Shown here: in pieces, positions 1 through 32,000 of the stretch
Layout: every line of letters begins with the position of its first letter
Numbering within the stretch: the stretch's first letter is position 1
Source: Nostoc punctiforme PCC 73102
GTDB taxonomy: Bacteria; Cyanobacteriota; Cyanobacteriia; Cyanobacteriales; Nostocaceae
NCBI RefSeq assembly: GCF_000020025.1
Contig: NC_010628.1
Location: 1-32,000 of the forward strand
Reading direction: 5' to 3'
Length of the DNA stretch: 32,000 nucleotides
The notes under the pieces: generated by a model
The model's input: the letters and a program-made list of their open reading frames with translations, nothing else
What the model was told of the DNA's origin: nothing
Database searches by the model: none
Program-made: the position numbers and the translations under genes

Positions 1-158
1 ATGTATCGTTGCTTCTCCGTGTCAGTCGGTGAGTGTTAGGATCTTGCCTACTGGGTATGTCCCAAAATGATTACAACTTAAAAGCTTATTCTAGGTCTAG
101 CGTGTCTGGATGCTAAATTGATGCTTTATCTTCTATTGTGACGATTAGCAGCAAAGGT

Positions 159-167
159 GGTGGATAA
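159..167 (-). promoter_or_regulatory. DnaA-box-like 9-mer TTATCCACC abutting the dnaA start codon
   Basis: The + strand reads ggtggataa at 159..167. Its reverse complement TTATCCACC matches the TTATCCACA consensus at 8/9. Base 167 is the A of the dnaA ATG (167..169). Only one site was seen. Confidence 0.35.
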
Positions 168-1546
168 TGGAAATTCCCATAGAAAGTCTGTGGAGTCAGG
201 TACTAGAGCGCCTACAGGTTGAACTATCCCGACCGACCTTTGAAACTTGGATAAAAACTGCTAGTGCGGAGCGATTAGAAAATAATTGCTTAGTAATCCG
301 CACTCCTAACCCTTTTGCTCGTAATTGGTTACAGAAGTATTACATCAATACCATTGCTCATGCAGTACAAGATATTCTCGGTCATCCCGTAGGAATTTAC
401 ATTACTGTTGCTCAAGGTGATGAAGTTTCTCATTTTAGTGAACGGGAGGTTTCTTGGGAATCAACAAATCCTAGCAGTATTCCAGAATCCTTACCTCATC
501 ACAATCATAAAACTACTGAATTAAATTCTAAATATGTCTTTTCACGATTTGTAGTTGGTGCCAACAATCGGATGGCTCACGCTGCTTCTTTGGCAGTTGC
601 AGAATCTCCCGGTAAAGAATTTAATCCTTTATTTTTATGCGGTGGGGTAGGTTTAGGGAAAACTCATCTGATGCAAGCTATTGGTCATTATCGCTGGAAA
701 ATTTGTCCTGATTGTAAAATATTTTATGTTTCTACTGAACAGTTTACTAATGATTTAATTACAGCGATTCGTAAAGATAGTATGCAAAGTTTTCGAGAAC
801 ATTATCGAGCTGCTGATGTTTTATTAGTTGATGATATTCAGTTTCTTGAAGGTAAGGAATACACTCAAGAAGAATTTTTTTATACTTTTAATACTTTACA
901 TGAAGCTGGGAAACAAGTTGTGATTGCTTCCGATCGTCCTCCTAACCAGATTCCTAGCTTACAAGAACGTCTTTGTTCTCGGTTTTCTATGGGGTTAATC
1001 GCAGATATCCAAAAGCCAGATTTAGAAACTAGGATGGCAATTTTGCAAAAAAAAGCCGAGGATGAAAATATTCGTCTTCCCCGCGATGTGATTGAATATA
1101 TTGCTTCTAACTATACTTCTAATATTCGAGAATTAGAAGGAGCTTTAATTCGGGCGGTGGCTTATATTTCTATTTGGGGCTTACCGATGACGGTGGAAAA
1201 TATTACACCTGTTTTAGAACCGCCTAACGAAAAAATGGCAGCTAGCCCAGAAGCAATTTTAAAGGTCGTAGCGGATAATTTTGATGTTTCAATAGACGAT
1301 CTCAAAGGTAACTCACGACGAAGAGAGATTAGCTGGGCGCGTCAAATTGGAATGTATCTCATGCGTCAACACACATCTCTGAGTTTGCCGAGAATTGGCG
1401 AGGAGTTTGGTGGTAAAGACCATACAACGGTAATCTATAGTTGCGATAAAATTACCCAACTCCACCAGGGCGATCGCACTTTAGCACAAACTCTCCGCCA
1501 ACTGAGCGATCGCATCAACATGACTAGCCGTTCTCAAAAATCATAG
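167..1546 (+). CDS. dnaA: chromosomal replication initiator protein DnaA
   Basis: 459-aa ORF with a DnaA N-terminal domain ([19 protein letters not shown]). The AAA+ core has Walker [11 protein letters not shown] and Walker B LLVDDIQF. The C-terminal DNA-binding region contains [11 protein letters not shown]. Confidence 0.97.
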
Positions 1547-1556
1547 GAAAAATATG

Positions 1557-1583
1557 CTGATGGGGTGATTGTTTCCCCGTCAG
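1557..1583 (+). terminator. hairpin just downstream of the dnaA stop (possible terminator, no U-tract)
   Basis: ctgatgggg (1557..1565) pairs with ccccgtcag (1575..1583): 9 bp including one G-U, with a 9-nt loop. It is followed by cgctgcgcg rather than a T run. Confidence 0.3.
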
Positions 1584-1765
1584 CGCTGCGCGAACAGACC
1601 TCAAAGGGAAGCGACACGAGCGATTTAAAGACGCTCGGATGATTTATTCCGTGGTGGTAAACCTCGCGCAACAGAAGCTTTAAAGGATGATGAGCGCGAT
1701 TACCACTTTATAAATGGTCTCTAAATATATTTTCTATATTTTCGAAAATAAAATCGGAGTTTTAT

Positions 1766-2947
1766 ATGTCGAGTAAAAAGAAAGAACCAATTGGATGTGG
1801 ATGCTCAAATATTCCGATTTCTATAATCCTAATTATCTTAGGAGGTGGTTATTGGTGGTTTAGCCAGAAAGGATATCCAGAAATTAGCAAGTTTTTAGAT
1901 AATAGCAAAAATATAAACATACATATTCCTAAGCCTACTAAAACTAGTTTTTCAACTATTAATACAACTCCTTATATAACACCAATTCCTTCTTTAGCAA
2001 GCACTCCAACTTTTACTGATAATCCGAAAATAATCCCAGATAAAAAAATACTATTGCTTCAAACAGCTTGGGAGAAGAAAGTAATTAGAGGAATTTATTT
2101 AACTCGCTACCAAATTACCAATAATGCCAACGAACAAACGATTCGTGAAAGAGTTCGTTACTATCACTCTCAAGGAATTAATACAATTATTCATGGCGTT
2201 TGGGGTAATGGTTGTACTATGTACAATAGCGAAGTAATGCAGCAAACTTTCGGGTATAAAAGTTGTCCAAATCAATTTCAAGAGCAATGGTTAAATTGGT
2301 TGATTGATGAAGCACATAAGCAAGGAATGCAAGTTCATGCTTACTTCGAGAAGGGAATTAAAATAGATAAGAATAGCCCAATTTTTGATTTAGCAATTTT
2401 CCGGAAATGGATTGTTCCAGGAGTGGATAAAACCTACTCTGGAATCGATCATTATGTACTTGATGTAGAAATTCCTGAAGTTGCTAATCTTTTTCAAAAT
2501 ATCTTAGTAGAGTTTGTCAAAAAATATCCTGATATTGATGCAGTTCAATGGGATGATTATCTGGGTTATTATGCTGAATTATCTGGAAAAGTTGACCGCA
2601 CTGCAAATTTAACTAAATTTGTACAACAAATGGTAACTTCTATGAAAAAAGCTAATCCATCAGTAAGTTTTGATATTTGCCATCATAACCCCTATTGGGC
2701 TAAAAAATATTTTGCAGCTGACTGGGAAAAATGGGGTGCAGATCGTATATTTATTCAAGCTTATAATGATAGTAATTTTGTTGAAGAGTTAAATTATGCT
2801 CAAAAATATGCTGGAGTTGCGATTACAGATCGGCAACTGGGTCGGTTAAAAGAATTAGTTGATAACCCAAAAATTAAAAGCATCTTAGTTTTTCCATTTT
2901 CGGGAAACCCAGAAGAAACAGCTTCTAGCTTAAAAAACTCACTGTGA
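1766..2947 (+). CDS. membrane-anchored putative glycoside hydrolase (GHL10/DUF187, YngK-like)
   Basis: 393-aa ORF with an N-terminal hydrophobic anchor (IPISIILIILGGGYWWF). The following TIM-barrel-like region has motifs I associate with the family-10-like hydrolases (IRGIYLTRYQ, GINTIIHGVWGNG, AHKQGMQVHAYFE, DAVQWDDYLGY). The family call is from memory only. Confidence 0.6.
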   Translation: MSSKKKEPIGCGCSNIPISIILIILGGGYWWFSQKGYPEISKFLDNSKNINIHIPKPTKTSFSTINTTPYITPIPSLASTPTFTDNPKIIPDKKILLLQTAWEKKVIRGIYLTRYQITNNANEQTIRERVRYYHSQGINTIIHGVWGNGCTMYNSEVMQQTFGYKSCPNQFQEQWLNWLIDEAHKQGMQVHAYFEKGIKIDKNSPIFDLAIFRKWIVPGVDKTYSGIDHYVLDVEIPEVANLFQNILVEFVKKYPDIDAVQWDDYLGYYAELSGKVDRTANLTKFVQQMVTSMKKANPSVSFDICHHNPYWAKKYFAADWEKWGADRIFIQAYNDSNFVEELNYAQKYAGVAITDRQLGRLKELVDNPKIKSILVFPFSGNPEETASSLKNSL

Positions 2948-3094
2948 TGTGGGAGCAAATATTCTGAGTGAGGAAACAAAAGATAATGAAGTAAGCGTGA
3001 TTTAAAAGAGTTTTTAAGAGTGCGGAAGAGTAAGTAAGTTGGCACAATAAAATCAAACTATGTAAAGAGAAATGAACTAGCTAAAACCCTTATA

Positions 3095-3155
3095 CCTATT
3101 GACTGTTGCCTATTGCCTTATCCCAACGACAATTATTTACGTCCACTTACTTAGT
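3095..3155. repeat. copy A of a ~61-bp direct repeat (CCTATTG heptamer-like lead plus 46-nt core)
   Basis: Core 3110..3155 matches 5160..5205 at 44/46 by hand alignment. The 15 nt to the left match 11/15. Confidence 0.8.
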
Positions 3156-3194
3156 AAATCTGGTTTATTAAAAGAGGTATAAACCCAACTCAAC

Positions 3195-4685
3195 TTAAAA
3201 CAATTCAAAATATTCTCTTTGCTCCCAATTAGTCACCTGCTTTAAATACTCTTCTGGTGGCTGATCGGCGACGGACTGCAAAAAGCGATTAATTTCACTC
3301 TCTTTCATCTTAATGATGAAGTTTATGAACTGCTGCCCCATTTTTTGAGGAAAAAGTTCGCTTTGGCTCAAATATGAAATCGCCTCTGACAAACTTTTGG
3401 GTAAGATCGGATTTTCTGTAGTATAAGGTTCCTCTGTTGGAGAGCCAGGATCAAGTTTACAATCTACACCATCTAAACCAGAAATCAATTGCGATGCCAT
3501 ATAGAGATAGGGATTGGCTGCTGGTTCTCCAACTCGGTTTTCAATGTGGGTACTGGGGTCATCAAAACCGCCTTGTAATCTAATCATTGCCCCTCGGTTT
3601 TCCAATCCCCACCCCGCACGGTCAGGGGCTAGGGAATAAGGTCTAAATCTTTTGTAGCCGTTAATTGTTGGGGTTGTGAATACAGAAGCAGCATTGGCGT
3701 GTTTAAGAAGACCACCAACGAAGTGTTTAGCTAAATCTGACGTGAGGGTTTGGGAGTTTGCAGACATAAAAGCGTTCTCGCCTGTGGTAAGGTCTACAAG
3801 GGATTGGTGCAAATGCCAGCCATTAGAAGAAGAACCTTGCAATCCTGGACGACACATAAATGATGCGATGTAACCTTGTTGACGACAGATTTGCTTGGTT
3901 GCCATTCGAAATATCATCATTGTATCGGCAGCTTGCAATGCAGGAATCGGGTCAAAAGTAAATTCAAATTGACCAACACCCCCTTCGTTTTCTACACTCC
4001 TTAAAGGCAATTTCATTTCAACTAAATTCTCTGCCAGAAGGCCCAGCAAATCTTGAATCTCTGGATTGTGTGATTCTAAAAGGTATTGGAAGCTATGGTC
4101 TACAGCGCTAACTTTAGCAGGTTCACCGGGTTTTCCAGAACTACCAACATTAGCGATCGCTAACATCGGATCTTCCAACTTTGCTAGATACCACTCAACT
4201 TCTAAGCCGACAATATGCTCCAATCCTCTTTGATGTAAATCTATCAATGATTGGCGCAAAATACCGCGACTAGAAAAGGGCATTGGCTGACCATTCTGAA
4301 AGTACTCATCACAGAGAATAAAGCCAGTACGTTTTGCCCAAGGCACAATTTTGAATGTATCAGGATCAGGAACAGCCACAAGATTTGGCGCACCTGTCAT
4401 CAAAGGCATATCTAAACTACCACCGGGAACAAATGGGTTAAATACTATTGCACCACCAGTATCTAACAGGAATGTCCCTGTGCTGATTTGCATACCGTTT
4501 TCCAGGGCGCTGAAAAAAGCTTGGGGTAAGAGTGACTTACTGCGAACAATGCCATGCTGGTCTGACCAAGCGGTACGAATCAACAATAAATCCTGTTCTT
4601 TAACAATAGTCTTAATTTTTTCAGATGCTTCTTTTTGGATTTCTGTCCACAGGTGATGACGCTCAATAAATCCAGGTCTTTTCAT
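3195..4685 (-). CDS. glutamine synthetase family protein (GlnA3/PuuA-like gamma-glutamyl ligase)
   Basis: 496-aa ORF with an N-terminal beta-grasp-like region. GS catalytic-domain motifs are present (FMCRPG..SSNGWHLHQSL, IENRVGEPAANPYLYMASQLISGLDG). Confidence 0.88.
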   Translation of the reverse strand: MKRPGFIERHHLWTEIQKEASEKIKTIVKEQDLLLIRTAWSDQHGIVRSKSLLPQAFFSALENGMQISTGTFLLDTGGAIVFNPFVPGGSLDMPLMTGAPNLVAVPDPDTFKIVPWAKRTGFILCDEYFQNGQPMPFSSRGILRQSLIDLHQRGLEHIVGLEVEWYLAKLEDPMLAIANVGSSGKPGEPAKVSAVDHSFQYLLESHNPEIQDLLGLLAENLVEMKLPLRSVENEGGVGQFEFTFDPIPALQAADTMMIFRMATKQICRQQGYIASFMCRPGLQGSSSNGWHLHQSLVDLTTGENAFMSANSQTLTSDLAKHFVGGLLKHANAASVFTTPTINGYKRFRPYSLAPDRAGWGLENRGAMIRLQGGFDDPSTHIENRVGEPAANPYLYMASQLISGLDGVDCKLDPGSPTEEPYTTENPILPKSLSEAISYLSQSELFPQKMGQQFINFIIKMKESEINRFLQSVADQPPEEYLKQVTNWEQREYFELF

Positions 4686-4762
4686 TGGGATTGTCTAATC
4701 ATGTTCAACTGCTTGTGTGGTTAGTTTGACACTTATTTCGCCAGTTTCGTGAATAATATGGA

Positions 4763-4899
4763 ACTAGTAGTCTGTCCCAAAAGTTTTGATAGGTGAATCA
4801 CTTTTAAATTTCTCTTCTTTACCTCTTCTACTTTGCGCTCTTTGCGCCCTTTGCGGTTCGTTCTTTTATCCCTCAGAATTAATGGGACAGACCACTAGT
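4763..4899. mobile_element. MITE-like 137-bp element with 16-bp terminal inverted repeats
   Basis: actagtagtctgtccc (4763..4778) against the reverse complement of gggacagaccactagt (4884..4899) gives 15/16. The interior holds ctttgcgctctttgcgccctttgcggtt, which resembles the ctctgtgcctctgcggtt motif at 26021..26038. Confidence 0.5.
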
Positions 4900-4990
4900 C
4901 TTCAAGCGTGGCGTAAAGTAAATCACAGAGGGTACGGTAAACCTATATCTAACCTATTTCCAAGAGCAATGTGATTTTGTTAGTAGTTTT

Positions 4991-5070
4991 GTAGGTTGGG
5001 TGGAGTGAAACGCAACCCAACATTACCACCTTATTTATGTTGGGTTACACTATCGCTGCACCCAGCCTTG
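4991..5070. repeat. paired GTTGGGT/ACCCAAC hairpin repeat typical of Nostoc-type intergenic repeats
   Basis: gttgggt (4995..5001) pairs with acccaac (5015..5021). A second, imperfect unit is gttgggt (5039..5045) with acccagc (5060..5066). Confidence 0.5.
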
Positions 5071-5137
5071 TATCTTACATAAATATATCTTTTAAAAAAC
5101 TCTTGGTTTCAACATAGATGAGGTTTATTTCATATTT

Positions 5138-5205
5138 CCTATTGCCTATTGCCTATTTTCTATTGCCTTATCCCAACGACAATTATTTACGCCTACTTAC
5201 TTAGT
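5138..5205. repeat. four tandem CCTATTG-type heptamers plus copy B of the 46-nt core repeat
   Basis: The heptamers are cctattg, cctattg, cctattt, tctattg at 5138..5165. Core 5160..5205 matches 3110..3155 (44/46). The right end supplies the last codons and the stop of the aminotransferase. Confidence 0.8.
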
Positions 5206-6388
5206 TTGAGTAAACGATCGCTCGCTGCTTGTAATGTCTCAGGTGTCTTGCTAAAGCAGAATCTGATCAATGAATGGCCTTTTTCTGGTTGGCTGAAAAA
5301 GCTGGAACCAGGAACTACGGCAACACCAATATTTTTAATTAGATGGTAAGTGAATTCAATATCTGTTTTGTAGCCAAATTTAGAAATATCTGCAAGAACA
5401 TAATAGGCTCCTTGGGGAAGGAAGTAAGGAATGCCAACTCCATCAAGTATCTGTAAGATCGAGTCTCGCTTCTGGTGATAAAGTTTGCCTAGTTCTTCAT
5501 AATAGGATGGTGGTAGTTGCATCGCGGTAACTCCGGCTCGTTGCAATGGTGCAGGAGCGCCAACGGTAAGAAAATCATGGACTTTGCGAATGGCTCCCGT
5601 TAATGCGGGGTTTGCCAAAATGTAACCAACTCGCCATCCGGTGACACTATAAGTTTTGGATAGACCGTTAATGGTAATGGTGCGTTCTTCCATACCGGGA
5701 AGGGTCGCTAGGGCAATATGTTGAGTGCCATCATAGAGAATATGTTCGTAGATTTCATCTGTGAAGGCTAACACATCCCATTTTTGACAAAGTTCAGCAA
5801 TTAAGGTGAGTTCTTCACGGGTAAAAACTTTGCCGGTGGGGTTATGGGGTGTGTTGATAATAATAGCTTTGGTATTAGCATTGAAAGCTTGATGCAACTG
5901 TGCTTCATCAAATGTCCAATGGGGAGGATGCAGTGTTACGTATCGGGGTGTAGCACCAGCTAAAATCGCATCGGGGCCGTAGTTTTCGTAATAAGGCTCA
6001 AATACAATTACTTCGTCACCAGGATCGACTGTCGCCAGCATTACAGATGCCATTGCTTCTGTGGAACCACAGGTGACGGTGATTTGGGTTTCAGGGTCGA
6101 TATCTAAGCCGAGATACCAACGAACTTTGCTAGCGATCGCATGACGAAATGCGCGTAGACGTGAAGCGGCTTGTCGTCAGACATCGCCCCAAGTAATGGC
6201 ATACTGGTTGACATCTGCCTCTATTGCTTCATTTGCTGCCTGTTTCAACTCCAAGGGACATGGAAAATCAGGGAACCCTTGAGCCAGATTTACTGCACTA
6301 TATTGCAGTGCCACCCTTGTCATTTCCCTAATTACCGACTCTCTAAACTGGTCTGCCTTCGCTGATATTTTTTTACGCCCAATCTCAC
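5193..6388 (-). pseudogene. class I/II PLP-dependent aminotransferase (YbdL/methionine-aminotransferase-like), disrupted
   Basis: ORF 5193..6053 encodes the C-terminal two thirds (NTPHNPTG, SKTYSVTGWRVGY). The same frame continues upstream through TCGSTEAMASV and QGFPDFPCP but contains an in-frame TGA at 6177..6179. The conserved N-terminus (KADQFRESVIREMT) has no in-frame ATG/GTG/TTG. A GTG at 6386..6388 with a GGAGG 7 nt upstream would become in frame if the T7 run at 6368..6374 (A7 on the coding strand) were one base longer. Confidence 0.8.
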
Positions 6389-6567
6389 TCCCCTACCTCC
6401 GTTAATCTCGATTACAGTTATGCAGGAATTTTTCTAAAACCCATAATACCGATAGCTTTATCGTAGTATACTCAAATTCGAGATTCAGAGGGAATGCAAC
6501 CTTATAATCTATATACTTAATTATTGATATTAATAGTCAATTACTGAAGTACCAGTCCAGAATTATC

Positions 6568-7167
6568 ATGAAATCTTTGCACCGTCCCGATCTTTATAGC
6601 TGGTCTAATTTCAATCCGGCAAGAAATATTGATTTCAATGGGATTGCCTGGATTCGCCCAGATGGAAACATCTTGATTGACCCAGTAGCCCTATCAAACC
6701 ATGATTGGAATCATTTGAAATCCCTCGGTGGTGTAGTCTGGATTGTGCTGACGAATTCTGAGCATGTCAGGGCAAGTAAAGATATTGCCGATCAAACTTA
6801 TGCTAAGATAGCTGGTCCAGTGGCAGAAAAAGACACTTTTCCCATACCTTGCGATCGCTGGCTGTCTGATGGTGAAGAATTTGTACCAGGGCTGGAGGTG
6901 ATTGAACTCCACGGCTCGAAAACTCCCGGTGAATTGGCTCTGTTACTGGAAGAGACAACTTTAATTACAGGGGATTTAGTCAGGGCACGTAAAGCAGGTA
7001 GCTTAACTATATTGCCAGATGACAAGCTACTGAATCGAGAGGAGGCTGTTGCTTCTGTTCGCAGGTTAGCAGAACTGAGTCGAGTTGAAGCAGTGTTGGT
7101 GGGGGATGGTTGGCCCGTCTTCCGCGATGGACGCGATCGCTTAGAGGAACTTGTAGCGACGCTGTAA
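6568..7167 (+). CDS. MBL-fold metallo-hydrolase family protein
   Basis: 199-aa ORF. The pattern FNGIAWIRPDGNILIDP..VVWIVLTNSEHVR..LITGDLV is typical of small cyanobacterial metallo-beta-lactamase-fold proteins. The metal-binding motif looks atypical, so activity is uncertain. Confidence 0.8.
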   Translation: MKSLHRPDLYSWSNFNPARNIDFNGIAWIRPDGNILIDPVALSNHDWNHLKSLGGVVWIVLTNSEHVRASKDIADQTYAKIAGPVAEKDTFPIPCDRWLSDGEEFVPGLEVIELHGSKTPGELALLLEETTLITGDLVRARKAGSLTILPDDKLLNREEAVASVRRLAELSRVEAVLVGDGWPVFRDGRDRLEELVATL

Positions 7168-7214
7168 ATGGGTGGGGCGATGCCTATGTTCAGGGCTAGC
7201 CCTACGCTCAATTT

Positions 7215-10200
7215 TTACTGAGTGTTAATATCATCGCAGAGGGTGCGATCGTTTTTCATATTAGGGTTATTTTTCAGATAACCAGATGCCAATTTACAGG
7301 CACGCTTGAGTAAATCATCTAAATTATTATTAAGATATATTTTTCCCTCATTGCTATTAAGCTCAATTGTCTTATTGGTATTAAGGTTAAATCGCTCGCC
7401 TAAGAAAGAACTGATGGGATAGAGTAAGTAAGGATCTTTCGTAAACCAACTATTGAGAAAATATAGACCTGTATTATAATCAGAACCAACAGCTAGCATT
7501 TTGTTGTCATTATCAAAACTTAAAGTATTACTGCTATAATCGGTTTTTAAGGGTTCAATTTTTCCATTATCTAAATTCCCCAATTTAGCAGAAGAACCAC
7601 TAATAAAGGCAATTTTCTTATCATCAGCTTGGAAGCGTATATTTGTAATTTTATCAGGATCGCGGATGGTTGGTTTTTGTAATTTACCATCAAGATTCCA
7701 GAGTCTTATAATTTGATCGTCACTAGCAGAAGCAATAATTTTCCCATCATGAGTGAAACTCACACTATTGACTTTATCACCGTGTTTTATAATCGGTTTA
7801 AGCAATTTACCATTTCTATTCCAAAACCTTACTGTTTTGTCGTCACTAGCAGAAGCGATGATTTTTTTATTAGGGCTGAACGCAACACTATTAACCCAAT
7901 CAGTATGACCCCATAAGGTTGCTAGCGGCTTGCCTTTTAAATCCCAAAGTTTTAAACTATCATCTTTACTAACGGAAGCAACTGTTTTTTTATTAAGACT
8001 AAACCTAATAAAAGAATCTATATTATTACATGAAAAATTTGCGTGACCTTTAATAGATTTTAACTCTTGAAACTTGGCACTATCTTCAATACTCCAAAAC
8101 TTCATAACATACTTAGAGCGATAAATCTCATTCGACCAATAAGTTTTGCAGCTAGTAGCACCAATGATTTTTCCATCAGAACTAAAGCTAACCTTATCAA
8201 TGCTAATATCATCATTTATTCCATTACTAAATCCTGAAAGTTGTTTGATAAAATTACCGTTACCGTTATAGATGTTCACAGTGTTATCAGCACTTGCAGA
8301 AGCAATATATTTATTATCAAAACTAAACGCAACATCATTAACACCTTTAATGTGTTTTTGTAAAGTTAGAGGTTCATAGTTATATTTTTTAAGCAAAAGC
8401 TGATTTATATCCCAAATTTTTATAGTATTATCAGCACTGCTAGTTACAATTTTTGTACCATCATGGCTAAAATCTACTTTTGTGATTGTGTCATTATGTC
8501 CTTTGAGTGTTGCGCGTGGTTCTCCTTCAACAGTCCATAGCTTGACAGTATAATTCTGGTTAATAGAAGTAATGTACTTGCCATTAGGATTAAATTTTGC
8601 GCTGATCATGCCATAGTTATCAATAGATTGAAGCGGTTCGCTATTGCTGATATCCCAAATTTTTATCTCACCACTATTAGCGCTAACTGACATGAGCTTT
8701 TTGTCATCTGGACTAAACTCTACGCTTTGTACCTTGGCATTATGTCCAATCAATGGCTTAACGGGAGTACCATCACTTTTATAGAGTTTAACTAAATTGT
8801 CATCACAGATAGCAAGCATCTTGCTATCATGACTAAATATAACAGTTGTAACTTTATCACTATCTGTTTTCAAGGCTTGAATTAAGCTGCGATCGCGGCT
8901 ATTCCAAAGTTGCACTTTATTGTCATCACTGATAGTAGCTATTATCTGACTATTAGGGCTAAAGCTCACATTGGTAACTTGTTTTGTGTTTCCCTTTAAA
9001 TGTCCTATAAATGTTCCGTCACTACTGCGCCAGAGTCTAACAAAATTATCTGCACTGGCAGCAGCAACCAAATTACCATCAGGGCTAAAGTCAATGGTTG
9101 TGATCTTATTGGTGCTACCTTTTAAAGTAATTTCCTTGTTGGTATCTAGTTTCCAGAGCTTTAAGATATCGTCAGGGCTTCCAGTTGCAAGTGTTTGATT
9201 ATCTGGACTAAAGCTAAGAATTGAACTATCTCCTCGGATAGTTTTAATGTGAGTGCCATCACGGTTTTGAAGTTCTATACTATTGTCAGAACTGCCAAGA
9301 GCGACTGTTTGACCATCAAAACTAAACCTTATTTTCCTATTTATATCTTCATCTCTATCGGTTCTCTGGAACGAAGGTAATTTATTGTCGTCAATATCCC
9401 AAATCTTCACAACTCCATCTTTACTAGCTGATGCAAGTAGCTTGCTATCAGGACTGAAGCTTGTATAAGTAATGCTATCATCATGTTTAAAAATATTGTA
9501 ATTAGAACATTGACCTTGAAATATTATAGTTTCAAAGAAAGTTTTCTTATCTTCACTATCCTGGAATATGCTTAATTGATTATCAAGACTATTATTTAAA
9601 AAATCTTTCAATCCAAATGAATTCTTACAAACATTTTCAGCACTTTTGATGAGGTGTGGTTTATCATCAGTAGACCAAACTCTTAGGTTTCCCTGTTTAT
9701 TAAACAAGCTAATAGCATCACCACTGTTGTTGAAATTCATGGTAAATGTGCCAGAATCATAAATCTCAGTAGGCTTATTTTCAAGTTTTTTTGGTGTCAG
9801 TTTCCAAAGTTTAACAGTGTCATACCGTCCCCCTGTAGCAACTGTCTTGTTGTCAGGACTAAAATTTACAATTATGTTTTTGTCATTAAATCTTTGTGGT
9901 AAGCTCTTAAGCTTACCATCTTCCCAACTCCAGATTTTAACTGTTTTATTCTTAGTAGTAGTAGCTAGTAGTTTATCGTTAGGACTAAATGTAATGAAGC
10001 CTAGACCATCTTTATCGATTTTCAAAATTTTTATTGGTTTAAATTTAGGAGTACTCCAGCTTTTACGTTCTGGAATATTCCAGATTTTTGCATTACCATC
10101 TTCGCTGACGGTAGCTAACATTTTTCCATCAGAGTTGAAGCTAATAGATGTTACACTTTTTTTGTGAGCTGACCAGATCCTTTCTTGACCATCAGAAATA

Positions 10201-13200
10201 TTCAATATTTTGACTTTGCCATCTTCACTTGCCGTAGCTAACATTTTGCTATCTTGGCTAAAGCTAAGGGCTGTAATTGCTTTATCATACCCTTCTATAC
10301 GGTTGATTTCTTTAATTTTATGAATTGCATTACTCAGATTTGAAATAACCTTTAGCCGAGTTTCAGGTATCACCCCTATTGATAAAAACTTTAGTTTTTT
10401 ACCTACTTTAATAGCTGATACTAGCTCTCCAAGCCCTATGTCATCTTTTGAAGAAATATCTGATGTCAGAGAAGTGTTGATGTAAGCTGCTGTAACCCCT
10501 ACTGCAATTACACTTATTGCAGTTATTAATCCTATTAATGTAACAGTTTGTTTGCGTGCAGTTCTTAGCTGTTGTGTCAAAACCTGATTAAGTTTGGCTT
10601 CGGTGAGTTTTCGTTGTTCTTTCTCCTTCTCTAACTCAGCAATTAATCGGGCTGATTGTTGTTCACGAACAAATGGTACTAAATAGTCATGAACTAATTG
10701 ATATCTATCAGCCGGAAATCCTGGTACTTGAAATACTAAGCCTGATTTCACCAGGATTTTCAAAATTAAATCTAATCTTGCAGGCTCTAATGCTAAATCT
10801 GCTTCTAATTCAGCACGATTTTTCAGAGGACGAGTATTATTTTCATCAGTTAACAAATACAAAACTAGCTTGGCGAACTGTTCGTTATTGTTACCACAGT
10901 CTTTAACTACTTCTTCTAAGAATCGCCCTACTAATTTTTCTTTAGGGCCTTGTTCTTGGTACTGAATCAAAGTTGTAATTTTCTCAGTTTGTAGTTGTGC
11001 TCCTACAACTTGTAATTCAATGGGGCGAATTTCGTTGAAATCTCTAGCTAAATCTCGTACTAGCTCATCAATTAGCGGTGGCTCTAGATAAAACTGAGAA
11101 CTTTCTGTTAAGCTTTGAATTACAGAGCGAGCATCTTCAGGCGAAAAGTTCCCTAAGTAATAAAGAATTTTTTTATCTAATATGTTGTTATCAATTGCAT
11201 CCAAATGAGTTAGGCGATTACACTCTAGTAAATAATGGAGATAATCTTCTCTAAGAGAGAGAATAATTTTTACATAAGGAATATTAAGACAATCTCGGAT
11301 AAATTCAAAAAAAGGTCTCCTTTTATCTTGGTCTTTATAAGCAAAGAAGAACTCTTCAAACTGGTCAAAAATCAGAACAGTTAACAAACCTTTCTCTATA
11401 TTTTTGTTCAACTCTTCTACAAAACCTGCCATCGAGTCTAAGAACAGAGGAAAACTTAAGCCTCTAACTTCTTCTAATGATTCTACGAAGCAAGTTCCTA
11501 AAACTTTTGTCCAATCTGTATAAACTTGCAACAGAACAGGCACGACATCACGAGCATCTATGGCTCTTTGTTTTAAAGCTGGTAATAGCCCTGCCTGAAC
11601 CAGGGAACTTTTACCTACTCCTGATTGACCATAAATGACCGTCAGTTTGTGGTCATCACGACTAATTCTTTCAATTAATCGATTCACATCTTGCATTCTT
11701 CCAGAAGCAGCAATCTCTTGGGTTACTGCTGCTTTTGGATCGGGTACTGCAAGTCCAGGATTAATAACTTGGAGTTTAGATTGTAAGCGTCCTGCGCCTA
11801 CAAAAGCTCGTAGTCCATACTGTTGCTCAATTGAACGTTGCTCTAGTTTAACTTGGAATGCTTCTAAATAGTTACCTTGGTCAAAGTAGAGCGATCGCAG
11901 TTTCGCCAAAATGCGAATATATAGTAGTGGATCGTGTTGAGGATTACTTTCAGAACGAGCGGTTTCTAAATTAGCGATCGCCTCTGGAATCTGATTGAGA
12001 TTTTGTTCAGCTTCTGCCAATAAAAGTAAGTATAAATTTTTATAAGATTTGCGTTCCCACTCCCAATTAATTATTTCTTCTGAAGAAATATTGGCATTCG
12101 TTTGTAATGCTAGTTCTGCATATTCTTTAGCCTCTACCCATTGAGATTTTTTCAGCACTACCTCAGCCATTAATCCATAACTGTAGCCAAGTCTGATTGG
12201 TTCAGGGTAAATTTGGTGTAGCTCAATAGCTACTAACGCAACTTTTTCTAACTCATCCCACGCTTCTAATCTGGTTAAAACTTCACCCCAAGCGTTAATA
12301 AATTTTGCTGCTAAATTTGGGTATTTGTGCTGCCTAAAACCCTCAACACATTTTTGAAAGTAATCTTTAGCTTTTAGACAAGCTTCGTAATATTCAGAAC
12401 GATGCAAAATCGCATACTGTTCCCACCAAAAACCAAGATGCCAAAGTAAACATCCGTAACGTTTCAAATCATCAGATGACACATTTTGTTTATTTTTGAC
12501 TTTCTTTTCCCAAACAGTTATACTTTGCTCATAATAATTTTTCGCTTCAGATTTATGTCCATTAGCATCTGCTTCCCGACCTAGCAAAAATTGTAAGCTT
12601 GCCTCTAGTTCAGGCTCTAATTTTTCTATAGATATTTGTAAATCCCTAACAGCAGATTCAATTTCCCCTAAATGGAGAATACCAAGGTCAAGATTGAGGT
12701 AAGCATTATCGAGAAACTTTCCAGCACCGACGTTAAGAATTGCTGCAAATAGGGAATTAACAATTTGGTGCAGATTGTTGATTAACTGATTCGTAGCAAT
12801 TTTAAACTTAATTGAGTTACCTGTCCAACTCTTAAAATCAGGCATCAATTGAATCAATTTTTGGAAGGTTGGATCATTTACCCAAATAACTATCGGAAAC
12901 TGGAAATTCTTACGAAATTCCTCTCTTACCTGATTTGTAGAAATTAAAAGTTGGTCAATTGCATCTACTAATTCCAAATCAAATATCATCAAAGCTTGAG
13001 GTAGTTGATTTCCCAGGTTAGCTTCAATTGTCGTGTAAAGTGTTTTGATAGATTTTGACAGATGTAGCTCTCGAATCTCAACTTGACATTCTTCTTTGAT
13101 CTGCTGCACCATCTGGTCTCGCAAACTGCAATAGTTACAACGTGCCAAAATTAACGCAAAGTGTCCCTGAGAATTTGTAATTGAGCGGATTAGTTTTTTC

Positions 13201-13253
13201 AGGGAGCGTTCATTGTAGACAACTACATCTTCAGGTTGATAAGAGTCACTCAT
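7215..13253 (-). CDS. giant STAND-class NTPase with N-terminal unknown alpha/beta module, TPR-like region, hydrophobic helix and 21 WD40 repeats
   Basis: 2012-aa uninterrupted ORF. Walker A is [22 protein letters not shown] (GQSGVGKSS = nt 11604..11630). Walker B is VLIFDQFEE (nt 11352..11378). Helical TPR-like repeats span about aa 225-470. A hydrophobic helix [22 protein letters not shown] sits at aa 903-925 (nt 10479..10547). I counted 21 WD40-like units over about aa 985-1930, plus the C-terminal tail [28 protein letters not shown] seen in cyanobacterial WD40 proteins. Confidence 0.92.
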   Translation of the reverse strand: [2012 protein letters not shown]

Positions 13254-14554
13254 AGCTTAAATTTTTTCGATTCTGCGATCGCCGGGTTAATATCAAACCA
13301 GCGTCCGTCAACATCCCGGTATTCAAATAAAAACATACTTCGTAAAAGAGTTTGGTATTCGTCCTCTCCTTTGACATTATCCCTCTGTTGCAAAACTTGT
13401 AGCAGTAGCGCCCACTCGCTATCACTAATTGCTGATACCAAATCATCCCGATACTCACGGATGACCATTTCCAGACAGTCGCGTCCAATAGGGGGGTCAT
13501 CTTCTTGTAAACAACTGTAAAGCAAAACTAACAGATTTCGCACATGTCCACCACTAACTCGGCAAAGACGATCTAAGGTTTCATCTGAATCAAAAACTTC
13601 ATTAATGTGACTCAAACGTTGTGTTTCTCCTAGCCAGGGAAACGCCCGTGCTAAAACCATTTGTTGCAGTAGCTTCATACCTTCTAGGTTGTAGGTTCCT
13701 TCACGGTTTTTGACTGTCACCATTGGTAATACTACAGGTTTTATCCCGAAACGGTTAGTAAGAGTGCTTAATTCATTGGAGAAAATTAATACTAGGGGAA
13801 TGGTATAAACCAAATGACAATTGAGTTTTTTTAACTGCTCACCCCGATCAATGAACAGATATTCTGGCTGAGAACGGCCAGAGGCTTTAGGAGAGATATC
13901 GACGCGATCGAGATTATCAATAATTACCACTAATCCCTGATAACCTTGTAGCTTCAGTTGCTCTTTGGCACGCTCTAATACCTGTTGATTAATAGCTTCT
14001 AATATGCTACTAGTCCGAGGTTCTAGGTATTGGCGCAACTGGCTGCGGAGTCTGGGACTATCTTTAGTCTTGGCAGTGACCTTACCAATTCCCAAAGGTA
14101 ATGAAAATTCAAATTCTGGAACTACTGGTGTTTGTAAAAAATCTGCAATTTCATTAAACAAATCGACAAAGTAGCTTGGTCTAAGTTTGATTTTAACCTT
14201 TTCTAAACTGGCGCTAACTTGACGAGTTATTGCTAACAAAATATCGCTGACATCCACATCTGCCATATCTAAATCAGCACTGGACTCAAAGTAAACTACA
14301 TGAAAGCCTTGCTTTTCTAATTCATCTTTGAGTCGAAATAGTTCTGTAGATTTACCACAGCCAATATGTCCAGTGAATAATTGGCAGGTTGACTCATCTG
14401 GTTGATTAGCGATCGTCCGCCGTAAACGTTGAATTACATTGCCTCCACGAACTGGTGAGAAGTCAATATAGTACTGTTGGTCTTCTTTATTCTCAATTTT
14501 TAGAGTCTTGCTGGGATTACAGGCATTAAAAAACTTAATAGGGTCTAAAGCCAT
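13250..14554 (-). CDS. stand-alone P-loop ATPase (ORC/Cdc6- or STAND-like AAA+), upstream partner of the giant WD40 protein
   Basis: 434-aa ORF. Walker A is TGHIGCGKST (nt 14345..14371) and Walker B is LVVIIDNLD (nt 13907..13933). A sensor-2-like SGGHVRNLLVLL is followed by a short C-terminal helical, possibly winged-helix, region. GAGGAA lies 7 nt before the ATG. Its TGA (13250..13252) overlaps the ATG (13251..13253) of the next gene. Confidence 0.9.
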   Translation of the reverse strand: MALDPIKFFNACNPSKTLKIENKEDQQYYIDFSPVRGGNVIQRLRRTIANQPDESTCQLFTGHIGCGKSTELFRLKDELEKQGFHVVYFESSADLDMADVDVSDILLAITRQVSASLEKVKIKLRPSYFVDLFNEIADFLQTPVVPEFEFSLPLGIGKVTAKTKDSPRLRSQLRQYLEPRTSSILEAINQQVLERAKEQLKLQGYQGLVVIIDNLDRVDISPKASGRSQPEYLFIDRGEQLKKLNCHLVYTIPLVLIFSNELSTLTNRFGIKPVVLPMVTVKNREGTYNLEGMKLLQQMVLARAFPWLGETQRLSHINEVFDSDETLDRLCRVSGGHVRNLLVLLYSCLQEDDPPIGRDCLEMVIREYRDDLVSAISDSEWALLLQVLQQRDNVKGEDEYQTLLRSMFLFEYRDVDGRWFDINPAIAESKKFKL

Positions 14555-14702
14555 TACGGTTTCCTCTTACTACTTAAAAAATAAAAGTATAAATTATTGC
14601 TTAAAATTATTAATTATAGTTTCAGTATATACTAGTACATACAGATAAAAAATCTTCGTAAAGTAGAATCTCACTTACTTAAGCAAAAATTGCTACCAAA
14701 GA

Positions 14703-14775
14703 GATAGTAGTTCCATCTTTCGCAATACAAGCGATCGCTTAAAGGAACTTGTAGCAACGCTTTAAATGGTTGGGT
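14703..14775 (+). pseudogene. orphan, diverged copy of the last ~20 codons, stop and first ~10 nt of 3' flank of the MBL-fold gene
   Basis: 14731..14775 against 7133..7177 gives 40/45 identical. In the MBL frame the copy reads DSSSIFRNTSDRLKELVATL-stop, against DGWPVFRDGRDRLEELVATL-stop in the intact gene. There is no similarity further upstream, and an in-frame TAG lies at 14664..14666. Confidence 0.7.
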
Positions 14776-14843
14776 AGTACAGCTAGCTGTGCTACCCTAC
14801 AGGAGATTGTGGTTCTGATAGATAAAAAAGGCTGTAATAAAAA

Positions 14844-14863
14844 TTGTAATATGAATATTACAA
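14844..14863. promoter_or_regulatory. perfect 20-bp palindrome TTGTAATAT-GA-ATATTACAA upstream of ribD (candidate operator)
   Basis: ttgtaatat (14844..14852) and atattacaa (14855..14863) are exact reverse complements separated by 2 nt. The site lies about 120-140 nt upstream of the candidate ribD starts. Confidence 0.3.
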
Positions 14864-14984
14864 ACTGGTGCAATTTAAAACAGCTAATAACAGCGCCTGA
14901 ATTTGACTCTGTTTAATTAATTATCAGCAGCAAAGCGCGATTCTCCTGTGGAAAGGCTGCGCGATCGCGTGCAGAATATTTACA

Positions 14985-16226
14985 GTGTTGCCGCCTAAAA
15001 TTATGGATAATTCCCCAGTGGTCGCTCAAACAGATGCATCCTTACCAAATTACACTCAGGAAAATATACATCTAGTGGAGTCAGCAGTTATAAAAGAAAA
15101 GATCGGAACTGATTTTGACTCTCGCATGATGCTGCGGTGTTTGGAACTTGCTCGCCGCGCTTTAGGACGGACTTCCCCAAATCCTTTAGTGGGAGCGGTG
15201 ATTGTCAAGGATGGCGAGATTGTCGGCGAAGGGTTTCATCCGCGTGCAGGTGAGCCTCATGCAGAAGTGTTTGCTTTGCAAGCAGCAGGCGTTGGCGCAG
15301 CCTCTCCCCAGGAGAATCGCGCTCGTGGTGCAACAATCTATGTCAACCTTGAGCCTTGCAATCATTACGGACGGACTCCCCCTTGTTCGGAAGGATTGAT
15401 CCAAGCTGGAGTAGCAAAAGTCGTAGTGGGTATGGTTGATCCCAATCCACTGGTAGCTGGAGGTGGTATTGCCCGTTTACGTGCGGCTGGGATCGAAGTG
15501 TTAGTAGGAGTAGAAGAATCAGCTTGTCATCAGCTAAATGAAGCTTTTGTACATCGCATTCTCTACAAACGACCTTTGGGAATTTTAAAATATGCCATGA
15601 CTTTAGATGGCAAAATTGCTACTACCTCTGGTCATAGCGCCTGGGTGACAAGCCAAGAGGCCCGCAGTGAAGTACATCAACTACGGGCGGCTTGCGATGC
15701 AATAATTGTCGGCGGAAATACAGTCCGACAAGATAATCCTTATTTAACCAGCCATCATCTGGAAGCACATAATCCCCTGCGGGTGGTGATGAGTCGTCAT
15801 CTCAACTTACCGGAAAGTGCCCATCTGTGGAAAACTGCGGATGCTCCAACTTTGGTGTTGACTCAAAAGGGCGCTAACCCCGATTTCCAAGAACTGTTGC
15901 TCAACCAGGGGGTGGAAATCGTGGAATTAACATCACTTACACCAGATAACGCAATGGCGTACTTATATGAGCGGGGTTTTTGTAGCGTCTTATGGGAATG
16001 TGGCGGTACCTTAGCTGCTAGTGCGATCGCTCAAGGAGCAGTGCAAAAAGTTTTGGCATTTATTGCCCCAAAAATCATTGGTGGTAGCATTGCTCCCACA
16101 CCAGTGGGCGATTTAGGTTTTACTACCATGACTGAGGCATTGTCTCTAGAACGTGTTCGTTGGCGTGTAGTAGGCTCAGACTGCTTGGTGGAGGGTTATT
16201 TTTCCCAAAAAGCCAATAGTCAATAG
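14985..16226 (+). CDS. ribD: bifunctional riboflavin biosynthesis protein RibD (pyrimidine deaminase / uracil reductase)
   Basis: The deaminase zinc motifs HAEVFAL and LEPCNHYGRTPPC are present. The reductase domain has GILKYAMTLDGKIAT and ECGGTLAAS. The ORF-track start at 14985 is GTG. The ATG at 15003 or an internal Met near MMLRCLELARRALG may be the true start. Confidence 0.93.
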   Translation: MLPPKIMDNSPVVAQTDASLPNYTQENIHLVESAVIKEKIGTDFDSRMMLRCLELARRALGRTSPNPLVGAVIVKDGEIVGEGFHPRAGEPHAEVFALQAAGVGAASPQENRARGATIYVNLEPCNHYGRTPPCSEGLIQAGVAKVVVGMVDPNPLVAGGGIARLRAAGIEVLVGVEESACHQLNEAFVHRILYKRPLGILKYAMTLDGKIATTSGHSAWVTSQEARSEVHQLRAACDAIIVGGNTVRQDNPYLTSHHLEAHNPLRVVMSRHLNLPESAHLWKTADAPTLVLTQKGANPDFQELLLNQGVEIVELTSLTPDNAMAYLYERGFCSVLWECGGTLAASAIAQGAVQKVLAFIAPKIIGGSIAPTPVGDLGFTTMTEALSLERVRWRVVGSDCLVEGYFSQKANSQ

Positions 16227-16268
16227 TAATAACACTGGATTATCAATCAATTAATCGTGATTTTGCTA

Positions 16269-16577
16269 TCATGAACACTGACGTTCATGGGCAAGATCGC
16301 GTATAAGGGCTAGCCGAGATTGAATGTAGTGGCACAGAAAGTCAGTTTCGTTAGGATCTAACAAAACTTGCGTTTCGGTTTGTTTCACTAACCACTGCAC
16401 CAAGCTAGCATCATCCAGTTGTAAGAGGAGCTTGGCTTGGGCGGTTTCAACCACTGACCAAAGCTGACGCATGATTGTAGGAGTCATCAGACCTCGATTG
16501 AATAATGAGCTATTAGCTGTCTTTAGATTACACAATTCCGATCGCAATTTACGACATGAATGTAGAAGCTGAGACAA
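16269..16577 (-). CDS. hypothetical small protein
   Basis: 102-aa ORF with no motif I recognise. The real start could be an internal Met (MTPTIMRQLW). Coding status rests only on ORF length and its position between genes. Confidence 0.45.
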   Translation of the reverse strand: MSQLLHSCRKLRSELCNLKTANSSLFNRGLMTPTIMRQLWSVVETAQAKLLLQLDDASLVQWLVKQTETQVLLDPNETDFLCHYIQSRLALIRDLAHERQCS

Positions 16578-16726
16578 GTATTATTAAAAACTTAATAATG
16601 GTATTTATAACTTTATGAAGTTTAAGAATTGGAAACTCAGTTTGAAAATCCCAATTTATTATATTTAGGCATTGGGTATGGCAAATACAGATTTTTCTGC
16701 ATCTTAGCCTACACAGTCAATTAAAG

Positions 16727-18238
16727 CTAATTCTTTGTATCCCACATATCTTTGGAAATTGGATGTATTTCACGCACTACTTTCCATAAACGATGTCTTG
16801 CTCGGTAGGTATACCAAATGAAAATGACTAAAGTCTGCCAACTCACTAATATAAAAATATTTTGAGTCCCTAGTGCAATAGCGATAACTAGAAATACAAA
16901 TACAAAGGCACGAAGTATTTCATTGGGTAATTCTTTTAACCACTCACTTTTGCTATAACGATGAACAAAATAGGGTATCCAGCGACTAATCACTTGTGAT
17001 GCAAATAACATTGACCCGATGATATTGGTTTTTGTCACTACCAGAAAGCCAAAGCACTTGTAAGCTTGCAATACCAAGTGAAGCCAACTTCGTGTCTGCT
17101 TATCAATATAGTTGTAAATAAAGAAAGTCACGCGTACAACCAGGAGTAGACCTATCCAGGATGCCATGTCAATTAAAGCTGTTTTTAGATCGATGGCACT
17201 AACTTTGGCAACTAAACTCACATTACTTGAAACAATTTTAGTCAATTCCAAAATAAGTATTCCAGGAACAGCGAAAGCCAAAGCCCAAACCCAAGGCTGC
17301 CATGTATTGACTCGGTTCTTATAGCGTTGGTAAGTTTCTGATAAAGTTGGTTTTTTCTCAAACTTTTCAGCAACTATGTCATTTTCTATATAACCTAGTT
17401 CATAGATGCACCAGAAAGAGAGTAGTAAAAAAAACATACTAATGCTATGAATAATCGGTTGATTATTCACCCAACTTAAACCTAGTAGTAAGATCGTAAA
17501 ATCATCGTATAATATCTTTGTGAGAAAATATCGCACACCTGGTCGCTTCGCCCGCTCTAGATACAAAAACGGAATATAAGTATTAGCCATCGCTGAAACA
17601 TACTTGGCTTCTGGCCAAATAACTAAGCATGGAGTCGCTACAGATGCAAGTAATGGGTTATCGTCGGTTGAGTCAGTGATTGCGATCGCACGGGAAACTT
17701 CATCCTCACCCAAAATTTCTTTCACCAAAGAGTATTTTCCTTTTTGTCGATCTATACCTCCCTGCCAAAACCGACAAGTTATGACAGCATTAAAAGTTAC
17801 GGGTAGGTGTTTGCACAGCGAACGAGCAATAAAACCAAACCCGTGGGTGGCAACAATTACACGCGAATTTTTTTTCTTTGTGAGTGCGTCGATCAGAATA
17901 GTGTTTCCATAGGCTTGAGCTAAATGTTTAGCTCGCCATTGCCACAAAATTACAGTCCAGGGGAAAAACAGTGTTACTACTAAAACCCTTATCCAATCTC
18001 TTGATACCTCTCCTTTTATTTTTCCTGGCAACCAATTCCACGGTTTGAGAAGATTCAACAAGGTAAGTAATAACCACCCAAGTATGCGGGGTCTTAATGT
18101 GTCGAGATACTCTTGTGTTGAATTTCGGAGAAAAATAGTTTCATCTAAATCTACTAGGATTGGCACACTATCTGATGCCGTTTCAATGATGTTTACCACT
18201 TCGGACACAGAAGTCTCATAATTTAGTGTATTCATCAA
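16727..18238 (-). CDS. HAD-like domain fused to a polytopic membrane domain (hypothetical)
   Basis: 503-aa ORF. The N-terminus has HAD motif I-like VDLDETIF and a later ITDSTDDNPLL. The C-terminal half has multiple hydrophobic helices, with YELGYIENDIVAEKFE and YNYIDKQTR faintly resembling degenerate UbiA-type Asp-rich motifs. Confidence 0.75.
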   Translation of the reverse strand: MMNTLNYETSVSEVVNIIETASDSVPILVDLDETIFLRNSTQEYLDTLRPRILGWLLLTLLNLLKPWNWLPGKIKGEVSRDWIRVLVVTLFFPWTVILWQWRAKHLAQAYGNTILIDALTKKKNSRVIVATHGFGFIARSLCKHLPVTFNAVITCRFWQGGIDRQKGKYSLVKEILGEDEVSRAIAITDSTDDNPLLASVATPCLVIWPEAKYVSAMANTYIPFLYLERAKRPGVRYFLTKILYDDFTILLLGLSWVNNQPIIHSISMFFLLLSFWCIYELGYIENDIVAEKFEKKPTLSETYQRYKNRVNTWQPWVWALAFAVPGILILELTKIVSSNVSLVAKVSAIDLKTALIDMASWIGLLLVVRVTFFIYNYIDKQTRSWLHLVLQAYKCFGFLVVTKTNIIGSMLFASQVISRWIPYFVHRYSKSEWLKELPNEILRAFVFVFLVIAIALGTQNIFILVSWQTLVIFIWYTYRARHRLWKVVREIHPISKDMWDTKN

Positions 18239-18583
18239 TTAGAACTCTAATAGTTGAGAGATGTAATAATTATGCCATAGTTAGGGATAATTTTATCACT
18301 AACTTCAGTTCAGATTAAAGACTCAAATTTGATTATTTTGACGAAATAATTAGGCTTTCACGCTGTCAAGATTAACGACATAATCAAGGTTTAAGCTTAT
18401 CTAAAACTCAGGTTAACTATATGTTTTATCTCTTTTACCTAAGAAAAAAGAAACAATTTATAAAATATAATCTTAATACACCGTATATTGCGAGAAGTTT
18501 TATTTCCTAGTTACAAGCTCCATTTCAAGAGTGGGTGGGCAGTTGACGGTGTATTCATCCTGACCGATCGATTTTCCAAGAAA

Positions 18584-20419
18584 TTAACACTGTTTAGCTG
18601 TCGATGGACTCACAAAATCATGTAAATTTTCATCCCAAATACTAATGTAAATAAAATTACATTCTTGGCGGATAATCTGGCCCTTGACTGAGCCATTCTT
18701 AAAACTAAAATTATCTGACTGACCCTGTTGTACCTGTTTAAGCCCCTGCTTAATTTCTTCAGTGGCTTGCCCATCTAACAATCCATTCAAGGTAGCTTCC
18801 ATTAGTTGCGGATCTACCGATTGGGCAAAAGATACCTCAGTTTGACGCAGCACTTTAGAATTACGATCGAATAAGTAACCAAGATCAATTTTGTTTGGCA
18901 CTAGTTTGTAAACAACAGCACGCGTCTTACCCCATGCGCCTCTTAAATCTTGATTTGGTTTGCCGAGGGTAGCTTCTACAGCGCTTCTAGATGTGCCTGT
19001 AGGAAATGCGGGAACGCTTTGGCTGCTGGTAGTCACAGCTACTTTACTAGGCGAGCGATCGTTCTTCTGTGGTGTAAAAGGTGCTTCTGGTGTGGGAACT
19101 GCAATATTCTCTGGTTCTGGCTGTGGTGTAGAAGGAACTTCTGGCGCTGGAGTATCTGAAGCTACAGGCTCTTTTTCTGGCTGTGGTATGGATACAACTG
19201 GGGGATTAAAGGTTGGTAAAGGATTGAGAATTACTCGCTTTCGTGGTGGTGAGACCGGTATAACTGGGACTGGAGTAGTTTGGGAAGAAACGGGAGATTT
19301 GGTAGATGCGGGAGTAGGCAAAGATTCTAGCGATGGGGTGCGACTAGTGACAATGGTTGTTTCTGGTTGTTGCTGACGAATGATGTTAGGAATCACTACT
19401 GCACCAATCAAGCCGCCTACCAGCAAACTACCAATAATTACAGCAGATTTTTGCCAGTTTCCAGGAGTGGAAGTCCCTGAAATCACAGTTGGTTTTTGTG
19501 GGGAATATAATGGCTGGGTTTGTCGAGTCGATGTCGCAGGAGGATAAAAATTAACTGTGGGAGTATTTGCAGCTAACTCAGGAGGGATATTACTAGCAGA
19601 CTGCAAAGCGTGTAACATTTTACTAGCAGTGCTGTAGCGATCGCCAGCATGAGGCTTAATTGCCTGATTGAGTACCCCCGCCAATTGAGAAGAGACGTTA
19701 GGGGCGTGTTGCTGCCAAAGTATTTCCCCAGTTTTAAGATCGGTTTGCAATTCTTGCGGGTGTTTGCCAGTTAGCAGATAAATTGCCGTTAAACCTAAGC
19801 TGTAGATATCAGTGGCGTAAACTGGGCGGCCAACGGCTTGTTCGCTAGGCATATATCCAGGTGTACCAATAACGAGCGATCGCGTGGGGTATCCTGAAGA
19901 GTTGACGACAGAACGGATTGTTTCTTTGACTGCACCAAAATCAATCAAAACTGGCTTGTTATCAACAAAACGGAGAATAATGTTCTCAGGTTTAATATCC
20001 CGGTGAATAATGCCTTTGCTGTGGACATAATTTAACACCGAAAGCAAACTCAAGAGAATTTGCCGAACAGCAGTTTCACTCTCAAATCCTTTAGCTTCGA
20101 CAATTTGCGTCAGAGTTTGGCCGTGAATCCATTCTTGGACAAGGTAAAATTGCCCGTTCTCAGAAAAGTAGGCGTAGAGTTTAGGAATTTGGTTACTACT
20201 TTCACCCAAATATTCCAAGGTTGCGGCTTCCCGTTCAAACCTTTGTTGGATCAGTTGGTAATTTTGCGGGTCATTATTAGTTATCGGTTTGAGTTGTTTA
20301 ATCACACAACGACGGCGAGAAGGCATGTGAACATCTTCTGCCAGAAAGGTTTCGCCAAAACCCCCAGCACCGATTACCTGGATAACTTGATAGCGATTGT
20401 TTAGCAGGGTTATTGTCAT
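18584..20419 (-). CDS. Hanks-type serine/threonine protein kinase with TM helix, Pro-rich linker and C-terminal unknown domain
   Basis: Kinase motifs are IGAGGFGETFLA, VIKQLKP, HRDIKPENI, DFG and GTPGYMPSEQ. A hydrophobic segment SAVIIGSLLVGGLIGAVVIP is followed by a P/T/S-rich stretch and a domain of about 140 aa. Confidence 0.95.
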   Translation of the reverse strand: MTITLLNNRYQVIQVIGAGGFGETFLAEDVHMPSRRRCVIKQLKPITNNDPQNYQLIQQRFEREAATLEYLGESSNQIPKLYAYFSENGQFYLVQEWIHGQTLTQIVEAKGFESETAVRQILLSLLSVLNYVHSKGIIHRDIKPENIILRFVDNKPVLIDFGAVKETIRSVVNSSGYPTRSLVIGTPGYMPSEQAVGRPVYATDIYSLGLTAIYLLTGKHPQELQTDLKTGEILWQQHAPNVSSQLAGVLNQAIKPHAGDRYSTASKMLHALQSASNIPPELAANTPTVNFYPPATSTRQTQPLYSPQKPTVISGTSTPGNWQKSAVIIGSLLVGGLIGAVVIPNIIRQQQPETTIVTSRTPSLESLPTPASTKSPVSSQTTPVPVIPVSPPRKRVILNPLPTFNPPVVSIPQPEKEPVASDTPAPEVPSTPQPEPENIAVPTPEAPFTPQKNDRSPSKVAVTTSSQSVPAFPTGTSRSAVEATLGKPNQDLRGAWGKTRAVVYKLVPNKIDLGYLFDRNSKVLRQTEVSFAQSVDPQLMEATLNGLLDGQATEEIKQGLKQVQQGQSDNFSFKNGSVKGQIIRQECNFIYISIWDENLHDFVSPSTAKQC

Positions 20420-20534
20420 GAAAAATTATAAGCGTAGACACCCAGCGCGGAGCCGGAGACTTCCTATGTTCTCCAGGCTTGTCTCAGACATCGCCCTTTC
20501 CAAATGTACATCAGATAAGTAAAGCGAGGGCGAA

Positions 20535-20799
20535 TAGATATCTGGTCAAAAGAGGCAGGGGGCATACTTCTCTGCGAGAGGCTGCGCCCTAAGCGTAGCT
20601 ATGCCGCAGGCTTTACGACTGCGCTCAGTACAAGGGGGGCAGGGGGAAAGACTGAGACGGGGCTTTTACTTTGCCCCAGTTCAAGCGTCCTGGAAGAACG
20701 GGGCTTCTTTATCGGGTTTTGGGAAAAGGTTAAAGGGGAAGGGTAAAGGCTTTTCTTTGCCTTTACCCCTTCGCCTTATTCTTTTTTACCAGATATCTA
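20535..20799. mobile_element. MITE-like ~265-bp GC-rich element bounded by ~18-bp inverted repeats
   Basis: tagatatctggtcaaaag (20535..20552) matches the reverse complement of cttttttaccagatatcta (20781..20799). The first 12 nt are identical, followed by one mismatch and one indel. The interior contains a GGGGAAGGGTAAAGGC hairpin (20735..20772). Confidence 0.45.
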
Positions 20800-20990
20800 A
20801 TGCAAGCCGGCGCATTAACAATGCAGGGTATTGCCAAATTTCATTTGCGATGGATGAATCGGTGCTGCTGATTAAATATATGGATCTTGGTATAAAGACG
20901 TTACAATGCAACTTCTTTATAAGGGTTTTGGAATCACGCAAAATCATTTTCATACCTGAATTCAGCAACGCCAATGAATCAAATGCTGCA

Positions 20991-22043
20991 CTAGTTAAAC
21001 TCTATAGTCTCAACAAACTCTAAAATACTCTCCTTGATATCTTCAGCTTCTTCTTCAAGGGAATCGGGAGTTTCGCCGTCAAGAAAGCTGTGCTGACTAC
21101 TAACTATATACAAAAATTCACCACTGATAAAGGTGAGCAGACCCCGATATGCATCTAATCTGATTGCAGTTCCATTATTTTCTTGCTTAGAAATTGTCGA
21201 ACCTTTGGGCATATCAATTAACACATAATAAGCGCCTCGCAAAGTATTTTCCAGATATTCGGTGTACTCCACAGAAGCATCTGGTACATTGGCAAAAATC
21301 GCTTGGGGTACATACTTATCTACTAAAATTGTTTGTAAATATTCTTCTTGTCCAACAGACTCCAGTTCCTCTAACTGTTCTAGAGGGAAAGGATAATAAT
21401 CGATTCTCAACAAAGTACCGATATCATCAGAAAAGCCAACTACTCCTTCCTGGCTTTGAATTCTACCGCCCTGCTGGGGATCAACCGGAATTGGCACGGT
21501 AAAATTACCTAAAGGGGATTGATATGTCTGTTCGCTGAAATCTTCTATGACTACTGTCTCATCATCGTCGTCATCTGCATATTCTTCCTCTTCTGCTTCT
21601 TTAAAGGCTGCAATTACCTCCTTAATAATTTCCTCTGCTTCTTCATCTTCCAGGTCTAAGGCTGCTTGTAGCTTTTTGAGGTAGGCTTGTTTTGGTTTGG
21701 CGATCGCAAGTTCATCGTCTAAAAGCACTATTACCCCAGCTGCAAAACCATCCAGCACTAATTCTTCTGAGAGAGATACTTTGGCAGCATTAAACAGGGG
21801 CCCAATTCCTTCCTCTTCTGCAATGGCTAGGAGTCTATCAACTATTTCGGCGATTTCATCTTCTGAGTATTCCTCGAAAACCTCAAATTCCCAGAGGATA
21901 CCCGCTAAACTTTCTGCATCTACATCTTCAATCATTGAATCAGCGATCGCAGTGACAGTTGCGATTGCTGCCACCGCTTCCTCTGGACTTAGTGATTCCT
22001 CTGATGTCTTTGGTGAGTTAAAAACCTTGTCATACTTAGTCAT
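20991..22043 (-). CDS. highly acidic hypothetical protein
   Basis: 350-aa ORF. The E/D-rich N-terminal half (EEAEEIIKEVIAAFKEAEEEEYADDDDDE) is helical and possibly TerB-like. The C-terminal half is beta-rich. I recognise no catalytic motif. Confidence 0.75.
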   Translation of the reverse strand: MTKYDKVFNSPKTSEESLSPEEAVAAIATVTAIADSMIEDVDAESLAGILWEFEVFEEYSEDEIAEIVDRLLAIAEEEGIGPLFNAAKVSLSEELVLDGFAAGVIVLLDDELAIAKPKQAYLKKLQAALDLEDEEAEEIIKEVIAAFKEAEEEEYADDDDDETVVIEDFSEQTYQSPLGNFTVPIPVDPQQGGRIQSQEGVVGFSDDIGTLLRIDYYPFPLEQLEELESVGQEEYLQTILVDKYVPQAIFANVPDASVEYTEYLENTLRGAYYVLIDMPKGSTISKQENNGTAIRLDAYRGLLTFISGEFLYIVSSQHSFLDGETPDSLEEEAEDIKESILEFVETIEFN

Positions 22044-22524
22044 AATTGCTACCTAAATTAATTCTTCAATAGTAAAAACAGATTGAAAGTGACAATGGTC
22101 AGTTTACCAATGGAGCGAATCTTCTAGAGAAAAAGTTGCCTAATAGGTGGTTTACTCAGTATTGCTCAGGTGTCACCAAATCTTGTTGACAGCTAATCTC
22201 CAAGAAGTTGAGATGTTCTAAAATCTGTTGTCGAATATACACTTAAACACGAGTTAGGCTCAATTTTTACCGCAGGTCAGCTTAATTAAATATTGTAAAT
22301 TTTTGTTATTAAGTAATTATCGTTAATAAATGCTATATGTTCCTTTATTTTTATCCTCTAGCAGATGAATTATATCTACCGATAGAATTATAAACTAGCT
22401 AGCGATAGATACCTATACCGTGAGCAGGATGTCACAATACCGATGTCTGTAGCGACACACAACACCCAGGGCGTTTGTACTGTTAGTTCTACAAATGCAA
22501 ATTACATAAAATTTTGAGTTTTTT

Positions 22525-24453
22525 ATGGTAAAAACCCCTCCATCTCAGTTTTCCCCAGATCAATACAAAGTTGATTCTGCACAAGAAAAAGTAAACGCTA
22601 TTATAGAAACGCCACCATCAGAAACTGAGATTGACCTAGAGTTTCTTTACACCAGAGATATTGAATTTCGTCAGGAAACTATTTACTTTCTGGTGGTAGA
22701 TCGCTTTTATGATGGCGATCCAGATAACAGCGAAGGTGAAAATTCAGAACTCTACGATCCCAATAGACAAGAATGGGGTAAGTACTGGGGTGGTGACTTG
22801 CAAGGTGTCATCGATAAATTAGATTATCTCAAAAATATGGGAGTTACCGCCCTTTGGCTAACTCCACTATTCGAGCAAGTAGAAGAGTTATTTATTAGCA
22901 ATGCGGCGATGCATGGCTATTGGACAAAAGACTTTAAACGGATTAATCCTCGCTACATTGCTGATGGAGAAAACCCTTCTTTAAATGCTACCCAAGAAGA
23001 AAAAAATACGACCTTTGATCGGTTAGTTACAGAACTGCACAAGCGGAATATGAAGTTGGTGCTGGATATTGTCTGCAACCATAGCAGTCCTGATACTAGT
23101 GGTAGTAAAGGTGAATTGTATGATGATGGCGTTAAAATTGCTGATTTCAATGATGATGTCAATCATTGGTATCACCACTATGGCGAAGTGCAAAACTGGG
23201 AAGACGATTGGCAAGTACAGAATTGTGAACTAGCAGGTCTTGCAACCTTCAATGAAAATAATACAGAATATCGGCAGTATATTAAGTCAGCAATTAAACA
23301 ATGGCTAGACCGGGGTGTGGATGCACTGCGGGTTGATACTGTCAAGCACATGCCGATTTGGTTTTGGCAAGAATTCACTGGCGAGATGACCAATCACAAA
23401 CCAGATGTATTTATTTTTGGTGAATGGATTTATAGTAATCCGAGTGACGATCGCTCGGTGGAATTTGCCAATCATTCAGGCATGACACTTCTAGACTTTG
23501 GGCTATGTGTGGCAATTCGAGCCGCATTGGGCCAAGGTTCAGAAATGGGATTCCAAACAATTCAATACATTTTTGACCAGGATTATCGCTATAGCGGGGC
23601 AACAGAGTTAGTTACCTTCATCGATAACCATGATATGTGCCGCTTCCAATCGCTGAATCCAGATCCAGCGATGTTGAAGGTTGCGATCGCCCTAATTATG
23701 ACATCTCGCGGTATTCCCTGTATATATTACGGCACAGAACAGTATTTACATAACGATACTGATGGCGGTAATGACCCATATAATCGCCCGATGATGGAAA
23801 ATTGGGATACTGATAGTGAGGTTTATCGTTGTATTAGATTGCTGTCTGGTTTACGGCGGCTAAATCCTGCTGTGTCAATGGGTAGCCATTGGCAGAAATA
23901 CTTGACCGCCGATATCTACTGTTATGTCCGCCGCTATCGTGATTCTCTGTGTTTTGTAGCTTTAAACCGGGGAGGGGAAGTTATTCTCCCAGAAGTAGAA
24001 ACAGAATTGCCCGATGGCGAGCATACTTGCGTAGTGACTCGCAATAAGTATGAAGTAAAAGACGGCAAGATTTATAACCTTGTATTAGAAGAACGGGGAG
24101 TGCTTGTTTTCAGCCACGTTGGGGAACGGATCAAAGCACAGACAATTGTGCGCGTTCAACTCAATGGTGTGGATACCCAACCCGGTGAAATCATTGTGGT
24201 GACAGGAGATTGCCCAGAGTTGGGTAACTGGGATATCAGCAAAGCATATCCTTTGGAGTATATCAACTCAAATACTTGGTCTGCTGAGATTCCCTTTGAT
24301 GAAAGCACTGGTAAGCTAATTGCTTATAAATATGCCATGTGGCGCGAAGGGCGATCGCCTCTGCGGGAAAATTTGGTCAATCGTCGCTGGGTGATTGCCA
24401 AAGAAGGTACCGTTAAATGGCGCGATACTTGGGCATCGGGAAGAGAATCGTAG
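22525..24453 (+). CDS. GH13 alpha-amylase family enzyme with C-terminal CBM20 starch-binding domain
   Basis: The four GH13 conserved regions are present: LDIVCNHSS, GVDALRVDTVKHM, FIFGEW and FIDNHD. The C-terminal CBM20-like region reads VRVQLNGVDTQPGEIIVVTGDCPELGNWD..YKYAMW. Confidence 0.93.
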   Translation: MVKTPPSQFSPDQYKVDSAQEKVNAIIETPPSETEIDLEFLYTRDIEFRQETIYFLVVDRFYDGDPDNSEGENSELYDPNRQEWGKYWGGDLQGVIDKLDYLKNMGVTALWLTPLFEQVEELFISNAAMHGYWTKDFKRINPRYIADGENPSLNATQEEKNTTFDRLVTELHKRNMKLVLDIVCNHSSPDTSGSKGELYDDGVKIADFNDDVNHWYHHYGEVQNWEDDWQVQNCELAGLATFNENNTEYRQYIKSAIKQWLDRGVDALRVDTVKHMPIWFWQEFTGEMTNHKPDVFIFGEWIYSNPSDDRSVEFANHSGMTLLDFGLCVAIRAALGQGSEMGFQTIQYIFDQDYRYSGATELVTFIDNHDMCRFQSLNPDPAMLKVAIALIMTSRGIPCIYYGTEQYLHNDTDGGNDPYNRPMMENWDTDSEVYRCIRLLSGLRRLNPAVSMGSHWQKYLTADIYCYVRRYRDSLCFVALNRGGEVILPEVETELPDGEHTCVVTRNKYEVKDGKIYNLVLEERGVLVFSHVGERIKAQTIVRVQLNGVDTQPGEIIVVTGDCPELGNWDISKAYPLEYINSNTWSAEIPFDESTGKLIAYKYAMWREGRSPLRENLVNRRWVIAKEGTVKWRDTWASGRES

Positions 24454-24471
24454 AAATTTCAAATCAACAAT

Positions 24472-24516
24472 GAAGTGTAAAGGAGCAAAATTTTGATTCT
24501 TTACACTTCATTATTT
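24472..24516 (+). terminator. rho-independent terminator of the amylase gene
   Basis: A perfect 11-bp stem is formed by gaagtgtaaag (24472..24482) and ctttacacttc (24499..24509), with a 16-nt loop. The T-rich attatttgtg follows. It begins 18 nt after the stop. Confidence 0.7.
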
Positions 24517-24627
24517 GTGAATTAATAGCGCTTCTTGAGCTTTATGGTTTCGTCTTTGGCTTTCTCAGAGAGTAGCCATAATCCGGTTTGGATAAGGATT
24601 CTTTACTTACCTTGTAGTTTCAGAAAA

Positions 24628-24668
24628 GGGGAAGGGGTAAAGTTTGAATTACCCTTTACCCCTTCCCC
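24628..24668. repeat. perfect 15-bp-stem hairpin of the GGGGAAGGGGTAAAG repeat family
   Basis: ggggaaggggtaaag (24628..24642) and ctttaccccttcccc (24654..24668) are exact reverse complements with an 11-nt loop. A related imperfect hairpin lies at 20735..20772. Confidence 0.65.
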
Positions 24669-24959
24669 TTTCCCCCTTAACCAAACCGTATTGAGAGTAG
24701 CCGCTATAAATTTATGTATGCAATGCTCTAATTTCTAAATGCTTTTTCAATATATTTTAGTTTGCAGTGATCTAGATCACACCATTTTATGAGTAAGAAT
24801 AGATAGTATCAAGCACATAAACACCTTAAAACTGTCAAAGGCAGGAGCTAAAAAGCTCTACCTCTTACAGGTTAAAAGAATAGATGATACCTGTATAAGT
24901 ACTAAAATCACCAGTTTTTAATTCTTACCAAGTCATCTAAAAAAATGAGAACAAGGTAA

Positions 24960-25703
24960 ATGGTGATGTTTGAACTCTTGCTAAAAAATCAATTAAGCGC
25001 TCCCAAAAAAGTAAAATTTAAAAATGAGATTTTGGCACGAGTTCAAGAACAAAAGTCAGGAACTTCAAATGACGAAATAAAATTTTATAAAACTGAATTA
25101 CTTCCCTATTTTATAAAATTGAGCCAACACAATCCTGTTTTCAGTGTTACGGAACAATTACGCCTTTTGGTAGGTGTTTGGACACCAATATGGTCTACCA
25201 TATCATTTCATGAAAGTTTACCGAGAAGAATACAAGAACAGTCGTTTCAAATTTTCCAGCATGATGGTTACTGTGCCAGTGTTGCTCGCTATATAATGGG
25301 GAAAGAGCCATATTTATCCCAGAGTTTTCACTCAAGATTACCCGCTTATGATTTCATGGTAATCCAAAAATATGGAGTTCAAAATGGTAAATGGTATCTT
25401 CAAAATATTGATAGATTTCAGGCTTTTAAAAATAGAGAAATTCCTCTAAATTTAGAATCAGTCTGCACCTGGTTTACTGATGTGCTTAACACTAAAGTCA
25501 AACGGAATGCGTCAAAATTGGCTTTATCGAAAGCTCTCGAATTAGAAAATATAGAGATAAATCATACAAATTATTTAAGAAAAACATCCTTAGCACCTTC
25601 TCAAGTGTTTCAGCATTTATATATAGATAATGACTGGCGACTTGTAAAAACGCAAACAGATGCCTCACATCTACCTAGTTACACAATTTCTGTGAAGAGG
25701 TAA
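24960..25703 (+). CDS. hypothetical protein, weakly PAP/fibrillin-like
   Basis: 247-aa ORF in AT-rich DNA. The segment KNEILARV..LSQHNPVFSVTEQLRLLVGVWTPIWST resembles the fibrillin pattern (..LE..NP.p.p...LL.G.W.LLYTT). The assignment is weak and from memory. Confidence 0.5.
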   Translation: MVMFELLLKNQLSAPKKVKFKNEILARVQEQKSGTSNDEIKFYKTELLPYFIKLSQHNPVFSVTEQLRLLVGVWTPIWSTISFHESLPRRIQEQSFQIFQHDGYCASVARYIMGKEPYLSQSFHSRLPAYDFMVIQKYGVQNGKWYLQNIDRFQAFKNREIPLNLESVCTWFTDVLNTKVKRNASKLALSKALELENIEINHTNYLRKTSLAPSQVFQHLYIDNDWRLVKTQTDASHLPSYTISVKR

Positions 25704-25800
25704 TAAGAGCTTATTTATAAAGTAAAAATAAAATTACCGTAGTGGTATCGCAAGGCTAAAATAGTGTAATAGCTAAAAAGTCTAATTTATTACTCACCGG

Positions 25801-25884
25801 GCGACTAAAAGTCGCGGCTACACAGACAAAACCCACCTTCGTGGGTTAAAAACATTGATTTTCTCTTAGTCCACGGAGGTGGAC
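25801..25884. repeat. cluster of three short perfect hairpins (Nostoc-type intergenic repeat)
   Basis: The three hairpins are gcgac-taaaa-gtcgc (25801..25815), aacccac-cttc-gtgggtt (25830..25847) and gtccac-ggag-gtggac (25869..25884). Confidence 0.55.
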
Positions 25885-25969
25885 AACTCTTAGAAAGGCA
25901 CTCGCGTTCGTTTGTGTAGTAGCAAACTCTATTGCCTAAAACTTTTCAAACAACCTCTAAAGACTCTAG

Positions 25970-26141
25970 GACTAGCCCTTTCAAGGTAACTCGTAAAATC
26001 TCTTATTTTTTCTCAGCGAGCTCTGTGCCTCTGCGGTTTAAAAGTATTTTTTCTAACCACGGAGGCGCAGAGGACACAGAGTATAGAGCTTAAAGAGAAA
26101 TCTATTTACCAAAATTTTTACGCACCTTGAAAGGGCTAGTC
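25970..26141. mobile_element. 172-bp nested palindromic (MITE-like) element upstream of the methyltransferase
   Basis: The outer 18-bp inverted repeat is perfect: gactagccctttcaaggt (25970..25987) and accttgaaagggctagtc (26124..26141). The inner repeat ctctgtgcctctgcg (26021..26035) with cgcagaggacacagag (26066..26081) has one bulge. Confidence 0.55.
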
Positions 26142-26197
26142 TTAGGCTCGTAATAGGAATTTAGTGCCAAAATATTTATAAATAGCCTCTAAGCAAT

Positions 26198-26935
26198 ATG
26201 AATGAATGGTACAAAGAAGACCTTGCATTTATTCATGACGACGGTTTCCGTGACTTCGCTCTCAAATCTGCTCCTGGCATCTTAGAAATCCTCGCTCAAA
26301 ACAAAATACATGATGGATTAGTGGTTGACTTGGGTTGTGGTAGCGGGTTATGGGCAGAAGAACTCACTAAGGCTCATTATCGTGTTCTCGGAGTTGATAT
26401 TTCTGAGTCGATGATTAATATTGCACGAACAAGAGTCCCAGATGCTGAATTTCGGATCGATTCACTATTCAAAACAGATATTCCGCCATGCAATGCTGTC
26501 ACCTCCATTAGTGAATGTATCAGCTATCTGTTTGATCGAGACAACGATCGCCAAATTCTTGTTCAGCTTTTCCAGCGCATATATAATGCCTTAACTCCTG
26601 GGGGTGTATTCATCTTCGACATTGCCGAAAAAGGACAAGTTGCACAAGGTACTACAACTAAGGGTTTCACTGAAGGAGAAAGCTGGGTAGTATTAGTTGA
26701 AAAATCGGAAGATTGAGAGCAAATAATTTTGACACGCCGAATTATTAGCTTCCGTAAGATGGGGGAACACTACAGACGATCTGACGAAGTACACCACGTG
26801 CGATTATACGAAGCAACAGCTATCGCAAGTGAACTCTCTGGCGTTGGCTTCCAAGTTGAAACAACTCGTAGTTATGGTCAATACATTTTGTCGAAGGGTC
26901 ATGTAGCATTTATTGCACGCAAACCCAGATTGTAA
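26198..26935 (+). pseudogene. class I SAM-dependent methyltransferase interrupted by an in-frame TGA
   Basis: ORFs 26198..26716 and 26729..26935 are in the same frame (both start positions are 2 mod 3). The junction reads gaa gat TGA gag caa ata att ttg aca. SAM motif I is VVDLGCGSGLW, and the C-terminal piece (RRIISFRKMGEHYRR..VAFIARK) continues the same fold. Confidence 0.8.
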
Positions 26936-27084
26936 ATACCTAAATTACATTCAATATCTAATTTTTTTGTTATGGTGATCCCAAAAGAATTGTTAAGTAC
27001 TTACGAGGTTCAATAGAATGACTAATCGATTCACTCGTATATTTAAATACAAGCAGTTATAAATAATTTATTTATAAAGTGTAT

Positions 27085-27501
27085 CTATTTAGGTTGGGCA
27101 ATACGCGCTTCAATATCTTCCAATGTTTGTAACAATAGACTCCTTGCCTGCAATTGCCAACCCCATCTTTGAATTCTGTAAGCTGATACAGTACCAACTA
27201 TAGCTGCTAACAAACAGATAGGTTGATTTAAAGAAATTCCGAATAACAAACCCAATCCAGCAATTCCCCAAAATGGTAAGGCTACTGTTTGTCTTTGCTC
27301 TTCCACAATTTGAGTAATTATATTAGAAGATTGCTTATTAACTAATAATGCTTCTTTGACTTGTCGTTGTTCAATTGCCGACACTGTTAAACCTATTTTT
27401 CGCCGTAGTTTTTCCATTTTGCGGGCATCAGTACTGTACTCAGTTAACTCATCTTCTGCCATTTTTAGCAGTCGTTCTAGTTGTGCCATTGTGTATTGCA
27501 T
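27085..27501 (-). CDS. hypothetical membrane protein (coiled-coil N-terminus, two hydrophobic helices)
   Basis: 138-aa ORF. Hydrophobic segments are LPFWGIAGLGLLFGISL and ICLLAAIVGTVSAY. I recognise no family. Confidence 0.6.
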   Translation of the reverse strand: MQYTMAQLERLLKMAEDELTEYSTDARKMEKLRRKIGLTVSAIEQRQVKEALLVNKQSSNIITQIVEEQRQTVALPFWGIAGLGLLFGISLNQPICLLAAIVGTVSAYRIQRWGWQLQARSLLLQTLEDIEARIAQPK

Positions 27502-27678
27502 CCGGTGTTTTGATACAGCTATTAACCTAAAAAAATGTTAACTTTTATTGACTAAAAGGTTGTATTTAATCGCCAAATTTAAAGTTACACGACAGAATGA
27601 AAAATCTAAAATTAAAGATGGGAAAAATATACTAACAGTTACGCACTTACAAATTGAGTATAAATTTAAAAGGTAATT

Positions 27679-30159
27679 ATGACTACAATATCTAAAAACA
27701 CTTTATCTCCATCTGCTCAAGAGCGATCGCTCATCTTGTGGTTTGATGAAGTTGGTATTGCTGATATCCCGTTAGTTGGTGGTAAAAATGCTTCACTGGG
27801 CGAAATGATTCAACAGCTAACGCCTAAAGGGATTAACGTTCCTACCGGATTCGCCACCACTGCTTACGCCTATCGTCATTTCATCAAATCAGCAGGTTTA
27901 GAAGCAAAACTACGCAAACTCTTTGCTGACTTGGATGTTGAGGATGTCAAAAATTTACGAGAACGGGGGAAAAAAGCGCGATCGCTATTAATCCACACCC
28001 CATTTCCTGTAGAGTTGCGAGAGGCGATCGCTACAGCCTACCAAAGTCTTTGTGAAATATACCATACAGAGACAGATGTTGCAGTCCGTTCTAGCGCCAC
28101 CGCCGAAGACCTTCCCGATGCTAGTTTTGCCGGACAGCAAGAAACTTACCTCAACGTTGTTGGTGTTGAAGGAGTTTTAGCAGCTTGTCACAAATGCTTT
28201 GCTTCCATATTTACCGATCGTGCTATTTCTTATCGCCACACCAAGGGATTTGACCACTTTAGCATTGCTCTGGCTGTGGGCGTGCAAAAAATGGTGCGCT
28301 CTGACTTAGCAACCTCTGGGGTAATGTTCTCCATTGATACAGAAACCGGATTTAAGGATGCAGCACTGATTACAGCCGCCTACGGTTTAGGTGAAAATGT
28401 TGTCCAGGGGTCTGTAAATCCTGATGAATACTATGTTTTTAAACCAACTTTAAAAGCTGGTTTCCGCCCAATTATTGATAAAAAATTGGGTAGTAAAGAA
28501 CTGAAAATGATTTATGATGACGGCTCCAAATTTACAAAAAATGTTTCGGTTTCCGCCAGCGAAAGAGGTAAATTTGCCCTGAGTGATGAAGAGATTTTAC
28601 AGCTAGGAAATTGGACGTGTTTAATTGAAGATCATTATTCTCAAGTCCACGGTATATCTACTCCAATGGATATCGAATGGGCAAAAGATGGCATTACAAA
28701 CCAACTTTTTATTGTGCAAGCGCGTCCCGAAACCGTCCAGTCGCAGAAGACAGGGAATGTGCTACGGAGTTATCGGTTGGTGTGGGGAAATAGGGAAAAA
28801 TCTTCCCACTCCTCACTCCATGATTCCCAATCACCCATTCCCCTGGTTACGGGAAGTGCAATTGGAGAAGCTATTAGTCAAGGGAAAGCCCGCCTAATTT
28901 TAGATGTTCAGAAACTCGAACAGTTTCAAGTTGGGGAAGTTTTAGTGACAGAGAGAACCGATCCCGATTGGGAACCGATTATGAAACGCGCCAGTGCAAT
29001 TGTCACCAACTCTGGTGGTAGAACCTGTCATGCAGCAATTATTGCGCGAGAATTGGGTGTCCCTGCGATCGTGGGATGTGGCAATGCTACAGAAATCTTA
29101 AAACCTGGTCAAGAGGTAACAATTTCTTGCGCCGAAGGGGAAGAGGGAAAAGTTTATGCAGGCTTATTACCTTTTGAAGTTGAAGAAGTTGCTTTAGAGA
29201 ACTTACCGCGTACCCATACTCAAATTTTAATGAATGTGGGTAATCCTCAAGAAGCATTAAGTTTATCGGCAATTCCTAACGATGGCGTAGGTTTAGCGCG
29301 AACAGAATTTATCATTGCTAACCAAATACAAATTCATCCAATGGCGTTAATTAATTATGAGTTATTAAAAGATGAATTTGCAAAAGCTAAAATTGCTGAA
29401 ATTACCTCACTTTATGACGATAAACCTCAATATTTTGTAGATAAATTAGCTCAAGGGATAGGTAGAATTGCCGCAGCATTCTATCCCAAACCAGTGATTG
29501 TGCGAATGTCAGATTTCAAAAGTAATGAATATGCGAATTTGTTAGGTGGGCGGCAGTTTGAACCCCATGAAGAAAACCCAATGCTGGGTTGGCGAGGAGC
29601 AGCACGATACTATGATGAAGGCTACAGAGAAGCTTTTGCCCTAGAATGTCATGCCCTCAAACGAGTACGGGAAGAGATGGGTTTAACAAATGTTATTCCG
29701 ATGATTCCTTTTTGTCGCACTCCTGATGAAGGGCGGTTGGTTTTGGCAGAGATGGCAAAAAATGGTTTAAAGCAAGGTGTTAACGGGTTGCAGGTTTATG
29801 TGATGTGTGAGTTGCCCAGTAATGTAATTCTGGCTGAGGAATTTGCTGAAGTATTTGATGGTTTCTCCATTGGTTCAAATGATTTAACTCAACTGACACT
29901 GGGGATAGATAGAGATTCGGCGTTGGTAGCAAGATTGTTTGATGAACGCAGTCCAGCTGTCAAACGAATGGTAAAAATGGTCATAGAAGCGGCGAAAAAA
30001 TGCGATCGCAAAATCGGCATTTGTGGACAAGCACCCAGTGATTACCCAGAATTTGCTCAGTTTTTGGTTGAACAGGGAATTGACTCAATTAGTCTGAATC
30101 CAGATTCGGTTTTAAAGACAATGCTAGAAGTAGCAAAAGCCGAGGGTACTAATTCATAA
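27679..30159 (+). CDS. ppsA: phosphoenolpyruvate synthase (PEP/water dikinase)
   Basis: 826 aa. The N-terminal ATP-grasp region has VGGKNASLGEM. The phosphohistidine swivel motif is GGRTCHAAIIARELGVPA. The C-terminal PEP-utilising domain has GFSIGSNDLTQL and ICGQAPSD. Confidence 0.97.
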   Translation: MTTISKNTLSPSAQERSLILWFDEVGIADIPLVGGKNASLGEMIQQLTPKGINVPTGFATTAYAYRHFIKSAGLEAKLRKLFADLDVEDVKNLRERGKKARSLLIHTPFPVELREAIATAYQSLCEIYHTETDVAVRSSATAEDLPDASFAGQQETYLNVVGVEGVLAACHKCFASIFTDRAISYRHTKGFDHFSIALAVGVQKMVRSDLATSGVMFSIDTETGFKDAALITAAYGLGENVVQGSVNPDEYYVFKPTLKAGFRPIIDKKLGSKELKMIYDDGSKFTKNVSVSASERGKFALSDEEILQLGNWTCLIEDHYSQVHGISTPMDIEWAKDGITNQLFIVQARPETVQSQKTGNVLRSYRLVWGNREKSSHSSLHDSQSPIPLVTGSAIGEAISQGKARLILDVQKLEQFQVGEVLVTERTDPDWEPIMKRASAIVTNSGGRTCHAAIIARELGVPAIVGCGNATEILKPGQEVTISCAEGEEGKVYAGLLPFEVEEVALENLPRTHTQILMNVGNPQEALSLSAIPNDGVGLARTEFIIANQIQIHPMALINYELLKDEFAKAKIAEITSLYDDKPQYFVDKLAQGIGRIAAAFYPKPVIVRMSDFKSNEYANLLGGRQFEPHEENPMLGWRGAARYYDEGYREAFALECHALKRVREEMGLTNVIPMIPFCRTPDEGRLVLAEMAKNGLKQGVNGLQVYVMCELPSNVILAEEFAEVFDGFSIGSNDLTQLTLGIDRDSALVARLFDERSPAVKRMVKMVIEAAKKCDRKIGICGQAPSDYPEFAQFLVEQGIDSISLNPDSVLKTMLEVAKAEGTNS

Positions 30160-30365
30160 TTCGAGTAATTTATGCCAGCTAGAGACCTGCGGAAAGATTC
30201 AGATTTGCAATCGCATAACCAACAGTAGTTGAACTTCTGGATCGCTGCCTGTAATATAGCGATCGCCATATTTAGTTTGTGTAATTGTCTACAAAACTTT
30301 TGACTGCTCAACCATAAGTATCTTAGTATTTTGCAGAATGGCTATTTAGTTTAGTCAAAAGCAAC

Positions 30366-30908
30366 ATGACAAATTTTTTGGAAACCGAACGCTTGATTAT
30401 TCGCAGTTGGATACCCGAACGCGATGCCGAACAAGCGTTTGTAATTTATAATGACCCTGAAGTTACGCACTTTCTTGGTAAAGCTTCTCTGGTAACAAGT
30501 GTTGAGTCACAGCGTCAGCGTTTGATTGACAACATCGAGCAATGGCACCGACGCAACAATGGTACTGGATCTTGGGCAATTGTCGAAAAGGAAACTACAA
30601 CAATTGTGGGAACTATCCTTCTTAAACAATTACCCGACAAAGATGGTTTACCCACTCAAGATTATGAGGTAGGCTGGCACTTGAGGCGAGCTTCTTGGGG
30701 TAAAGGGTATGCAACAGAAGCAGGACAAGTTATGCTCAATTACGGATTTAATGTTTTGAACTTGCCAGTAATTAATGCCGTAGTGAAGCCAGAAAATCAT
30801 GCCTCAATCCGTGTAACAGAACGATTGGGTATGAAACCAATAGGGCGGACAAATAAGTATTACGGTATTGAACTACTCCTGTTCCAACTAGATGCACCTG
30901 AAGAGTAG
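30366..30908 (+). CDS. GNAT family N-acetyltransferase (RimJ/RimL-like)
   Basis: 180 aa. The start TERLIIRSW is typical of this family. The acetyl-CoA-binding region reads WGKGYATEAGQVMLNYGF..INAVV.PEN.ASIRVTERLGMK. Confidence 0.9.
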   Translation: MTNFLETERLIIRSWIPERDAEQAFVIYNDPEVTHFLGKASLVTSVESQRQRLIDNIEQWHRRNNGTGSWAIVEKETTTIVGTILLKQLPDKDGLPTQDYEVGWHLRRASWGKGYATEAGQVMLNYGFNVLNLPVINAVVKPENHASIRVTERLGMKPIGRTNKYYGIELLLFQLDAPEE

Positions 30909-30950
30909 AGGGGAGCAGGGAGCAGGGGAAGCAGGGCGAGAAAGAATAAC

Positions 30951-30971
30951 TAATGACTAATGACTAATGAC
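30951..30971 (+). repeat. three tandem TAATGAC heptamers (STRR-type), the last providing the GT39 start codon
   Basis: The units are taatgac at 30951..30957, 30958..30964 and 30965..30971. They are preceded by AGCAGGG-type heptamers at 30914..30936. Confidence 0.85.
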
Positions 30972-32000
30972 TAAAAAATGGTTCCGAATTGGGCTGTTGG
31001 GTATATTTATTCTCTCACTCGCCTTGAGGTTTTGGGGGCTGGAGCGATTCAACACTCTGGTATTTGATGAAGTTTACTTTGCCAAATTTGGTAATAATTA
31101 TCTCACACATACACCATTTTTTAATGCTCATCCGCCACTGAGCCAATATATGATTGGCATCGGCATTTGGATTGGCAGCCACATTCCTTTTTGGCACGAT
31201 ACGGTAAATGGACTGACGGGTTCATTGCGATCGCCTTGGACTTATCGTTGGTTCAATGCCCTTACTGGCTCATTTATCCCTTTAGTTGTAGCTGCGATCG
31301 CTTATCAATTGAGTTATCGCCGTAGCTTTGCAATACTTGCTGGTTTATTTACAGCTTGTGATGGCATTTTTCTAGTCGAATCTCGTTATGCTTTAAGTAA
31401 TATTTATATTGTCATCTTTGGTTTATTAGGACACTGGTTTTTATTATTAGCATTAGATAACCAAAATCGACGACGTTCATTTTGGTTGATTTTTGCTGGC
31501 ATTGCTTTTGGTGCGTCAGTCGGTACTAAGTGGAACGGTTTATGGTTCTTATCAGGTGCTTATCTTATTTGGATAGTAGCTTGGGTAATTCACGGAATGC
31601 ATTCTTTTGCTAATCCCAAACTCTTTTTTACATCCCCCTCATTAGAGGAGGAAGGAGGCAAGAGGCAGAAGGCAGGAGGCAGAATTCAGGAGCCAGAAGT
31701 CAGGAGTCAGGAGGTAGGAGTTAGTACTTATTCTCCACCATTTATACCATCTACCTCATCTGAGTCACCACTACAAAACTTGACTCAACTAAATATTTTC
31801 CAGATGTTATTTTATCTAGGAATAATTCCAGCTTTTATCTATAGCATCATCTGGATTCCTCACCTTCAGCTAGATAAAACTTATGGATTTATTGCAGTAC
31901 ATCAGCAAATTTTGAAATTTCACTTGCATTTAGGTGGTAATAGTTCGGATGTACATCCTTATTGTGCTGCTTGGTACAAATGGCCTTTGATGATTCGACC
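30967..32000 (+). CDS. GT39/PMT-family phospholipid-carrier-dependent glycosyltransferase (5' part; continues beyond the window)
   Basis: This gene is not in the ORF track because no stop is reached. My hand translation from ATG 30967 gives MTKKWFRIGLLGIFILSLALRFWGLERFNTLVFDEVYFAKFGNNYL..NAHPPLSQYMIGIGIW...VHPYCAAWYKWPLMIRP. The frame is open to base 32000, and these are hallmark PMT/ArnT-like motifs. Confidence 0.85.
   Translation, partial: MTKKWFRIGLLGIFILSLALRFWGLERFNTLVFDEVYFAKFGNNYLTHTPFFNAHPPLSQYMIGIGIWIGSHIPFWHDTVNGLTGSLRSPWTYRWFNALTGSFIPLVVAAIAYQLSYRRSFAILAGLFTACDGIFLVESRYALSNIYIVIFGLLGHWFLLLALDNQNRRRSFWLIFAGIAFGASVGTKWNGLWFLSGAYLIWIVAWVIHGMHSFANPKLFFTSPSLEEEGGKRQKAGGRIQEPEVRSQEVGVSTYSPPFIPSTSSESPLQNLTQLNIFQMLFYLGIIPAFIYSIIWIPHLQLDKTYGFIAVHQQILKFHLHLGGNSSDVHPYCAAWYKWPLMIR
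31647..31723 (+). repeat. eleven tandem heptamers (GGAGGCA-type) embedded in the GT39 coding sequence
   Basis: The units from 31647 in steps of 7 are ggaggaa, ggaggca, agaggca, gaaggca, ggaggca, gaattca, ggagcca, gaagtca, ggagtca, ggaggta, ggagtta. They are translated as EEGGKRQKAGGRIQEPEVRSQEVGV. Confidence 0.85.

Follow-up and report, generated by a model that had tools for sequence, protein, structure and literature searches.

Results

Gene content of the MBL–ribD locus

The window, by which we mean the whole 32,000-nucleotide stretch of Nostoc punctiforme PCC 73102 that was analysed, carries an intact gene for a metallo-beta-lactamase (MBL)-fold protein that has 80 orthologues in Nostoc (88–99% identity) and, downstream of it, ribD (Table 1). 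Between the two lie an ATPase gene and a STAND-WD40 gene on the minus strand, and flanking this pair are two copies of the 3' end of the MBL gene, the live one (R1) and an orphan (R2). The original observation that the copies enclose just these two genes holds, in that no other credible open reading frame lies between them.

Table 1. Features of the MBL–ribD locus, in order of position in the window
Feature	Position	Strand	Basis
MBL-fold gene, Lactamase_B_5, 199 aa, intact	6568..7167	+	Pfam PF14597 E=9e-116, full length
R1, live copy: last 21 codons, TAA and 9 nt of 3' flank	7102..7176	+	Repeat comparisons
Cassette left end, 'class A' flank GCGATGCCTA..GGGCTAGCCCTAC.., 3' tail of STAND gene	7177..7214	.	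Locus comparison
nSTAND1 NTPase, 2012 aa: TPR-like N-terminal region, predicted membrane helix, about 1000 aa of WD40 repeats	7215..13253	-	Pfam
P-loop ATPase, 434 aa; stop overlaps STAND start, operon partner pair	13250..14554	-	Weak AAA_22/ATPase_2/KAP Pfam matches
Cassette-specific upstream (promoter) region of ATPase operon	14555..14632	.	Conserved in five cassette-bearing loci
Relic of previous cargo: last ~5 doxX codons and stop, doxX 3' flank, ~35-nt stretch	14633..14699	+	Local alignment
R2, orphan copy of MBL 3' end, displaced original, decaying	14700..14774	+	Repeat comparisons; derived bases common to other species' orphans
Native hairpin GGGTAGtACAGCTAGCTGTGCTACCC, directly 3' of MBL stop in unoccupied alleles	14772..14797	+	55 loci, fold
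Native MBL–ribD intergenic region and ribD leader	14798..14984	+	Collinear with native alleles; conserved in cassette loci
ribD, deaminase and RibD_C reductase	14985..16226	+	Pfam

In the larger protein, Pfam places the nSTAND1 domain at residues 518–859 (E=3e-32) and many WD40 and beta-propeller models at about residues 970–2012, and the N-terminal 520 residues give weak TPR matches only, with no recognised effector domain. Among orthologues the WD40 half is hypervariable and diverges far faster than the rest. The P-loop ATPase, which belongs to no named family, is an obligate upstream partner: It precedes the STAND-WD40 gene in all of 80 metagenome loci and on plasmid pREB2. A PADLOC search gave no match above noise, the single one being HEAT-ARM_XIII, via the repeats.

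A duplicated gene end specific to this locus

When compared without gaps at an offset of 7598, positions 7105–7177 and 14703–14775 form a direct repeat with 58 of 73 identities, of which the core (7133–7177 against 14731–14775) accounts for 40 of 45, and past 7177, where a weaker similarity (gctagccctac/gctaccctac) had been noted, identity is at chance level. An independent repeat search of the window recovers the same pair as family D5, and the second copy scores E=1e-10 by BLASTN and E=3.6e-9 by nhmmer. The duplication is therefore as real as originally described, and it is also locus-specific: Across 2.56 Mb of related DNA the core is restricted to MBL ends and orphan sites, the plasmids searched yielded no match, and no locus examined has more than two copies. 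The repeat, for which a BLASTN check had been proposed, is unique to the MBL–ribD locus rather than dispersed.

The reading-frame details given earlier are also all present. Translated in the MBL frame, the two copies read DGWPVFRDGRDRLEELVATL and DSSSIFRNTSDRLKELVATL, each followed by the stop; their cores differ at three coding positions (GAG/AAG, GCG/GCA and CTG/CTT); and an in-frame TAG lies upstream of the orphan at 14664–14666. Because the Nostoc consensus is AAG (Lys) and GAG is restricted to the live MBL gene of the window, the Glu/Lys difference is, as read from the sequence, a change in the live copy.

Unoccupied sites and the displaced gene end

An empty site, with the MBL gene followed by ribD some 220 bp later, had been predicted, and such sites turned up in at least 10 Nostoc species, where the MBL gene, one R copy, the conserved hairpin and ribD follow one another within about 210–220 nt. 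Aligned to the window, five loci (L018, L080, L009, L012, L071) each give two blocks, which share about 57 nt on the single R. In native alleles the hairpin follows this single R, and in one clade ribD lies about 210 nt on. The hairpin (fold z = -2.9) occurs once per locus, at the equivalent position, in 55 loci.

Across the loci compared, R2 always precedes this native hairpin and R1 always precedes non-native DNA, so that the stretches 3' of the two copies differ in origin, one being the cassette's own end and the other native. Homology between R1 and R2 stops after TAAATGGGTGGG, which is also where homology to the native alleles stops. Because the orphan precedes exactly the native downstream sequence of the MBL gene, it is the displaced original gene end, and the topology of the two copies is attL/attR-like, with the original end on the far side.

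An older cargo inside the same bracket

The orphan is not peculiar to the ATPase/STAND pair. It also lies behind an ndh2-doxX segment (L017, L026, L036, L054, L057, L058, L067, L078, L079), where, in at least nine other species, it keeps the same left flank of about 35–66 nt. All nine full-length orphans have A at R position 31, most also have A at position 7, and they have in common a left flank of about 35 nt with no similarity to the MBL gene; these common derived bases and the common flank point to a single origin of the orphans.

The window itself retains a trace of ndh2-doxX. Positions 14633–14697 align locally to L079, L078 and L036 with scores of 75, 59 and 53, against a shuffle maximum of 30; upstream of the doxX stop 13 of 16 bases match, and the 50 nt downstream of it are clearly homologous. 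The C-terminal pattern H-T-x-F-R/K before the stop is also found in DoxX of distant genera, and in Halotia and Nodularia ndh2-doxX occupies another locus with neither an MBL gene nor R nearby. The relic, together with the orphan and its flank behind ndh2-doxX, indicates that the cassette replaced ndh2-doxX inside a pre-existing bracket. On this sequence evidence, the scar probably predates the ATPase/WD40 pair, which would later have taken the place of ndh2-doxX.

Three ndh2-doxX alleles (L021, L048, L053) have no R2, and their match to a simulated deletion product is no better than 79%; they could be ancestral instead of deletion products. A tree built from 528 nt of the MBL gene intermingles native alleles with R2-bearing and cassette ones, and fixes neither the number nor the order of events.

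Distribution, boundaries and composition of the cassette

The ATPase/STAND pair is accessory, being complete in five of 81 loci and present as remnants in about seven more; it is absent from a close relative (L001) whose MBL gene is 99% identical. The 'class A' flank occurs only where the cassette, or a remnant left by its deletion, is present (L016, L059, L064, L027, L028, L038, L044, L047, L073). Some of these remnants (L028, L044, L073, L038) join the left end of the cassette to the 5' end of the ATPase gene, and another (L027) still has the final 50 codons of the STAND gene. What varies from relative to relative is the stretch from about 7177 to 14632 rather than to 14702, and the 66 nt to the left of the orphan belong to an older layer. 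The promoter region at 14555–14632 has no counterpart in ndh2-doxX loci. Consequently, the original outline of a cassette of about 7.6 kb bracketed by the repeats stands at its left limit, just after R1, and fails at its right limit, which lies at 14632/33, 66 nt short of R2, with the doxX relic in between.

The further claim that the repeat is the footprint of this cassette's arrival does not survive the comparisons. Not only does the orphan with the same derived bases and left flank also stand behind ndh2-doxX, and the doxX stop and 3' flank persist at 14633–14697, but a search for the module elsewhere recovered ATPase and STAND genes of 60–85% identity on 80 other contigs and on plasmids, none of which has R, an MBL gene or ribD nearby.

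As noted from the beginning, the cassette has no integrase, transposase or terminal inverted repeat, and this is true of every variant: Pfam detects no integrase, recombinase or transposase in the window's open reading frames or in any cargo variant, none of the five full and about seven partial copies has a recombinase, and no inverted repeats occur at 7177/14632 or at 7105/14775. With neither terminal inverted repeat nor transposase, and with a duplication of about 75 nt, the locus does not resemble a transposon, IS or MITE, nor, having no intI-like gene among those same frames and variants, an integron. The supposed foreign composition, based on two sampled lines, proved misleading: The computed G+C content is 36% in the cassette, against a window average of 40% and values as low as 33% in other window genes, and that of ribD is 48% rather than about 60%. 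In tetranucleotide usage, the WD40 stretch alone is mildly deviant (z of about 2–2.4; the ATPase and N-terminal parts have z<0), and the cassette contains four HIP1 sites.

A hotspot with a decaying scar

The MBL–ribD intergenic region is a hotspot of gene content in Nostoc. At least six cargos lie between R1 and R2 or ribD: the STAND pair, ndh2-doxX, an EAD1-trypsin/VMAP/MoxR/FGE set, GT10, a radical-SAM set and a polysaccharide cluster. Three cargo classes part at exactly the same base, right after GGGGCGAT, which could hint at a site-directed process. The right junctions of the different cargos are scattered and not at R2 (one lies inside R2, another inside doxX), and later junctions have short microhomologies, such as TCAA(T) for the deletion in L028, L044 and L073, and overlaps of 3–14 nt. 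Nine loci (L059, L028, L073, L069, L044, L054, L057, L017, L067) have an orphan that is split, interrupted or missing in part.

Discussion

We consider a history in four steps to be the best explanation of these patterns, and hold it with moderate confidence. The ancestral order would have been MBL gene, hairpin and ribD. An ndh2-doxX segment, which sits elsewhere in other genera, may then have entered by a single reciprocal exchange within the last 75 nt or so of the MBL gene, a mechanism suggested by the observed topology: The incoming DNA would have provided the present 3' end (R1) and moved the original end (R2) and the hairpin to the far side. A since-lost recombinase could have integrated a circular molecule in the Campbell manner or, equally possibly, the exchange was RecA-dependent or a homology-facilitated illegitimate recombination. 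Because site-specific, RecA-mediated and illegitimate routes yield the same product, they are indistinguishable as mechanisms of the duplication.

In one lineage, as the remnants show, the ATPase/nSTAND1-WD40 operon then replaced ndh2-doxX by illegitimate recombination, with breakpoints at 7176/7177, just after R1, and at 14632/14633, 16 nt inside the doxX 3' end, R2 being inherited unchanged. Subsequently, the cassette and R2 repeatedly decayed or were lost, whether by deletion at microhomologies, by insertion of MITEs or by exchange for other cargos; and recombination between R1 and R2 would recreate an apparently virgin site. The cassette has no mobility genes of its own and is most likely passed from strain to strain together with its flanks, when DNA is taken up and recombines homologously.

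Could the cassette itself be the integrative element, one that entered the 3' end of the MBL gene, brought a replacement end and later lost its integrase? The attL/attR-like topology, the empty sites and the presence or absence of the cassette in close relatives are in its favour, but this reading is disfavoured and unlikely, given that ndh2-doxX has the same orphan and flank, that a doxX remnant separates cassette from orphan, that related modules elsewhere have no repeat, and that every full and partial copy is without a recombinase. Quite unlikely, too, is an integron- or satellite-like system, in which the MBL 3' end would be a recurrent attachment site for many cassettes that have no recombinase and depend on one whose gene lies elsewhere in the genome. 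The variety of cargos and the single base at which three classes part would suit it; however, all orphans have one origin and the doxX-side flank in common, the right-hand junctions are scattered, R folds no better than its shuffles (z = -0.4 and -0.2) and has no attC-like fold, copies never exceed two at a locus, and the orphan is freely deleted.

We regard it as very unlikely that the orphan has been retained for a function, whether within the ribD leader, in termination or processing, or in the ATPase promoter, instead of persisting as a neutral scar. At cassette loci its left 31 nt carry 12 changes and its right 35 nt only two or three, and the hairpin next to it is conserved and has strong structure; yet native and class-D alleles all keep ribD without an orphan, nine loci have damaged ones, an Rfam search returned no match, and 10 of the 12 left-half changes are GC to AT, as expected if a GC-richer stretch decays neutrally. 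That the core begins with the HIP1 octamer GCGATCGC, of which the window has 27, might suggest chance similarity or a dispersed short repeat, an idea so improbable as to be refuted by the BLAST score, by the confinement of the core to this locus, without a plasmid match, and by the register of the orphan with the reading frame and stop codon.

Like genomic islands and integrative elements that target the 3' ends of tRNA, tmRNA or protein-coding genes, bring a replacement end and are bounded by attL/attR direct repeats, the locus has a direct repeat of about 75 nt from a gene end, an intact target gene whose original end and native downstream DNA are displaced, and relatives with a one-copy unoccupied site. 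Unlike them, it lacks an integrase, in the window as in every other allele, its present cargo is of a second generation and did not make the repeat, later junctions lie off the decaying repeat, and the repeat does not travel with the module. Flexible genomic islets, hotspots that lie between conserved core genes and turn over when their flanks recombine homologously, offer another parallel: Conserved MBL and ribD genes flank many alternative gene sets across species, with mosaic remnants of earlier occupants and no self-mobility genes. The locus is an ordinary variable islet, subject to plain islet turnover, that differs in keeping a fossil att-like scar. This duplicated gene end makes the order of events readable and would allow precise loss.

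Homology-facilitated illegitimate recombination during natural transformation is known from Acinetobacter and Streptococcus, where deletions, not a 75-nt duplication, are the usual outcome. Nonetheless, one homologous anchor in the MBL gene and one illegitimate joint would give exactly this structure, and the microhomologies at later junctions are of the same kind.

The domains and context of the cargo suggest that it probably serves as a conflict (defence) module of the STAND/NLR-like type, of which the WD40 part would be the variable sensor. It differs from such systems in its lack of a recognised effector domain and PADLOC match and in its unnamed, obligate ATPase partner. The nSTAND1 NTPase domain (PMC8195603, PMC10907252) and highly repetitive prokaryotic WD40 proteins (PMC5587647) have both been described, and the resemblance lies in the central nSTAND1 NTPase followed by a long, fast-diverging C-terminal WD40 array. 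On pREB2, toxin-antitoxin genes and a NACHT gene adjoin the ATPase/STAND module.

A displaced gene end and its empty site

The 3′ end of the MBL gene recurs on the far side of the ATPase/STAND cassette, and the repeat described in the original prediction is real: at an offset of 7598 nt, a position-by-position comparison finds 7105-7177 and 14703-14775 identical at 58 of 73 sites, and the core (7133-7177 against 14731-14775) identical at 40 of 45. The pair was recovered independently by a repeat finder, as family D5, and a BLASTN search detected the second copy, hereafter the orphan, at E=1e-10, with nhmmer giving E=3.6e-9. On inspection, the translations previously given for the two copies were correct, as were the three differences noted in their coding parts and the in-frame TAG placed at 14664. 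In annotation, the orphan should carry a pseudogene-fragment label and be joined to no ORF. The window opens with dnaA, which places the hotspot about 5-13 kb from that gene. It contains no tRNA or Rfam family, and no recombinase or transposase domain was found among its ORFs. That the repeat might be attC-like or otherwise structured was considered and rejected: it folds no better than its shuffles.

Features of the window around the duplicated gene end
Feature	Coordinates	Strand
dnaA, at start of window	167-1546	
MBL gene, full-length Lactamase_B_5 protein	6568-7167	+
Live copy of the repeat	7102-7176	+
nSTAND1 NTPase, 2012 aa, ~1000 aa of WD40 repeats	7215-13253	-
P-loop ATPase, 434 aa	13250-14554	-
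Orphan copy of the repeat	14700-14774	+
ribD	14985-16226	+

Scanning the MBL protein against one genome per species yielded 80 loci (L001-L080), nearly all from Nostoc and at 88-99% identity, onto which the neighbouring genes and the repeat were mapped. The commonest sequence 3′ of the MBL stop in these loci is a conserved hairpin, GGGTAGCACAGCTAGCTGTGCTACCC, and one large clade has the ribD leader and ribD about 210 nt further on. This is the empty site that had been predicted, and it contains one repeat copy and the hairpin between MBL and ribD. In five loci (L018, L080, L009, L012 and L071), one of the two BLAST blocks to the window ends at 7171-7176, the other starts at 14713-14718, and they share about 57 nt of the one repeat copy. 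In every two-copy locus, including the window, the orphan is followed by the native hairpin and leader, and the live copy by non-native DNA; this identifies the orphan as the original 3′ end, now displaced, in agreement with the earlier reading of the topology. The arrangement is attL/attR-like, with single-copy empty sites. Related DNA totalling 2.56 Mb showed one occurrence per locus for each of four sequences (repeat, hairpin, orphan flank and left end of the cassette), so that the repeat, whose possible dispersal had been raised as a matter for BLASTN, is not dispersed.

A second large Nostoc clade (L003, L006, L014, L019, L025, L031, L035, L043 and others) loses synteny after ..AAAAGGCTGTCAGAAGAA, about 75 nt past the MBL stop. 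Its loci carry msrB, luciferase-like monooxygenase, carbonic anhydrase, FMN reductase and glcD/glcF-like genes instead of ribD, and have a paralogous ATPase/STAND pair, at 61-67% identity, about 8 kb downstream.

An accessory cassette of ordinary composition

The accessory nature of the cassette is borne out by its distribution: the same ATPase/STAND pair occupies the same place in L002 (UCD121), L016 (LEGE 12447), L059 and L064, and is absent from L001 (LEGE 12450), the closest relative by MBL identity, which is also without orphan and hairpin and has an unrelated 87-nt stretch instead of window 7176-14918. The cassette is not compositionally foreign, and the claim that it was does not survive a computed profile. 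Its G+C content is 36%, against 40% for the window and 48% (not about 60%) for ribD, and two other genes of the window (1766-2947 and 24960-25703) stand at 33-34%. Tetranucleotide distance rises to z ~2-2.4 over the WD40 repeats alone; for the ATPase and for STAND in its N-terminal half, z<0. HIP1 octamers, of which the whole window holds 27 with 0.1 expected by chance, number four in the cassette, a cyanobacterial signature.

Relatives of the pair occur elsewhere, a point for which the original prediction had proposed a search. Relatives of the ATPase, at 60-85% identity, are present in 80 metagenome contigs, and wherever these contigs reach far enough a STAND-WD40 gene comes after the ATPase gene, with no MBL, ribD or repeat nearby. 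Protein relatives at 52-62% identity are found on plasmids of Acaryochloris, Calothrix and Nostoc; on one of these, the conjugative plasmid pREB2, the neighbours of the pair are toxin-antitoxin genes (HicAB and RelE/ParE), a NACHT gene and tyrosine recombinases. Because the pair recurs without the repeat, it is a conserved accessory module of which the repeat is not a part. A plasmid origin of the cassette was rejected: neither the cassette nor the orphan region matched PLSDB at the nucleotide level, nor did the repeat, hairpin, orphan flank or left end taken separately, and only those protein relatives at 52-62% were found. Its assignment to a known defence system was likewise rejected, in that PADLOC and NCBIfam returned no meaningful match to one and the ATPase has no counterpart among solved structures.

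The cargo, which pairs a conserved ATPase with an nSTAND1-WD40 protein whose sensor half is divergent, is perhaps of more interest than the scar. Among the STAND orthologues at this site (L002, L016, L059 and L064), residues 1-1000 are 95-100% identical; the WD40 region (residues 1001-2000; window 7215-10250) is 50-70% identical in L002 and L016, and the partner ATPase is 97-99% identical. Judged from these alignments, the WD40 half looks like a rapidly diversifying sensor array, in the manner of the WD40 repeats of fungal NLRs. The cargo is probably an NLR-like conflict system. In L058, five genes between MBL and ndh2 (L058 11301-18411) encode an EAD1-trypsin, a 140-aa ORF, an EAD1-VMAP, a MoxR-like AAA and a lectin/FGE-sulfatase-domain protein; this set is a vWA-MoxR-type conflict system.

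The orphan is older than the cassette

The duplication had been attributed to the ATPase/STAND cassette that it now encloses. This attribution is wrong, because the same orphan accompanies ndh2-doxX cargo and the window itself retains a doxX remnant. Orphan copies occur in 17 loci with varying cargos: ndh2 (type-II NADH dehydrogenase) and doxX in nine of them, with an additional EAD1-trypsin / VMAP / MoxR-AAA / FGE-lectin set in L058, which is one of the nine, and, in L069, a GT10 glycosyltransferase gene inserted into the orphan itself. The orphans share a left flank of about 35 nt (..AATGTCACTTACTTAAGCAAAAGTTGCTACC.AG), and at repeat position 31 all nine full-length copies have an A, in contrast to the C of most live copies; these shared features indicate that they have one origin. 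A homology to MBL reaching further upstream was rejected, since the 35-55 nt left of the orphan align to MBL no better than shuffles.

Window positions 14633-14697, which separate the ATPase promoter region from the orphan, align to the stop codon and 3′ flank of doxX, with scores of 75 (L079), 59 (L078) and 53 (L036) against a shuffle maximum of 30. Given that DoxX proteins of Trichocoleus, Leptolyngbyaceae and other genera share these final codons (..H-T-x-F-R/K-stop), the stretch in the window is a remnant of doxX and not the source of that tail. Together with the common orphan, this remnant establishes that the ATPase/STAND operon replaced ndh2-doxX inside a pre-existing bracket, the swapped unit being about 7177-14632; ndh2-doxX thus preceded the STAND cassette. 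In Halotia and Nodularia, ndh2-doxX is found at another locus and has neither an MBL gene nor the repeat in its vicinity, so its place beside MBL in Nostoc is derived, and its arrival is the best candidate for the source of the duplication. Halotia, Nodularia and Trichocoleus were rejected as donors of the doxX flank: the DNA downstream of doxX in these genera is unalignable.

Subsequent turnover has proceeded in part by deletion at microhomologies. In L028, L044, L073 and L038, the left end of the cassette (7177-7211) is fused to the first ~30 ATPase codons at a TCAA(T) microhomology, and in L027 the last 50 codons are all that remain of STAND. A deletion has removed 50 nt of the orphan in L059, and only a truncated copy is left in L028, L073, L054 and L057. 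In L044 the orphan is joined HIP1-to-HIP1 with the ribD leader, and in L017 (12760-12950) a MITE, whose target duplication is TACAGGAA, splits it. In L021, L048 and L053 the hairpin directly follows ndh2-doxX; loss of the orphan at a TAAA microhomology would yield this arrangement, and the simulated product, 79% identical, is suggestive, not proof. No recombinase or transposase gene was present in any of the cargo variants.

In class-D alleles, which have no orphan (L001, L005, L008 and others), a GGGGAAGGG-type element stands in place of the native intergenic region (L001 10609-10695). Small palindromic MITE-like elements are frequent in the neighbourhood, with related palindromes at window 20718-20785 and 24625-24685. 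Measured against the genus consensus, the orphans of cassette loci (the window, L002, L016 and L064) have 12 changes in their left 31 nt (14700-14730), 10 of them GC->AT, and 2-3 in their right 35 nt (14731-14765, from the HIP1 octamer), an asymmetry absent from the orphans of other species. Higher starting G+C on the left and selection on HIP1 are possible contributors.

How cargo enters and leaves

The first event would have been one reciprocal exchange in the final ~75 nt of MBL, and it might have occurred by Campbell-type integration through a recombinase since lost, by RecA-mediated integration of a circle, or by homology-facilitated illegitimate recombination, all three routes giving the same product. 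Alleles may now spread or revert by homologous recombination. Recombination between the live copy and the orphan would rebuild a native-looking site, such that an empty site is no proof of a locus that was never occupied. Allele types are interspersed on a short MBL tree (528 nt, neighbour-joining), a pattern that fits recurrent loss and/or recombination on a tree that is itself weak; as a guide to the order of events this tree was set aside, because its resolution is too poor for counting gains and losses and recombination has probably affected it.

A more specific possibility is that the last ~75 nt of MBL, whose core opens with a HIP1 octamer, form a recurrent entry point for recombinase-less cassettes in Nostoc, acting through a host factor at or near HIP1. 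Chi-like or uptake-sequence-like roles have been proposed for HIP1 (preprints; bioRxiv 10.1101/2024.09.10.611283; 10.64898/2026.06.24.733823), and if such a role operated here, the site would be an integron-like exchange site without the integron. Three local junctions point in this direction: ..GGGGCGAT, half a HIP1 site, is the exact point after which at least three cargo classes, as well as L004 and L063, diverge; the L044 deletion fuses two HIP1 sites; and the aminotransferase gene next door has a 27-nt insert at the centre of one. In an all-against-all survey of indels in 81 loci (380 events), HIP1 lay at the empty-site junction in four events, against about 0.8% expected, and HIP1 was accordingly rejected as a general breakpoint. 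Without enrichment, the three HIP1-centred junctions may be coincidence, and with junctions at about the chance rate we consider an entry point governed by HIP1 very improbable.

The duplicated gene end is a fossil att-like scar, and the hotspot in which it lies is an ordinary one for gene content. It offers a clean, datable case of accessory modules that have no mobility genes themselves being built up in layers on a cyanobacterial chromosome, in which the fossil gene end supplies the order: native state, ndh2-doxX, STAND cassette, and then decay or loss. It also carries a caution, in that a flanking repeat need not be the signature of the cargo that it currently encloses.

Other features of the neighbourhood

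The aminotransferase insert lies at window ~6150-6176 (GTCTGACGACAAGCCGCTTCACGTCTA, coding strand), is in frame, contains a TGA, and interrupts HIP1 as GGCGAT/.../CGC; by it a minus-strand class I/II aminotransferase gene (5193-~6350) is split in two, leaving an ORF of 286 aa and a separate N-terminal piece. L001 has the same disrupted gene, and other species have an intact gene of about 390 aa.

Another direct repeat, D7 (3088-3155 and 5138-5205; 68 nt, 87% identity), surrounds a glutamine-synthetase-like gene on the minus strand (3195-4685). It contains CCTATTG heptamers (STRR-like), and further copies lie at unrelated sites in other loci. D7 was considered as a second duplicated gene end next door and rejected, being a dispersed element with an STRR-type heptamer. 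The glutamine-synthetase-like gene and the GHL10 gene upstream of it are found in the window, L001, L002, L005 and L016 only.

Finally, 39 nt of the ribD leader (14934-14972) are 87% complementary to a segment of ribD coding sequence 312 nt away (15285-15323). The complementary pair is also present in L001, L015, L026, L036, L044 and L052, though not in all loci, and could reflect long-range RNA pairing or a small inverted insertion in ribD.

Follow-up and report, generated by a model that had tools for sequence, protein, structure and literature searches.

A two-gene module of an ORC/Cdc6-like ATPase and a predicted membrane-anchored nSTAND1-WD40 protein in Nostoc punctiforme PCC 73102

The window analyzed here, a stretch of 32,000 nucleotides from Nostoc punctiforme PCC 73102, carries on its minus strand two overlapping genes that encode a small ATPase and a giant multidomain protein (Table 1). 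ORF calls and the sequence itself agree with an earlier note on this DNA in both reading frames, in the ATGA at which they overlap and in the intact Walker motifs of both NTPases. The 4-nt overlap is likewise found in the related loci L006–L009, L011, L092 and L094, which include an Acaryochloris plasmid and one Lyngbya pair. The giant is organized into an N-terminal domain (the ARCNY domain), a TPR region, an nSTAND1 NTPase, a coiled coil, a predicted membrane helix and about 21 WD40 blades. Promoter and terminator scans of the window scored no higher than shuffled sequence, an Rfam search of the window gave no match, and no study was found in the literature under the locus tags and accessions of the pair and related genes. 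The remaining genes of the window are of the housekeeping type, with no defence island, which counts against a role in conflict.

Table 1. Coordinates of the two genes, their motifs and domains, and the flanking repeats within the window.
Feature	Position	Strand	Remarks
Small ATPase gene	13250..14554	-	434 aa; NBD, helical lid and winged helix ('NOD-only' protein)
Walker A GHIGCGKST	14345-14371	-	ATPase residues 62-70
Walker B VVIIDNLD	13907-13930	-	ATPase residues 209-216
Sensor-2-like SGGHVRNLL	13529-13555	-	ATPase residues 334-342
Upstream non-coding region	14555..14702	-	inside the insertion; presumed promoter
ATGA overlap	13250..13253	-	ATPase stop codon and giant start codon region
Giant gene	7215..13253	-	2012 aa; ACC78809.1 / WP_012406838.1 / UniProt B2J2B7
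N-terminal alpha/beta domain	12729..13253	-	residues 1-175; AF2, conserved residues, no family match
ARCNY motif	13131-13145	-	conserved, inside N-terminal domain
TPR-like superhelix	11814..12686	-	residues 190-480; AF2 pLDDT 87, Foldseek
nSTAND1 NTPase and winged helix	10677..11702	-	residues 518-859; Pfam match
Walker A GQSGVGKSS	11604-11630	-	giant residues 542-550
Walker B IFDQFEE	11352-11372	-	giant residues 628-634
Predicted transmembrane helix TVTLIGLITAISVIAVGVTAAYI	10479..10547	-	residues 903-925; preceded by a coiled-coil-like stretch
WD40 array	7464..10301	-	residues ~985-1930; ~21-22 blades
C-terminal tail motif LDDLLxRxCxxxxxYL	7275..7322	-	conserved
Left direct repeat	7105..7176	+	true MBL 3' end: last 20 codons and stop
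Right direct repeat	14703..14774	+	81% identity to left copy; relic of MBL 3' end

The motif residues of the small ATPase are invariant or nearly so across 13 cyanobacterial homologues, and its identity between orders reaches 65–98%, which is unusually high for an immune component and speaks against a conflict role. A Foldseek search with the AF2 model (pLDDT 94) revealed ORC/Cdc6 proteins as the best matches, followed by Apaf-1, TnsC, RdrA and mS29; the top entries (7tjf_A, 1w5t_A and 2qby_A) had E values of ~1e-6, with TM-scores of only ~0.4. The protein shares with ORC/Cdc6 and TnsC loaders a nucleotide-binding domain (NBD) whose strands 2 and 3 are separated by a helical insert, a lid in which a GxxxR sensor-2 motif is found, and a winged helix at the C-terminus. 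The label 'ORC/Cdc6-like' given to it earlier therefore holds for the fold but not for the sequence family, as no Cdc6/ORC profile in Pfam or NCBIfam matches it. The only link to replication is the nearby dnaA, a proximity that is coincidental because the pair sits on an insertion. Generic profiles match at the borderline (AAA_22, 28.1 bits against a cut-off of 27; NPHP3_N, 24.9 against 24.8; KAP, 20.7 against 20).

Some homologues of the small ATPase bear the name KAP NTPase in NCBI and UniProt. A hallmark of the KAP family, reportedly described by Aravind et al. in 2004, is a P-loop domain interrupted by transmembrane helices. This identity was rejected for the small ATPase, which lacks any transmembrane-like segment (maximum 19-residue hydropathy, 1.35); AF2 predicts its insert (residues 100–205) to consist of soluble helices.

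In the AF2 model of the ARCNY domain, four β-α units (strands 33–38, 60–64, 87–91 and 120–125) are followed by further helices, and the polar residues C39, N40, E94, N107, R110, E112 and R114 are conserved. The domain found no match in Pfam, in PDB sequences or by hhalign; its profile retrieved from the PDB sequences only non-significant hits to MarR and to the AAA-like domain of Sir3 (E 0.05). Sequence comparison lends no support to its being a recognizable degenerate copy of the small ATPase or of the nSTAND1 NBD (hhalign probability 0.4% and 0.1%, respectively). We propose the ARCNY domain as the docking site for the small ATPase, an interface that neither profile similarity nor a coevolution test supports. 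The helices that follow most closely resemble the TPR domains of LGN/Pins, KLC and Rap proteins; model and Foldseek thus agree with the earlier reading of TPR-like helices, which had nevertheless overlooked the preceding domain, not itself TPR.

The NTPase of the giant belongs to the Pfam family nSTAND1 (PF20703; E 3.4e-32, 113 bits against a cut-off of 27.1), which places the protein inside a known NTPase class (Kaur, Burroughs, Iyer and Aravind, eLife 2021; PMC8195603). It shares only the P-loop with the small ATPase (hhalign probability 12%). Between this domain and the WD40 array lies a hydrophobic segment of 23 residues (Kyte-Doolittle 19-residue mean, 2.32), flanked by net charges of +3 on the N side and -1 on the C side and kept at the same relative place in 57 of 69 orthologues. 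The repeats and the STAND NTPase had been recognized in the earlier note, but this segment had not. With a predicted transmembrane helix followed by WD40 blades, the giant displays the nSTAND1+TM+beta-propeller architecture. A custom HMM detected 19 blades, to which about three degenerate ones are added, so that the previous count of 21 was right within one; the region is AT-rich. A second conserved Cys lies ~20 residues past the C-terminal tail motif, beyond the interval listed in Table 1.

Relatives of the small ATPase occur in more than 590 cyanobacterial species. The giant gene is found directly downstream of it in 76 of 83 non-redundant loci, far above chance, and four of the seven exceptions are contig ends. 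All examined proteins with the N-domain/TPR/nSTAND1 arrangement, including WD40-less and split versions, are immediately preceded by the ATPase, and L006, L008 and L009 keep the gene structure of the window's pair. The adjacency is thus conserved beyond this genome and, together with the recurrent overlap, identifies the two genes as a tightly coupled module.

In 68 of the 83 loci, distributed over Nostocales and Oscillatoriales, the pair is divergent from ftsQ-ftsZ. The ATPase tree of this core clade mirrors taxonomy, ATPase identity is 84–97% across Nostocales, and dN/dS values of 0.02–0.30 in all domains, WD40 included, reveal purifying selection. The window's pair falls outside this clade in the ATPase tree and represents a separate accessory lineage. 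N. punctiforme probably carries both copies, the core pair being present in strain NIES-2108.

Comparison of the window's pair with L006 gives dN/dS values of 0.03 for the ATPase, 0.05 for nSTAND1 and 0.36–0.58 for WD40, with uniform dS. The WD40 array is the fastest-evolving part of the module, at 3–10 times the dN/dS of its core-clade counterpart. Its substitutions affect many positions, located in loops and on the surface; the array does not show the sharply localized hypervariability known from fungal HET WD repeats. A recombination mosaic was dismissed as the source because dS is alike in every domain. With dN/dS below 1 and dispersed changes, relaxed constraint may be an alternative to diversification.

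The window's pair is inserted between a metallo-beta-lactamase (MBL) gene and ribD, and the flanking direct repeats are duplicates of the MBL 3' end. In the right copy the relic is still readable as ...FR...DRLKELVATL* (DSSSIFRNTSDRLKELVATL*), as read straight off the aligned sequence; a translated frame does not contain it. On the left, the insertion begins at ~7205-7221; on the right, the repeat is followed by a palindrome (14769-14800), and homology to the empty site restarts at ~14959. The MBL-ribD site is empty in the related Nostoc contigs L105, L109 and L110, and holds other cargo in L100–L104. Judged from these alignments, the pair is a recent insertion; the inserted cassette suspected in the earlier note is confirmed by the empty sites and by the repeats, which that note had missed.

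Signs of mobility extend to the relatives. Repeats of ~330 nt flank the L008 pair, the upstream repeat blocks enclose a ParE toxin gene, and plasmid-borne relatives sit amid HicAB, RelE/ParE, integrase and NACHT genes. The closest non-core relatives of the window's pair bear TIR or reside on plasmids that also encode toxin-antitoxin systems and integrases. A phage collection contained no homologue.

Searches of Pfam, NCBIfam and PADLOC identified no effector domain in either protein, in agreement with what had been read from the sequence; TIR, caspase, EAD and Death-like domains are absent from the pair and its flanking genes, and only relatives carry domains of this kind. No PADLOC system model matched, the weak hits to PDC-S20 (17 bits) and mad3 (P-loop only) being non-diagnostic, and the adjacent MoxR ATPase and vWA genes of a vWA-MoxR system are absent from the window and the related loci examined. 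Among relatives, a Calothrix NIES-4101 plasmid (L086) encodes two ATPases, one of them TIR-fused, and, downstream, a giant whose N-domain is present in two tandem copies. Other members of the ATPase family are fused to CHAT+TRADD-N (P0301), to a second STAND module or to TPR. The match in number between N-domains and ATPases is one 2:2 case (L086), and a stand-alone N-domain ORF in L092 breaks a strict 1:1 relation.

Kaur et al. (PMC8195603) assign the nSTAND1 clade to predicted conflict systems. Their source tables list 'nSTAND1+TM+BetaPropeller' 278 times, contain recurrent two-gene 'TIR+DrHyd -> nSTAND1+TM+BetaPropeller' systems, and include 'AAA_22 -> TPR+nSTAND1+BetaPropeller' in Nostoc sp. 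T09 and RF31YmG. Because both the architecture and the AAA_22 neighbourhood appear there, the module is a variant of a described nSTAND1 kind, although the ATPase/nSTAND1 pairing itself goes undiscussed in the text of that paper. The earlier claim that the pair lies outside any named system is consequently right as to PADLOC but not as to the giant. Locus L047 of Nostoc sp. T09 was ruled out as the caspase-bDLD3-adjacent pair of Kaur et al., having an acetyl-CoA synthetase gene upstream; this strain therefore holds several paralogous pairs.

The pair shares with the TIR+DrHyd systems the NTPase clade, a C-terminal half of membrane helix and beta-propeller, a separate partner gene immediately upstream, and occurrence in multicellular bacteria. 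By contrast, the upstream gene here encodes an ORC/Cdc6-like ATPase instead of a TIR+DrHyd effector, the giant has an ARCNY domain and TPR where nSTAND1 systems carry EAD, Death-like, caspase or TIR domains, and one lineage is a conserved core pair beside ftsQ-ftsZ. The nSTAND2 systems of the same study, two adjacent STAND NTPase genes with a predicted mixed ring, resemble the pair in their side-by-side NTPase genes and the prediction of one complex. Their partners, however, are mutually related, one being inactive with GT4 or HEPN effectors, whereas both NTPases here are motif-intact, effector-less and alike only in the P-loop.

Like the pair described here, Avs, bacterial NACHT proteins and eukaryotic NLRs combine sensor repeats with a STAND switch; their sensors evolve faster than the switch, and they occur as many paralogues, some of them mobile. 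The giant differs in lacking an N-terminal effector, in its predicted membrane anchor and in the absence of a PADLOC Avs or NACHT match. Paired sensor/helper NLRs include NAIP-NLRC4 and the plant sensor-helper pairs. The second NOD protein of our pair could likewise be a helper, but one of ORC/Cdc6 type and not a paralogue of the sensor. Leipe et al. reportedly defined in 2004 an MNS clade 'Npun2340/2341 family' with founding proteins from N. punctiforme, which serves as a lead only.

With modest confidence, we favour the view that a two-gene NLR-like (STAND) module of cyanobacteria is present here as an accessory copy that moves horizontally, with surveillance or conflict as the most likely role of this copy. 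The pair most likely combines a sensor of the NLR type with an ATPase partner. The giant would be a membrane-anchored receptor whose TPR and ~21 WD40 blades form ligand-binding arrays around an active nSTAND1 switch, and the small ATPase would occupy the slot of the separately encoded TIR+DrHyd effectors of other nSTAND1 two-gene systems. Ligand capture by the fast-evolving WD40 array would free nSTAND1 for NTP-dependent oligomerization at the membrane, and the ARCNY domains would then gather the small ATPase one-to-one into an active oligomer. This oligomer would act as output or adaptor, its version in relatives bearing TIR or caspase(CHAT)+TRADD-N; here the output could be the ATPase's own activity, for example nucleic-acid binding via the winged helix and helical insert, or the oligomer could recruit an effector encoded elsewhere.

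The flanking repeats, the empty sites, the toxin-antitoxin and integrase genes around plasmid-borne relatives, the effector-fused relatives and the contrast in WD40 rates all argue for conflict, and the role of this copy is most likely phage, plasmid or non-self sensing. Vertical inheritance beside ftsQ-ftsZ and purifying selection on WD40 instead point to an endogenous function, at least of the core lineage. These features, with the high identity of the core ATPase, are unlike a typical defence system and lend weight to the earlier caveat of a non-defence role. On that account, the membrane STAND switch would relay a cue of envelope, septum or cell-cell origin, the ATPase would act on division or differentiation, and the window's pair would be a duplicate; the conserved predicted membrane helix and the lack of an effector also fit. 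We regard this as somewhat unlikely for the window's pair, given its place outside the ftsQZ-linked clade, its recent insertion, its elevated WD40 dN/dS and its plasmid-borne or TIR-bearing nearest relatives; nor does ftsQZ synteny by itself establish functional coupling. A more speculative and rather unlikely scenario unites both views in a bacterial sensor/helper NLR pair, in which ARCNY docking would nucleate ATPase polymerization, the ancestral core pair would be tied to ftsQ-ftsZ division, for instance as a checkpoint through which division is stopped or one cell of the filament is given up, and mobile paralogues would diversify WD40 for conflict.

It is improbable, in our estimation, that the small ATPase serves to regulate or chaperone the giant, the effector then being encoded elsewhere or being the ARCNY domain itself. 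The ATPase is far better conserved than the giant, loaders and remodellers (ORC/Cdc6, TnsC, RFC and RuvBL) are among its best structural matches, and the conserved polar residues of the ARCNY domain are candidate catalytic residues; yet the TIR and CHAT+TRADD-N fusions place the ATPase on the effector side, and sequence profiles link the ARCNY domain to no enzyme family. Incidental adjacency, or a decaying cassette devoid of function, could be read from the fairly high dN/dS and AT-richness of the WD40 region, but is close to refuted by two intact ORFs across 7.3 kb with all catalytic motifs, by the strong constraint on the NTPase parts, and by the conservation of pairing and gene structure.

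STAND/NLR receptors are a shared core of animal, plant and bacterial innate immunity. In the studied bacterial examples the effector is, to our knowledge, nearly always on the same polypeptide. In the family described here, a second, highly conserved ATPase takes the usual effector slot, and its members range from a core pair at the division locus to mobile copies on plasmids or in cassettes, with TIR fusions. The family is therefore suited to two questions, how two NTPases signal in an NLR-like pair and whether an immune-type switch was co-opted for housekeeping in multicellular bacteria, and N. punctiforme offers a genetically tractable host for the module.

The two coupled open reading frames described in the earlier note are present on the minus strand, where the stop codon of the small ATPase gene overlaps the start codon of the gene for the giant protein (aagctATGAgtg at 13250–13253), and the two proteins contain all of the NTPase motifs quoted there. 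The giant has the same sequence as ACC78809.1 / WP_012406838.1 / UniProt B2J2B7, a protein of Nostoc punctiforme PCC 73102. Beyond the pair, the window is ordinary chromosomal DNA in the vicinity of dnaA, and its other genes are a glutamine-synthetase-like gene, an aminotransferase, a metallo-beta-lactamase (MBL), ribD, a HAD hydrolase, a Ser/Thr kinase, an amylase and a PEP synthase. The HAD-like hydrolase gene is missing from between the homologues of orf102 and the kinase in L006, the locus of a close strain that is otherwise syntenic with the window, and constitutes a second strain-specific indel.

The quoted motifs of the small ATPase show no or almost no variation across cyanobacterial orders. 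Pfam gave borderline generic P-loop matches only (AAA_22, ATPase_2, NPHP3_N, KAP); a classical KAP NTPase was ruled out because the protein has no hydrophobic segment. The AlphaFold2 model, built on 66 homologues, is confident (pLDDT 94) and predicts a nucleotide-binding domain in which four helices are inserted between strands 2 and 3, a helical lid that carries SGGHVRNLL, and a winged helix at the C-terminal end. A Foldseek search of the PDB ranked ORC and Cdc6/Orc1 first (E ~1e-6), with Apaf-1, TnsC, RdrA and the mitoribosomal protein mS29 behind them. The ORC-like character proposed earlier holds for the fold but not for the sequence family. It is best described as NOD-only, a STAND/ORC-type switch module with neither sensor nor effector.

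The TPR-like region, STAND NTPase and 21 WD40 blades previously assigned to the giant are supported. In its N-terminal domain, a conserved ARCNY motif, after which we name the domain, occupies the expected place of a P-loop, and C39, N40, E94, N107, R110, E112, R114 and W124 are conserved. This domain matched nothing in Pfam or PDB sequences, nor either NTPase in profile comparisons. A segment like the strongly hydrophobic one at res 903-925 lies at the equivalent relative position in 57 of 69 orthologues. The positive-inside rule would place the WD40 array on the periplasmic side. The C-terminal tail motif is common to both lineages of the pair discussed below, and is found, for example, at the C-terminus of the giant of L048, a core-lineage locus; its two conserved cysteines lie about 20 residues from each other and, were the WD40 half periplasmic, could be joined by a disulfide bond. 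Neither protein has a detectable effector domain, which agrees with what the earlier note said of the giant.

Features of the pair, its flanks and a core-lineage locus (dN/dS of the pair in the window against L006)
Feature	Position	Strand	Details	dN/dS
Small ATPase ORF	13250..14554	-	434 aa	0.03
Giant ORF	7215..13253	-	2012 aa	
N-domain (ARCNY), alpha/beta	giant res 1-175		four beta-alpha units, then further helices	0.14
TPR superhelix	giant res about 190-480			0.18
Pfam nSTAND1	giant res 518-859		E 3e-32	0.05
Coiled-coil-like stretch	giant, between nSTAND1 and hydrophobic segment			
Strongly hydrophobic segment	giant res 903-925		TVTLIGLITAISVIAVGVTAAYI; N-flank basic, C-flank acidic	
WD40 array	giant, after hydrophobic segment		about 21-22 blades	0.36-0.58
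Conserved Cys-containing tail	7218-7322 (giant res ~1978-2012, C-terminal end)		LDDLLxRxCxxxxxYLxxN...LC	
Direct repeats	7105-7176 and 14703-14774		72 nt, 81% identity	
HAD-like hydrolase gene	16727-18238	-	503 aa	
L048 ftsZ	7165-5849			
L048 ftsQ	9072-8251			
L048 ATPase	9977-11308			
L048 giant	11398-16446			

The cassette is an insertion, as had been suspected from the sequence. A direct repeat brackets both genes, with similarity reaching about 100 nt; its left copy is the genuine 3' end of the MBL gene, and in the right copy, which is followed by a terminator-like palindrome, the last 20 MBL codons and the stop can still be read in the aligned sequence. Metagenomic Nostoc contigs whose flanking genes are 91–97% identical to those of the window carry the empty site, with an MBL–ribD distance of 104–218 nt (L105, L109, L110), and both the left junction and the ribD-proximal sequence of the window align to it. 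Immediately upstream of ribD, the empty site contains another short copy of the MBL 3'-end motif. The MBL–ribD intergenic region is a variable hot spot (window 7168–14984; L100 9816–11975; L105 2564–2780; L109; L110) that holds the 7.7-kb NTPase cassette in the window and a different 2-kb cargo in L100–L102 and L104, which in L100 consists of a 423-aa and a 178-aa ORF resembling a putative pyridine-nucleotide oxidoreductase and a putative membrane protein. In Tolypothrix carrinoi (L008), whose pair is of the same clade as that in the window, direct repeats of about 330 nt (90–97% identity) flank the pair, with a ParE toxin gene between the upstream repeat blocks. The paralogue on the Acaryochloris marina plasmid pREB2, whose genes overlap by 4 nt, is flanked by HicAB, RelE/ParE, two tyrosine recombinases and a NACHT gene; further plasmid paralogues occur in Nostoc sp. 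UHCC 0302 (three plasmids), Nostoc sp. ATCC 53789 and Calothrix sp. NIES-4101. No member of the family was found in the phage collection searched.

Relatives of the small ATPase occur in at least 594 species (one genome per species), and the representative library contains 389 clusters (50% identity) scoring below 1e-30. In 76 of 83 non-redundant loci, the gene directly downstream on the same strand encodes a giant built of the same four modules, and contig ends account for four of the seven exceptions. That the adjacency is incidental, or the cassette decaying, is very improbable. The reverse look-up placed an ATPase gene immediately upstream of every N-domain/TPR/nSTAND1 protein examined, including a Desmonostoc form without WD40 (853 aa), two tandem pairs in Lyngbya and a split form in Kovacikia. 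Because these variants keep the upstream ATPase, the invariant core is the ATPase plus ARCNY–TPR–nSTAND1, with the membrane helix and WD40 array as frequent additions. In one ATPase subclade (L028, L033, L056; ATPase 10001–11350), no giant follows within 10 kb on the downstream side; two of these three orphans still lie beside ftsQ–ftsZ, and in L033 the next gene is convergent and glucoamylase/phosphorylase-kinase-like. In Lyngbya aestuarii (L092, 1–10538) the tandem order is ATPase, a 165-aa ORF that encodes an ARCNY domain alone and shares 4 nt with the ATPase, full giant, second ATPase and giant without WD40; this array, which may include a decayed third copy, breaks the strict 1:1 ratio of N-domains to ATPases. 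Another paralogous pair, in Nostoc sp. T09 and 106C (L047/L049) and Kovacikia minuta (L093), has acetyl-CoA synthetase divergently upstream, a second recurring neighbourhood that spans different orders.

The pair divergently adjoins ftsQ–ftsZ in 68 of the 83 loci, in Nostocales and Oscillatoriales (Microcoleus, Lyngbya, Okeania, Tychonema, Kastovskya), and this synteny is deeply conserved in the main orthologous lineage (L002, L005, L012–L085). In this core clade the ATPase tree tracks taxonomy, ATPase identity is 84–97% across Nostocales, and all domains including WD40 are under purifying selection (dN/dS 0.02–0.30). Gaps of 40–950 nt separate ATPase and giant, being 650–950 nt in Microcoleus (L012–L031; about 11330–12280) and 40–190 nt in most Nostoc pairs. 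Such behaviour fits endogenous signalling, possibly division-linked, better than immunity, and it is possible, though on balance doubtful, that the paralogue of the window shares this role. The latter belongs to a separate clade (with L006–L010) that never adjoins ftsQ–ftsZ, and its ATGA overlap recurs in L006–L009. Compared with L006, dS varies little along both genes (0.17–0.39), dN/dS differs widely between regions, and the WD40 changes affect loop and surface residues of the blades, with core positions retained. Rates distributed in this way are those of an NLR-type sensor; relaxed constraint may be an alternative source.

Distant relatives of the small ATPase are fused to TIR, CHAT+TRADD-N, a second STAND module or TPR repeats. 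The CHAT+TRADD-N+ATPase fusion of L090 (8265–10511) is on its own: no nSTAND1 gene adjoins it, and its surroundings resemble a mobile element (an ArdA anti-restriction gene, a UvrD-type helicase and many small ORFs). The operon on the Calothrix plasmid has the order ATPase, ATPase–TIR, nSTAND1 protein; the last lacks WD40 and consists of two tandem ARCNY domains, TPR, nSTAND1, a coiled coil and a membrane helix at its C-terminal end. Because two ATPases accompany two N-domains, this operon suggests one-to-one docking, and the TIR fusion puts the ATPase on the output side. The source tables of Kaur et al. 2021 (PMC8195603) typically show a separate TIR+DrHyd effector gene ahead of an nSTAND1+TM+beta-propeller gene; they also list "AAA_22 -> TPR+nSTAND1+BetaPropeller" in Nostoc neighbourhoods, on which the text makes no comment. 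From the operon, the fusion and these tables we infer how the pair interacts, the direction of signalling and the kind of output: the giant would be a membrane-anchored sensor and switch whose ARCNY domain clusters the small ATPase, its putative helper or output subunit. A small ATPase acting as loader or regulator of the giant is rather unlikely.

The claim that the pair matches no named defence system stands insofar as PADLOC found none, but the giant belongs to the nSTAND1 clade and has the TM + beta-propeller architecture already recorded for that clade. The pair is therefore not categorically new. It falls outside the effector- or EAD-bearing nSTAND1 systems, the Avs/NACHT models and the vWA-MoxR ternary systems, and we found no paper that discusses the ATPase–giant pairing, the ARCNY domain, the ftsQ–ftsZ synteny or the locus of the window. 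The pair is widespread, uncharacterised and experimentally tractable.
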